Below are positions 1 through 64,000 of a DNA stretch of 64,000 bases, in pieces; the first letter of the stretch is position 1; each line of letters opens with the position of its first letter. The translations under genes and the position numbers were made by a program. The notes beneath the pieces are model-generated. The model was not told the DNA's origin. It did no database searches and saw only the letters and a list, made by a program, of their open reading frames with translations. The DNA is from Camelus dromedarius (taxonomy: Eukaryota): assembly GCF_036321535.1 (NCBI RefSeq), contig NC_087436.1, forward strand, positions 36,334,001-36,398,000, read 5' to 3'.

Positions 1-1770
1 CACCTTCAAATATACTAGATTTTTAAACAATTCAGTAAGTTAAGAGGTTTTTAGGATACCTGGGCTCTTTGTTTAGAAAAAGGAAAGGTAGTTCCATTAT
101 TCACTCAACAAATATTTGTTAAGTTACAAAGTTAAAGAGTCTCTGTCCCTCTTCTCCATTGCTTTAAAATTTAAAACTTAGTCTAGTGCAGGAGAAATGA
201 AGTAAATTAAAAAAAATCACACTTTAGTATCTTCCTATTCTCTCACCTAACACTAACACTCCATCACCAGCTCCACCAATTTTTGATACCCTCAACACCA
301 CAATGACCACCACCACCACAAAGCAATCTTAAAGTGACCTGCTGTATCTGCCCTGCAGGAAGGTCTACAAGAATGAGAGAAATCTTGATTCATTGCTTCT
401 CAAAGTTTCTGCAAAATCTATACAATATCGCCCTGACTTATACTAACCAAGTTAGGAGGGTATGTTATAGGTAGCATTTGGGAAAGACAGTGGACAAATA
501 TACCAGAATACTTGTGCTCAGGTTCTGCTCTCATTTACAAATGCACTCTGTCACACACACACACTCACCTAAAAGTAACTGAGAGGCAGAATTTGCATTT
601 GATTTTATTTTTAGACAGAGAATGCATGAGGATGCATGATAGCTATGGCTGAGTCTAACACACATGACCACCAGAGTGCTGACATAATAACAAAAAAGAA
701 TCCATGAGTTTTATTCACACACATAGATAATGGCCAAGGAATCAGAGTGATGGGATGTTGGAATCGAAGGGTCTCAGAAGTCACTAGTCCCAATCTCTCA
801 ATTAGGTAAGAAAACTTAGGTCTTTGTGCTGGGAAAATTTTGAAAGACGTTTAAAGAGGAAAAAAAAAAAAATCGCTGGGTGCCCTATTTAGCACACCCT
901 TCCAGGCTGTCTGGTTCTGTAGGGGTCTGAGACCAGTCTATGAGCTGTTTTATAACTCAGTAAGTCTTAGAAAACTTACAGTAATGCAAATGATTCTTGT
1001 CCATAGAAACGCAAATTAATATTTTCCCGCAGAATACAACAGATTATGGCCCTGTGGATACTGACCCGTCTTATGTCTGTTTGCAAATTCAGTTCAGCAT
1101 TCCTAATGACCCATATACTGGATGTATTATCTTACTGGTTCCCTCATTAATGAACGTTAATAAAATCCCACCTCCCATGTTAGTTCCCCATTTAGCACAT
1201 CAAGGGACAGACTCGGCCAGACAGACCCTAGAGATTTAGTTTCTGGAGGTCTAGACATGAAGGGGAAGGCAGCAGGCTTGCTCCTTCTCTCCCCAGACGA
1301 CGGTGGGGAAAGAAAGGAGGCAGAGGCAACGGCCAGGCAACGGTCAGACGCGGGGCCCACTGCCGGTTACAGACAAATAAACAAATAAATAAAGATCTGG
1401 GTCTGTTTTAAGTGTGGTTTCCTGAACCCAGCCCAGGCCTACTGAATCAGTCTGTAAAGGTGAGCCTCATGCACACTCAGGTTTGCAAATGACTGTTCCA
1501 GACTCACAAAATACTTTGAGACTATTTAACAGGGAGGGGCTACATGAATTAAATGAGGCAAGGAGAAAAAGCCCTATGACTCTGATCTAGTTCAAATTTT
1601 CACAGCGAACATCCCATACATAACTATACCCTAGGTCTTCGGTGTTACGGCTTCAAATGTGGGTATAGTTTTGGCAGGATTATCTTCTATTTCATTTCCA
1701 GAAACTACCAGAGAGTGTTTTTATATGGTTCTCCAAGCCCTGTAAAGTTTTTACCTTTGATGCTGTTTCT

Positions 1771-1905
1771 TTTTGTTTTTCCCTTAGGTGGGGGAGGGTG
1801 TGTGTGTTAGGTTTATTTACTTATTTATTTTAATGGAGGCACTGGGGATTAAACTCAGCACCTGGTGTGCTAAGCATGTGCTGTACCACTGAGCTATACC
1901 CCCCC
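1771..1905 (-). mobile_element. tRNA-derived SINE, camelid Vic-1-like
   Basis: Minus strand reads GGGGGGGTATAGCTCAGTGGTACAGCACATGCTTAGCA...GAGTTTAATCCCCAGTGCCTCCATTAAAATAAATAAG, giving A-box and B-box-like motifs and an A-rich tail. Degenerate flanking duplication tgctgtttct/cactatttct. Confidence 0.85.
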
Positions 1906-2618
1906 AACACTATTTCTAATGGTAGCTGCAGGACGCCCCACCAGCCCCTGCTTCAGTAGGGAAGAATTAAAGTCAGGATCCTTCTCTACTGGGAATCTGT
2001 TCATTTTTATGATTAACAAAGAAAAATTGTTATTCTTTGAGTTTTTTTTTTTGTTTGTTTGTTTGTTTCTTTAATGATTCAGAACTTAAACACAGAACAC
2101 TAGTTCTAAGAGAGGAGAGGCCCCAAATTCATCTACCCTGTAGAAGCCAAACAAACTCTTCTATAACAGAAAATATATTATCCTTACAGAAACGTGCAGG
2201 GAGGCAAACTGTGCCAGGGCTCAGGGCCACCCCGAGCACTGGGGGCCTAACAGACCCATAGCGCAGAGCACGTTGAATGAGCCTCCAGTATTAACGGGTC
2301 TAAAAACATCAGCGTAACTAAGTTGATTAGATTACAGGAGACTTGGTCATCAGCGTGATTCAAAACGTTCCTGCCTCTCATGTCTGAGTATGTGCATCTA
2401 GACTAGTTCAAATATTGAGAAACCAAAATAGATTCTATACAGTGTTAAAAACAAAACAAAACAAAACAAAACAAAACCTTAACCGTCTCATGAAGGGAAA
2501 GGAGGAACTGTTGAAAAGTACTGAAATACAGCTTCTACAAAACTGCGTTTGTGCTTAAGGCAACCCGGGTGCTTCCACTACGTCCTACTTAGCAATAACT
2601 GAATTTTATATGTGCCTG

Positions 2619-3263
2619 TGTTAGAGCAGACAGATAGCTAGATATGAGCAGAGAAAGGGGGACACAGACCAAATGGCAGGAATTGGGCAGAAAGGAGGGG
2701 CACAGGCCAAATGCAGGAAACCACACATCATGTAAGCAGCAGGGATCCCTGGGCAGAGAAAGAAAAGCTGGAATCTTTGGGCTGATACGGGGCCACACCT
2801 TTTGGCCTGGAGACCAACAAAGAAAGGTCAGAAAAGGCAGAAATTTCCAGTGTCCAAATGTAACCTTTTGCTCATTATGCCCTCATTTCAATAAAATTAG
2901 CCTTGCAGATCAGAAGTACCCATCATGCACCGACACCATGACACTTCCGATCCAGACTAAATAAGGACAAAAATCCCTCCTCCCTTCGAGAAGGTGGAGT
3001 TGGGATGATAATCAGGGAATACGACCCCAAACCCTTCCCTCCCCAGTGAATATTCTGCCCATTCATTTTTACACCCTATGTAGCTAACTTGCTAAAGAAA
3101 CTCAGGGCAGCTGCTCACCTGAGCCTGCCCGCTCTCCCCTGAGAGTGTACTATCCATCCTTTAATAAGTCCTCACTTTACCTTTTTGACCTCTAAGTCTT
3201 GTCTCTGAATTCTTTCTGGGATGAGACAAGAACCTGGAACACCGGTTGCATCTGTCGGCGACA
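2619..3263 (+). mobile_element. Solo LTR, ERV1 class (5' end resembles MER50/MER84-type LTRs)
   Basis: Starts TGTTAGAG, ends GGCGACA; 4-bp TSD cctg at 2615-2618 and 3264-3267. AATAAG poly(A)-like signal followed by the GAATTCTTTC...CAAGAACC motif typical of ERV1 LTR R/U5. Confidence 0.85.
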
Positions 3264-3629
3264 CCTGGTGCTTTTCACTGAAGGGGCTGAAAAGAAAAAT
3301 AAGTCATGGCCCTCAAGGAGCCTTCACTTTAGTTTAACAGTAATATTGCCAAGCTTGTGGAACTATAGAACACACTCTTCCCAGTAGCATCAGATGTTAA
3401 AATTCCACAAATAAAATACACCGTTGTTCTGGTTAAAGCAACATTTAAAGCTACATGTATTGAAGGACTGAGGTTAAGTCTCAACACTGTAAATTGAGCA
3501 CCTCTTAGATTTCATGGTACAAGACTGACTTTTAGCTGTAGCTCATGATAAAGTCCTCCAATGACTCCTCTTGAGTGAACCAAACTTGACCCAAGAATAG
3601 ACTCTAGACAGTGAAAGCACTTTTTTCTT

Positions 3630-4114
3630 TTGAGTGAAGGTAGATTTATTCAGAGAGATACATTGAAAGGCAAGAGAAAGGCCACGAGGTGTGGGGGTTG
3701 GGTGCTCAGATTAGAAGTAAGTACACATTCCATAGACAGAATTTGGGCCATCTCCGAAGGGAGAGGGGTGGCCGAGAGGCATCGTGTTGCTGGTTTTTAT
3801 GGGCTTGGTGGTTTCATATGCTAATAAGTGGAAGGACCAGTCTAAGGGGAAGCGGCTGGGGTTCCCAGGAAGTTGGCCTTTTCCCACTCTTAGACCTTCT
3901 GTGGCTAGCCTTGGGACTGCCATGGTGCCTGTGGGCATGTTATTCACCATGTTAATACTACAATGGGCATATAATGAAGCTCAGGATCTACTAGAAGTTA
4001 TATCTCTCATCATCCTGAGCCTCAAGGCCTACTGGGGGTTGAATCTTCCACCACTTTGATGTTAATTGCTGTGGCACTCCTTGAGTGGCTGTGCCCTGCC
4101 CTCTTCCTGTCTCA
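3630..4114 (-). promoter_or_regulatory. 3' LTR portion U3-R of the ERV retrocopy (MER41-like)
   Basis: Begins TGAGACAGG directly after the polypurine tract. TATA-like CATAAAAA (3801-3794), octamer-like ATGCTAAT (3818-3825, + strand), AATAAA (3650-3645); ends at CTCAA about 14 nt after AATAAA. Confidence 0.88.
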
Positions 4115-4124
4115 CTCCCCCCTC
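4115..4124 (-). other. Polypurine tract (PPT)
   Basis: GAGGGGGGAG immediately 5' of the LTR-initial TG on the minus strand. Confidence 0.85.
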
Positions 4125-4183
4125 AGAGATTTTACTCCCATAATCTTATGGGGTTGCAGGGGGGGCGAAGGTCCGTCATCTGA

Positions 4184-4470
4184 AACTGCTTCCAGGCTGA
4201 GTAGGGGCGTTGACCCTGCCTATCAGGGAGTAAAACTCTCTGAATGCCTAATCTAGGGGCCCCAGGGGTAGGACAGTCTTTTGTTTTTGCATGCAAGGGC
4301 TGAGGGTGTGGGCTGGAATCCTCACATAGCCATCATCTAATGTGGGGCTGCTGTAACCCACTGTTTTCATTGACTTTTGATGAATTTTCTTAAAGATGAA
4401 GCACCTTTGTACCAGCAGTCTGACAGTCTGTAATGACAAAAAGACTTAAAAGGCATGGTTAAACATTTGT
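4184..4470 (-). pseudogene. env: env remnant: only the extreme TM C-terminus
   Basis: PCLLSLFV (TM membrane-proximal GPC-like), GPLD (4262-4251) and CGCCCCTACTCAGCCTGGAAGCAGTT, which resembles the end of HERV-W-type env. Only about 370 nt separate the pol stop from the PPT. Confidence 0.6.
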
Positions 4471-4488
4471 AATCACCACTACACGGTA

Positions 4489-5865
4489 TCATTTGTTTTT
4501 CATAAACAGGTACCTGAGGTCTAATATTGCCTCGCAAGTTGTAGGTCTCTCCTGGCTCCTGTTGGGGCTTATAAATTACAGGTTTTATTCTGGACAGATG
4601 TACCCAACTAGCAATTCCCTGTAGCTTAACGGCAGTTGGGGTGCTCAGTAGTACCTGACATGGTCCCTTCCATTTTGGCTGCAGCTGGTCTTCAGGGGAT
4701 CCCTCCTTCCAAGTTTTTAGTAAGACAAAGTCCCCTGATTGGACAGGGACTTCAGCCTTTTCCTCTGTGGGAAAGGGCAACATTTTGTTTCCATATTCTT
4801 GGAGAGCCTTTTGAACTTGACTTAAGCTAACAGTGTGGGAAACTAATCTATGAGTCTCCTCATCAAACCGGAAATCTGAAGTTAAAAAGGGTCTCTCATA
4901 CATCATTTTAAATGGGCTAAGTTTTAAAATTCCCTTAGAGGCCGTCCTTATTCTTAGAAGGGCTATCGACAGGAGGGGGACCCAGGTTTCTGAAGTCTCC
5001 TGACGTAGCTTAGCAAGTGTTCTCTTTAGAACATGATTTGCTTTTTCCACCTTGCCTGAGGATTCGGGCCTCCAGAAAGAGTGGAGGCAATAGTTAATAC
5101 CCAGAGAGCAGGAAACCTGTTAAATCACCTTGGCAGTGAAGGAGGGTCCATTATCACTCTGTAAGCTTTTTGGTAGCCCAAATCTTGGGATTATTTCTTT
5201 CAGCAGAAATTTTGACACTTCTATTGCTTTTTCCATTCTGGTGGGGAACGCTTCTACCCATCCTGTAAAGGCGTCTATGAATACCAACAGGTATTTCCAT
5301 CCCTTACAAGGAGGCATCTGAGTAAAGTCTATTTGCCAATCTTCCCCTTTATAAGTTCCCCGATGTTATGTGGGCCAGAGTAGAGGTGGAGGGATAGGGT
5401 AACTCCCTGGGTCATTGCGGGCACAAAGTTCACATGCCCTAGTGACTTCCTCAACCGTTTGGGACAGCCCCTTGCCTAGGAACACTTGAGAGATTAGTCT
5501 GAGCATGGAGTCCCGCCCTAGGTGGGTGGGCTCATGGAGATGCTTAATTATTTCCCATTGTTTGTCCCCAGGAATGGGGAGCTTATTATCTTTTGTCAGC
5601 CACCCCTAGAGATTCTTCTCTAGCCCCCTATGTTTAGCCCATCAGCCCGCTTCAGGTGTAGAGGACGGCGCTGTTGGGAGAGGCTGGTCCTCAGGTAGGA
5701 GAACTGCAGCTTGTAAGGCCGGCTGTTCTCTGGCTGCAGCTTTGGCAGCCTTGTCTGCGAGGGCATCCCCCTGTACAAGGGAAGACTCGCCCTTTTGGTG
5801 ACCCCTGCAGTGCATGACTGCAACCTATTCTGGAAGCTGGACTGCTTCTAGGAAGTTTAGAATTT
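4489..5865 (-). pseudogene. pol: pol remnant: RNase H C-terminus plus integrase, no RT
   Basis: ILNFLEAVQLPE*VAVMHCRGHQKG...ALADKAAKAAA (RNase H); HLHEPTHLG...CELC (HHCC); WQIDFTQM, LQSDNGPSF, SGKVEKAN (DDE); LQPKWKGPCQVLL (GPY/F-like). Several stops and a frameshift. Confidence 0.93.
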
Positions 5866-6184
5866 TTGCCTGGAGTTTACTGAGTAAATCCCTTCCCAAC
5901 AAGGGGATGGGGCACTCAGGCATGAGCAAAAACTGATGGCAAAGGTAAAATTTTTTAGCAGGCAGCTAAGGGGGGCTGTAAATCGCTTGGTTTGGGGCTT
6001 TCTGTCAATCCCTGTTACTACACAGGATTGGGAGGACAAGGGTCCAGGGAAATCAGTCAGCAGAGTAGGCGGCTCCTGTATCTAATAAGAAAACTTTTCT
6101 ATCTGCCATGTCAAGGGTTATCTGAGACTCCTCCAGAGAAAGGACCAGGTATCCTGTGGGAGCCATGGAGGGTCCCGGGCCCCG
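5866..6184 (-). pseudogene. pro: Retroviral aspartic protease (frameshifted)
   Basis: FLLDTGAAYS active-site motif, VVTGID flap region, FLLMPECPIPLLGRDLLSKLQ C-terminal motif. Confidence 0.92.
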
Positions 6185-7714
6185 TTGGTCTTCAGTTACC
6201 TCAGCCATCATTGGTTTGGGAGTCCCAAGCCCCCCTCGGGACTGGGGGCAGTCCCGCTTCCAGTGGCCTTTTTGTTTGCATATCGGGCGGGGTTCCCATG
6301 GACCTTTTTCAAACATAGGGCATTTGTTCTTCCAGTGGCCCTCCTGGCCGCACTTAAAACAGGTCCCATTTTGGCAAGACAGTGGCTCTGACTCAGGCAA
6401 CCTGGATCCTGTCCTCGCCATGGGTCTTCTTGAAGGAGGGTAACCCTGAGGTGGCGCAGGGTTTAGGGCAGCCGCTAGGAATTGTGCCTTTTGCTGTTGT
6501 CCCTGGATCCTTCTTGCCTCTTCAACCCTGTCTCTATTGTTAAATACCCCAAACACCAGATCCACAAGCTGATTCATGGGGGTCTGGGGTCCCAGAGCTG
6601 CCTTTTGTAATTTTCTCCTGATGTCTGGGGCCAACTGAGTGATAAAATGGGTATTTACCAGGACTTCCCCCTCAGTGGTTTCGGGGTTAATATTAGTATA
6701 CTTTTTAAAGGCCTCCACTAAGTGGCCCTGGAAAAGGGCTGGATTCTCTTTTCCCCGTGTTACTTCCCTGACTTTGTCATAGTTGATGGGCTTAACAACA
6801 CATTTTTTTCATCCCCTCTATGAGGCAAGTTACCATATGGTTTCTGCATTCAAGCTCTCTACCTCCCTATTGGTAGTTCCAGTGGGGGTCTTGGTCAGGG
6901 ACTGCATCCCCCCCTAGTAAGGTAGATTATGTGTCCATGGTTGCCAGTCCATCAGCATATGCCCGGGCTGCACCGAGGATCTGGCTTTTTTCCTCAAAAG
7001 TGCAGCAGGTTGAAAGGAGGACCTGTAAGTCCCTCCAGGTAAGCTCATAGGCCATTTTAGCCTGACAAATTCCTCCATGAACCTACTGGGGTCCTCGAAG
7101 AAATGTCCAAATTTCTCCTTACAAGTAGCTAAATCAGCCATAGGAAAGGAGACATGAACTCTGATTGTTCCCCCATCACCGGCTGGCACTTCCCTTAAGG
7201 GGCAGAGTTTGGCAGTAGGAGGTTGGTAGGTGGCCCCACCTGGAGCAGGACTTTCCTCCAGTGAGGGAGATGACGGGGAAGACTGTTCCCCTTCAGAGTT
7301 GGGGGAAATAGGAACTTCTGGCTGTGGACCTTGGGGAGCTGGACTCATAAGGGGGTCATCTAGAATACTGAGCTCCTGTGGGAGGAGATGCTTAGAGGGG
7401 ATGCGGGCCAGGAATATCCGGCAGGAGTTCCTTAGACCTGGGTTTTGGTATAGGGTCAGGAACATTTGGACATATGGGATTTCCCCCCATTTACCTCCTC
7501 TTTTACAAAATAGGCCTAGCTGTAAGATGGTATTGTAATTTAATGATCCATTCTTTGGCCAGACCTCTTGGTCTCCTACTTTGCATCAGGGCCATGCAGT
7601 ATTACAAAGGAAAATTAATTTCTTTTTCTTTAAACTATCCTTTTAAAACTTTTTCCAGTTAATTAATATGCATCCTACTGGGGGGTCCTTTGGGATACTT
7701 GTAGTTGTCCCCAT
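6185..7714 (-). pseudogene. gag: gag (MA-CA-NC), HERV-W/ERV9-related, with stops and frameshifts
   Basis: ATG at 7714: MGTTTSIPKDPPVGCILINW...LIFLCNTAWP...WPKNGSLNYNTILQLGLFCKRGGKWGEIPYVQ. MHR-like ENPALFQGHLVEAFKKYT; FITQLAPDIRRKLQK; zinc knuckles CFKCGQEGHWKNKC and RPICKQKGHWKRDC. Confidence 0.95.
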
Positions 7715-8018
7715 TTTGGTTAGGATGTCCTATCTGTGAGCCTGAGGTGGCTCCCTTGGACTAGTTAAGGAAAGGAACAAAGGCCAGAGGGAGAAAAGGT
7801 GACTAGAGTCCCAGAGTCTAAATCCTTTAGAGGGAAGGAGGAGACTTAGGTCCTGAGTCAACTAAGCAAATTACGTTTTGTGAAAGAGAAACAAATAGCA
7901 TCGAAAGGTGGAAATCTAGAACAAAAAAGGAATGCTATAGCCACAATGCCTCTTAGACCAGAGATCCGAAGGTCCATTAAGGGAGTATCTGCCTGTGGCT
8001 CCCACTCAGGGGCACCAT

Positions 8019-8245
8019 AACCTGTGACTTGTGGAGAGCACTCGCCAGCAACTCTCACTCAGGGGTGCTTAAACCCATGACCCCACCAAAGGGTGCTAAA
8101 ACCTGCGACCCCATGAAGGGGTGAGAAAACCTGCAACCCCACCGAGGGGTGCAAAAACCTGCGACCCCACCGAGGGGTGCGAAAACCTGTGACCCGTGAA
8201 CAGAGCACTCGCCGGTAACTCTCGTTCAGGGGTGCAAAACCCACG
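8019..8245. repeat. 28-bp tandem repeat array in the ERV 5' leader, bracketed by two copies of a ~48-bp unit
   Basis: Units AGGGGTGC(A/G)AAAACCTGCGACCCCACCG start at 8061, 8089, 8117, 8145, 8173 (partial at 8228). AACCTGTGAC...GAGCACTCGCC...ACTCTC..TCAGGGG occurs at 8019-8065 and 8184-8232. Confidence 0.9.
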
Positions 8246-8787
8246 ATCTGCAAAGGGAGTGCCTGCCCTGACTCCTGTCTACGGATGCAATGAGGCTCTA
8301 TGCCCCTAGGGCATTTGGGGAGGGCCGGGCCACAAATTTTTAAAGGGAAACTCCTGGAATCCCCTAATTTGGGCTCCCTTTTGCAGTTCCGGCATCCTGG
8401 AACCAGACCAGTGCCCTGTAGAGAGGTGGAATTGGGCACAAAGAGCCATGGAGGGAAAGCTCACCCAATCAGGTTGCCAATTACTTGCCACGTGGTCTTA
8501 ATGTCCGAGTGGTCACCTTCGTGGATCTTCTTGAGTCCGAAGAGATAGATCGCTAGAGGAGAGAATGAGAAAAGATTGAGGGGAGAAAACTTGGGCTCGG
8601 TGGGCTCCTTCACGGCTGGTGAGCTGGTCTCTGCCAGATCCTACAGGCAGCGTCAGCCGCCACCTAAGGGCTACTTGAATCTGCAAGGCGTGAGAGAAAC
8701 CCCCTGCCACCCTCCGAAGAGAAGGGAGCCATAACCCAATAGGCGGATCGAGATTATGCCCTCTGAGCCCTGCTTCTTTATGTAAAT

Positions 8788-8807
8788 GCCCCACACGTTG
8801 GGCGCCA
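8788..8807 (-). other. Primer-binding site, tRNA-Lys1,2 type
   Basis: TGGCGCCCAACGTG(TG)GGGC versus canonical Lys1,2 PBS TGGCGCCCAACGTGGGGC; lies 6 nt after the U5 terminal CA (8814). Confidence 0.85.
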
Positions 8808-8813
8808 GAGATA

Positions 8814-9087
8814 TGATGCAGGAAAACAGATGTGGGGCATGAGGAGGGCTGTGTCCCAGGTCTCGGTTGAGCCCCTGGGATGTGCCCTGCCAAGTGTTGG
8901 TCCTTGGCTACATGCAGGAAAGAATTCAACAGCCAGCCACAGTTGAGTGAAGGTAGATTTATTCAGAGAGATACATTGAAAGGCAAGAGAAAGTCCACGA
9001 GGTGTGGGGGTTGGGTGCTCAGATTAGAAGTAGGTACACATTCCATAGACAGAATGCGGACCATCTCCAAAGGGAGAGGGGCAGCCA
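8814..9087 (-). mobile_element. 5' LTR portion R-U5 of the ERV retrocopy
   Basis: R is 9087-8943 (matches 3774-3630). U5 is 8942-8814, ending ...TTCCTGCATCA. No U3 upstream; the TSD follows directly. Confidence 0.9.
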
Positions 9088-9618
9088 AAAGCACTTTTTA
9101 TAGAAACGAATGAATATAAGACCAATATAAGCTCTTGATGTCAGAGTTAGCAGAATTCAGTATATACATCCCCTACAATGTCTGTCGATGTCTTAATCAC
9201 TTAAGCAATGACTTAACATAGGCTTTGGAAGCATAACCCCCAACCCCTCTTTGCTCCTAGGGTTCAAGTGGCATATTGCTGTTCTGAAAGACCTCTCTGA
9301 ACAAAGTACAGAGTTAAATATTGATCAGAACAAAGCTGAGGGAAATGGAGATCTTAGTTGTTCAAATGGCAGCAAAGCTAGCCAAGTTGTATTGTTACAG
9401 AAGTCTGCCAGATTTATACTGGGGGCCTCCATTGTGTAATAATACAATGGAAATCAAGTCTCCTTGAAATGTGTTAATAAAAAAAGGAAACACTGGGGAA
9501 CAGAGGATTAAACAAAATTCAAAATATTGTTTTGCTGCAGGTCTTTTAAAAGTCTTTATATGCCAATATCTTCTAGAAGTGCAAGAGGTAAGATATTCTC
9601 CAGATATATTTGACTACG

Positions 9619-10080
9619 GTATCAGTTAAGATTAAATTCATCTAAGAGTGACAGAAAAAATATAAAATGTCAGTGTCTTAATGTCTTAAACTAGATAAGT
9701 GTTTATTTATTTCTTAAGTAAAATTCCAGAGATAGTCCAGAGATGCTTTGGCTCTTTAGGGTATCATGACTTAGGCTTCCATTGTTAAGACCACCTTATG
9801 GTCCCACATGGCTGCTCCAGCTCCAATCCATACATCCATATTCCATCTAGCAGGAAAGAGAAATGGAAAAGAGAAGAGAAACCCTTCTCTCTTTACAGAC
9901 ACTTCCTAGAGGTTGCAACGTGACTTTAGATTACATCCTACTGATTAGAACTTCATTCCATGACCACACCTACCTGAAAAAGAGGACTAAAAATGTAGTC
10001 TTTATTCTATGTAGCCATGTGTCTGGTTAAAAATTCTATTCTTATAGAAGAGAAGGGGACCATGAACAGTCTCTGCCACA
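9619..10080 (-). mobile_element. MaLR (MLT1-type) solo LTR, old
   Basis: ATGGCTGCTCCAGCTCCA, CATGACCACACCTA and terminal AGTCTCTGCCACA resemble MLT1 in reverse orientation. Confidence 0.65.
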
Positions 10081-10134
10081 GTCATGAAACTCTTTCATGG
10101 AGCACTTCACAAAATAAAGGTGTGGAAATGTTGA

Positions 10135-10830
10135 TGTAAATTGATTACTCTTCATAGTATTTTCTTAACTGCTAACAGTCAATGTCCAAGGCAATCCCCT
10201 GGAAGAGCCTGAGAACCAGGACTGGCAAGCTAATTTACCAAGGCATTCTTACAGGAACCAGAAGCATGAAAGGAAGAATTAATGTTATTTCATTTGCATC
10301 TAGCAATTGCAATAATTCACTTGAAAGCATTCCTCAAGCACTGAGAAGCCATCTCTTTGAAATGTAATTGCCAAGAAAGAAAGAACCCTTACCTCCCAGC
10401 TTCTATAAGGAAATGGGAGCCTAATTAGAGTAGACACCTTGCTCCAAATTACAAAATGACCTCTTTTCATACAGATGATGAGATCTCTGTTTTTCCTTTG
10501 GATAAACCCAATTAGTTAATGCAGATGGTCGCCCCAATTACCAGATGTATTTAGGATGAACTTTGTATGATAAATGGTGCTGTCAAGTCCTCTTATTTGA
10601 GGACTAGTTACTGTTTATCTTGAGAACATGTATGGAATGGGTTGTATCTGCTTGGCTATGTAAAAGGGGGAGATTTCCTTCTATTTTTTTGCATCTCTCA
10701 GTGACACACATCACATTCTGGTTTAATGCTTACTCAGTAATAAGCATTAAATTGTTCTCTTTCTCCTCTAACTTTGTGGAGAATTTTTCTTGGTTGGCAG
10801 AAGATTTTTAAAGTTTATATTTTCATAACA
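10135..10830 (+). mobile_element. MER34-like ERV1 solo LTR
   Basis: AAATGGTGCTGTCAAGTCCTCTTATTTGAGGACTAGTTACTGTTTATCTTGAGAACATGTATG...CATCACATTCTGGTTTAATGCTTA, ending TAACA at 10830. 5' boundary approximate. Confidence 0.75.
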
Positions 10831-11364
10831 CTGTCCTCAAACTCATTTATATCATATTACTTAGTATATTCTCTGTTACAAGTAACAGACTGTTGTAATT
10901 TGATACTGAACTGCCTAATTGGAGCTTTTTCTTGGTGTGGCTCAAAGAAAGATTCAATTAAAGGGCTCCACACTCAGGCAAAATGGTCAGAGCTGAATCA
11001 AAATTGATCAGGAAAGAACAAAATAGATGAAGGAAAGAGAAGGTCCAGAAAAAAGTGGGGTAGACAAATAGGGCAAGAAAAATCCTTTAAATAGAAAAGT
11101 ATATATTTAACATATTCAGCAATTTGTTAGAACAAAATATCCTTCTGATAGGAAAACTAAACTCAAATAAAAATGGAAAACAGAAAAGTACCATGACCAA
11201 ATCCCATATAAAGATTGGTGTTTTCAATAAAAAGTTCTACTTGAGAATTTTCACCTCTTGTGAGAGTGAATCAAATTGTCATTTTTGCCATCTTAAAATT
11301 TCATGAGGAGGAAAAATTCAAAATCTGGATAAATTACTTTTAATGTTAACATAATAAAGAATAT

Positions 11365-14160
11365 AAAGAGAAAGGGCAAACTTTTAGCTAGACTAATGAA
11401 GAAAAAAAGAGGAAAAACAAATAAAATCATAAATGAAGGAGGAGACATTACAAATGATATTACAGAAATGCACAGGATCATGAGAGACTATTGTGAGTGA
11501 CTATAGACCAACAAACTGGATAAGCTAGAAGAAATGGATAAATTCCTAGAAACATACAACCCACCAAGACTGAATCTGGAAGAAATAGAAACTCTTAACA
11601 GACCAATAATGAATGAGATTGAATCAATAATCAGAAACATTCCAACAAAGAAAAGCCCAAGACTACATGGCTTCAATAGTGAATTCTGCCAAATATTTGA
11701 AGAATTAACCCAGTCCTTCTCAAACTCTTCCAAAAAATTGAAGAGGAGGAAACACTTTCAGTCTTCATTCCATGAAGCCAGCATTACCCTGATACCAAAA
11801 TCAGATAAGGACACTACAAGAAAACTATAGAACAATAGCCCTGATAAATGCAAAAATTCTCAAAAAAATATTAGCAAACTGAGTCCTACAACACATTAAA
11901 AGGATCATATACCATAACCAAATGGAATTTATCTCTGGGATGCAAGAATGGTTCAACATAATGCAAACCAATAAATGTTATACACCACATTAATAGAATG
12001 AAAGATAAAAACATACAATCACCTCAATATATGCAGAAAAACACAATACCCTTTCATGAGAAAAACCCTCAACAAATTGGGTATAGAAGGAACATACTTC
12101 AACACAATAAAGGCCATATATGACAAATCCACAGCTAACAACATGCTCAGTGGTGAAAGACTGAAAGCTTTTCCTCTAAGATGAGACACAAGACCAGGAT
12201 GCATGTTCTCACCACTCCCATTCAAAATAGTACTGGAAGTCCTATCTAGAATAATTAGGCAAGGCATAGAAATAAAAGGCATCCAATTTGGAAAGGGAGC
12301 AGTAAAATTGTCATTATCTGTAGATGATATGATCTTATGTAGAAAATCCTAAAGACTTAACCAAAAAAAAAAAAAACAAAAAAAAAACAAAAAAACTGCT
12401 GAAATCTAATAAATAAATGCAGTAAAGTTTCAGAATACAAAATCAAAACACAGAAATCAGTTGTGTTTCTACACATTAACAATGAAGTATCTGAAAAAGA
12501 AATAAAACATTCACAATAGTATCAAAAACAATAAAATACTTAGGAGTAAGTTTAACCAAAGAAATTAAAGATCTCTACAATGAAAACAAGACTTGATGAA
12601 ATAAATTGAAGACACAAATGGAAAGATATCTCATGTTCATGGATAATAATTAATATTTTTTAAATGTCCACACTATATAAAACCATCTATAGATTCAATG
12701 CAATCCCTATTAAAAATCCAATAACATGTTTTACAGCAATAGCAAAAACAATCCTAAAACTTGTATGGAACCACAACAGACCCTGAATAGCCAAAGCAAT
12801 CCTGAGAAAGGGGAAAGAATAGTCTCTTCAATATGTGGTGTTTGGAAAATTGGATAACCACAAGCAGAAAAATTAAACTGGACCCTTATCTTACATCATT
12901 CACAAAAATTAATTTGAAATGGATTAAAGGCTTAAACATAAGAGCTGATAATGTAAAACTCCTAGAAAAAAAACATAGGGAAGAAGTTCTTTGACACTGG
13001 TTTTGGCAATGATTTTTTGGACATGATATGACACCAAAACCTCAAGCAACAAAAGCAAAAATCAACAAGTGGAACTATGTCAAACTAAAAATCTTTTGCA
13101 CTGAGAAAGAAACAATGAATAAAATGAAAAGGCAACCTATGGAATTGGAGAAAATATTTGCAAATCATATATTGGATAAGGGGTTGATGCTGAAAATATA
13201 TAAAGAACTCATATAACTTAACAGCAACAACAACAAATAAACTGATTAAAAATGGGCAGAGGAACTAAATGGACATTTTCCCAAATAAGACATACAGATG
13301 GCAAACAGACATGAAAAAATGTTCAATATCACTAATTATCAAAGAAATGCAAATCAAAACCACAATAAGATATCACCTCACACCTGTTAGAACGGCTATC
13401 ATCAAGAAGACAAGAGATAAGTGTTGGTGAGGATGTGGAGGAAAGGGAACCCTTGTGCACTGCTGATGGGAATGCAAATTGGCTTGGCCACTATGAAAAA
13501 CAGCGTGGAGTTTCCTCAAAAAAATTAGAAATACAACTAGCATATGATCCAGCCATTTCACTTCTGGGTATATATTCAAAGAAAATGAAAATAGAATGTT
13601 GAAAAGACATTGTAGCATTATTCACAATAGCCAAGATATAGAAATGACCTAAGTGTTTCTCACACAATGGAATATTATTCAGCCATGAGAAAGAAGGAAA
13701 TCCTGCCATTTATCACAACACGGATGGACTTGAGGGTATTATGCTAAGTGAAATAAGCTAAAGACAAGTATTGTATGGTATCACTTATTTGTGGAATCTA
13801 AAAAAGCAGAATTTGTAGAAACAGAATAGAATAGTGGTTACCAGGGGCTGGGGGAGGTGGGTGAACTGGGAAGATGTTGTTAAAAGGGTACAAGCTTACA
13901 ACTAGAAGATGAATAAGATCTGGAGAGCTAATGCACAGCATAGCGACCACAGTCCACTGTACTGTACTATATACTTCAACATTGCTGAGAGACTCGGCTT
14001 AAATGTTCTCACTGCAAAAAAGAAATGATAATTATGTGACTTGATAGAGGCATTAGCTTAAGCTATGGTGCTAATCATATTGCAACATATAAATGAATCA
14101 AATCAACACACTACACCATAAACTTTCAAAGTGTTATATGTAAATTGTACCTCAGTAAAA
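11365..14160 (+). mobile_element. 5'-truncated LINE-1 (ORF2 RT/C-terminal part and 3' UTR), old L1MA-like, degenerate
   Basis: MDKFLETYNPPRLNLEEIETLNRPI; RT motif remnant SLSVDDMIL near 12311-12340; MTPKPQATKAKINKWNYVKLKIFC. Internal deletion near 12810; L1MA9/10-like 3' UTR. Confidence 0.93.
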
Positions 14161-14165
14161 CAATA

Positions 14166-14620
14166 TTGTGGGTCATCCATTTGCAGTGGACACAGTGGGA
14201 GGTCTTCCTGCTGGCCCTGTCTGGGTCACACAGTAGCTGCAGCCATCTGCAGCTCCACTGAGGCTGGAGGGTCTGAGATGAGCTCTCTTGGACAGCTGGT
14301 GGTTGGCTTTGGCCGTGGGTCGGGCCTTCCTCTCACGTGTTCTCTCATAGTTAGGAAGTCCAGTCTGGGTTTCTCTACGCAGCAGCAGCAGCACCCCAGG
14401 GGCTAGTGCAGATGCTGCAAGGCCACTGGAGCTGAGAGGTTCAGCAGCCAAACCCATCACTTGCACTGCACTCTGTTGGTAAGAGGAAATCTTGAGGCCA
14501 GCCCAGATTGAAGGGATGGGGAAATAATTCTACCTCTTGGTAGGAGAAGTGGCTAAGTCACACAGTAAAGGGCCTGGGGAGGGAGGAATTACTGTGATCA
14601 CTTTTGAAAACAATCTTCCT
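14166..14620 (-). mobile_element. MaLR (MLT1-type) LTR fragment
   Basis: GGCCAGCCCAGATTGAAGGGATGGGGAAATAATTCTACCTCTTG motif typical of reversed MLT1. Confidence 0.6.
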
Positions 14621-14966
14621 CAAAGTCCACCTCCTCTCCTGGGACAAGGGGCAGAGAGAGGCCCCAGAGGAAGGGGCCCTCTGACACTGGAAGGAAACAG
14701 TCCAAGTGAGAGAGAAGTGTCTGTTCTTCTCACTCAGCCCACAAACTTTAATACTTTAAAACAAAGGGTTCCTATCAACCTATGGTTAGCAAGTTCAGAC
14801 ATCTGCAGAAAGTAATAGTACCTCTAATATTATTTTCTGCTTATCTTTTAACCTTTAAAAACACAATCAGTAAATACATTGAGTGATTGATTCTAAATTT
14901 TTAGATTACGTATATATTTTTTGTTAAGCCTTGGCAGCATTATTAGAGAAAGTGTAATTAAACTTT

Positions 14967-16351
14967 TTTTCCTATTATTATTATTATTTTTTTTAATTGA
15001 GGTATAGTCAGCCTATAATGTTGTGTCAACTTCTGGTATACAGCACAATTCTTCAGTCATACATGATTATACATATATTCATTTTCATATTCTTCTTCAC
15101 CATAAGCTACTACAAGATACTGAATATACTTCTCTGTGCTATACAGAATAAACTTGCTTATCTATTTTGTATATACCAGTCAGTATCTGCAAATCCCAAA
15201 CTCCCAGTTTATCCCTTCCCTCTCCCCTCCCCATTGGCAATCACAAGTCTGTATTCTATGTCTGTGAGTCTGTTTCTGTTTTACATATAAGTTCATTTGT
15301 CTTTTTTTCTTTTAGAGTCCACATATGAGTGATATCATATGGTATTTTTCTTTATCTTTCTGGCTTACTTCACTTAGAATGCCATTGTCGAGGGCTATCC
15401 ATGTTGCTGCAAATGGTTTTATTTTATTGTTTTTTATGGCTGAGTAGTATTCCATTGTATAAATGTACCACAGCTTCTTTATCCAGTCATATGTTGATGG
15501 ACATTTAGGTTGTTTCCATGTCTTGGCTATCGTAAATAGTGCTGCTATGAACACTGGGGTGCATGTGTCTTTTTCAATTAAGGTACCCTCTGGATATATG
15601 CCCAGGAGTGGGATTACTGGGTCATATGGTAAGTCTATTTTTAGTCTTTTGACGAATCTCCATACTGTTTTCCACAATGGCTGCACCAAAATGCATTCCT
15701 ACCAACAGTGTAGGAGAGTTCCCTTTTCTCCACAGCGTCTCCAGCATTTGTCATTTGTGGACTTTTTAATGATGGCCATTCTGACTGGTGTGAGGTGATA
15801 CCTCATCGTAGTTTTGATTTGCATTTCTCTGATAGTTAGTGATACTGAGAATTTTTTTCATGTGCCTATTGGTCACTCATATGTCTTCACTGGAGAATTG
15901 CTTGTTTAGGTCTTCTGCCCATTTTTGGATTGGGTTATTTGTTTTTTTCTTATTAAGTCATATAAGCTGTTTATATATTCTGGAAATCAAGCCCTTGACA
16001 GTTTCATCTTTTGCAAATATTTTCTCCCATTCCATAGGTTGTCAGTTTGTTTTGCTTATGGTTTCCTTTGCTGTGCAAAAACTTGTAAGTTTAATTAGAT
16101 CCCATTTGTTTATTTTTGCTATTATTTCTATTGCTTGGGTAGACTGCCTTAGGAGAACATTGCTGAGATGTATGTGAGATATTGTTTTGCCTATGTTTTC
16201 TTCTAGGAGATTTATAGTGTCTTGTCTTACATTTAAGTCATTAAGCCATTATTTTTGTATATGGTGTGAGGGAGTATTCTAACTTCATTGATTTACATGA
16301 TGCTGTCCCGTTTTCTCAACACCATTTACTGAAGAGGCTGTCTTTATTCCA
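14967..16351 (-). mobile_element. 5'-truncated younger LINE-1 with perfect TSD
   Basis: ORF2 C-terminus [24 protein letters not shown]...SLICGL* (15689-15312), 3' UTR and A-rich tail. 14-bp TSD tgtaattaaacttt at 14953-14966 and 16352-16365; TT/AAAG nick site. Confidence 0.96.
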
Positions 16352-18229
16352 TGTAATTAAACTTTAAACATATTTTTCTCTTGGTGTAAAGAAGAAAGTC
16401 AATTAATATACTGGGCTGTGATGTGAGATTTCTGCACCACAAAGTTTATTATTAAACATTGGCATATTTAAGGAATGTTTCAAACTCAGTTTTTCTCTTC
16501 AGGGCTTTACAAATTGGACCGATTTGTCTATATTTAAATGGTTTAAATGGTGGTATCATACCTACCATGGGAGGGGGGGAGACGAATATTTCTAACCATG
16601 ATTCATTTTGCCTCTGCAGCCACTGAGCCAACTGGCTTCTTTTAATAAGGAAGGCGGCTAAGCCATCACAACCCCGTGGATTTGGGGGCTGATGAGTAAA
16701 AGGAACACAAGGCCTGTGTCATCGGCTGTGGTTAATAGGACCCGGGAGACAGGGCAAGTGCAGACAGTGTTGGTGAGGACAGAACCCAGGCCCTCTGCGG
16801 CTGCCCAGAAGTTTGCTCAACCACTGCTCCAAACTCTTCCCTTTGGGAAAGTCCAACATTCATGGAGCAAAACCCAATCAGGAGTTGAAATGAGGGTGTT
16901 TTGAATGGCCAGGACTTGGTTCCCCGGATTCTTGGTGTCAAGGCGTGGCTGTTGTGTGATCTGGTCACACTGAGGAGAGATGGCCCAATGGTGTCAGCCC
17001 CCTCTGTTTGTTCTCACCTTCTCATTCTGAATCAGAGCAAACTGCAAGGTGGAAAAACAGAGCCCAAGACGGGAAATGGAAAAGCTGGTTGCCTCACACC
17101 TCTTTTGCCCTCCCCTTGCTGGGGCTTTCCTAGCACGGAGCTCCAGCCCAGCTAGCAGGGAACCAGAGGGAAAGAGAGGTGCCTGAAGAGAGCTGCTGGT
17201 ATCTGGGGCACTGTTCACAGGCAGGAATGGCCCAGAAAGGCTAACCCCACCTACAGTGTCTCTTCCTTTTCATTTATGGTAACAATGTGCAATGAATCTC
17301 TGTCTCTCTCTGTTCTTTCCTCCCTTCCTCCTTCTTCTTTCTTTCCCCCTCTGCTGCTTCTTTCCTTTAAAATTCCTCATTACTATTCACTGTTGAATTT
17401 AGTGGGAACAATCATGATGGAATGTGACACGCAGCCACACAGCTCAGAGACATTCAAGCCATTTTAACCCTGAAAGCTGTCAGAAGTGTGACTTAGACTA
17501 TCTTCTAAAGGATGGGAGAGAATTCTGAATTTTGCATGTCTTTTATTCTGGGTATGCATGTGTGTACATACACACTATATTATTGGAAACACTTTTTTTC
17601 CCTGAGTCTTGAAGAATGATAGCAAGATTTGGTCTTCAGAAAAATAAGTATTTTGATATAGTATCATTTGCATGTTTTATCTTTAGTAAAGACATCTGAT
17701 ATTCAGTCTGTCTTGTAAAAATGTGTAGCACAGTGGCAAATGTTTGTTTTTTATTTATAATATGATCTTCAGTCAATGGGAGATTATAGTAACTGCTCTT
17801 GACTTACTAAACAGTTTCCTCCTGGGTGGAAGTTTTTGTAGCACATGTGTATCTAAATAGTACTAGAGGGAAACCCAGCCCCAGGATAAGAAGTTGAGGG
17901 AAGGCTGAGCCTTCATTCGTCATGGAGGATATTTCCACTTGACTAGATCACTCTGATACATGAACATACTCTGAGGAACTGACAATTGGCCAGGCTGGTA
18001 TATAGCGAAGCAGCAAGATGGCAAAGTAATGGTTTTAGGGTTTTGTGTTCACTTCAGTTATTTTCTAATAAAATTTTAGAAGCAGATAGTACAAAGTCAC
18101 CAAAATCCTTATCTTCCTACATCAGGCAAAGTATCTCACACCCTTGAGTATCTGGCCTGGGGTATCTCTAATCGTAGCCCACTCTGTAGCCAGCAGAGGT
18201 ACTGGTCCTAACTTTTCTTTATTAATCAT

Positions 18230-18418
18230 GCTAATGCATTCGTAAGTCCACTTTTAAAAATTACAGAATATTTCAGTCATACAGAAAAGTAACAGATATG
18301 TCTAGAGCTCCTTTTATAAACTTCCTGGATCTCACTTCCCAGCGCTTCTTCCAGAGGTAACCAATGGAAGTTGCTCTATATCTTTCCATTCCACATTTTG
18401 ATATTTTGTTTTCAGTCA

Positions 18419-18462
<44 letters not shown>

Positions 18463-19340
18463 CACTGATTTGTAAGTTTTTAAATGTTACAAGTGATAGT
18501 ATACCAAACTTAGTGTTCTGCAACTTGCTCTTTCTAAATTCAATATTGTATTGCTGGGATTTATCCACCTCGACAAACTAAAATATCTAGTTCATTCTTT
18601 GTAATGGCTAAATTGAATTCCACTGTATGAATATACCATTGGTTATTTTCTCTATTCTAAGGGACCTCTTTATATGATTTATTTAAGTGCTATAAGGACA
18701 CTCTTTATATGATTATGTATATTAACCCTATTTCTTGTTGGGAGGTGTGTGCTAGTTACACATTTTCTTATTTTAAGAAGGGGAATGTTAGTTCCTCATG
18801 TCTTCTTATTTTAATTATTTCAATTTTTACAAAAGTATGAACTTTTAAAAATAAAATTAAATCTGTTGGCTGTTTCCTCTGTGATTTCTTCTGTTGCTTC
18901 AAAGCATACAGTGTATTCACCTCTCCAAAGAAAAAGTATTCTTTCATATTTCTTGTACTTTTTCTGGGATTTTTCTTTCTCTTTTTTTTTAGTTTCTTTA
19001 GTTACAGTTAAAACGGGGGGGGGGGATATGGTGGGAACACCCCAATATAATAATCAGTTGTCCCAGCAGGGTTTATTAAATTCTATTTTCCTTTGATATA
19101 ACTTCTTTATCACATATTCCTATGTATGATAAGATTTATTTCCAGGCTTTATAGTCTATCTAATTGATATGTTTGGTGTTACCTCAGTAGTTGAATCCTA
19201 TTTAACTGTGGTTGTTTTAAAATATATTTTCAGAGCTGGCAACCTCCCTTGCTCCTCTTTCTCAAAATATTTTTGGTATTCCTACTCATTTATATTTATC
19301 AATTTTATTAAAGTTTCATAGAGTTTCAAGGAAAAAAAAT
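18230..19340 (-). mobile_element. Ancient L1 (L1M-type) fragments with internal (CT)n(CA)n microsatellite
   Basis: TTCTGCAACTTGCTCTTT, TTCCACTGTATGAATATACCA and CCAGAGGTAACCA motifs of reversed old L1 3' regions; (CA)n at 18431-18460. Confidence 0.55.
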
Positions 19341-21849
19341 AAGAGTGCTAATGAATGTCTCCTCTCAGATGGGTTCTATTTCTACTCCTGGCAGGTGGTA
19401 AAGCCAGGACTTGAACCCATTCGTCTTCTCCCAGACCCAGAACCTCATAGTGCATTTGTACCTTGATGTCAAATCAAGTTGTGGAGGGAATTCTATTTAA
19501 CATATACTTGAAGTTGATAGATTTTTAATGCAAGTATGTTGAAATATTTCATGTTTGAGAGGTAGATTACAATGTTTATTAAATATAACACATTCTACTG
19601 TTATTGTATTGAATACATCACTTCCTTGCTTCAAAATCTCCAGTGATTCCCTGTTGACCCATACCTAAGTGATCCATAGAGGAAATCCATTAAAATGAGG
19701 AAAACGTAAATGCACCCTACCGTCTTAAATGTGCCATGAAACATGGACAGCCACATGTGATGTGCAGCCTGGGCCTCACTTTGTGCAGGGGTCCTCTGGT
19801 GGAGTTCAGAGGTGCCTCCTGACCCACGCCACATGCAGCTGCCTCGGCTTACGATTGGAAGTTGCAGTTTCTTTAAAGTAGAACAAGACCTGAAAGACAC
19901 CTCTGAAGTAGCCTAAGCCCAGAATCCTTCTGGAGTTTTACACATTTTCTCTAATTTTTAAAATAACTTCCTCCCTCACAGCTAACATCCATTATTTGAG
20001 GTGCTCACCTTGATCAGTTCTTCCCCAAGCATTCTACTTAACTGGCATAGAAGTGATCTCCCCATTAGTACCCCTCACATTCATATTTCATCCGGTTACG
20101 CAGCATTTAATGAAATTATGTAATTCCAGTTACTAATAAAGAAGGCACAAACAGACTTAGGAGCAAAGGAAACTAATTCCTGGTAAGCCCTGAACTCAGA
20201 TGGTGGAAGCAGAGGTGCAGGAGCCGTGGAGAGAGGTAACTATCTCCCAAGTTCAGGTGCAGGAGGCACCAGTGTACAAGTTTTATAGGGGGCATGAGAT
20301 GCATTGATTATCTAGGGAGCTGACTGGCTGGACCTCCGTTAAGAGAGCTTCCGCTGTTCTGATTCCTCAGCCTGCCCTCGTGGTCCTCAGACTCGCCTTC
20401 CCTTCCCCTCTCCTCCTGTTCCCTGCATGGGACCATCGATGAAGACTGCACTCACTCCTTTCCTTCCAGAAGCACCAACACTCCCTTGTGTTACAAGATA
20501 CTTTGTCTAAATTCTCCCTGTCTTGCTTCAAGGTATCCCTGCTGACAACTTCACTGTGTCATAACAAACCCCTGGACACACCAAACAAAGCATTTCTTGA
20601 GAACAGAGAAAATACAGCTCTTAGGTAAAAATCCCTGATGGCTGGCTCACATTGCCAGGCTAGTTCTGCATACTGAATCTGCATAAGGATGCACATGATG
20701 ACATTTATAACTTGGAGGGGGAGCTGAGAGTGTTAGCAGCATCTACTTGGGGACCCTATTCTCTGTTCTCCCTCTCTTCTCCTTCCTGCATGGTGAGCAA
20801 CAAGTTCTTGATATAAACATTTTATTCTGTATTTCTACAGACTCCCTGTGTTCTAATACCCTCAGGGCTTGCTTGCTTCTGCCCTTTGCCAATGCTATCT
20901 TTCTACCTGGAATGTCCTTCTCACTAGCATGTGTTCCTGTTGAAAACCTGCCCATCCTTCACTCTCCAGAGAGAACAAGCAACCAGCATATACCAGAATA
21001 TACAACATAAATTCACATATACACCACTGATTTTCCAAAGGATCCACAAACAGCTTGAAAAAAATTCAACATAAATGTTAAACAAGACAAAGGAAAGAAA
21101 AAAAATTGTGGGGGGAAATACATGTGTTCAAGTATTTGGGTTGACCTCCTGCCTCAGCAGAGGTCTTAATTTGATTCTTGGCTTTTCTTAATTTAAAAGG
21201 CAAAGGGACCATATCATTTTTTTTTAACCTGATACAAGAAAGTAAGCTTGTTTCCCTTCAAAGACGAATTCATTCCTGATACAAAATTTAAACCATGTGT
21301 AACAACGTGTTATCGCTTTTAGTAAGTGGGCACAGAAGAGGAGACTTCAGAGACAGGGCTCGGCTGCTTTGCTGAGATAAATTCATAGACCCTTGTCAGA
21401 AATCCCTGGAAGTCTTTTCATATTCTATCCAGGCTCTTAGACATCACTACCATTCTCTGAGAACTTCTTGATGGATCACCTTCTGCCAGCACTGCCCGGC
21501 ACTTCAGAGACTTGGGGCATCACTGAAACTGAATTCACATCATGTGGGATCGAGGCGGCTCTGACTTTTAACAGCTGACCTTGTCGAGTTGCTTAACCTC
21601 TCTGCTTTTCATTTTCTCTTCTATATGATGGTACAATAATTGGAAAAATACAACAGGTACCTATCACAGCACCGGACACTTAGGTGGCAATGCAAGGTAC
21701 TGATATTACTCTTACTTATTTTCTTTAAAAATAGCCAACAAACAAACAGACAAAACAATAACAACAACGACTTTTCCTGACCCCTGGCTTCTTTTCCCCT
21801 GATTTTAAAATGCACAGGTCTCCTCAGTCTTGGAAAAACCGTGGTTTGA

Positions 21850-22680
21850 CTATAAGGTGCCTTCAATCTACCATTTTATTTCCTACCTGCTTTTTAATGC
21901 CGTTTCCTTACCATTTGCTATCTCATTAACACGTCAAAATTTGGCTCTCCAGCAACCTTACCTTCACTGTACTGAAACTTCAAGATCCCCAGTGATTCAG
22001 TGTCTCTCTTCCTAATGCTTGGCAGTTTTAAGAGATGTTGGGATTTCCCCTCCCTTGACACACACTGCTTTTCTGTCCCACTCCTCTATTTTTCATTCAA
22101 TTTCTCCCACCTCAATTCTGTCTAGCAGTGGTTACTGCCAGGGAGTTGCGCTTAGATCTCTGCTTTACATAACCTCTACTCTCACTGAGTAATTTGATCA
22201 ACAAATATTTGTATGTAGATGCCTCCCAGATGTTTCCCTCCAAGCCAGATTGTCCCCTAGATTTCAGCTGTGAAACTGCTTAACCTCCATTTAAATGTCT
22301 AACAGGCATCTCAGACTCAATGTACTGAATGAAGCTCACCATCTTCCCCAAATATACTCTCTGTGTGCAAGTTTCAAACCTCCAAATCATCTTGGATTCC
22401 TCCTTATCTCCCCACATCAAATCAGACGTGAAGACCTGTCAGTTTTCCTTTCTCATGTAACTCAGTGTGTCGATTCCTCTTCACTCCTGCCAGCACCGCC
22501 ACTATCGCTTACCACTGCGTTCTTGGATTGTTATGCTCTTCTCAACTCTAGTTTTCTTCGATCTCAGTCCAGTCTGCCCGCTGCTACCAAGTTATTATTC
22601 ATTAAAAAAAGCTTCTCTCATCAAATATTAGAAAACTGCTCATCTCAAAAACACACGACTCCCTAAATTTCATAGAATAG
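21850..22680 (+). mobile_element. LINE-2 fragment
   Basis: ATGTCTAACAGGCATCTCAGACTCAATGT and other pyrimidine-rich L2 RT/3' motifs. Confidence 0.6.
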
Positions 22681-22869
22681 ACAAACTACTTTGATATTGT
22701 AGAGTTAGAGTTTCTAAAATTGGACTTAATTTGTCAATTTAGACTTATCTACAACTAATTCTTGACATTAATAATTATAATAAAATATCCTACTCATAAT
22801 GCCTAAAACCCCATGATGTTTTTAGACTCCAGCATCTACTCCCTGTCTTTCCCTGCCTCCCTCACTTAA

Positions 22870-23490
22870 AAAAAAAAAAGACAAGCCAACCTCATGATTT
22901 CCTTCAGGCACATCAACTCTTACCTCAGTATCAATCCATTTGTTTGCCAAGGTTCCATGTCCAACTCCAGGAGTATAGCATGTGAACCAAACTTGGACAA
23001 TCAGTCCACCAACTCCACCTTGGCCATAATAACGGTTCCAGGGTTGAGTATATGACCCATGTGACCTGTGTATGTTCAAGTAGGATGAATCCTAGGACTC
23101 AAAAGGATGTTCCTGAGAAAAGTCAGGATAGGATTAACTAGGCTGCAATAACAAGTATCAAATCCCAATGGCTCAACCCCATATGTTTTATTTCTTGCTC
23201 ATGGCACAGTCTGGTATGGGGTGGGAAGCTCACCTTCAGGGCTCTCCTCCAAGTGGTGACTCAGTGGTCTAGTATCTTGCACACTGCCATTTTAAGCAAG
23301 TGATGGCAAGCGAAAAAGGGGTAGAAACATAGTTGTGGATGTTAAGTGGCCAGGTTTTGTTTATTTTTACTGGGCAAAAGCCCAGTCAAGTGGCTCCATC
23401 CAAGTTCTGAGAGGTAGGAAATATAATCCTTCCATGTCCTGGGAAGAGGAAAATGAAACAAGACTCGATAAATACATAGGATTCTTTCTG
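22870..23490. mobile_element. Two adjacent MaLR (MLT1-type) LTR fragments in opposite orientation
   Basis: CATGTGAACCAAACTTGGACAATCAG (plus, ~22870-23110) and AGTCAGGATAGG..CTAGGCTGCAATAACAA...TCTGCCACA (minus, ~23120-23497). Confidence 0.5.
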
Positions 23491-23955
23491 CCACATAAGG
23501 GAGGGTATAGGAAAAAAGTAAAATTGTAGAGTCATTTAAAGTTGCATAAAAAATCAGGATTAATATTTTATTTCCATATAAAGAATTAATATAAGATTTT
23601 CCAGAGTGTACAAGACACCCAGAAAGAGTCACAGACCTGCCTTTGCCCACTCAGAGGACCCAGTGTTTCAGCTCCTAGGTATGTAAAACTCTGAGATGGA
23701 ATGCTGGTCCATTTTCTTACTTTTTCCTTTCACACATACTCAGCAATTTGTCTAGAAAAGGGAGAGGCCAAAGAGGGAAGTACAGAGGAGAAAGGGGAGA
23801 ATGAGAATGAAAAAGAGCAGGGAGAGAGAGGAGAGGAGGAGTTGAGGGAGGAAGAGAGGAGAGGAGGAGAGAGAAGAAGGAGGCAGTAGTGTTAAGACCC
23901 ATGGCATTTGTATTTGGAGTTTTTAGTTATGTATTATCTAAAAACTCAGAGAACC

Positions 23956-24383
23956 CATTTGCAGCAACCTGGATGGATCTGGAGATGGTCATTCTAAGTG
24001 AAGTCAGTCAGTAAAAGAAAGAAAAATACCACATGATATCACTCACATGTGGAATCTTAAAAAAGAAAAAAAAAGAAGACATTAATGAACTTATCTACAA
24101 AACAGAAACAGACTCACAGACATGGTAAACAAACTTATGGTTACAGGGTGAGGGGGGAAGGAGGTGGAAAGGGATAAACCGGAAGTTGGAGATTTGCAAA
24201 TGTTAAATACTATATTTAAAATAGATAAAAACCAGATTTCTTCTGTATAGCACAAGGAACTATATTCAATATCTTGTAGTAACCTATAATGAAAAAGAAT
24301 ATGGAAATGAATATATGTATGTATATGTATGATTGAAGCATTATGCTGTTGTAACTGACTATACTTATAAAAAAAGGAAAAAA
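23956..24383 (+). mobile_element. LINE-1 3' end
   Basis: CCATTTGCAGCAACCTGGATGGATCTGGAGATGGTCATTCTAAGTGAAGT...; similar to the reverse complement of 15000-15420; A-rich tail. Confidence 0.88.
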
Positions 24384-24952
24384 TATTGGACTTCTACACA
24401 CGCATGCACACACACACACACCTCATAGAGCACTTCCTTAATTCTGAGTTTCTTGCAAATAAACTATGGCTTCACATGCGTGCAGAAATGGCTGGTCCTG
24501 CTTATATGTGAAATTATAGAAAATAATAGAAATAGAAAATATAGAATAATAGAAAATATTTTCCCTTTTGAGAATATTTTTCTCTTTTGAATCTTTTTTG
24601 AGAGGCATCTATTTGCCTAACAGATGTGTGGAATGTTCCAGCAGGAATGTAAAGAGAACAGTTTATAATATCTAATATGGGATCTAGATCGAAGACAATA
24701 ACAGAAGCCAGGCTTTATTAAAAGAAATAGAGCTTTCTAAGTTCATTTAGCGCTCAGATAATAGTTTCTCCTGTAGGCAGCGAGAACAGCTTCCTCTGTG
24801 CTATCTAGGTCACGAATCTTGCTGCCCTAGGGATTCAGAAGGATGTTTATCCACATGTTAAACAACACAGTGTCTTCTCTGTGCTGTATCATTTGAAATG
24901 TTAGGAATTTAGCAAATAAACACAAGAGGCAGTCTTGTTTAGAACATCCATA

Positions 24953-25146
24953 CAGTGGTGTGCCAATAAATGTTTAATAGTGAGCTCTCTGGAGAAAAAG
25001 GCTCTGCTTTGTAGTACTTGCTAACTGCACGCTGCAAGAACCCTCACCATGGTTGATTTCATGTTACTCACATGATATCACCAAATGCAGAGCTGGGAAG
25101 GGATGTACACAGTTGTCAACTCTCTTGAACTGGTTACAGTACACTA
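24953..25146. mobile_element. MER63-like hAT MITE
   Basis: Starts CAGTGGTGTGCCAATAAATGTTTAA; internal GCAGAGCTGGGAAGGGATG. Confidence 0.6.
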
Positions 25147-25168
25147 ATGACTACATATGAGATAAAAC

Positions 25169-25330
25169 TGTGTGTGTGTGTGTGTGTGTGTCTGTGTGTG
25201 TGAGAGAGAGAGGGAGAGAGGGAGGGAGAGAGGGAGAGGGGGTGGGGGGGAGAGAGAGAGAGAGAGAGAGAGAGACATAGACAGAGACAGAGACAGAGAC
25301 AGAGAAAGAGAGAGGAAGAAAGAGAAGAGG
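25169..25330. repeat. Compound microsatellite (TG)n-(GA)n-(GAGACA)n
   Basis: Directly visible simple repeats. Confidence 0.95.
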
Positions 25331-26325
25331 TAGGGGGGTCTGGGTGAAGTAGATGTGAGTTATTGATAATGTTTTAGTTTCTGGGTTGGGTGCCAGTATA
25401 ATGATGTTCATTATTTAATCATATTATTTAATCAATAAATGAGCAGCTAAAAATAAAAGAGGGACATGCAGGAAACCAGAGAAGATAATGTATTATGAAT
25501 CCCAAATTCTGATTAATCCAATTTTGTGTGCCTAAAGACCATAAAAGAAAAGTGAGATGTGACATAGAGAATGTCAAAAAGATCAAAACGTCACTCTTTC
25601 AGCTGGAGAATTGGTGGGGAGGAGAAGACACAGCAGCTGGGGGCAGAGATGGGCATGTGGCGGGTAGGCAGGTCTTTGCACCTCCTTTAAAAGCCTAACC
25701 TGGTGGATGCCCTAGAAACATTCAAGTAGGTGTGAGAAAGCTCAGGGACCTCCGGGCACAAGACTCACCTCAGCTGAACCAGAGAGACCCCCCCCCCATC
25801 ACTACTGGGCGATGGTATTTCAGGGAAGAGTGTGGGAAGGATGGAGACAGATGGGCTCAGCAGGGCTCACAGTGCCCCACAGATCACTCAGAATTTAGGG
25901 GACTATAGGCGTTTCCAAAATATCCTGATGGGAAACCACAGAGGTGCTGAAAATGCTGGTAGATAGGCTAAGCCCAGGGCCAAGCAGCTGCCCTAAGTCA
26001 CGATTTTGACTCAGAAGAATGGGGGTGGGAATCACAGTCTTCAGCGTGTGGGCCAGCACTCTAACCCTCAAAACCAGATGAGCCAGTTGCACGTTAGTGG
26101 CCACCAGTGCAGGAAGCACAAACCCTAGCTATTTCTCTCTGGAGACTAGTGAGGGCAGAGAGGGCAGTGCTGGGAACCACATGTCCTTCCTCCCAGTCTC
26201 CACCCTGCTGAGAGAGTACTAAGCCCCACCCTGTCCCCACCTGCAGAGATGCAGCCAGAGGGAGAGGAACCCGGAGACCCTGAGCACTTTAAAGGGCTGA
26301 AGAGAAAGGGATGTTGACTCTGTTA

Positions 26326-26450
26326 CCAGGCTTAGCTTTGTGGGCCCAGGGCTTGCATTAATACTCTACTGTTGCTGTCTTGAAATTCTTAATTTTTGAA
26401 CACGGGGGACTGCATTTTCATTTTGCCCTGAGCCCTACAAATTATGTGCC
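26326..26450. mobile_element. MER53-like hAT MITE
   Basis: CTGTTGCTGTCTTGAAATTCTTAATTTTTGAACA...CATTTTCATTTTGCCCTGAGCCCTACAAATTATGT. Confidence 0.65.
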
Positions 26451-27263
26451 CACTTCTTCTCATTACAATGTACTAAGATTACTTAGAGACCAAAGTAATG
26501 TTTAGGATTTTTCTTCTTATTATGTAGAGGGTCTGGTCATGAAGAAATTGAGATGATTTATGGAGTTACAAAGAAATATTTTCTCAGCTGAATCTGAGTG
26601 TAGTGGGAGCAATGTCACCTTGTCACAAGTACACAAAGGTGTTACTGCCCATGAACAACTCATCCCACTCTTGGATCTCAGGCTCTTCATCTGCCTTGGT
26701 TCCTGACCTCCATCCCTCTTCCAGAGCAGCACCGCACCTGTGTATTCACTCCCTGCAACTCTCTGTGACGTCCCAGAATTTACACTGATTCTCCAGCCAC
26801 CACCGTCTTACACACATGCCTCTCCCAATGCCCTGCAGGTATGCAACCCGCTCTTGCCCTGGGACTTCTAATCATTCAGCTTCAGTCATCAGTTCACTCT
26901 GACACCAGCCTGGCTTCCATGGTCAGCTGACCTCAACCCACACTAGACTGCCAGGTCTCAATACCCATAGTTGACTAGGAGACAAACCTGCCTTGTGCTT
27001 CTGACTCATTAAAAATAATTTTTTTTTTTTATTGGTTGCTGGAAGACTGGGAGCTTCTTGAGAAGAGAGGTCCTATTTTATCCATCTTTGTATTCCTAAC
27101 ACACAGCATTGTGGCCATTGCAGAGCAGAAGCTCAAAAATGGCTTGTGAAATCGAACTAAACGATCTTTTCTCAAGCCTTCAGTCCTAACCTCTTGCATT
27201 TACCATCATCAGGTAACCGCCCCCCGCCCCCCCTTCTAACTTTAGGGAGGAAATCAAAGATGG

Positions 27264-27922
27264 TGAAACCCAGCAGGACCCTTTGAGACCCTCTTGGTTA
27301 CATGAGCCCACCCCCACTGCAGTGTCCTTCATCTCTTGAAGCAAAAGGCTTTGCTTCAGGCCTCCTCTGAGTCTCAAAAGGCTGGCTCAAGAGTTAATAA
27401 TCAGGAAAATTCGAACATGCAGAAACAAAGAACAGCTGTTGGGCTGGTAAACTAGTAACAATTCAAACAGTAAATCAGCCATGTAGCAGAGTCATAGGAC
27501 TTTAGTTCCTCCCTGAAGGACACAGATAACAATGTCTGACACACATTCCTAAGTTGTTTTTATGGAAACCAGACTTCCACCCGATGGAAACTGCTGACGA
27601 CAACTACACAGACCCCAGACCGACTGGGACTAGAAGACTGATGATGCTGACGCCTGAAACATCATCCTGTTACCTCACCACCAACCAGGTAGAAGAATGT
27701 CTACGAGCTGATCAGGCACCCTGCAACCCTCACCCCTACTGTTGCCTTTAAAAATCCTTCATTGAAAGCCATCTGGGAGTTCAGGTCTTTTGAGCACTAG
27801 CTTCTTGTTCTTCTTGTTTGGTGCCTGCAAGAAACACTGTACTTTCCTTCACCACAACGCAGTGTCAGTAGATTGGCTTCGTTGCGTGTCAGGCAAGCAG
27901 ACCCAAGGTCGGTTAGGTAACA
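27264..27922 (+). mobile_element. Solo LTR, ERV1 class
   Basis: TGAAACCC...GGTAACA; 4-bp TSD atgg at 27260-27263 and 27923-27926; shares internal blocks with the LTR at 50422-51034. Confidence 0.85.
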
Positions 27923-29057
27923 ATGGGACAAGATACACACACCTCCACCCTCCTCCTCTCACACTCTAGGAGTGGGGCTTTCCCAGAACTCGCTCCTTGC
28001 CCTCTGTTCATTCCTTCTCACCAGCCCCTACCCATCAAGTCTCTTTCTCTACTTATCACAACATAATTGTAACAAGTCTCATCTCAGTGGAGTTTCCAAG
28101 ACCCTTCAAAATGTGTTCCTTATCCAACTTCATTTCTTGCCACTGTCTAGTCTGGTCAGGCCACTTTCCCACAAACCCTCAACACCCCCACAAGCCCTTG
28201 GCCCAGGATGCCTTTTTCCTCCTCCAACTCCACCTTCCACACCCCTTTCTTCACAGTTCCAGCACAATGCCAGTCCTGATGAAGAAGAATTTAGATGAAC
28301 TTTTTACATTACAGCAGGCATCTCTTTCCTAAATTTCACTACACCTTCTTAGTCCTAATTTTTTAAAGCATTTAGGGACAATTAAGTAAAAAAAAAAAAA
28401 AAAAAAGAAAAGAGAAAAGAAAAATTTCAGTATCCTCTTTTTTCTATGTCCTCTGAATCCTTCTCTCAATTCTTGCTCTCCACCACTCAAAGATACACAC
28501 ACACAGTAGCAGTTTCCTCAGATGAAAGCCCCCAGGAAGGAAGGGATTACTTAGGACTGAGGGGAGTCGGGACCCACAACTTCTCCTGCTTTCCCCAGCT
28601 CTGACTCAACTGCTGTTCTTACTTCTATACAACAAAATGGGGAAGAGAATAAGGGATGAGTCACTAGAAGCTAAAAGAAAGCAACTGAAGAACTGGAATT
28701 CTTAAGACATTCTGGAAGAGCGATTCTAGCAACCCCACAAACTTATACCACTGTTCATAGTGACGAGTAGGGAAGGAACTGTCAAATCTTTAGAGCTTGG
28801 AGAAAAGAATTTTACCAGCTTTGCTAGAAATAAAAATTGCTATGTGTGACATCAAAAAACAGAGTTAAGGCAATGGCTTCTCTTCTGAATTTCCATAAAT
28901 GTAGGGAACCAGGTTTCAGTTTGTAAAAAATACAAAAATTTCTGGCTAAGCCAGGGAGAGAAGAGTTGCATCTGACAGTTTATTAAGGGACCAATCTACT
29001 TATTCTGATGAGGCTGAAAAGAGGACATGGGCCAGTGATCTCTCTGCAAGGAGTATC

Positions 29058-29471
29058 TGTGACAGTTAATTTTATGTGTCCACTTGGCTAGGCCATAATA
29101 CCCAGAGATTTGGTCAAACATTATTCTAGATATTTCTATGAAAGTATTTTTTAGATGACGTTAACCTTTAAGTCAGCAGACTTTGAGTAAAGCAGATTAC
29201 CCTCCATGATGTGGGTGAGCCTCACATAAGCAATTGAAGACTTAGACAGAAGAAAACTAACCTCGCCTGAAGACGAGGGAATTCTGCCAGCATATCACCT
29301 TCAGACTTAAGCTGCAGCATCAGCTCTTCTCCATGACTGTAGTCTGGCCACCCACCCTGTAACTTTTGCACTTGCCAGCCTCTACCATTATTCCTTAAAA
29401 TAAATCTCTCTCACAGATACATAGACAGAACTCCTGTTGGTTCAGTTTCTCTGGAGAACCCTGACAATACA
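29058..29471 (+). mobile_element. MLT2-type (ERVL) solo LTR
   Basis: TGTGACAGTTAATTTTATGTGTCCACTTGGCTAGGCCA...TCTCTGGAGAACCCTGACAATACA; 5-bp TSD gtatc at 29053-29057 and 29472-29476. Confidence 0.92.
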
Positions 29472-31439
29472 GTATCCTACATAAGCTTGGAAACCTCCCT
29501 GAAGGGTGAATTCATAACATCTCAATGCTGACTCTTCTCTTATTCTACCTTCAGAGGGAAGGCCATTTGCCTACCTTTATCTCCCTTGAAGGAAAATTAT
29601 AGGCACTATCTATAGACAAGGAGAAAAAACAAATAAGGCCAAACATAAAGTTCATTTTGATAGATATTAATTTTGTGATTAAGTATTATACTTTGTGATA
29701 GATATTAAATATGTGATTTCTTTGAGCTAATTTTAATACTCAAAGAAATGAACAAAAGAAAAAGGAGGAGGAGGTAAGAAAGGAGGAAGGGGAGAGAAGA
29801 AGAAAGTGAACAAGAATGAGAAGAAGGAGAAAAAGAAAGAGAAATGAAATTATTCAAATGAACCATGGATCTTTTTTTAAAAACCTCTAAAACTAAACTC
29901 AGCATCCGTCCTGGATGAATCAATCGATTGGCCAAGCCCTTTTCTAGTAAGATGATATTTAGTTGTAAGAAAAGCAACCACAAAGGGTTTTTTTTTTTCC
30001 TTCTCTCTCTTTTTAAAACATTTTTAAAATTTGTGATTCGTACATTGTCTATTTCAAAGTCTCATTTAAACTGTCTTTAGTGAATCATCCCTGTGGCATA
30101 TTTTCTTAGTAATGGTAGTGAATCACTCTTTTAAAATGTTTTAAGTACTTAATGTTCCTTAGCAGTCAACACTTGATAAATTTGCTAAAAGTTACTATAT
30201 GTGAATGATACTAAATATCATTATAAGATCATCATTTTTCACAGAATTGAATAAGTATTTAAATGAGATATGGATGGATACTGTCTTATTTCTGACATTC
30301 CTGAAAATATATTAACTGTTGACAAGATCAGGAAGCAGACTAGCATAGTCCTAAACTCGAAGTCACCATCCCTAGATCCAGGAGTGCCTGGATCATCTTA
30401 AGCAAAGCTATTTTTTATCTCTGAATCTGTCATTACCTTATCTATAATATCTGAATGTTACTATGAGCATTATATGAGAGATTATTTTATGTGAGAGTGC
30501 TTGGTGCAGAGAGAGATCATTTATGCAGTGCAGTTTAGGAAAATGTGGAATTGATAAAGTTATACGTGGTAAAAATGCGTGGTAGGAATTGGTGAGAGAC
30601 TCAAGAGGACATGCAAGGGTCTTTCCCGGGAGCTCTGGGCTAAGACCAAGTAACTAAGTTGAAGAATAAAGTGACCCCTCTTGGCTAACAAGGAAGGCTC
30701 TAATTGGACCAGCATGGTTTCCCTGAATCCCAGGCCTGGGGAGAGGTGTGGGAAGTGTGGCCTTACAGTGTGGCTGAACAGAATGAGAAGTCACCACTGG
30801 ACAAGGCCATGTGGCCTGGGTGGGGAAGGTCCATATTCTCTATGATGGCAGGTGGCAACAGTGATGGCTTCAGGTGAGGGGGCTTCTGGCCTTCAGAACC
30901 AAACATCCAGAAAGTTTGCTTTTAGGGTAGTCCCAGACATTTCAGGAATGTTCCCTTGTAAAGGATAGTCCTTGAAATCAAGAAACCCACGTGTGGGTAA
31001 AATACACACTTCTCTGAATTGTTGGAAGGATAATGTACTTAAAGGACTTAGCACACAGCTTGGTACATAGCAGGTCTTCACTAGATGATAGCTATCATTA
31101 TGTTTACTGTCACCACTGTTATCATCACTAAATGGGAGAAGGAGGTAAAGGAAATTTAAGCCCGTGGCAAAGGAGGGCCCTCTGTGGATTACTCCTGACT
31201 CATTCTAGAAAGGATTAAAAACACTTGGTTTTCTCTGGGTGAGCAGAACATGGCAGGGAGCGGGAAACTAATCACTCCCAAATCAGTCTGTGTTCACAGC
31301 CAGAGAGCCCGGGGATGGCACGGTGCTCATGAAAATGAGCAGATGATTATGTTAGAGCATTTAATCCACATATGTTTATTCATTAATTTGTTTTAAGTAA
31401 AAACACCAGGAAGGGGAACTAAAATCCTCTTCAAATCCA

Positions 31440-31615
31440 ATCACCGAGCTTAGCACTTTACCTGCTTTGACTGACTTGATACTCATAACAATCTTTGTAT
31501 CCTTACTCCCATTTGACATACGAGAAGACGCAGGTGCAGAGAGCTTAAGCAACTTCCCAGCTGGTACTGAAACTGGGATTGAATTCCAGGGCAGTCATCC
31601 TCCAAATCCCCGAAT
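31440..31615 (-). mobile_element. MIR SINE (further MIR fragments near 30340-30510, 31000-31100, 41050-41170, 41820-42000, 43930-44100, 58350-58620, 61600-61740)
   Basis: MIR core motifs, e.g. CCCATTTGACATACGAGAAGACGCAGGTGCAGAGAG and CCTCAGTTTCCCTATCTACA. Confidence 0.6.
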
Positions 31616-33400
31616 TTCCCTCCACACCATCTCACAATGATTGCAGAGGCTCCTTTCTGTGCCCTCTCCTCCTTGACAGTGTTATTTCCTAAGCATTCCT
31701 GTCTAGAAGCAATTTTTATTCTACGTGGTGCTTTGCAGTAAAACTGTCCTCTTAGGAGCAGTGACCTGAATTTCTGAAGTGGTTTCCTCGTGGGTGTTGT
31801 TTACTGTCTGAGAGTAGCTTGTTGTTTCTGAGTGCTGGGGAACACAGTGATGGCACATCATTAAGCACCCTGCACTTTCTTTGGCCACAAACCACTTGTA
31901 CCACTAAACTAAAGAAGAAACAAAAGGAAATCAAGTATACACTAATGATACAAGTGTTAAATGCCCCAAATCAGAATTGCTTGGTTTAGCCACTGGTAGA
32001 TTCCCTTCTAAAACAAGTGCTCTCCCTTCGCTGTTTCCCTTACAGACATCACATCTCGTACACTCACTAACATTAAGCATATTTCCTCTGCTTTAAATTA
32101 GATTTTTTCCCTTCATTTAAAATAATGTATCTAACCTTAATATATTTAAATACATGCTGTGGTGCTGATAATTTCTCCAAGTCTGTGTGCTGTAAAAACA
32201 GAACTAAGCAGAAAAAAGTAGATTCTAGTTCAATTGGCAAGATTTTTATCATTTTCAAAAATGAAGAAAGTTAAATTTGGATCTTTATCTTATTGTTTTT
32301 CATTAATTCTTGTTTCAACCTTACATTGGAAAGAATGTGTCCTTTAAGCATTCTGTCACTTGAAATATATTCATCTTTAATTAGAAATATTTCCAGTTAG
32401 CTAAAATTAGGTCATATCAAATTTTCCAAAATATTACATTTAAAATTTTGGTTGACATCCCCCTAACATCTATGTACAAAATGAAGAATAATCTTTATCA
32501 TAAATTTCAGTAGTTTTTATTCAGAAATAAAAACTCCCACATTAACTATAGTTACCAGTGCTTCCTTTATATGTTTATAAAATAATTACTTCTTGAGAGA
32601 AAGAAATGTTCCAGGCAATCACCCACTCCATTCTGTAGTGGTTAGGAGTTTTAGTATTTCACAAGTAAAAACATCACTTTTTCTTATGGTTACAAAACCT
32701 GGATTTTTGAGCACGAAGGCTCAAAGCAGCAGAGTACTGCTGGTAAAAGGTGAGATGCTAGAAACCATTCTGTCGCCTTTCATTTCAGTGACTTCCTACC
32801 ACTTTTGTTCACTGATGTGTGTGCTTTAGGGGTCCGCCTTCATAACTTTCCACTTGCGTGGAATTCCAGCTGTTTAATCAAACTGAAACAAATTGTAGTC
32901 TTAAGATCCTCGTACCTTTGAAGATTTCCTTCCTGATATACTATCTTGTTAACCCATTGCATCATTCAGAAGAATAAATACCCCAGCTCAGCACACAGGA
33001 AATGTAACAACAACAAAAAAGGAAATAGAGAATATTAAGATATATACATGTATGTATCACACACACACATAAAATACATGGTCTACGTAACAGAAAAGTA
33101 AAAAATTTCTTGAACATATATAATGATATTTGCCAAGTGTATTTAAAAGGATAAACCCTGCTAATTAAATTTGGAATTTTTTTCTCCTCATTTTTCAGAG
33201 AAGGCAATAAATAATGAAACAATCTGACATTTGTGGTAGGGTTGTGTAGCAGAAAGAAAGATGTAGCAGTATTCCAAATTCACTTGTGGCAGACTTACAT
33301 GAGCAAAGAAAAGGTAGCCTCTTCATTTCTCTATGGCTGATTTCATCCTCTTTATGAGTTCCCTTCCTGCTGGATAGAGGAGACATTTAGACACATCAAC

Positions 33401-33463
33401 AAATTTAGACTGAAATAGTACTGTTAATGGACGATTTAAACAGTACTATTTCAGTCTAAATTT
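33401..33463. repeat. Perfect 25-bp inverted repeat with 13-nt spacer
   Basis: aaatttagactgaaatagtactgtt (33401-33425) is the exact reverse complement of aacagtactatttcagtctaaattt (33439-33463). Confidence 0.97.
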
Positions 33464-35329
33464 CAATCTATTCAAATATGATATAATACTATGAATCAGA
33501 GCTGGTTTCTTCTGGGTGATTCAGTCCTTCAGTAAATGCTCAGACTTTCAGAATTCTCCTCTCCCTTTTGGGTAGCAGCTGGGTGTGTGAAGGGTTTTGC
33601 ATTGCTCTCTGTGGCATCCCTGGCCACGTGCTGGCTGGTGTCCCCTGAGCTCTGGCTGCCTGGCTTCTGTCCCGGGCACGCTGCTGGTGGCTGCTCCTGA
33701 CATCAGAGGCTGGTGTGACTAGTCTTTGTTCTCGCAGCTTGGCCGGAGACCAAGGTTCCTCTCTGGTGACTTGTACCCTGAAGGTTGACTGCATCCTGGC
33801 TTCAGAGCCACCTCGCTCTTGCCTGGGGATTTCTGCCAAGTTGGACAGCCAACAGCATCCACTTCCTTCTGCAGCCCTCCTCCTGCCAGCAGGAGCACCT
33901 GAACTGTCTGCCTTGTCTGAGCGCCAAGTGCAGCCCAAGAGGGTCAGCTCAGACTCTGAGTAAGCACGTGGTAGCCCGACAAGCACTGCAGGCCGGTCCC
34001 TCCACCTTCACAATAGGGGTAGAGCTGCTCAGCTAGTGGACTGGGGCTTTGTCCAAGGAGAGGAAGCCAGGACTCAGTCCCTTACCAGTGGCCTCTCTTC
34101 TCCCCCCATCTCCATTCCTGGCTTCTTTCCACACTCCTCCACCAGCCTTCTAATCCTCCTCCCTGACACCAAAGCTCAAGATCAAGTCACCAGGTCAGGT
34201 TCTTCCTATGTTAACAGGACAAATAGGAGTTTAGAAAAATTGTTTTATTTTTCAATGAAATCAGGTTTTACTGTCTCCACCAAAAAAAAAAAAATCCTAT
34301 TTTGTTTTTCAGAAGGCAAACAGTGCATCATTTTCTTTGTGCTCCTGCCACAAAAAGTTCCAGTACACCCCCACCGCCCCTCTGCCTCCCCTTCTCTGCA
34401 GGTCCTAAACAGGAAAGCTCAGTAATACATTCTCAAAATCTGTTCTCTTTGCTCCATGTGCAAAAGGCAATAGAATTTCAAGGGTCTCTCGAGTTAATAA
34501 ATCAATAAAAGAGTCACATTTTGTTCTGAAAGTTAGCAAGCTTTGCTAACTTTGGAGAGATCTTTATTTATGGTCATGGACTCTAGCATTTACATGGCTG
34601 CAGTTAAGAGAATACTTTTGAAAATTTGACATCTGATGGCATTGTTGTTTTTCACCCGATTTTATAGGATTGTTTCCTCTTTCATTTCTTGTTTGAGCAC
34701 CCTAAAATAGCTTAATGACCCTCTCCATATTAACAAAATATGAGTTAGAGTCCTTATAATCAAAAAGGCTTCAAAATAACTTGACATCCCACACTATATT
34801 TGGGAGATGACCTCAGACTTTATCAGTGAAATAAGATTTTGAATTCATTCTTTTGAACTTAAGGCTTTAGGTAAGTACCTAAGACTGTACATAATTCCCT
34901 TGTTGAAAATAAAACTGTCAAAACAAAACTCATTTGATTATCTATAAACGCTTCAACTCAGGTATTTTTAAAAGAATTCCATGAAGTCCCTTAAATAATA
35001 TGTACTATTTTGTAGCTACATTTTTATGGGAGAAAAATCATGGCTGTCATCAAACAGCTCATCAAACTGGTAATTTTAATTCCCAAACAGGTTTAGAATA
35101 TCTTCTGTGCTTTATGCTTACCAATATTGAGTGGCCGATCAATTATTTGAGAGAAATTGAATATAAATGACAAATTGTATTTTGCAATGAAATAAGTAGG
35201 TTAAGAAGGGTTCTTTTATGAATAAGTTATTAATTTGTTAAAGGTAAATAACTGTGTAGTTATATAAATTTTCTTTACAAAAGATGTAAAATCAAATGAA
35301 CAGACCTCCATCTTCCCTAGCCCTTTCTT

Positions 35330-35765
35330 GATGATGGGACCAAGTGCAAACTTCTTAGCAAAATGCCATTTACAGTGTGACCTTGCCCAGCCTTTTCAAA
35401 TTTTCTTCTGTCATTTTACCCTTACTCTGTATTTTAGCCAAGCCCAATTACTCACTTACCTCTGAATCTCTCATGCATTTTCAAGCCTCTCTGTTCAAAA
35501 CCTCCTGTCTGGCAAACTCCTACCTACCCTTCAGTGTCTCCTCTGTCCCTTTACATAGTTAGTCACTGTCATAGCACTGTACACGTCTCTCTGCTGTAAC
35601 AGTTAACATACTGCATTGCAATTGTTATTTCCATGTCCTTACCCACTATTAACAGAGACTGTCTTGATGGCTGGGATAGTATCATATCCATTCCATATCC
35701 ACGCACTGAGCACAGTGCCTGGCAGAGAGGAGAGACTCAATAAACGGTGGCTGAATTAATAATTA
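35330..35765 (+). mobile_element. LINE-2 3' end
   Basis: GCACAGTGCCTGGCAGAGAGGAGAGACTCAATAAACGGTGGCTGAATTAAT, an L2 terminus. Confidence 0.65.
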
Positions 35766-38259
35766 CATAAGGGGACTCAAGAGAGTCAATAAAGGACTCT
35801 GGCAGAGGACAGTAGGAGTTGGCTCAGCCTTCGGACAAGGAGAAGTGAAGTCACCACATTCTCATGAAACAATCTAGAATGATACTCGTTGTCCCAGCAA
35901 AGATCTTCATACGTCAACTGGGAATAGGGGCGAGTTATGGCAGCTCAGGTTTCATGCCAGAGTGGGGCACCCTTCAGCAAGGAGGCCAGATAACATTAGG
36001 GCTCCTGGAGACCTTCTCTCCCAGCCTCTGCTTCCTTAACCTGTGCTACTGTGCCTCTGCTTTCTTTTCTTCCTGCTCCCACTGCATCACAGCCCTTTCC
36101 ATCAAACACACTTGCACATCCCTCTTCAAAAATAGGCTAGTGACGAGGACTAGGACCTAGATGATTCCAGTCAAGTTGGGTAGTTCTGAGTCCTCTTTGA
36201 CAGGCCAGTATTATGGACGTGCACATGGGAGCTCACAGTTTGCAAAGCATTGTCACATAGTCACATATATCATCTCATTTGATCTTAACTTGGGCCCAGT
36301 TATCTCAGGTTAGTAGATATGGAAAAAGCCATAGCAACTTCAGTCATCTGGGTGTGAGCCCAGCCTGGAACAAGGACTTTTAACTCTGTTTGCACTTTGG
36401 AACTTATGTTGGAAAACAGGGTAAAGATAGATAGTGGTGTCCTTAGTATAACCTGGTATTTATAGAAATGTTTCTGTTGTTCTAACAGTAATAAATAGAC
36501 AGTAAAAATTTATATATATATATATGTAAAGGTTATAAAGTGAAATACAAATGTATCCTTCTCTGCTTCCCAAGATCCCCATTCCTACTCCCCCAAGGCA
36601 ACCACCATGAAAAATTTCTTGTGAATCCTTCCAAAAATGTCTTCAATGTGTATGTGTGCATACATATACATACTATGTGTTATATAAAAATATTATATAT
36701 TTTTAAGTGTCACAACTAGAAGTATGCATTATATAAAAATATACATGTATGCACAAATTATGACCATTAGAATATAAAATATGTAACATAAAATCATGCC
36801 TACATTTGTATGTGCATATATACATAAAATAATTATATATAAAATCCAACCTACATGTGTGATTTGTGTGTATTTATATATAAAAATACATATATATGCA
36901 CACACACACATACGAATACATGCAAATAGACATAGAGTCAGCCATGGACCTAGCACTGAATGTTAAGGGACATTAGGTTGGTGACATTATTACAATTTCT
37001 GACAGTATGCCAAATTTAATGAAGTGCATCAAGTAGCAGTTTTTTGTTGGAAGGGAAGATAGCCATTTGTGTAAGACCAGATGTCCCGCTGGGCCCAGGC
37101 TGGTATGGTCAGAATCTTCTTCTCTAGGAAGTTTGCTCTGCAGATCCCCTTACTTAGTGACTCTCAGAAGTTGCTTTGCTGTGATGGTAACTGCTTGTGA
37201 CCATCTGAACTCCAAGACTGATCTCTGGTTGCTTGGAAGCACATTCATCCAAGTGTTCAGGTGGTGTCTAGAGTGGTCCTGGACTGTTCGTTGACTCCAC
37301 CTGGCCTCCCTCCTGTGACTGGAGGGTAAAGACCAGGTGTCAGTCATCTTTGTTGCCCCAGTGCAGACCCCCCACCTCGATGAGCATTTGTCAAACAGAA
37401 CTGTAGCTGTAACTGTCACTTAACACAGTATCTCATCTGCAAAGTCTCCACAGAGCCCCGTGGAGAGGCAGGTGCCCTTTCTTACTGAGCATCCTCTCTT
37501 CTAGACACCATTTGGAAGTAGATCATTTATCTTGAGTGCTTCTAGCTTCCTCTTCTATTCTCATACCGCTTTCAAACTAGGAAACTAAAGCAAGCCATGT
37601 TGTGTGATTTCTGTGCTTGGCAGCTGGGGTCATTTGGGGGCAGGAGAGCAATTGTTTTATGTTCCGAAATACTCATGCAGAGTTCAAGTAATCTTTGTTC
37701 TACTAGGGAAGAAACCGTCTCTTAGGAAGCAGGCAATGGAAAGAGAGAATAAAACAACAGGAGAACAACAACAACAACAAAATGGAAAGAAAGATTAAAG
37801 CCCAGGAACTTCAACACTATAAACTCAGACACACACCTTCTCTAATGGTACAGTCACTGGACTTGGAAGCAGTGAGTTTGGCTGGAACACATCACCTGGA
37901 AACCTGGAGTCAGTCTCAGCTCTGTCAGGGAGTCTCAGGGGTTAACTGGAAAAGAGGCGTTGACCTAGACACAGCAGTGGCATTGCGGCTCTGATGAACT
38001 GCCCAGTGGAGGAACTGTTACGCTTATCCTGTGTACAGGGAGAGAGCAGAAGTTACAGGGATGTGGATTTTGACCCAATTGGACGAAGAATTTTCTAATA
38101 TAGTTTTTTACCCCCCACGGAATGGACTACTTTGTAAGGTGATAAATTCTTTGGTACTGGAGAAATTTGCACCATCCTGGACAGAAGGACGTATTAGGTG
38201 GTTTCCAAGTTCCCTAACATCTCTTAAGAATATGCTGCTGTGACTCGTTGACCCCGAAG

Positions 38260-38468
38260 GCAGCAGTGTCCAGGCGAACTTCCTGCAGTGATGGGAATGG
38301 GCCATATCTGGGCTGTCCAAAATGGTAGTCACCTGCCACATGTGCCTATGAGCATTTGAAATGTGGCTGTATGACAAAGAAACAGAAATTTTAGTTTAAT
38401 TTAATTCTAGTTAATTCCTATTTAAAAAACCGTATGTGGCTCATGGCTTACCCAATGAGCCCAGCTCT
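38260..38468. mobile_element. MER3/MER33-like hAT-Charlie MITE
   Basis: GCTGTCCAAAATGGTAGTCACCTGCCACATGTGCCTATGAGCATTTGAAATGTGGCT. Confidence 0.7.
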
Positions 38469-40654
38469 AAAATCCCATGATAGCTTTCCAGCTCATTGTT
38501 GTCTGTCACATTCTCATCACATACTCTGTCTGGACACTGTATACAGAACATGATCTTACTGAAGAAATTACTTTCTGAGAAAGAAGTAGAATCCCTTTTA
38601 CAAGTGGAAGTGGATAAAGAATAACAGTAGACAGCAAATAAACTATTGCTAAACTGGAAAGTGCACTCAGCCAGAGAATCTACTGCACAGTCACAATAAA
38701 AACACTGGTGTTTCTAAGAAGTGTAAAGGTGTGAACACCCCCCTGTTGTGGGGGTGGGAGGCAAGTAGCTCTGAGCTCAGTCTCCCACCATCGTGCTGCT
38801 GCTCTGAACGGAGGTTCCTTCCCACAGAATGCGTTCAACGGGCTGCTAGTCTTTTTCCTATACACTTGAAGAATGATAGAGATTTGGAACAATGTGGTAA
38901 AGTAACCTTAGGCTTCATGCCACTTCACCAGAAAGAGGAAGTTGCTTGAATTAGAATTTATCATTTCAAATCAGGAAGCGGCTTCGGAGATTATATAATC
39001 TCGCTTCTGTGTTTTACAGAGAAGACAACCAAAACCCGAAGCCCAGAGAAGCCTTGTGACTTGCCAAGGTCACGTGGTTCTTTAATAGTAGAATATTTTA
39101 TTTGTGTAAGAAAATTAATATGTAAATAACAAACAGTTACCCGTCTAAAATGGAACCTTTTTCTTAAAAACAAAAAACTGCTTCCCAAGAGCTTGTTTGA
39201 GCTGAAGGAGAGTCCAGGGCATCACCAACAGCTTTCCCATGGGATGCTTCAGTCGTCTCGTGTGTCCCGAGAGTGTGACAGAGGCCTTTATTGGAAACCT
39301 GGTTGGAGGACTGGACTGAGCTCGAACTTGGACTCCTCCCCAGACTTGGTCCAGAGTAAAGTTGCAATGTGCTCAGGGGCTGCTCTGGGGCCATGTTCTC
39401 TCCAAACAAAGCCCTGCCACAGTTCCCAGGAAGAAATTCTTCCCCCTCTTGGTTCATCAAACATCTGTGTAGGTCTGTCCCCCAGAGAAGGGCAAAATCT
39501 AAATAAATAAGTTCTGTTTTCAATTTGTCTTCCTGAAAACCAAACACATGAAACTAGCTAGCATGCCTCAGATGCTGAAGGCTTCTAGGTACTTTCTGAG
39601 TTTGCTCTGACTCATGTCTCACCTACATATTTATCCTCGATTAAAAGTAAAATAAAATAAAATAAAGCAGAGAAATGAGGGCTTCCTTTCAATGTAAACT
39701 ATTTGATTCTTCCCACATCCTCATCTTTTCTCCATTACCACATAAAACCCTTTTTCCTTGAAATAGGTATGAAATTCAGATAACTGACATATTTGTAAGA
39801 TTATTTACAGAGCACTTAGACATTGGAAGTTGAGCAGTTTAACTGAAAGGGTACAGTCACATCACGCACTATGTCACAGCCAAGCGATGATCTAATGAGA
39901 CTGCTTTTCGTAATGACTAGCAGATTTTCATGTCATCTAGCCATACAAAAGCCATAACTGGCTTTCTGCTGGGATCCTTTGGATTAAATATGACCACCTA
40001 AATCTGACAGCCTATTACTAAGGTTTTCTTTCCCCTCCTATCAAACTACAATTTCAGGGCACCCCCCAGCCTCACTCCAACACGGTCCCCCTTTTCAGCC
40101 AGCCTCTCATCCTGACCATGCTCCCTCCCCCAGATTCTGTTTATGGTCCTCTTCATGGCTTCCTTCCATAGACAGCATCCCATACCTCATTGCCTCCTTT
40201 CAGGACCATCACCTCCTCCAAGAATAGGCTTTAAGGGACTTCTCTTTTAGAAACCTTCCCATGTAAATCCATCCAACACTTGTGCCCTATCACTTGTCTG
40301 CTCTGAGAGTCACTGCATGCTTTGTTTTATTTTGCATTATCTCTGTGCACAAAGCTATAAACCTTAAGAACTGGAGAGATGGGAGTGAGAGCAGGCTACA
40401 TAGACACTAGCTGGCTTTACCCCCATTCTTCCCCAGACAAGGACTGGGGTTAAGATTGCCTGGGGGATCTGTCCAAGACACACAGCATTAGAAGCAACTC
40501 TCCAAGCCCACTGCTCATTCATCACATCATGCCTTTTAGTTCCAGATCTGTGTCATATTAAACACTGAGAAAAATATAGTATTACATAATACACAAAGAA
40601 AGATTTATAACTGCATTAGTGATGCTTACATTTCTATTAACTAAAAATTATGGC

Positions 40655-41031
40655 CATGGCAGACACTGCTGGACCATGTTTCCCAGTCTTTCCAGCAGTG
40701 AGATGCAGCCATGAGATTGTGTTCTGACCAATGCGATGGGTGTAGAAGTAATGCATGCAGCTCTAGGCTTGGCCCATAGAAACCTCCCTGCTTACCTCTG
40801 TGCCCTCTCCTCTTGCTCTGCTGGTGGGTACTGGAGACCTTGGAGGCCAGAGTTGAAGATGGTGGAGTCGTAAGATGGAAGGAGTTTGGTCCTGGATTAC
40901 CACTTGGAGGAGAGCTGTCTGGTGGTCTGGAGTGCCCACTTTGAACTGTGATGTGAGCAAGAACTATGACATTGACAAGTGACTGTGTTAAGCCTCTTGG
41001 ATTTTGGCTAGCATTTACCCAAACTCATACA
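40655..41031 (+). mobile_element. MaLR (MLT1-type) solo LTR
   Basis: GTTCTGACCAATGCGATGGGTGTAGAAGT, AAGATGGAAGGAGTTTGGTCCT, TGTGTTAAGCC, ending ATACA. Confidence 0.7.
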
Positions 41032-42515
41032 CATTTGTTACCTAATTCTTAGAGCATCCCTATGAACTAGATATGATCCGCATTTCACAAATGGAAAACC
41101 AAGAATGAAAGTGGTTTACACTTCTCACATGAAACACAGCTGAGATTTGAGCCCAGGTCTATCTGCTTCCACATGCCTTGCTTTTTTTGAATACAGAGGT
41201 TCCTATGATGAAGTTTCAACTTAGGAACTTTCTTAGAAATGAATCATTTTGTGCATCAACTCTGCTAATCACCAACAGATGGCAGTAGCGGCTGCCTACA
41301 GACTGAGTTCACGAACAAATGGATTTAGGAATAACATAAAATAAAATATAAACTGTATGTGCATAGAGGAATTTCTGAATGCTGCCTTTTCTCTGGTGAG
41401 GGATAATTGTACCTTCTTGAGAATTATCACTGCAAGTTATTTAAACTCATTCACCTTATTCTCTCCTCTGAAAAAGAAATTGGCCTAGAATCGTTTGATA
41501 ATCCATCTGTTCCCTTCAGATTCTGACAGTCCATTGTGCACACATGAGCAATTACAAAGAGCTGACCCTGTAAACAAATGTTAAGTGTACAACTGACACT
41601 GGACTGCCGTTCCCTCTCTAGGGGAGACAGGCTGGGCAGAGAATTATGTTCTGTGATTACTCTCACCAATGGGTAAACAAGGCTACAACTACTGCCAAAT
41701 TCAAACTGTATTTATTTATGTAATTGTATAATTAAAATAATATTGGGAAAAAGAAATCACACATATAGACATTCAAAACCAAGCAAGGCATGTGAAGGAC
41801 ATGTTATAAAAAATGAGGCAGTAGAGCAGAATGGTTGACAAAATAAGCTTTGGATCATGACAGTCCTGGGGTTAAAGCCCTTCTCCGCCACTCACTTGTA
41901 GTGTGGCCACAGGTAGGTCTGCCAGCCCTCCAGAGCCTCAGTTTCCCTATCTACAGAAAGGAGAGAGGGTAATACATTGACACCATAGAGCTTTGTGAGT
42001 ATTAATACCTCTCATATTATAATATATAATGATTCAATTATCATAATATTCAATTACTCAATTATAATATATCATACATCATATTATTAATATTCTCATA
42101 TGGGGATGGGTTGGGGAAGATGATGAGGAAGATGTCCATGAGATTACATGAAAATGCTTTCAACTGACAATAAAATTATAAATAGCAATTATATGTTAAT
42201 TATTTTCTCTCACTTAGCATTTTAACCCAAGATATTTTCTGGTGTCTGTGCAGCTCGACTTCCATCATACCTTCCTCAAGACAGAAGTCACATCATTCTC
42301 TTTTTACTGTCCAGCATGCTTGGTCCATGGGCACAGGAAGGGTGTAAGTCAGTTTGCGTTTCTTGAGTAGGGAAATTATAACGCTCTCCTCACTCTATCT
42401 CTAAGCATTCAACTTCAGATGTCCACAGAGCAGTTTTTATAGCACCACAGTTGGCCATAAAGAAGAGGAAAGAATGTCTGGTGGGACGCCTACCATGTGC
42501 TATAGAACCATAGAC

Positions 42516-42731
42516 TACAGAACTGTCCTGAACACAAGGGCAGCCACTCACCACATGTGGCTACTTAAATTCAGGTTAATGAAAAGTAAATGCAGTTAAA
42601 AACACAATTCCTCACACCAGCCTCACTTCAAATGCCCAGCAGCCACACGTGGTAAATGGCAACCCTACTGAACAGTGCCGATACAGAATATTTCCATCAG
42701 TGAAGAGAGTTCTACTGGATAGTGCAGCTCT
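42516..42731. mobile_element. MER3/MER33-like hAT-Charlie MITE (opposite orientation to 38260-38468)
   Basis: CAGCCACTCACCACATGTGGCTACTTAAATT...AGAATATTTCCATCAGTGAAGAGAGTTCTACTGGATAGTGC. Confidence 0.7.
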
Positions 42732-42934
42732 GGAATACTACAGAAAGTGCCTGAAAGCTGAATACAGAGAAATTTGAGAGTCAAGGCCTTTGGGCCGTTA
42801 CATTAGTCAGGACATAATCAAGATGGGAGGTAGAAATTACATAGTGAGATGGTGCAAATGGAAAAAGTCATAAAGGAAGAACAGTCAGTATTCAAGGACC
42901 ATTTGGACTTGGGGAGAAAGAAAAAGGGAAGTGA

Positions 42935-43267
42935 GGTTGGCAGTCATTAAGATGACCCCCTCTCCACAGTGATCCTTACCTCCTGGTTCATGACTTGGTG
43001 GGTCGCTCTCACATTGGAACTGACCTGTGTGACCAGCAGGATGTGAAGTGATGGTGTGTGACTTCCAAGGTTAGGCCATAGAAGGCAGTGCAGCTTCCTG
43101 CTCTCTGGGTTTGCCCGCTCTGTGGGAGGCCAGGCACCATGTCTGTCCAGAAGTCCTGTAGGGAGGGCTACATGGGGATGAACCCGTGAGACATAGTGCG
43201 TGCTTGTTGTTCTCTTTAGCCACTAAGTCTTGGGGTGATTTACTATGTAGCAATAGATACCTAACAG
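42935..43267 (+). mobile_element. MaLR (MLT1F-like) solo LTR, internally deleted
   Basis: GTGTGACTTCCAAGGTTAGGCCATAGAAGGC...GCCACTAAGTCTTGGGGTGATTTACTATGTAGCAATAGATACCTAACA. Confidence 0.7.
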
Positions 43268-44415
43268 AGGAGGCATCAGATTACCTTGTGATTTTAAGCT
43301 TAGGTGATGGTGGAGCTAATTATCCATTTTCCTTCCTTTCAAAATATAATCCGTATAAGCAAGCTGTTTTGTGCTACAATCTTATATGGAATTCTATTCA
43401 AAGAAAACTGTCTGGAAATCGAAAAGTAGATAAATACTATTTAATCTTTTATAACCATCTCTCCTGAATATGCTGGAGGGGGATTACTTTCAAAATATAT
43501 ACTTAGCTAAATTTCTTTAAAATTTCATTTCCCCATCTTATCCTCAATATTGTCTTGGTACCAAATTAGCTCCAAGATTAATATCCCAGATTTCTCAAAA
43601 AATGATACTATAAGCTCAAGCCAAGTAAGCTTTTGCCACTCTCTTCTTTGATCAGTTTTATTATGTGGATCTGTATTAACCTCTGTCTTTTCAGCTTTCC
43701 CATCTTCTCATTATTTGCATTCTGTACAACAAAAGGGAACCAAGAATCACCCTGAAAGCAGGGAATCCTCTTTTAGAGGGGAAGAGTGGGGAAGAGAGAG
43801 CGAGAGTGTCCATGCTGCAACTACATATAAGCAAACACGAATTTCCTGCAAAAGAAAAGAAGAAAATTCCCTGCAATTATTTTTTCATGTATATATGTTC
43901 AGCAAAGAAACCAGCCTTGGGAGGCAGCCTGGTTCAGGTGAGTCCATTCACTGTGCGACACTGAGGATGTCGGATGGCATTTCTCTGTCTGTTTCCTCGT
44001 TTGCAAAATGAGATCTACTTGCTAGTTTGTGAAAGGATTAAAGGAACTAAAGCACACAAAGCAGCTCACGTGGTGCCGGCCACGGTGGAAGCGTTCAATA
44101 GCCATTAAAGTCTCAGAGATCTAAATAATGGGAAATTTATTACACAAAAGGTAACTGATTTCAGACGCTAGTATTTGAGTGTCCCTCCTAGAACATGCTT
44201 TGTTTGCCTCTTTTGATATTTTGAGACAGCGTCTTCTATCATTGTTAGAACCACAGAGAGTCTGTGATGTTGGTGTGGTATTGGACGACATCCATCACCT
44301 CTGGACACAAAAGCCATAGGCACTTCACTTCTGATTTAGATCATGTCATATGTGACACACAACTTCTATAACCAACTCTTTCTTACCTTTCTGCACACTT
44401 GTTTCTAATTCTGAA

Positions 44416-44634
44416 CAGTTGACCCTTGAATAATTGAGGGTTAGGGGTGCCAACCCTCTGCCCAGTGGAAAATCTGTATAACTTTACAGTAGGTCCTTCA
44501 TATCCAGGGTACCACATCCATGGGTTCAGCTGACCATGGAGTGTGTAGTACTGTAGTACGTATTTATCGAAAAAAAATCCACCTATAAGTAATCCACACA
44601 GTTCAAACCTGTGTTGCTGTTCAAGGGTCAACTG
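44416..44634. mobile_element. Tigger2-like (Tc1/mariner) MITE
   Basis: Perfect 15-bp TIR CAGTTGACCCTTGAA (44416-44430) / TTCAAGGGTCAACTG (44620-44634); TA at the right flank. Confidence 0.9.
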
Positions 44635-44769
44635 TACTTGTAATAAAGCCCATTATACTCCAACTGTTGAGTCTCAGTATCTACTGTGAGCATTCAGTTC
44701 CACTCTATAACTATTGTTTAATCGAAAATTCTCATCACCTTTTATTCTTTTTTTTTTTTTAAATTGAAG

Positions 44770-45480
44770 CACGACTATTTTTTGAGAGCCCTTACTATGT
44801 GCCACAATTCTAGGCACTTTGGGTACATCAGTGTACAAAAAGTCAAAGATATCTGCTCTGTGGAGCTTCCATTCTAGTGGGAGGATACAGAAAATAAATA
44901 ATAAACATCATATAAAAAAATTATACAGGATATTAGAAAGTGATAATTATAATGGAAAAAAGAAAAAGTAGAGTAAGATGGATCAGAAGTGAGGCAGCAG
45001 GTGGAAGTTTGCTGTTGAGTAAGGCTGTCAGTGTAGCCTCTTAGAGAAGGTAAGATTTGCATAAAATCTTGAAGAAGTGAGTGAGTTGGCCAAATATTCC
45101 AAGCAAAGGGAACAGTTAGTGCAAAGGCCCTGTGGAGGGAGTGTGCCTGCATAGTCAAGGGGCAGCAAGGAGGCCCGTGGACTTGGAGGAGAGTGAGAGT
45201 CAGAAATATAATGGGTGAAGATCAGGTAGGGTATTTTTGGCCATTGCAAGGACCTTAGCTCTTACCCTGAGGGAAAACCAAACCACTAGAGAATTTGAGC
45301 AGAGAAGTGACATAATCTGACATATTTTAACAGCATCCCTTTGGCTGCTGAGTGTTGTGAATGACTGTAGGAGACGGTGAAAGCAAGGATCCCATGTAGG
45401 AGGCTATTGTAACACTCCAGTAGAGATGATGAGAGCTTGGGCAGGATGTTAACAGTAGAGTGGTGAAAAGTGGTCAGATA
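44770..45480 (-). mobile_element. LINE-2 3' portion
   Basis: CTTACTATGTGCCA..., GGAGCTTCCATTCTAGTGGGAG, GCAAAGGCCCTGTGG, TTTTAACAGCATCCCTTTGGCTGCTG. Confidence 0.75.
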
Positions 45481-45513
45481 ATACAAAGATGTTACCTTTC
45501 TCAACAATATTTC

Positions 45514-45644
45514 TTCCTTTTTTTTTTTTTACAGATAGAAATGTTACTTATTTATTTATTTTTTCAATGGAGGTACTGGGGATTGAACCCAGGACCTCGT
45601 CCACGCTAAGCATAGGACTCTACCACTGAGCTATACCCTCCCCC
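45514..45644 (-). mobile_element. tRNA-derived SINE, camelid Vic-1-like
   Basis: Minus strand GGGGGAGGGTATAGCTCAGTGGTAGAGTCCTATGCTTAGCGTGGACGAGGTCCTGGGTTCAATCCCCAGTACCTCCA, with A box, B box and A-rich tail. Confidence 0.92.
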
Positions 45645-46721
45645 TACAATAGTATTTCAGTTCAATTCGTGCAACAAAATGCTTTAAAAAGTCTTCTGAG
45701 GTTAATAGATACAAGTATACTCTGTTCTCCAGTTTTGTAGCTTCTTCTAGATTTAAAAAAAAATTCTCAGGAAAAAAACAGCTGACAAAACAACTTTTTG
45801 ATACTCTAGGAACAAAGTATTCATTATCTTGCACATTTAGAAAATGCTCCTACAGTATAAAGTCACTCCTATCCAACTGGAAAAAACTTTTAAGCACACA
45901 GTGACTGTGAGTTATTCCTCAAATCTTCAGTTCTGGATCAGAGAATAAACCAAATGCAGAGCTGCATGTCGGTCAAAGCTCCCCCCTTCCCACCATAAAA
46001 GCCTGTAACTGCCATAGACAGTGTGATTAATGAGCAGTAGGAGAAAACTAGGGAGGCCATCACGATATGCCTTGGAAACAAATCCTGAAAATAAACTTCA
46101 CATTTCAAACTAGATTAGCTATTTCTTCTGAGTAATTTTCTCTACCTTCAAGAAGAGGAATAAAAGGACAGTGAGAATTTCCTTCTGTTGCAGCTCCATT
46201 CCCCAATACGCATAATCAGATTTAGTCTCCTTAAGGTCATAGAACCACCTTGCTATGCAAATCTTCTCTCTTAGAATTGCTGAGACTGTATATGATAGGC
46301 ATATAGAAAGAAAAATAAAAATATACAAATGGATAATACAAAAGTTATATTAATATAGATCTAGGATAAACACTTTTGGTCATTATTTCTGGAGCTAGCG
46401 ATGATCTATCCAAAGACAAATTCACCTAGAGATGACTCTCTTTTTGCATAGCCAGTGCAGTAAGGCAGATGAATCTGTGACCTGGAGATGGATACCTTAT
46501 GAAAATAGTCCTGTGTTGGGAGTAAGAGCTTCCCTAGATTGCTGGGTTCTCTAGATTAATCCAATGCTTCTTCCATTCTGTTTAGAGCATTAGGGAAGTC
46601 CTTCAAAAGCTTTAGATACGTGTCTTTAGCTGCTTTCTGGACATTCCTCATATACATCCACCTAGTTCCTCTTCCAAGCCAGAGACCTGGAAACCTTCCA
46701 TCACTTCCTTCCCTTACTCCT

Positions 46722-47430
46722 TATATCAGTCAGGGTTCCATGGGAGATGCAGAACCACGATGGGCATTAAGGACTAAGGAATTCATTGCAGGAATCAGAC
46801 CTCACACAATTATGGGAGATAGTAGGGAAGTAAAGGCCTGAAAGTAAACTGTACATTTCAATTTGTATTAGCTATTTCCAGAGAGAAACACTAACCAGCT
46901 GCTGGAGTGGAACTATGAGTCTGATGTTAAAGTTTAAGGAAGGTTGTTGGCTCTTTCTGGCAACACCTCTATGAATCCCAGTGAGCCATACAGTGTCAGC
47001 CTTGGGTCAGTCACTTTTGGCCATGAGGTCTGGCAGTCAGGAAGGAAGGCTGGACATATTTGGGGAAGACTGAGGGAAAACTAGAATCACAAGGATAAAC
47101 CAGAACCTACAAGGAAATGCTGGAACCCATGTCTGTCTCTCCTGCATCTAACTCTGATGAGCAGCAGGAAAAGCTGGGACCGTAAGTCTGAGCTGTTCAT
47201 GTGCCCAGCCTGGCACTCGGAGAAGCCGGAGGGGATGGGTGGGAAGCAGCTGTGGGCCAGCTGCTGCCCAGGTGAGCCAGAAGGTCAGTGACAACATGAT
47301 GGCTGCTGTTTCACTTCCACCGTCCAGACCACACCTGTGTGGCCACCCCTGACCCAGAACTATACAGAGATGGAAAGTCTGGGAAATGTAATTCCAGCTA
47401 AGCTAAAGTGACAGAGTACAAAGTCAACAT
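46722..47430 (-). mobile_element. ERVL-type solo LTR (LTR41/LTR52-like), old
   Basis: Minus strand TGTCACTTTAGCTTAGCTGGAATTACATTTCCCAGACTTTCC...; other end GGAACCCTGACTGATA. Confidence 0.6.
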
Positions 47431-48534
47431 GTATCTTACATATCAATCAATTTTAATTCTTCCAGAGTTCTTAAACATGTCCTTTCTTTTCCTTCTCCAA
47501 TCCCACTGCTCTAGCTCAGACCCAAAACAAAGACACAATGTAGTTTATCTTTTGGGGTTTGGGCTCCTGTAGCTGTAGAATCGGTGCCCAGCACAAGTGC
47601 CTCTCTGAGCCAGACAAGTACGATAAATGAATGAAGAGGCCGAAGTTGGGATGGATGAGGAGTGGTGGGGACTGCGGCAAACTGGGGAGACACCCCTGTC
47701 GAAGGAGCATAGGAGTGAATCAGCCCCAGCCAGCGATTGCCTGGCTGGAATGCAGACCCAATGTTATATAAAAGAAGTTGTGGGATCTCTTAGCTTTAAA
47801 TGTCAGCTCAATAATCTTGTCAAAGATAACATGGCCCCAACAGTATTTTTAAGATGCTGTGTGCGCTAAATGGAACGCTGACCAGAGGCACCTAAGGACA
47901 GCTGACGTGCAGCCTCTTTGGATTCATGTATGTCAACACAGGCTTCCCGAAAAGTTGGTCCAAATACTACAGAGGAGGGTAGAGTGTCACTGGTCAACCT
48001 GTGGTTGGTTTGGCTGCTTTGGACTCCAAGAGGCCTGAGGACCCACAGGCTACTACTGTTGAGATTCTGACAAATGCCTACAACCAAGGCATCTGGACAG
48101 AAATGGACGTGAAAGGAGCATGCGTGAGCAACTGCGTGGGTGACTGTGAGAATGTAAGTCAATGGCTGACATGTGGGGGTGTGAGTCAAGTGTGCACGTG
48201 AGGTCCATGCAGAGCCTATGAGCCAAAAGAGAAAAGGGAGGAGGATGCCCGTCAATGGTGGGAGGAAGGGAGAGAGGGAGAGAGAAGGGAGAAGCCACAC
48301 ACACTTTCACCCAGTGCAGTTGCAGATGGTTTTATCTGCCCCTGTTTGTTTTCCCCTAATATGTGCAGGGATGAGTAGGTGTTAACACCCATCAGGCCGG
48401 AGATGGGCAGTTACACGGCCAAGGAATTCAGGAATTTCTTCTGGCTACTGCTGTCACCAGAATCTTTCTTTCCTAACAAGTTATAAATTGTTTCCTACTA
48501 TCTTTGTGCCAACTGCTTAGAAATGCCATGTCTT

Positions 48535-48829
48535 AAATACGGTATGATATCACTTACATGTGGAATCTAAAAAAATACAACAAACAAGTGAATATAACAG
48601 AAAGAAGCAGACTCACAATACAAGAACAAACTAGTGATGACCAGCGGGGAGCAGAGGAGGGGCAACATGGGGGTGGGGGAGTGGGAGGTACAAACTACTG
48701 GGTGTAAGACAGGCTCAAGGATGTATCAGACAACACAGGGAATTAGCCAATTTTTTTTTTGTAATAACTGTAACTGGAAAGTAACCTTTAAATATTGTAT
48801 AAAATTTTATCAACTAAAAAAAAAAAAAA
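48535..48829 (+). mobile_element. LINE-1 3' end with poly(A) and TSD
   Basis: TATGATATCACTTACATGTGGAATCTAA followed by 3' UTR and A tail; 16-bp TSD agaaatg(c/t)catgtctt at 48519-48534 and 48830-48845. Confidence 0.92.
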
Positions 48830-49791
48830 AGAAATGTCATGTCTTGGTTTGGGCATCTCATTCAGAATCCCAACTGAATAGATAAGGATGGCTAAATAAA
48901 GATGATGGCTATAATGAAAGTGCACGATTCCAAGACATTCCTGCTTCCCCTTTCAAAGGATTAAGGCCTGTGGTGAAGGAACCAGGACCATAGAGTTAAT
49001 GCTGGCAAGCATTTGAATACTCGAGTAAATTCACAAAATCAAGTGCACTGGTGGCTGGCCCTGCCGCAGTAGGGGAGAGGGAAGAGCCTGCCCACAGCAG
49101 CCAAAGCACAATGGAGGCCACCCTGGTCCCTGAGAGGGCTTCTGCCTCCAGGGCTCCCCAACTTCGTGACCCCATTCTTAACCCATCTTGTTCTTTTAGG
49201 TCAGAAGAGGTTGAACGCATATTATGAAACTTCTTTTTTCCACTTTGTGAGAAAAAAATTATACAATTTGAGGTGATGCTCTTATGGTGGATGTGCAGTT
49301 TTCATATCATAAAACGCAGGTGCTAAGTGAGCCTGGTGTGTGCAATACTCCTACGCAGAAACCAGCAGTGAGAGAGCCCCAAAGTCGGTTACCCGGGTAC
49401 ATTTCGCATTTTTAGAGGGCAAGAAGGGAGGACGGAGAGGATCCTGGATGCACAGGGTAGTAGGCTAACCTCATGGGGGTTTCAAAGCCCTGCTGATGTT
49501 TCAGAAAAGACACCAACATTCTACTTAGTATGCTATTGCTCTTCCAAAATTCTAACAAATTCTCTTTCCCCAATTCCCATTTCCATTTCCAAGGAAAAAA
49601 GATTTTTAAAAAATCAATTAAGTTTTCTCATCCAAAAAATGAGGAGCTTAGACCTAATCTTTTTTTTGTTTTTAAGAACTAATCTTCTTGAGTAAGGAAT
49701 ATTTTCCAGGATGTGATGAAAACTATGGACCATTCTCCATAACAGTGCATATGCCTTACAAAGACTCAGTCCTTTTCATATTCTTCCCCAG

Positions 49792-49920
49792 GGCAGTGGT
49801 TCTCAGCTTGCCAGTGCACGAGAGTCACCTGCAGAACTTAAAAAACACAGATGCCTGAGCCCCACCCCACACCAAGGCTTCTTCAAGTGACTCTGCTGTA
49901 CAGCAAGGGCTGAGGATTAG
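49792..49920. mobile_element. MER5-like hAT-Charlie MITE
   Basis: CAGTGGTTCTCAGC...GAGTCACCTGCAGAACTTAAAAAACACAGATGCCTGAGCCCCACCCC...GGGCTGAG. Confidence 0.7.
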
Positions 49921-50249
49921 AGTCCTGGGGCACTAATTGAACACAACAAGAAAAAAAGTTTAGGAGGAAGGAAAACCAAGAAGGAAGAAAAAGCCTCTAA
50001 AATACCAAACTGGCAGGGTAAACTATAGAAGGTACAAGAGCTGAAGAGAAAAGAAGACAAGATGGCAAAGGACTTGCTCCTCATTGCTCATTCCAGATTC
50101 TTCTTGCTTCCTCCGCCCTAAAAACAAAACACCTGTTTTGAATTGCAGGCCCTAAGGCCCATCACACTAGCTAGTCTCCCAGTTTCAGTCTTTACACTCC
50201 CCCAGACCAAGGCCCCTTTCTCTCATTCTTTGAAATTTTATTTCTTAGT

Positions 50250-52693
50250 TAACTGTTACTCACTTCCTCCAACATGGCTCCTGACAATTCTTGGTGATTT
50301 AAATGTTTACAGAGATACTCATTCTAACATTCCGAAAAGTCAGTTCCTTGACCTTATTCATTTCAAAGATGTTGCCCACACCATCGCTCTGCCACTCACT
50401 TCTACAGTCATATCCTGCCAGTGGAACGAAGAAGGACTCTGTGTGGCCTTCGGGGTGGGTATGAACGCCTTTCCATGTCCTCTGTTTCTTGTCTGTAGGA
50501 CAAAGGCTTCAGCCTCATAGACCTTCCCTGAGTTCCAAAGGGCAGATTCCAACAGTTACTAATTAGGGAAGGGAGGAAATGCAGAAACAAAGGAGAAGCA
50601 GTCAAGAAACAATTATGCAGCAATGAAGCAGGGTCGTGGTTCCTCCTCAAGGGATATACGTAACAGTTTATCTCTGAGCTCTTCTCCAGGAACTAAGGAC
50701 CCCACCCAGGTGATGGTAACTTTAGGCTGAGCACAAGCACGTGGACCCCAGACTGGTTGGAACCAGAAGGCTGATGATTGAGATTCCTGGGACACCACCT
50801 TGTTACCTCACCATCAACCAATCAGAGGAAAGTCACACTCCCTGCCAGCCTCCCCCCCAGTTTTGCCTGTAAAAACTCTTCCCCTCAAATCATTGGGGAG
50901 TTTAGGCTGTTTGAGCATAAGCTGCCTGTTCTCCTTGCTTGGCCCTGCAATAAACTTTCTCTGCTCCAAACTCTGACATTTGGGTTTGTTTAGCCTCTCT
51001 GTGTGTCGGGCACACAAACTTGGATTTGACAGCACTAGACCTTGTCATTATCAATCATTTCAATCCCTTTCTAACCTCAATTCTAAGTGTCCCACCCTCT
51101 GACCACTACCTGCTATCTTTCCAGCTTATCCTCGCTAGTGCCTCAACTCCGACAATCCTTCACTCCACCACTGACAACTTATTGCTCCTAATAACCTTGG
51201 ATTGTCCTTTACTCCATCCTTATGTCATCACTTCCCTCCTTATTCATTATTTTCATCACCTTTCTTACTTCATTGCCTTCACATGCCAAAAGTACAATCA
51301 TGGTTAAATCCACCTCTTCATCTACTCTGTGCTCACCACATAGCTGAGCTTGGCTGGAGAAAAATCTTCCTCCATGCCAACTGGTCTTGCCAAAAATAAT
51401 GACTATCAACCTCAAATGGGCCATAGGGCTGCCTGATAATCTCACTAAACTCCCCAGTCCATTCACTACCTCCACTCCTGTATGATTAACACACATCTTT
51501 TCTTCTGGTGCCTCATTCCCCTTCTGCATTCTCAACTAACGATCTTGCTTCCATTTTCTCTGAGAGAGAAAGAGAATCAGAAGAGAACTTCCCGCTCTTG
51601 TCACCATATCTACTACCCACCTCCCTGCATCTGTGCCCATACACTCAGCTTCCCTCCTGTTGTGCTGGAAGACAGTTTACTCCCATTTAAAGGGAAGTCC
51701 TCCACACGTGCACCAGATCCCACCTTCACTCGCTCACTCAAGGACACCGCCACAGCCATTCTCCCCTTTCTTTATTACCGTCAATGTTCTCATTTCAAAT
51801 GAATCATTTATATTAGCATAAAAACAGGCTATTATTTTTCCCATCTTAAAAATAGCTTTGACTGCTCACCCCTCTCCACCTACTGCTTCATTTCTCTGCT
51901 CCTCTTTACAGCAAAACTCTTTGAAATAACTATCTCTTCCTACGGACTCTATTTTCTTTCCTCCCATTCTCTCTTAAACCCACTTTTATCTGAGTTTTTG
52001 TCCTCACCAATGAACTGAAATAGCCCTTTTCAAGTTCACCAATGACTTCCACATTGCTATGTCCAGGTCAGTTTGCAGTCTACATCTTCCTTCATCCATC
52101 AGCATGTCATTGGGTTCATCACTCTTTATTTCACTTGGTTTCTAACCTCTTGGGTTTTCTTCCTTATCAATGTCCATTCCATCTCAGTTTCCTTCGTGAT
52201 TGCTCCTAATTACCCCAAACTCTAAACTTTTGCAATGTTTCAACTTTGTGACTTAGTTCTCATACCTCCTCCTTTTTTCATTTACACTAACCCCCTTGGT
52301 GATCTCAACCAGCTTCTCAGTTTTAAACACTATATGCATGCTGATCACTCCAGATTTATGTTTCTAGCTCTGAACTCTCTCCCAGACTTATCTTCACTGG
52401 CTATTCCCTCTGCCTGACATGTTCTTCCAGCAGATATTCACATGGCTCACTTCCTCATACATAGGGCCCTCTTTGTGCACAACATGAAAAGAGCTCCTAC
52501 TCCCAGTCCCTATCTTCCTCTGCTTTTTCTCTCCTAAGTAATTCTCAGTGTTTGACATATCTTACATTTTGTTATTATCCATTCATTATCTGTCTCTACC
52601 CACCAGAATACAATCTCTATAGAGGCTGGATTCTTGGTATGTCTGCCTGGCACAAACTGTGTATTCAATAAATATTTGTTGAGTGACTAAATG
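50250..52693 (+). mobile_element. Long LINE-2 fragment interrupted by a solo LTR
   Basis: TTCTTGGTGATTTAAATGT, CTAGACCTTGTCATTA, CAAGTTCACCAATGACTTCCACATTGCTA and 3' terminus TGCCTGGCACA...TTCAATAAATATTTGTTGAGTGA. Confidence 0.8.
50422..51034 (+). mobile_element. Solo LTR, ERV1 class, inserted in L2
   Basis: TGGAACGAAG...GACAGCA; near-perfect 4-bp TSD ccag/ctag. CCAAT (ACCAATCAGA), TATA-like TGTAAAAA and AATAAA in LTR order. Confidence 0.85.
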
Positions 52694-54156
52694 ATCCAAA
52701 ATTCTAGATTCTGAGAATCAGTGGGAGAAAACACAGCAATTACCTCTTGCCTGCTAGATCAGCAGCAAAGAGACCTTTAAGGGTACTTTATAGACTCTCC
52801 CCCTTTGCCTCTGAGTGGTGGCAGCTGAAGTTAGCCCACTGTGACCCAGGAACTTGATGGAGAGCCTGGGTGGGGGAGGCTTGCTCTGTTCAGCTGCACC
52901 CCTCAGGAAGGACGCTCCACATCTGTGCTGGGGATGTACCTTTACAAGTTAGACCAGAGTCCCCAGAATGGATCCCGTACAATTCATCTCACTTGATGCT
53001 CTATGAGGAAGAGTCTCCATGGTCACATGCACACACCTGGAAAGTCACAGATGCAACAGCATATTAAATGGTCAGAAAAGTCCTGCAATAAAGGAGCCTG
53101 GTTTAATGTTTTTCCCATGCATATTTAATCACAGAACACTTTTGTCCACAGCTCCTTACTATTTACTTGAAATACATTTTTAGAAACTCCAAATTAGAGT
53201 AGAATGAAGTCCACTAGAGGCAAGTATGTAAAGCAGAACCCACAGGGACAACTCTCCACTTCATGCATTCAGCCAACCCATTTCAGCTATTTTTGTGAGA
53301 AAATACTAAGGTTTGAGTACTTAAGAAAAGAAAGAAAAAAGGAACAAGGGAAAAAAGTCCAGGGAGTTGTAGTCATTTAAGTTGAATATAGTAAGCATTG
53401 GAGTAGTGGTCAAAAGAGAAACACCGATCAGGCTGCACTGTTAGAAGGATCACTTCTAAAAGCTGGAGTTTGGGGGGGTCTGTTATTAGAATTAGGTTAC
53501 CACTTGGGCTCATTGTGGTTGGTGCAGTGAGATAGGTGATGGTAAATCACATCACTTGGTGATGACTTCTCATTTAAAGGCAATCTCTTGTTTCAATGAA
53601 TATTAAAGATAAACTTGGAAGGAAAACAGGAGTCTTAATTTGACACATGCATCCCGAAGAGCCTGTGGAGAGAGGGAAGGACTTGGCTACTCTCTGCCGA
53701 GGTGAGGAAGGATGAGTGTATTGACTGTGTACACTTATGTATGAAACCCTCGTGTGTTTTTCCACACTTGTGCTGGGAGCCTCCTCTTGTTCCTCCACAC
53801 AGCACCTCCTGAGTCACTTCCTAGCCGCCTGTCGTTATAGCACGTGTGTACTGGGTGAGGGTGGGGGAGGACAAGGTGTAGGGCCTGGGAACTGCCCCAC
53901 TTTACCGTACCTGGGGCAGAACTGTCACTACATTTAAAAGCAGAAGTGGCAAAGAGCCACGAGGTCTAGAGAAAAACAGGGAACAAAATGAAGGTCTTGT
54001 CGGAAACTAGGTCCTACAGGAAAATATTAAACCAGTTTAGTTAACAAGTTAGAGAAGAGCAGACCACAGGGTGTCTTCAAATATGTGGAAATTTCTTTAA
54101 GGATGTGAGCCATTGTGTTGCTGTGTCAGAATTTGGAGACATAAACTAAATTAGAA

Positions 54157-54547
54157 GGACCTAGAGATGATCAAACTGAGTGAAGTAAGTCAGACAGAGA
54201 AAGACAAACATCATAGGATACACTTATAAGTGAAATCTAAAGAATGACACAAATGAACTTATTTGCAAAACAGAAATAGACTCACAGACATAGAAAACAA
54301 ACTGATGGTTACCAGCTGGGAAAGGCGCAGAGGAAGGATAAATTAGGAGTTTGGGACTAGCAGATACAAACTACTATATGTGAAAGAGATAAAAACAAAG
54401 ACCTACTGGATAGCATGGGAACTATATTCAATTTCTCATAATAACCTATAATAGAAAAGAATCTGAAAAAATTCATTTATATATATGTATAACTGAATCC
54501 CTTTGCTGTACACCTGAAACTAACACTGTACATCAACTACACCTCAA

Positions 54548-54600
<53 letters not shown>

Positions 54601-54770
54601 CAAGGTCCCACTGTATAGCACAGGGAACTACATTCAATATCTTGTAATAGTCTATAATGGAAAATAATATGAAAAATAATATATATATATAAAACTGAAT
54701 CATTATACTGTACACCAGAAACTAACATAACATTGTAAATCAACTATACTTCAATTAAAAACAAAAAGAA
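54157..54770 (+). mobile_element. Two LINE-1 3' ends in tandem separated by a (TAAA)n tail
   Basis: First copy 54157-54600 ends CTCAATAAAA(TAAA)n. The second, 54601-54770, repeats the TAGCACAGGGAACTA.ATTCAAT...CAACTATACTTCAAT segment. Confidence 0.88.
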
Positions 54771-57700
54771 CAGAGTCTTTGATATAGAGATTCTTTGATG
54801 AGCATGGATTGAAGAAACTTTCCCCACTCTTGGTCCAAATCACTGAAAGCTGAACAAAACCCAAACTCTTTTTGTGAGGCTTCATCTAGATGAGCTTCCA
54901 CATCTAGGCCTGCCTTTCATGTACTGCAAAGTGGTGCCCAGGAAGGGGCTGACATCTAGCATGCACTCACTCTCCCCATCAAGCCTGTGCCCAGGCATAG
55001 GGCTTCAACCTCTGAGAGAAAGAGACACTTTTGAAAATAATCCTTTTGCACACAGAGGGAAATGTTTTGTTTGTTTGTTTGTTTTTCATTTCCACGAAAG
55101 TACCATACTTGTTAGGAAGGCCCTGCTAAAACATTTGCAAGTTGTGCCCAATAAAACACAGCTAAAGACCATCTCAGTTTTTCACACGTTAAAAATAGAG
55201 CAGAAAGTATGACTAGCTGCTGCTCACTAAATACTTGTTGAATGAATTTTAAGTGAACAAAGATGCCCTCATTATACACAGACACACAGGGACCAAAGTG
55301 CACGGGACATGCAAATTTGTAACTGAAGACTGAATCCATGGCACTGAATCATTCATGAGAAATGATTGATATAATCTAATTTTGCACATTCTTAAAAAAA
55401 AAAAACAGTATATGCACTTATTTCCTGAGACGTCATAAGCGAGGCTTTCATGAAATTCACACTCAAAGAAAGTTTTGAGCCATATTTATTCATCTGAATT
55501 TATTCCCCAGCAACCCTTCTCTTCTAGAACTAAAGAAGCCAATCATCCTTGCCAAGCTAGGTGGCTTGCGTTACAAATTTTAATGTTTCACCAGAAACTG
55601 AGGCAAGCCGGCTCCCCTCTGCATTCTCACATCCTCCCTCACTGTGGCCCACACCTCTGCTGACTGCAGCATCTGAACTGAGTACCCAAGAAGGCCACTC
55701 TTTTCTCTCTGCCTCTAATAACCCAGTCTAACAATTGTGGTGAGTAATTTCCTTACCACTTCTGTTGTGAACGAATGCTAATAATGCTGCACAATACAGA
55801 TGGAGCACGGCTACTGAAAAAGAAACTACATAAATTATTTTTGAAAGTTATCATCAAAAGAAATGCTTTTCTGTAGGAAATTTGCTTTAACTGCTCAAGG
55901 CATCTGCCTAGGTTTCTGCTCAAGTGACCACGTCTTTGTTAATTAACAAAATGCTTCTGTGTCACAAATGGAAACGGTTTATCTTATCTAGGGTACACCT
56001 GCTGGCTTTTTTTCGGTGGATGTAACTGCAGGAATGTAACTGCTGTCTGTTTTCTAGAATCTGAGTTATCTCTTTTCATGATGCTTAGGTAAAATAGACT
56101 ATGGGTGGTCTCCTCCCATTTTGTTGCCTACTAAGTTTCATTCTATTTGCAAGAATCGGGGTTGAGCTGGTGATTGGTTTCCTGCGACATCCAATTACAC
56201 TTCTTGTGCATACCAGTAATCAGTTAATGAATGAATGAATTCATTCATTTAATCAATCAATCATTCATGTATTCAGGAGACAAATACTTATTAAGTGCCT
56301 TTCCGTGCCAGGCGTTGTGCTGGGCCCCGGAAAGACAGCAGTGAGCAAGACAGTTGCATGGGGTCTTCATACTCCACCGTGGCAGGAGGCAGTTATCAGA
56401 GGTTCTCCTGCCTAAAAAGGGGGAAAATTACCAAGGAATTTAACTCAATATTATCAATATGAATTCTAATGCAAAGCTTATTAAAGGAATCCCACTGGCA
56501 TATTAAATAGCTGAAGTTCTTACTCCACAATTTCCCCGGTTAATTTTGTTGTAACTTCTGTATCTTACTAGTATCTTTCACTAATGTAGGTTTTGCTAAC
56601 CTTTCCTGGATTCATATAAGTCCAGATTAATTTTACTGAAGCATCATAATATGATAGTAAGTCCTCGTAGTTTTAGTTACTATCAAGATCTCAAAGACAA
56701 AAACATTTTACGAGCAAAGACTATACTTCTAGCATGCTCATCATCTTAAAATCATGACATGGGTCACCAGCAGTAAATGTGCTACAGAAATTTATGGAAA
56801 GAAAACTCAGTGCAACTGAAAGACAAACCTCAAATACACATCTGTCTGATCATATTTAGTGTCATTTTCACACATAAAGGCCAGCCTGCTTTTATTTTCT
56901 CAAGTATGTGTATAACCAAGGTTTGCCTTGTGTCTTCACAGGGCAGTGACCTGATAGCATCTAGAAAAACACCAAACACACAGGCTCAATACATGTTTTC
57001 TTATGATGTAATGCTTCCCTATTTATTGTCTCACATAGCAAGCCATTTTATCTTTCAGATTGGTACATTTTTATTGGTACATTTTATTTGCTGAATAACG
57101 AATTCAAGAATCCTCAACTTAGAGACAAAAAAATTCCTTGAAAGCAGTTTTGTCACATTGCCCCCTAATTTTCAGAATGCTATTTAATCTACCAGTGACT
57201 AAGCTGTAGGAAAAATCTTTCTGTGTTATTATGTAAAGGAAAATGTAGGTGGAGGGAATGAGGTCTAGTCTGTATCCATCGCATGATTTGGACTGTCAGA
57301 GACAGAGGAAAAAGGAAATCTCTGCTCTCCCCTGGTAGGGATATGAGGTTGCTCAGAATTCCACTTTTGGGGAAGTCCGCTATCAAGGTGATGTAAATTC
57401 TAAAGTAGCAAATTGACTCAGCATGTTCCTAAGCCACAGACCTCTTAGGTGACGTGTGCTAAATTCACGTCATTTGCCCGTTGGCTCTCATTAGGTGACA
57501 GGGAAACCGTGTATTTTCCCCACCTCGTGCACACACAAAGCGGAAGCACACTGAGTTCTCCTGTTGGTCTTGTTCTTATTCACGTTTCTGACAATCAGGA
57601 CATTCTGCCCCGACTATAGCTATTAATTTTAATTCTCTTTGTCTTTACTCCACGGTATTCCAATGAACTTACAATAAAAAATTATAGACAATCCTTTCTC

Positions 57701-59737
57701 TAAATGCTTTTCCTATTTCTTGAGTAGTCAGGAAAATTGTTTTACACATTACAAATCTGTTTGGAAATCAACTGGAATTGATCTACCCACAAAGATCTAC
57801 CCACAATATTCCCCAATGCTTACACAACTATTTAACAAATTTAACAGCAGAGGTGGCAGCCACCACTATGACAGTTTAAAACTATGATCTACAAGAAAGT
57901 GTTTCTAGCTCTTGAAAAAAAAAAAAAAAAGCAGGGAACTGACATTTAATGAGTTCCTGCTATATGCAAGGAATAGTTTTAATGGACTTACATAAATTAT
58001 GTCCTTTAAAAGCAAAAAACCTTCTTGTCATCTTTTTCATTATGAATGAAATGATTTTTCATTTCAGATGATTTTTACTGTGAATAATGAAGTTAGAGAG
58101 GGCAGAGTTGATAGAAAATATATAGAAATGTAGGACTCAGGTTTCTTTTTCCCAACAAATTACACATAATTTCATCTTATGGCTGTGATTCATTGCCACC
58201 TTCATCATGGCTCCCATATAAAATCATTTATTCCCAGCTCTAACAGGAAGTAGCCTGGGCCATCTTATCTCCTAGTCAATAGCAATCTTGACATTTAGTG
58301 GTAGCCATCACATCACCTCTTATAAATGCCACTTTCAGCAAGTTTCTTAAACTCTCTGTGCCTCAGTTTTCTCATCTCTAAAATGGATAACAATAGAAGT
58401 TACCTCACAAATGTGAGGGTTTGGTGGCTTATGGTACTTCACTGAATCTAAGTTGCCATTGATTATAACAGGCAGCCTGGCTTCCAAAATATTAATATAC
58501 AAATGTGCTGTCCAAGAATTGATGAAATACAGTAACAACTCAAAGAATAGGTACAAGAATCAGAATAACGCCCAACATACAGTATGTGCCCAATAAATGT
58601 TAGCTGTAAATATCTGTTAGCAACCCGGGAACCACAGTGCAGAAGTGGGCTTTCCACGCCCCCTGTGGACCGTGGCATGGCTTCCTTATCCAAGACAGAA
58701 CACCTGGCATAAGCAGGTGACTCTACCACCCTGGGCTCTGCAAATAGGGAACTCCATCAGTCATTTTAAAACTATTTTTTCTTTCCTAGTGGGTAATCCT
58801 TTTTTTCAAATTAAATCTTACACAGAACCCAATGTATTAATAAAGAAGATTTTCTCTGATTGAAGCAGGGGTGGAGAAGGCACAAAGTTCTGCCTACCTT
58901 CCCTCCCCTTCATCCTCAGGGCAGCCCCCACCCCCACCCCAAGGAGCCCTTTCAGAGCAGCAATATCACTTTCTTGTCACAGTTAAGATAATGAGTCTCC
59001 TAAAACTCCTATGGGTGCTTGTTAATTATTCCAAACCCGTAAAATTTCACCTTATTGAAATGTCACCTTATTTGTGGCATTTCACCAAATGCCACCTTAG
59101 TGGCATTATTCAGTGCCCAATACATGCACTGCACAGACCATACTTTAAATGTACTTTTTTCACCTTCCTCCACTTTGGTCTTCAGACTTCTTCCAATCTG
59201 TCACATGTGACTGAGACCACCCTTCCTTCTCAGCCGAGTCATCTCATGACCCTCCCTAGATGCAGTTTAATGCTCTCAGAGGACAGAACATGAAGGATGT
59301 AGCATTTTTGTTCCACAGAAAGCTTTCTGCTATCAAGGACTTTAAATTCTAATGTCTTTTTCCTGGAACCCTCCTTGAGCTCTGTCTCAGAAGCCTCCAC
59401 CTGATAATAAATGAAATTCAATTAACTATTATTGTGTGTTGGTTACGAGTTTATGGGAAAAATACACCTTTCAAATAGCCTTCTCTTCCTGGATTGTCCA
59501 CATAAAACTTAGCAGATGAAGGAAATAAATGAAAATAAAAATTGTTCAAGGTGTTTCCTCCCTGGTGGTACCTGCTGGACTTGTGTGTGTGTGAAGGACT
59601 CAGGTTTGCTATGTGCAATGTGCAAAGTGGGAACTAAGTGGAGGTTTCCACACAGGAACATGGTTGCAGCGGTTCTGAGGACTTTGAACACCGAGAGCAA
59701 TTAATGCAGGCAAGAGAGCTCTTTCTAAAATAGAGCA

Positions 59738-59860
59738 CAATTGGCCCTTGAAGGAGCATCGACCTTCCCCAGAGTCAGAATTCCCTGTACAATTTATAGT
59801 CGGTTCCTTTCTCTACGTGGTTCTGCATCCACAGATTCAACCAACAGCAGAAAACCCACG
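59738..59860. mobile_element. Tigger-derived MITE fragment
   Basis: CAATTGGCCCTTGAA (TIR-like) and GGTTCTGCATCCACAGATTCAACCAAC. Confidence 0.6.
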
Positions 59861-60156
59861 TTGTACAACTGTAGCACCTTAGAGATGCGGAAAGTAAACA
59901 TAGTCTATCTCCAAATTATCTTTTCCCCAGATACTAAGCAGATATTACCTTTTTTACAGTTTTCCTTGACTTAATTTTCGTAAATCAGGAAAAGGCAAAA
60001 ACTGTTGTTTGTTTTTTGTAAAAGGATCATTGACTCATGAGAGGGAAACAAAACAAAACAAAACCCCAAAGATTAGATCGCAAAGGGCATTTAAAAAGGA
60101 CTCTCTCTGCTCCCTAGAGAGGCTATATTGTTCAATTTGTTTTACTTTAAACTAAC

Positions 60157-60320
60157 ACAGTCCTCCCTCAGTATCCGCGGAGAACTTGGTTCCAGAGCCC
60201 CAGAGGAAAGCAACATCCAAGGATGCTCATGTCCCTCAGATAAAATAGTGCAGTACAACGAACAGAGTCAGCCTTCCGTATGTTTGGACTCCAAACCCAC
60301 GGACACACAGGACTGACACT
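60157..60320. mobile_element. MER2/MER46-like Tigger MITE
   Basis: CAGTCCTCCCTCAGTATCCGCGG...TTGGTTCCAG...GGATGCTCATGTCCCTCAGATAAAAT. Confidence 0.65.
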
Positions 60321-62429
60321 ATTTAGAGACTAGAAAGCTCTATTTAATAAAACAAATATATATTTTGATTTCATGGTGTGAGGATTTGAACAAGAAAAAA
60401 CTGGGATACAATTCTGAAAACAAATCCAGGGAGAGAAGAAAAGTGAAGAAATCTGGAGTGAATGAGCAACAAAAAAGGGGGGAACAGAGAGATCTGGATA
60501 AAAAGCCAGGAGGAGACCAAAGGAGCGAGAGGTAGGTGCTCAGAGCTCTCCTAGGTTCTGCGGTTCTTTGGGTTGTGGCCTGCTGGGGTCAGTGTCCTCC
60601 AGGATTACTGTTGACCTCTTCAGTGCCTTAATCCTTACATTTGTTAAGGTCTCCATTCTAAATGTTGACTTGAACACTAACCTCATTAAAAACTGTTCTC
60701 TGAACACAGTAGCAAGGATCAGAGCAGCGGTTCTGAGAGCTGGGTAAAAATCAAGTCAAGGGTGGGAGTTCCTCCTCAATGTCATGCCATTAAAGCTCCA
60801 GTTGGCGCACATATTACAGATGGCAGAAATAGCAGGACAACTTTTGCTAAATACGCTGACATGACCTGTGATGACTTAACTCTTGATTTCCATCTCAGCT
60901 TCTTGAGCCATCCATCTCTTAGTTTCATAAAGACTTAATTTTAGTTGGCTTTCTTCATAAGCATGTTTCTTTTGGCTTCCTCCGTACTGATTTCCCTTTC
61001 AGCGTCTATTTAAACATTTTGTAGCCAAAGATGAGTATTCTGATGTCCTCATTACCATGGGAAGGCTTGAAAAATATGGCAAATGAACAATAACTGATTA
61101 AATAGAGGTAAATAACTTAGTCACATTTTTGGCCATTAACTTGTCAAGATAGCTGATTTCCTGGTTGATTTTGTTTATGCTAGTCATGGATCCAAAGTAT
61201 TGTAGGTGTTTATTCACTTTTTTCTCTTTTCTCTTGTGGCTATAAAATGCTAGAAAATTACTGTTGAATCTTACACTGGACTAGATGGTCACTGGGTAAA
61301 ATAAATGAAAGACGCAACTGGATATTCCAACTGAGATTGGAAGTTGATTATTTAATTAACTCTGACAAGACATACATTTACATTCTGGTTACCACCAAGA
61401 ATAATTTTGCAAAAGAACTCCTCATCTCATTCCAAATCCATGTCAGAAGCATTATCATTGCGGTTTAACCCCCCTATGGGGTCTGACGAACTGCAGAGGC
61501 TATTCTGTTATAACCCAACGGCACTGGCATTGGGGGCAGTTTCCTCTGCGAAGTGGTCAAGCTCTGCAGACAGTTGTCCTCCAGTCACTTCACGGTGTTA
61601 CTTAATTTTAGTGTGCCTTGGTTTCCTCATCTGTAAGGAGTGATAATCCTAGTAACTGCATCTCACGTTGTTGCTTTAAATGAGATAATATCTGTAAAGC
61701 AGTTAACTAAATAAGTGCTTGCTTTAATAATTATTACTGTTATCTTTTTAATTGGTCCAAGGTCTTTTCCCAGAAAGAGATACCCCCACCCCCTTTATTA
61801 GCCACAGATGTGGCTCTCAGGTGTAACTGTTTTTTATTTTAAAGGCTGGTTTCAGGGCAACTTTTGAGCCCAATGAGCAAATCTCACAGAACCTGTGTTT
61901 TCCTGTTCTCCACTTTGTTAATCAGTTTGTTTACAGAGCTACCATGTACACTGGACATAGAGAATCCATATTTAAAGAGTTCAAGTAAAATAAAACATTC
62001 AGCACTAAAACTGTAGCAAATGCAACTGACAATTGATGGCTCATGCCATTTTAGGGTTCTGCAGTGCTCTGTCCCCTGAGTGTGGTATAAGTGGGATATG
62101 TATATAACAATTATATACATATCCAACTTTGTTCTAAAGAAACAGCATTCAGGGGGCCCATGAATTCACTGATGTGTGGGCCTTTGTTTATGAACTGCCT
62201 AAATCATTTTCAACCATATACGTATCATTATTTCTCAAAAAAAGTATGTAGCTAGTCTTGTGATGAGTTAAATACAAATTCATTTAAAAGCACTCTTGAA
62301 TTCATAGTGACTCCTTGGTATTAGAATTCCTCAAGCAAGAGGAAGACTGAACCAGTTTCTACCATTTACTATTATGGAAGGTGAGACATTTTTGATACTT
62401 AGTAGGAGCTCATGTCATAAAACATAAGA

Positions 62430-63450
62430 TTCTCAGATACAGTAATATAAAACAAAATCTCTGTAGGGCAAAAGACACCACAGAGAAAATAATTTAAACA
62501 TGTTCAACATATTTTTAATAGAAAAAGAGCCCTTATGGGTAAGAAACAACCCAATAGGTGGGCAAAGAATATGAACAAGGCTGTTTACAGAAAAAAAAAA
62601 AGCCCCACTGATAATAAAGATATGAAAATATGCCAAACTTAACTATTGGTCAAAAAAAGGGAACCAATGATAGCGTACTACTTTTTTCTTGCCTGAGCAT
62701 AATGGCAAATATTTAAAGTATTGACAATATAAAGTGTTTATGAGAACACCGAGGAAAGGAAACTATTGTTGGAGGGTGTGTAAACTGGTAGAACATGTTG
62801 GAGGGCAATGAGGCAGTTTCTACCAAATTTTTAGGATATAATGTTTCCACTTAGGAAGCAAAATGTGGGATATGAATCTAAAAGAAGTGTAGCTCACATA
62901 CGCTTAAAGATACAAATGTTTAAGGATGTTCAGTGCTGCACTGTTTGCTGGAGATCAAAATTTGAAATAATCTAAATATCAGTAGAACCATGAATGAATT
63001 CTAGTGCAGCCATACAATGGAATATTAATCCAGCTCTTTAAATGAGACAGCCCTGTGATGAACACTGTATGGATTCTTGGCCCTGACGTATCATTGAGTG
63101 AAAAAGGGAAGTTGTAGAATATGCACGGTGAAATTAAATTTTTATGTAAAAAAGCACATTTTTCTATGTCTGTATCTTTATGTCTCTTTTTCTATATGCC
63201 TCCTTCTCCATATATAATTCTATCTCCTTCAATCTCTACGTATCTATATCTATACCTCTATGTTGTTTTAAGTACATGGGAAAAAAGTCTATAATGATAC
63301 ACTGTAAACTCTCAAGAGTGCCCCCAGGAAGTGAAAATTAGGGAAGACAAGGGAGCAATTTTATATTTTGCTTTTTACTTTATACAATTATATATTCTTT
63401 GAATTCTTTGTTTTAATGACCCACATATACTGCTTTTGTAAATTCAAAGA
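62430..63450 (+). mobile_element. Ancient L1 (L1M-type) 3' region
   Basis: TGGGCAAAGAATATGAACA, GTGTAAACTGGTA, AAGGATGTTCAGTGCTGCACTGTTT, CCATACAATGGAATATTA. Confidence 0.7.
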
Positions 63451-64000
63451 TCAAAGTAGTAATGTTCCAAAATGATCCTCATCCCTAGAAACAGAAATAA
63501 CTGTCCACACAAGGGCTTCATTCAGCCTGGAGACTCCTCTCTCTGAGATCCTGACGCCACCCCTTGGAGAATGTGGGAGGAGGTTCCCATGAACAAGGAA
63601 CTCAGCAGACACTTTAGGAAGAGGACACAGCAAAGGCAAATGTTGTACTTCTTTATTTTCATGACCGTGGGTTAGGAGCTGTAGGGTAAGGCAGAAGATG
63701 TTTACAGCCATCCCTCGCCCTAGGGAGGGACTCAGGTACAAGCCTTGAGTCCAGAGACAACAGGATTTCTTTGACCATTGATGTTGGACAGGAGGCTAGG
63801 GAGGCGGGTGGAACTTGTCACATCTCGTGGTGTGAGGTCAGTGTAGAACCTGGTTGAACAGCACAGGTCTTCCAGTTTTTTTCTCCCTCCTTTATGCCTG
63901 ATGGGTCATGGAATGATGGACATCTGATCTCTAGCCTCACTGATGGGTTGCCTGAAGATCAGCCTACAGATAAGCCACCTGTCTGAATCCTTTTGGCGTG

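Follow-up and report, generated by a model that had tools for sequence, protein, structure and literature searches.

A class I endogenous retrovirus copy in the dromedary genome with the structure of a LINE-1-retroposed transcript, and its relatives in the same genome

The element and its termini

The window analysed here, a 64,000-nucleotide stretch of the Camelus dromedarius genome (NC_087436.1:36334001-36398000), harbours a minus-strand copy of a class I (gamma-like) endogenous retrovirus (ERV) at 3626-9087 (5,462 bp), whose parts follow one another in sense orientation as R-U5-leader-gag-pro-(delta RT)-IN-U3-R-A(n) and are described below on that strand. The 5' R of 144 nt (8943..9086) opens with GGCTGCC and carries an AATAAA close to its end. 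It lacks a preceding U3, and self-comparison of the window for LTR sequence found no U3 homology upstream of the element's 5' end (9087). The U5 of 129 nt (8814..8942, ending in ...CCTGCATCA) is present only at this 5' end. At the opposite end, a polypurine tract GAGGGGGGAG (4115..4124) abuts the start (TGAGACAGG) of a U3 (3774..4114) that occurs only there and contains the TATA-like sequence CATAAAAA (3801-3794). The 3' R (3630..3773), likewise 144 nt, has its AATAAA at 3650-3645 and ends in ...CACTCAA about 15 nt past this signal, where similarity to the 5' copy stops (3630) and no U5 follows. The sole LTR homology inside the window is that between 8943-9081 and 3630-3768, which we prolonged by eye to 9086/3773. 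Over the full R, 8 of 144 positions differ between the two copies (9086-8943 versus 3773-3630), and other members of this LTR family are absent from the window.

A perfect direct repeat, AAAGCACTTTTT, flanks the element at 3614-3625 and 9088-9099, and both the upstream (9088..9099) and the downstream copy (3614..3625) of this target-site duplication (TSD) read AAAAAGTGCTTT in element sense. Identical 12-mers occur in the window at 2.6e-7 per position pair, and with 11x11 placements around both ends a 12-bp TSD is expected by chance at about 3e-5. A single T in sense (9087) separates the upstream TSD from the GGC start. Downstream, the 3' R is followed by AAGA (3626..3629), the remnant of an A tail, and then directly by the TSD with its five leading A residues, which possibly belong to the tail as well; since AAGA adjoins a TSD that itself opens with AAAAA, the A tail at the locus can be put at only 4-9 nt. 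The insertion site reads AT|AAAAAG, with AT before the nick versus the textbook TT. The very short A tail and this AT were among the points we counted against reading the element as a retrocopy, along with the weak or unclear TSDs of some relatives, the deviating 5' end of L080 and the lack of a matching 4-bp TSD on the provirus L082 (see below).

An earlier note on this DNA had described an RNA-shaped copy (R-U5...U3-R) rather than a provirus, and R start, R end, A tail and a TSD identical at 12 of 12 positions bear this out. The cap-site-like 5' end that it proposed falls on the R start (9086/9087), 26-27 nt past the TATA-like box, and the 3' end that it placed shortly after AATAAA was recovered at about 15 nt, with AAGA and the A-run of the TSD as the short tail. 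Its LTR estimate of about 614 bp agrees with our reconstruction, as the U3 of 341 bp (4114-3774) implies a complete LTR of about 614-615 bp.

The term 'full-length' genomic RNA, by contrast, does not apply to an element of 5.46 kb in which domain and ORF reading detected no env and in which most of RT is absent as well. Six nucleotides past the LTR end lies a primer binding site (PBS)-like 20-mer, TGGCGCCCAACGTGTGGGGC (8788..8807), identified by sequence only and presumably of the Lys tRNA type. Between the PBS and gag extends a long leader of about 1.2 kb (7586..8787), with a tandem array of 28 bp x 4.8 at 8061-8195 and a splice donor, GATTGG|GTGAGC (8459..8470; exon end 8465), that was left unspliced in this copy and was used in spliced and chimeric retrocopies elsewhere. 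Remnants of gag and the start of the protease (6053..7585) include an MA/p12-like part, a CA with Gag_p30 and an NC with two CCHC knuckles, in two open stretches (7585-6914 and 6808-6053) that are in different frames or separated by stop codons. Comparison with relatives places the breakpoint of the RT deletion at 5867..5873, where a 7-kb relative contains an extra 1.9 kb including RVT_1 and RNase_H; the relative L083 encodes RVT_1 and RNase_H domains, and the deletion is common to the processed copy L081 and the provirus L082. The tail of RNase H and the integrase (4367..5824) persist in several frames, with an H2C2 zinc finger, an rve core and an MLV-type C-terminal domain. Two alternative splice acceptors at 4420..4451 (...TTTTAAG|T, exon from 4444; ...TTACAG|A, exon from 4427) account for the junctions of L004/L018 and L006, retrocopies of 1.4 kb that are spliced, and no env lies downstream of them. 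The gamma-like character and the assignment to class I, the latter as suggested previously, are supported by the Gag CA (Gag_p30, 3.4e-11), the MLV-type integrase C-terminus (MLVIN_C, 1.7e-14) and the 4-bp TSDs of solo LTRs; rve and Integrase_H2C2 matched too. The best named protein match was a Camelus dromedarius Gag (84% identity across half of the query), which indirectly backs the camelid host proposed in the earlier note. The 20 sequencing runs that contain the stretch, each with at least 0.70 of its words, all derive from a single organism.

Relatives of the element in the same genome

The ends seen at the locus recur genome-wide. A genome-wide search with 28-mers spanning the R end plus A8 or the R end plus U5, allowing up to two mismatches, gave 241 matches for the R-poly(A) junction and 1,080 for the R-U5 junction, and reversed-pattern control 28-mers gave none genome-wide. 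Among 29 other best LTR matches, 18 stop at the identical R end and carry A tails, the longest of about 30 nt; the remaining 11 continue into U5. As to 5' ends, U3 is absent from 16 and present in 7 of the 23 leader-bearing copies examined, which were drawn from 40 scored loci. Of the 16 U3-less copies, 15 begin at GGC(C/T) or no more than 2 nt away, and the U3-less 5' end of L080 has no GGC start. Likewise, 13 of 20 fetched 5' ends were without U3, most of them opening with GGC(C/T), as did short copies. The unspliced donor was matched 21 times genome-wide, and the poly(A) ends, at least 241 in number, probably represent for the most part short 5'-truncated pieces.

Both ends could be defined for 12 copies. 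In 11 of them the TSD measures 11-17 bp, with a single mismatch in three cases, and invariably begins with A, in at least seven with AA and in five with AAAA; the preceding base is T in six, C in three and G in two, which tends towards TT/AAAA in a small sample. The full copy L088 has a weak TSD of only about 7 bp, in three additional 5'-truncated copies the TSD is about 11-21 bp long, and a clear TSD was missing in 7 of the 10 apparently truncated copies examined. Solo LTRs of this family, found elsewhere in the genome and not in the window to which the earlier note had referred, are flanked by 4-bp TSDs (TAAT/TAAT, GAAA/GAAA, ATAC/GTAC). The relatives examined include proviruses, solo LTRs with 4-bp TSDs, and retrocopies with R start, R end and long TSDs.

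That these copies derive from RNA is proven by the spliced and chimeric members. In the 1.4-kb copies, GATTGG| continues either with |TCTTTT or from a point 17 nt beyond that, and the joints fall on GT...AG borders in the unspliced element. In L085, an ERV/host chimera, the same donor runs into four host-gene exons, with three introns gone; the parent exons are spread across 90 kb on a different contig, and the copy ends in a poly(A) tail followed by a TSD of about 15 bp. Its ERV first exon implies that the LTR drove a chimeric host-gene transcript in cells contributing to the germ line. Altogether, the copies mirror a variety of transcripts, being unspliced, spliced in two forms, prematurely ended, chimeric or 5'-truncated, and the first four of these kinds led us to discard a fixed composite architecture of the SVA type.

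Potential donors of the RNA are at hand. The provirus L082, whose two complete LTRs share 93.9% identity, matches the window element colinearly, although a matching 4-bp TSD was not seen there. Together with L063-L070 and L073 it represents canonical proviruses with full LTRs and the same internal structure, which are sufficient as transcript sources. The lineage that gave rise to the RNA was defective, lacking env and with RT deleted, and a canonical provirus elsewhere has the same defects. As for the machinery, a first look at the L1 ORF1 domain yielded 11,616 candidates in the genome, and of 150 that were scored, 148 were stop-free, many of them in open frames of 315-330 aa.

Origin of the element

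We consider it very probable that the element is a dead ERV copy, namely a processed retrocopy of a retroviral transcript inserted by L1-type retroposition. The L1-type insertion advanced in the earlier note has gained backing from the locus itself and, far more strongly, from its family, through the 241 junctions, the recurrent U3-less start, the TSDs of 11-17 bp and the spliced, chimeric and truncated copies. According to this scenario, a defective class I provirus (env-less, RT deleted) would have been transcribed, presumably in the germ line, from its 5' LTR with the U3/R border as start, and the RNA would have escaped splicing and received its cleaved, polyadenylated end where R meets U5 in the 3' LTR. 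An enzyme that was probably LINE-1 ORF2p may then have bound the poly(A) tail in trans, nicked the A-rich target (...TAT|AAAAAGTGCTTT) and reverse-transcribed the whole RNA on the chromosome by target-primed reverse transcription, which would leave R-U5-leader-gag-pro-(delta RT)-IN-U3-R-A(n) between 12-bp duplications. Hundreds of family members in this genome arose in the same manner as the window element, some of them full-length or 5'-truncated, others spliced, ended prematurely or fused to host exons as ERV-host chimeras. The window element is promoterless at its 5' end and was dead on arrival.

Three other origins have to be weighed against L1-type retroposition. An integrase-made provirus might have lost the 5' U3 and the 3' U5 in two separate deletions, with the 12-bp repeat a coincidence; ERVs are often deleted, the element has large internal deletions and its A tail is short. 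Such a history would nonetheless require both deletions to stop exactly at the transcription start and the poly(A) site, next to a flanking repeat expected by chance at only about 3e-5. Moreover, the same two ends are found again at numerous independent loci, every one with a long TSD and a tail of its own, whereas integrase-made copies in the family carry 4-bp TSDs, which makes this course of events next to inconceivable. We also regard it as very unlikely that a reverse transcriptase different from that of L1 carried out the retroposition, whether supplied by a different LINE clade or by the ERV itself, the product entering at a chromosome break. The target sites are, admittedly, only loosely TT|AAAA-like in view of the C or G that precedes five of the 11 TSDs. 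Retroviral RT plus integrase, on the other hand, produce 4-bp TSDs in this family, and stringent LINEs, for example of the RTE type, require their own 3' tail rather than poly(A). Open-ORF1 L1 is plentiful in the genome, and the combination of poly(A) dependence, A-leading TSDs of 11-21 bp, 5' truncation and capture of spliced host mRNA corresponds to the established signature of L1 trans-mobilisation (PMC5537654).

A self-standing, L1-dependent composite retroposon assembled from ERV parts, in the manner of SVA, would likewise account for the abundance of R-poly(A) copies (241) relative to the few leader-bearing ones (21 unspliced-donor matches), and for the retrocopy nature of 16 of the 23 copies with internal sequence. 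A retrocopy of this family, though, starts at R and hence has no upstream promoter, so that it cannot act as a master unless it lands behind one; the full-LTR proviruses suffice as sources, and the copies are many transcript isoforms rather than one composite unit. We thus deem an SVA-like origin highly improbable and retain retroposition of proviral transcripts by L1 as the explanation of the element.

Significance and comparison with known systems

A published family-scale case outside catarrhine ERV-W was not found in the literature, and the pattern has so far been described at such scale only for primate HERV-W. On balance, we lean towards regarding the present family as a second, independent family-scale ERV amplification driven by L1, in a non-primate, in which an env-less and partly RT-less gamma-like lineage spread its internal copies mainly as retrocopies (about 70% of those leader-bearing loci that were examined; no fewer than 241 poly(A) ends) and seeded LTR-driven chimeric retrogenes. 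Its use of L1 would have been independent of the primate case. If true, a second large family in another mammalian order amounts to a natural replicate, and features common to both can be compared, as can the periods of L1 activity and of LTR expression in the germ line. Annotation of this genome is affected as well, in that several hundred of its 'truncated LTR' fragments are retrocopies, to which dating by LTR divergence is inapplicable.

The closest parallel is provided by the processed pseudogenes of HERV-W and catarrhine ERV-W mobilised by L1 (PMC5537654, PMC5016936 and PMC6995185, citing Pavlicek 2002 and Costas 2002). Following the definition of an L1-mediated ERV processed pseudogene of the HERV-W type in PMC5537654, which includes a TSD of about 5-15 nt or more that exceeds the integrase length, we found a U3-less 5' LTR, a U5-less 3' LTR, poly(A) after R (weak at this locus, clear in relatives), a long TSD and source proviruses. 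Both families share the R-U5...U3-R-poly(A) structure, TSDs beyond integrase length, A-rich sites and a class I gamma-like nature, and in both about two thirds of the copies with internal sequence are retrocopies (16/23 here versus 135/213 in human HERV-W; PMC5537654). Further likenesses are the loss of a leader segment by splicing in some retrocopies (PMC6995185) and, in both families, an NC with two zinc knuckles and an extended leader ahead of gag (PMC5537654, PMC6995185). HERV-W is called the sole HERV group mobilised by L1, with limiting determinants unknown, in PMC5537654, and the absence of such copies from New World monkey ERV-W is termed 'rather unexpected' in PMC6995185. With the leader, the two-knuckle NC and the R-embedded AATAAA in common, the determinants of L1 capture become testable by comparing the two families.

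There are differences as well: the host here is a non-primate, the source lineage is env-less with one sublineage also RT-less, poly(A) ends are more numerous (at least 241), and ERV-host chimerism is seen in at least one retrocopy. The LTR differs from that of HERV-W, and so, apparently, does the PBS, which is of the Trp type in HERV-W and presumably Lys-like here. The comparison with HERV-W is one of structure only, and the element is not assigned to the ERV-W group.

Processed pseudogenes made by L1 from cellular mRNAs resemble the family in intron loss, poly(A), 5' truncation and TSDs of 7-20 bp, and L085 literally is such a pseudogene with an ERV first exon; they differ in that the template here is a retroviral LTR-to-LTR transcript. 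In copy number, the family rivals the processed pseudogenes of the most prolific cellular genes. An artiodactyl instance of an ERV-derived mRNA retrocopied by L1 is ARTenvV of Hippotraginae, reported in PMC9604959 as a single L1 retrocopy of a co-opted ERV env gene with a 14-bp TSD at a TTAAAA site; that was one event involving a domesticated gene, whereas here a whole ERV family is concerned, with hundreds of events and LTR-defined ends. SVA and LAVA, finally, share ERV-derived sequence and mobilisation by L1 in trans, yet SVA has a fixed composite make-up and amplifies as a lineage in its own right, whereas the copies described here are direct images of proviral transcripts, promoterless upstream.

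Architecture and termini of the element

The element occupies 3626–9087 of the minus strand (5,462 bp), between an upstream target-site duplication (TSD), AAAAAGTGCTTT, at 9099–9088 and an identical 12-mer at 3625–3614. Read in its own orientation, a single extra base, T (9087), separates the upstream TSD from the 5’ R (9086–8943, 144 nt), followed by U5 (8942–8814, 129 nt, terminating in CCTGCATCA), a PBS-like 20-mer located 6 nt past the LTR end (8807–8788) and a leader of ~1.2 kb (8787–7586). At the 3’ side, the polypurine tract GAGGGGGGAG (4124–4115) precedes U3 (4114–3774, 341 bp), the 3’ R (3773–3630, 144 nt) and AAGA (3629–3626) as the remnant of an A tail. Gag and the start of protease fall into two open stretches (7585–6053), and the tail of RNase H plus integrase (5824–4367) is distributed over several frames. 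The Pfam domains Gag_p30, two CCHC zinc knuckles, Integrase_H2C2, rve and MLVIN_C identify the element as a class I, gamma-like ERV; the best named protein match to the gag fragment is a Camelus dromedarius Gag polyprotein (84% identity over half of the query). Stops or frame changes interrupt every gene, and no env-like sequence was found between integrase and the polypurine tract. The leader also includes a 28-bp tandem array (8195–8061; 4.8 units, 82% matches), whose length differs among copies, since alignments to relatives shift at this position.

The R pair constitutes the only LTR homology inside the window, where LTR comparison showed that the element lacks U3 at its 5’ end and U5 at its 3’ end. 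R starts 26–27 nt downstream of the TATA-like CATAAAAA (3801–3794) and ends ~15 nt beyond AATAAA (3650–3645), spacings that match the expectation for a cap site and a cleavage site. Identical 12-mers 1–20 kb apart occur in the window at a background of 2.6e-7 per position pair, corresponding to a chance expectation of ~3e-5 for such a pair in 11 x 11 placements around both ends. The copy shaped like ERV RNA that the earlier note had described is thus real, and its interpretation as LINE-1 retroposition is essentially right. The A tail it had noted is present as well, but it spans very few bases, and the TSD has an equal claim to five of the A residues counted toward it.

Not supported was the designation of the template as a ‘full-length’ genomic RNA. 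L083, a 7-kb relative elsewhere in the same genome, carries an extra 1.9 kb with RVT_1 and RNase_H domains at window position ~5870 (deletion breakpoint at ~5873–5867, as located against L083), and most of RT has therefore been deleted in the window element. No env was found in any family copy examined. The RT-deleted form is common to the processed copy L081 and to L082, a canonical provirus in which both LTRs are complete, all colinear at 88–89% identity; the deletion is therefore older than retroposition, and it was a defective provirus that supplied the template RNA.

Ends and target sites across the family

Family copies were searched in the assembly containing the window (G000; 2.3 Gb, 171 contigs). 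Among the 29 best LTR matches besides the window element, 18 stop at the same R end and continue into A tails of up to ~30 nt, and 11 run into U5. Genome-wide, a 28-nt pattern joining the R end to A8 gave 241 matches and one joining it to U5 gave 1,080 (both with ≤2 mismatches), with zero matches for the reversed-pattern control of either; both counts are lower bounds, because the copies diverge by 10–18% from one another. The unspliced donor junction had 21 matches (≤3 mismatches), so that copies with internal sequence number a few tens, ~70% of those examined being retrocopies. The 241 poly(A) ends must therefore consist mostly of short pieces, in keeping with the variable homology starts among poly(A)-ended copies.

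As to the 5’ ends, we examined 23 of the 40 scored leader-bearing loci. U3 was present in seven and absent in 16, and 15 of the latter begin with GGC(C/T), or no more than 2 nt off, which is the start position of the window element; the remaining one, L080, has no clear GGC start. At L086 (C7:54.26 Mb), homology is lost past element position 4241, and the 7.5 kb examined there yielded no 3’ end. One copy (L075/L060; G000:C37:13.65 Mb) carries an extra G ahead of the usual start; an extra base at this position of a retrocopy is commonly attributed to the cap having been copied. Two U3-less loci, L072 (G000:C6:55.02 Mb) and L077 (G000:C2:28.60 Mb), share a nearly identical 5’ flank of ~45 nt, reflecting either one retrocopy later duplicated with its surroundings or insertion of both inside copies of another repeat. 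Separately, one small contig, G000:C38, carries at ~4.49–11.12 Mb six or more nearly identical proviral copies that retain full LTRs (e.g. L020, L027, L028 and L030); this resembles an ampliconic region, possibly on a sex chromosome, where a provirus was multiplied by DNA duplication.

TSDs were compared in 12 copies with both ends defined, a small sample picked from the best matches rather than at random. Their lengths were 11 bp (L081; L087 with one mismatch), 11–12 bp (L006), 12 bp (window element, L018), 13–14 bp (L075/L060), 14–15 bp (L083, one mismatch), 15 bp (L084, L071/L093), ~15 bp (L085, one mismatch), 16–17 bp (L004) and ~7 bp (L088, one mismatch). All 11 clear TSDs start with A, preceded by T (6/11), C (3/11) or G (2/11). 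TSDs of ~11–21 bp also flank the 5’-truncated copies L002, L007 and L016; in the other seven of ten apparently 5’-truncated copies (L008, L010, L011, L017, L021, L023 and L026) no convincing TSD was detected, and the points at which their homology to the window element breaks off are probably not their true 5’ ends. In solo LTRs of this family, the duplications are 4 bp long (TAAT/TAAT, GAAA/GAAA and ATAC/GTAC). The flanks of the provirus L082 (AAAC versus AGTA or TCAA) contain no 4-bp match. The solo LTR with GAAA/GAAA is situated ~420 nt downstream of the leader-only retrocopy L087 (G000:C1:60.85 Mb), so that two independent family insertions lie side by side within 1.6 kb.

Spliced and chimeric copies

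In three copies of 1.4 kb (L004, L006 and L018), R-U5-leader extends as far as GATTGG, where it is joined to sequence near the pol end, and U3-R-A(n) follows. The window element, which is unspliced, shows the corresponding donor as GATTGG|GTGAGC (exon end 8465) and the acceptors as ...TTTTAAG| (exon start 4444) and ...TTACAG| (exon start 4427), such that the introns removed are of the GT-AG type; the first spliced junction has two matches genome-wide. Other copies ended prematurely: in L084 a tail comes 18 nt after the first exon, and L087 breaks off inside the leader, where an A8 tail follows; TSDs flank both. In L085 (G000:C17:19921391–19923279, minus strand), the same donor is fused to a coding stretch containing an F5/8 type C domain, after which come a poly(A) tail and the ~15-bp TSD. 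Its host part matches four separate blocks dispersed over 90 kb of C19 (parent exons at G000:C19:24920562–25010815) at 91–95% identity, and L085 is therefore retrocopied from a chimeric ERV-host mRNA that was initiated in the LTR and fully spliced; the parent host gene is probably BTBD9-like. No source provirus was found near C19:25.0 Mb among the 40 scored matches. The spliced, prematurely ended and chimeric copies are direct evidence of an mRNA intermediate.

Mechanism, age and comparison with HERV-W

Poly(A)-dependent capture, A-leading TSDs of 11–21 bp, 5’ truncation and intron loss make up the established signature of LINE-1 acting in trans; PMC5537654 lists the criteria for such target-primed reverse transcription. 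By this mechanism, the LINE-1 machinery would act in trans on transcripts of the family, with L1 ORF2p as the probable enzyme. We also considered, and rejected, two precise deletions of an ordinary provirus, a reverse transcriptase other than that of L1, and an SVA-like composite. L1 is abundant in G000, with 11,616 first-look candidates for ORF1 (PF02994), and many copies retain an uninterrupted ORF1 (148 of 150 scored had no stop). Many of the ORF1 domains have an identical score and open frames of 315–330 aa, which suggests that one L1 subfamily is young and perhaps still active.

The two LTRs of the provirus L082 are 93.9% identical, and the 5’ and 3’ R of the window element have 8 mismatches in 144 positions, which suggests family activity roughly 10–30 million years ago, with generic mammalian neutral rates as an assumption. 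All 20 public runs matching the stretch, from 10 studies and one organism, contain 0.70–0.78 of its words, versus at most ~0.44 possible without the element; this is a sign, though not proof, that the insertion is common or fixed in the host.

Taken alone, the locus is a rather ordinary fossil, and the interest lies in the family-wide pattern. According to PMC5537654 and PMC6995185, HERV-W is the sole HERV group that L1 mobilises, about two thirds of human HERV-W copies (135/213) being processed pseudogenes, and no processed pseudogenes are reported there for ERV-W-like elements of New World monkeys. PMC9604959 describes a single domesticated ERV env gene that was retrocopied by L1 in a subfamily of antelopes and mentions retrocopies ‘including ERVs’ found by surveys in various mammals. 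In the searchable text of the camelid TE survey PMC8605555, neither ‘polyA’ nor ‘retropos...’ occurs, and the single ‘processed’ is unrelated. We found no report in the open literature of a family-scale case outside catarrhine ERV-W, although a prior description is possible. The window element works like a HERV-W-type processed pseudogene and has the structure that defines one, a class assigned by structure and not by phylogeny: membership in the ERV-W group is not claimed, and the likeness to HERV-W lies in the processed-pseudogene structure.

Follow-up and report, generated by a model that had tools for sequence, protein, structure and literature searches.

A class I endogenous retrovirus copy in the dromedary genome whose protease reads in frame into the end of RNase H

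Introduction

The closest described systems are defective endogenous retroviruses (ERVs) of human and mouse. In HERV-W, a recurrent pol deletion (nt 4513-6184, starting 318 nt into pro-pol) is reported in 28% of 213 sequences (PMC5016936), and about two thirds of the copies are L1-processed (PMC5016936, PMC5537654). PMC5537654 describes L1 copying as peculiar to HERV-W among human ERV groups. In mouse IAP 1Δ1, a 1.9-kb deletion produces a gag-pol fusion that is cis-acting and depends on helper proteins (PMC6466679, PMC7411935). PMC3769647 describes complementation in trans, and a camelid survey reports short, possibly non-autonomous ERV1 clusters in alpaca (PMC8605555).

Here we analyse an ERV copy in a window of 64,000 nt from Camelus dromedarius (contig NC_087436.1; the window is the whole stretch of DNA analysed, and all coordinates count from its first letter). 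We consider it likely that this is a dead, L1-processed copy of a class I ERV without reverse transcriptase (RT) and env, and that its deletion arose at microhomology and was inherited from a defective subfamily.

Results

Layout of the element

The minus strand of 3614-9099 is a class I ERV, with an element proper of 5,458 nt. Its features are as follows.

9088-9099, minus strand: upstream target-site duplication of 12 nt, a 12/12 exact match to 3614-3625, with an A-rich start like an L1 endonuclease site
8943-9087, minus strand: 5' R region, where the element starts without U3; matches 3630-3774 with 9 mismatches in 145
8814-8942, minus strand: U5, ending in CA, present only at the 5' end
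8788-8807, minus strand: putative primer-binding site of Lys type, directly after U5
8061-8200, minus strand: 28-nt tandem repeats (repeat spacing 28) in the leader of about 1.1 kb
6188-7714, minus strand: gag of class I type with two zinc knuckles, with stops and frameshifts (Gag_p30 E 3e-11; zf-CCHC in two stretches)
5861-6184, minus strand: protease with DTG motif, frameshifts near 6060 and 5938, about 20 C-terminal residues short of the XMRV protease
5861-5864, minus strand: the join, at an Ile codon conserved on the protease side and on the RNase H side (break posterior 0.47 + 0.47)
5730-5860, minus strand: C-terminal third of RNase H, one stop (XMRV RNase H in PDB, E 5e-9; weak in Pfam)
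4502-5575, minus strand: integrase with zinc-binding, core and C-terminal domains, with stops and no frameshift (Integrase_H2C2, rve and MLVIN_C above Pfam cut-offs)
4134-4501, minus strand: gap of about 370 nt between integrase and polypurine tract, without env
4115-4133, minus strand: polypurine tract
3775-4114, minus strand: U3, starting TG, with a TATA-like box at 3801
3630-3774, minus strand: 3' R, with AATAAA at 3650-3645 and no U5 after it
3614-3631, minus strand: short poly(A) remnant and downstream target-site duplication (3625-3614)

The class I (gamma-like) assignment follows from the Gag_p30 capsid, the MLV-type integrase C-terminus and a pro-pol that is colinear with gag. The cis signals (LTR parts, primer-binding site and polypurine tract) are intact, and the integrase retains its zinc ligands (HHCC) and the D-D-E positions. 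We take the primer-binding site to be Lys-type, presumably with a 2-nt duplication relative to such a site. Searches with five env-bearing proteins gave no match between integrase and polypurine tract, and Rfam gave nothing in 1-12000. A 41-nt motif is repeated in the viral leader, at 7982, 8035 and 8202.

The initial annotation inferred a source with Gag, protease and integrase in one frame; this copy is not open in one such frame, since pro has two frameshifts upstream of the join (6060 and 5938), which together restore the original frame. Other contigs (see below) differ at both places, and the two frameshifts look private to this copy. The codon at the gag-pro boundary (6185-6187) is a sense codon here; a family without a gag stop was considered and rejected, most aligned contigs differing from the window at this codon.

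The element starts in R at 9087, which corresponds to 27 nt downstream of the TATA-like box in the 3' U3, and ends in a short A-tail from 3631, 14 nt past AATAAA. It is flanked by the exact 12-nt target-site duplication, with a T/AAAAA start (rough chance 5e-4). R at the 5' end without U3, a 3' stop after R without U5, poly(A) and a duplication of 5-15 nt at a TT/AAAA-like site are the L1 hallmarks given for HERV-W processed pseudogenes in PMC5537654. Because of its R-to-poly(A) structure and target-site duplication, this copy is L1-processed and has passed through RNA, as had been proposed when L1 RT was named as its maker. The two R regions differ at 9 of 145 sites (6.2%, 95% interval 2.9-11.5%). 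The mammalian substitution rate is 2-2.5 per thousand per million years, which caps the age at roughly 6-29 million years.

Other repeats are seen in the window. Another LTR-like stretch lies on the minus strand at 2620-3260, about 350 nt downstream of the element, and L1 fragments in opposite orientations lie at 11400-13400 and 15000-16200. ARAGORN reports a tRNA-Ala(AGC) at 45568-45640 (minus strand), which is more likely a tRNA-derived SINE than a tRNA gene, since an A-rich tail follows; a similar decayed copy is found near 1800-1910, and we take both tRNA-Ala-like SINEs to resemble a camelid SINE.

The protease-RNase H join

From the C-terminal protease motif, the minus-strand frame runs through QAKI-LNFLEAV and a stop (5827-5825) to the RNase H motif HCxxHQ with no frame change, and then on into integrase in the same frame, with five stops and no frameshifts in 480 codons. 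In the fused reading, Pfam places RVP (model positions 76-100 of 101) at residues 3-27 and, weakly (E 0.09), RNase_H (model positions 99-140 of 141) at residues 25-70, followed by the integrase models. A PDB search with 73 fused residues gave matches to residues 87-112 of the 132-residue XMRV protease chain (E 4e-6) and to XMRV RNase H (E 5e-9), and the two alignments split the fused reading into 27 residues of protease and the next 45 of RNase H. The distance between the protease and RNase H anchors is 30 aa here, as compared to 513-691 (median 663) in Pol relatives (measurable in the 38 of 120 long relatives in which both anchors matched); therefore about 633 codons (~1.9 kb) are absent, comprising the protease tail, RT, the connection and around two thirds of RNase H.

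LPQG and YxDD motifs are absent from all six frames of 3500-9300. For the RT span, tblastn with 120 Pols (relying on the 62 that have both RT and RNase H anchors) gave no match at E <0.05 within the element except two, both on gag. Frame, Pfam, PDB and anchor distance thus agree with the initial annotation, which had RT excised and protease joined in frame to the RNase H C-terminus, and its report that LPQG and YxDD are missing is confirmed. Two corrections apply: the break, which it put near 5858-5867, maps to 5864-5861, and the excised segment has to be extended beyond RT to most of RNase H.

The RNase H motifs that bear three of the four acidic residues precede HCxxHQ by a median of 111 and 52 residues, and the join sits 16 residues ahead of it. 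We take these motif positions to be the acidic catalytic residues, three of four of which went with the deletion, and the RNase H remnant would then be unable to be catalytic.

No protein that bridges the join was found in the protein searches: 65 of the 316 retrieved proteins have both anchors in order, and the shortest distance among them is 190. According to Pfam, the protein with this distance (Anolis P0177) retains a portion of RT; it and pocket-mouse P0196 (a model fused to an olfactory receptor) were set aside as convergent cases and likely gene-model artefacts. The exact junction pattern has no match in metagenome contigs, and scans for related loci gave nothing in viral contigs and, in metagenomes, a single distant locus (39%).

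Decay and possible function of the fused frame

Neutral decay at about 6% per lineage predicts 3.6 stops in the 480 codons, with which the observed five agree (p 0.30); 3% of post-insertion decay alone predicts 1.8 (p 0.037). Since the stops exceed the post-insertion expectation, the source was probably already decaying before the L1 insertion. In the XMRV chain of 132 residues the protease match stops at residue 112, and the XMRV dimer interface is made of C-terminal strands only (PMC7072860), for which reasons the join probably cuts the dimer strands and the fused protease would likely not dimerise normally. Given a protease that probably lost these strands and an RNase H piece that would not be catalytic, the fused frame probably needed no function, and its spread would likely have been passive, on borrowed enzymes.

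We think it unlikely that the fusion was instead selected, i.e. that a subfamily without RT and env held the join in frame for the sake of a read-through product (Gag, protease remnant, RNase H tail and integrase) that helped its own RNA in cis, with only RT and protease coming from a helper. Such selection would fit an in-frame join that a diverged copy has in common, an integrase that keeps HHCC and D-D-E, and the precedent of mouse IAP 1Δ1 (PMC6466679, PMC7411935). The frame from RNase H tail to integrase has no frameshifts in 1,440 nt, as compared to several in gag and pro, which could hint at past constraint. Against selection, an in-frame join is a one-in-three event, the number of stops suggests a source already in decay, the protease dimer strands are likely cut, and a pol product is made in class I viruses only by read-through of the gag stop, according to PMC4178896. 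There is, in our view, a slim chance of the fuller form of this idea: a camelid subfamily of class I ERVs that lost RT, RNase H activity and env, in which selection held integrase in frame behind gag, with its own integrase supplied in cis and RT and protease borrowed. Such a subfamily would be the gamma-like parallel to IAP 1Δ1; it would have spread as a provirus as well as via L1, and its 5' breakpoint would have converged on that of the HERV-W pol deletion.

Copies of the join in sequencing runs

Part of the element is contained in 20 of the 24 sequencing runs listed, and contigs of four runs were aligned to 5300-6500 at 80% likeness. Two genome-sized runs have 457 and 442 contigs on this interval, only 65 and 55 of which reach at least 99% likeness; because most fall below that value, the element belongs to a multi-copy family.

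Among the pieces listed (32 of 1,044), two bridge the join with at least 31 letters on each side. One of them (run X10, record 9) shows a single difference and presumably represents this locus. The other (run X1, record 4) covers the 271 nt of 5824-6094 with 34 mismatched letters and 4 gaps, i.e. it is 12.5% different, and this exceeds the 6.2% between the two R regions (Fisher p 0.044), which makes it an unlikely post-insertion duplicate. It retains 37 letters on the short side of the join and has 13 letters clipped at its other end. The join is thus probably not private to this locus, as judged from one diverged contig among the 32 of 1,044 pieces listed. No loose ends were found at 5855-5870 among those listed (24 of 208); the summed depth there is 282-298 versus about 10 for single contigs, a depth that is not a copy number.

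In each DNA run, 4-5 contigs depart at 5889 into unlike sequence. We also note a 1.46-kb contig in the RNA-library runs X10 and X17 (about 85% alike, depth ~70), which covers 5890-6390 and continues with about 950 unlike letters. With the gag end and protease followed by unlike sequence, it is possibly an expressed relative and perhaps an RT-bearing one; the RNA-run contigs were not accepted as proof of transcription. From the departures at 5889 and this contig, it follows that relatives without the join exist; they may carry RT.

We judge it very unlikely that the deletion is a private lesion, made at this locus during or after the L1 insertion, with the bridging contig a later duplicate or an alignment artefact. 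That a single diverged piece bridges the join among the pieces listed, that none of the 316 retrieved proteins spans it and that the divergence test reaches only p 0.044 would all fit such a lesion. Against it, the aligner clipped 13 letters at the contig's other end yet kept 37 across the join, and strong clusters of loose ends would be expected at the join if the relatives kept RT, none of which is seen among those listed. The join was probably inherited from a subfamily instead, a reading that draws on one diverged piece among those listed.

Break point and origin of the deletion

To map the break, residue frequencies were taken column by column from segments of 170 proteins, 72 on the protease side and 93 on the RNase H side. 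The posterior is 0.47 on each side of the Ile codon 5863-5861 and 0.04 one codon earlier. At the join column, 63 of the 72 relatives on the protease side and 81 of the 93 on the RNase H side have Ile; since it is usual on both sides, a few bases were probably common to the two ends of the removed segment, as judged from protein columns of distant relatives (~30-45% identical). This favours microhomology over a splice, and of the two origins that had been suggested, microhomology recombination fits the Ile codon shared by both sides. The other, a splice at CAG|G, is disfavoured: a break at this point has a posterior of <0.005, because the Ala that follows Gln is the protease-side residue in 66 of 72 relatives.

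It is quite improbable that a cryptic splice of any kind removed the segment as an intron from the viral RNA, with the spliced form fixed by retroposition: this copy did go through an mRNA, the Glu codon before the RNase H-side Ile (68 of 93 relatives) could supply the AG, and a shared donor could explain why the recurrent HERV-W deletion begins at nearly the same spot (PMC5016936), but for a GT donor to lie at the supported break, a Val codon is required in columns where 1 of 72 or 9 of 72 relatives have one, and the sequence upstream of the acceptor encodes Lys/Glu-rich residues and would make a poor pyrimidine tract.

Under the preferred reading, a deletion at microhomology, reverse transcriptase would have switched template by copy choice, leaving at the protease-end Ile codon and resuming at that of RNase H. 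The deleted product would have retained packaging and priming signals and gone through several rounds of copying, performed in trans by a helper virus, by L1, or by both. The present copy would come from a defective source provirus that held the in-frame 1.9-kb RT deletion, with L1 copying its full-length RNA.

Discussion

If this reading is true, the locus is a camelid example of two known phenomena, RT-deleted ERV derivatives that live on borrowed enzymes and L1 copying of ERV RNA, and the element is of an ordinary kind, already known from mice and humans. That its 5' break falls so near the start of the HERV-W deletion hints that the protease end may be prone to deletion. The case would gain weight only with a demonstration of selection on the fused integrase frame.

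As compared to the ERV-W lineage, which we take to have a Trp or Arg primer site, the element has what is presumably a Lys-type site, and the host is different. Both are class I and have two zinc knuckles, and both have copies made by L1, which carry R-U5 at one end and U3-R at the other, poly(A) and duplications of 5-15 nt; in HERV-W, env is mostly lost. The HERV-W deletion starts 318 nt into pro-pol, and the join here lies about 320 nt into pro. The deletion here is ~1.9 kb, versus 1.67 kb, and ends deeper in RNase H, and the integrase is kept, whereas 84% of HERV-W copies lose the integrase C-terminal part. Literature searches listed no description of this camelid subfamily; the repeat library of PMC8605555 may hold it.

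IAP 1Δ1 is also non-autonomous and env-less, has a 1.9-kb internal deletion with an in-frame fusion, and needs a helper in trans. It differs in being class II, in having gag fused directly to pol and in a cis effect shown by experiment, whereas the dromedary element has a whole gag, with the fusion downstream of the gag-pro boundary, and is known from sequence. Deleted HERV-H is another helper-dependent ERV derivative with little or no coding frame. VL30 and ETn (PMC6466679) likewise combine a defective internal region with intact cis signals and complementation in trans, and have little or no coding frame left, in contrast to the dromedary element, which keeps recognisable gag, pro and integrase.
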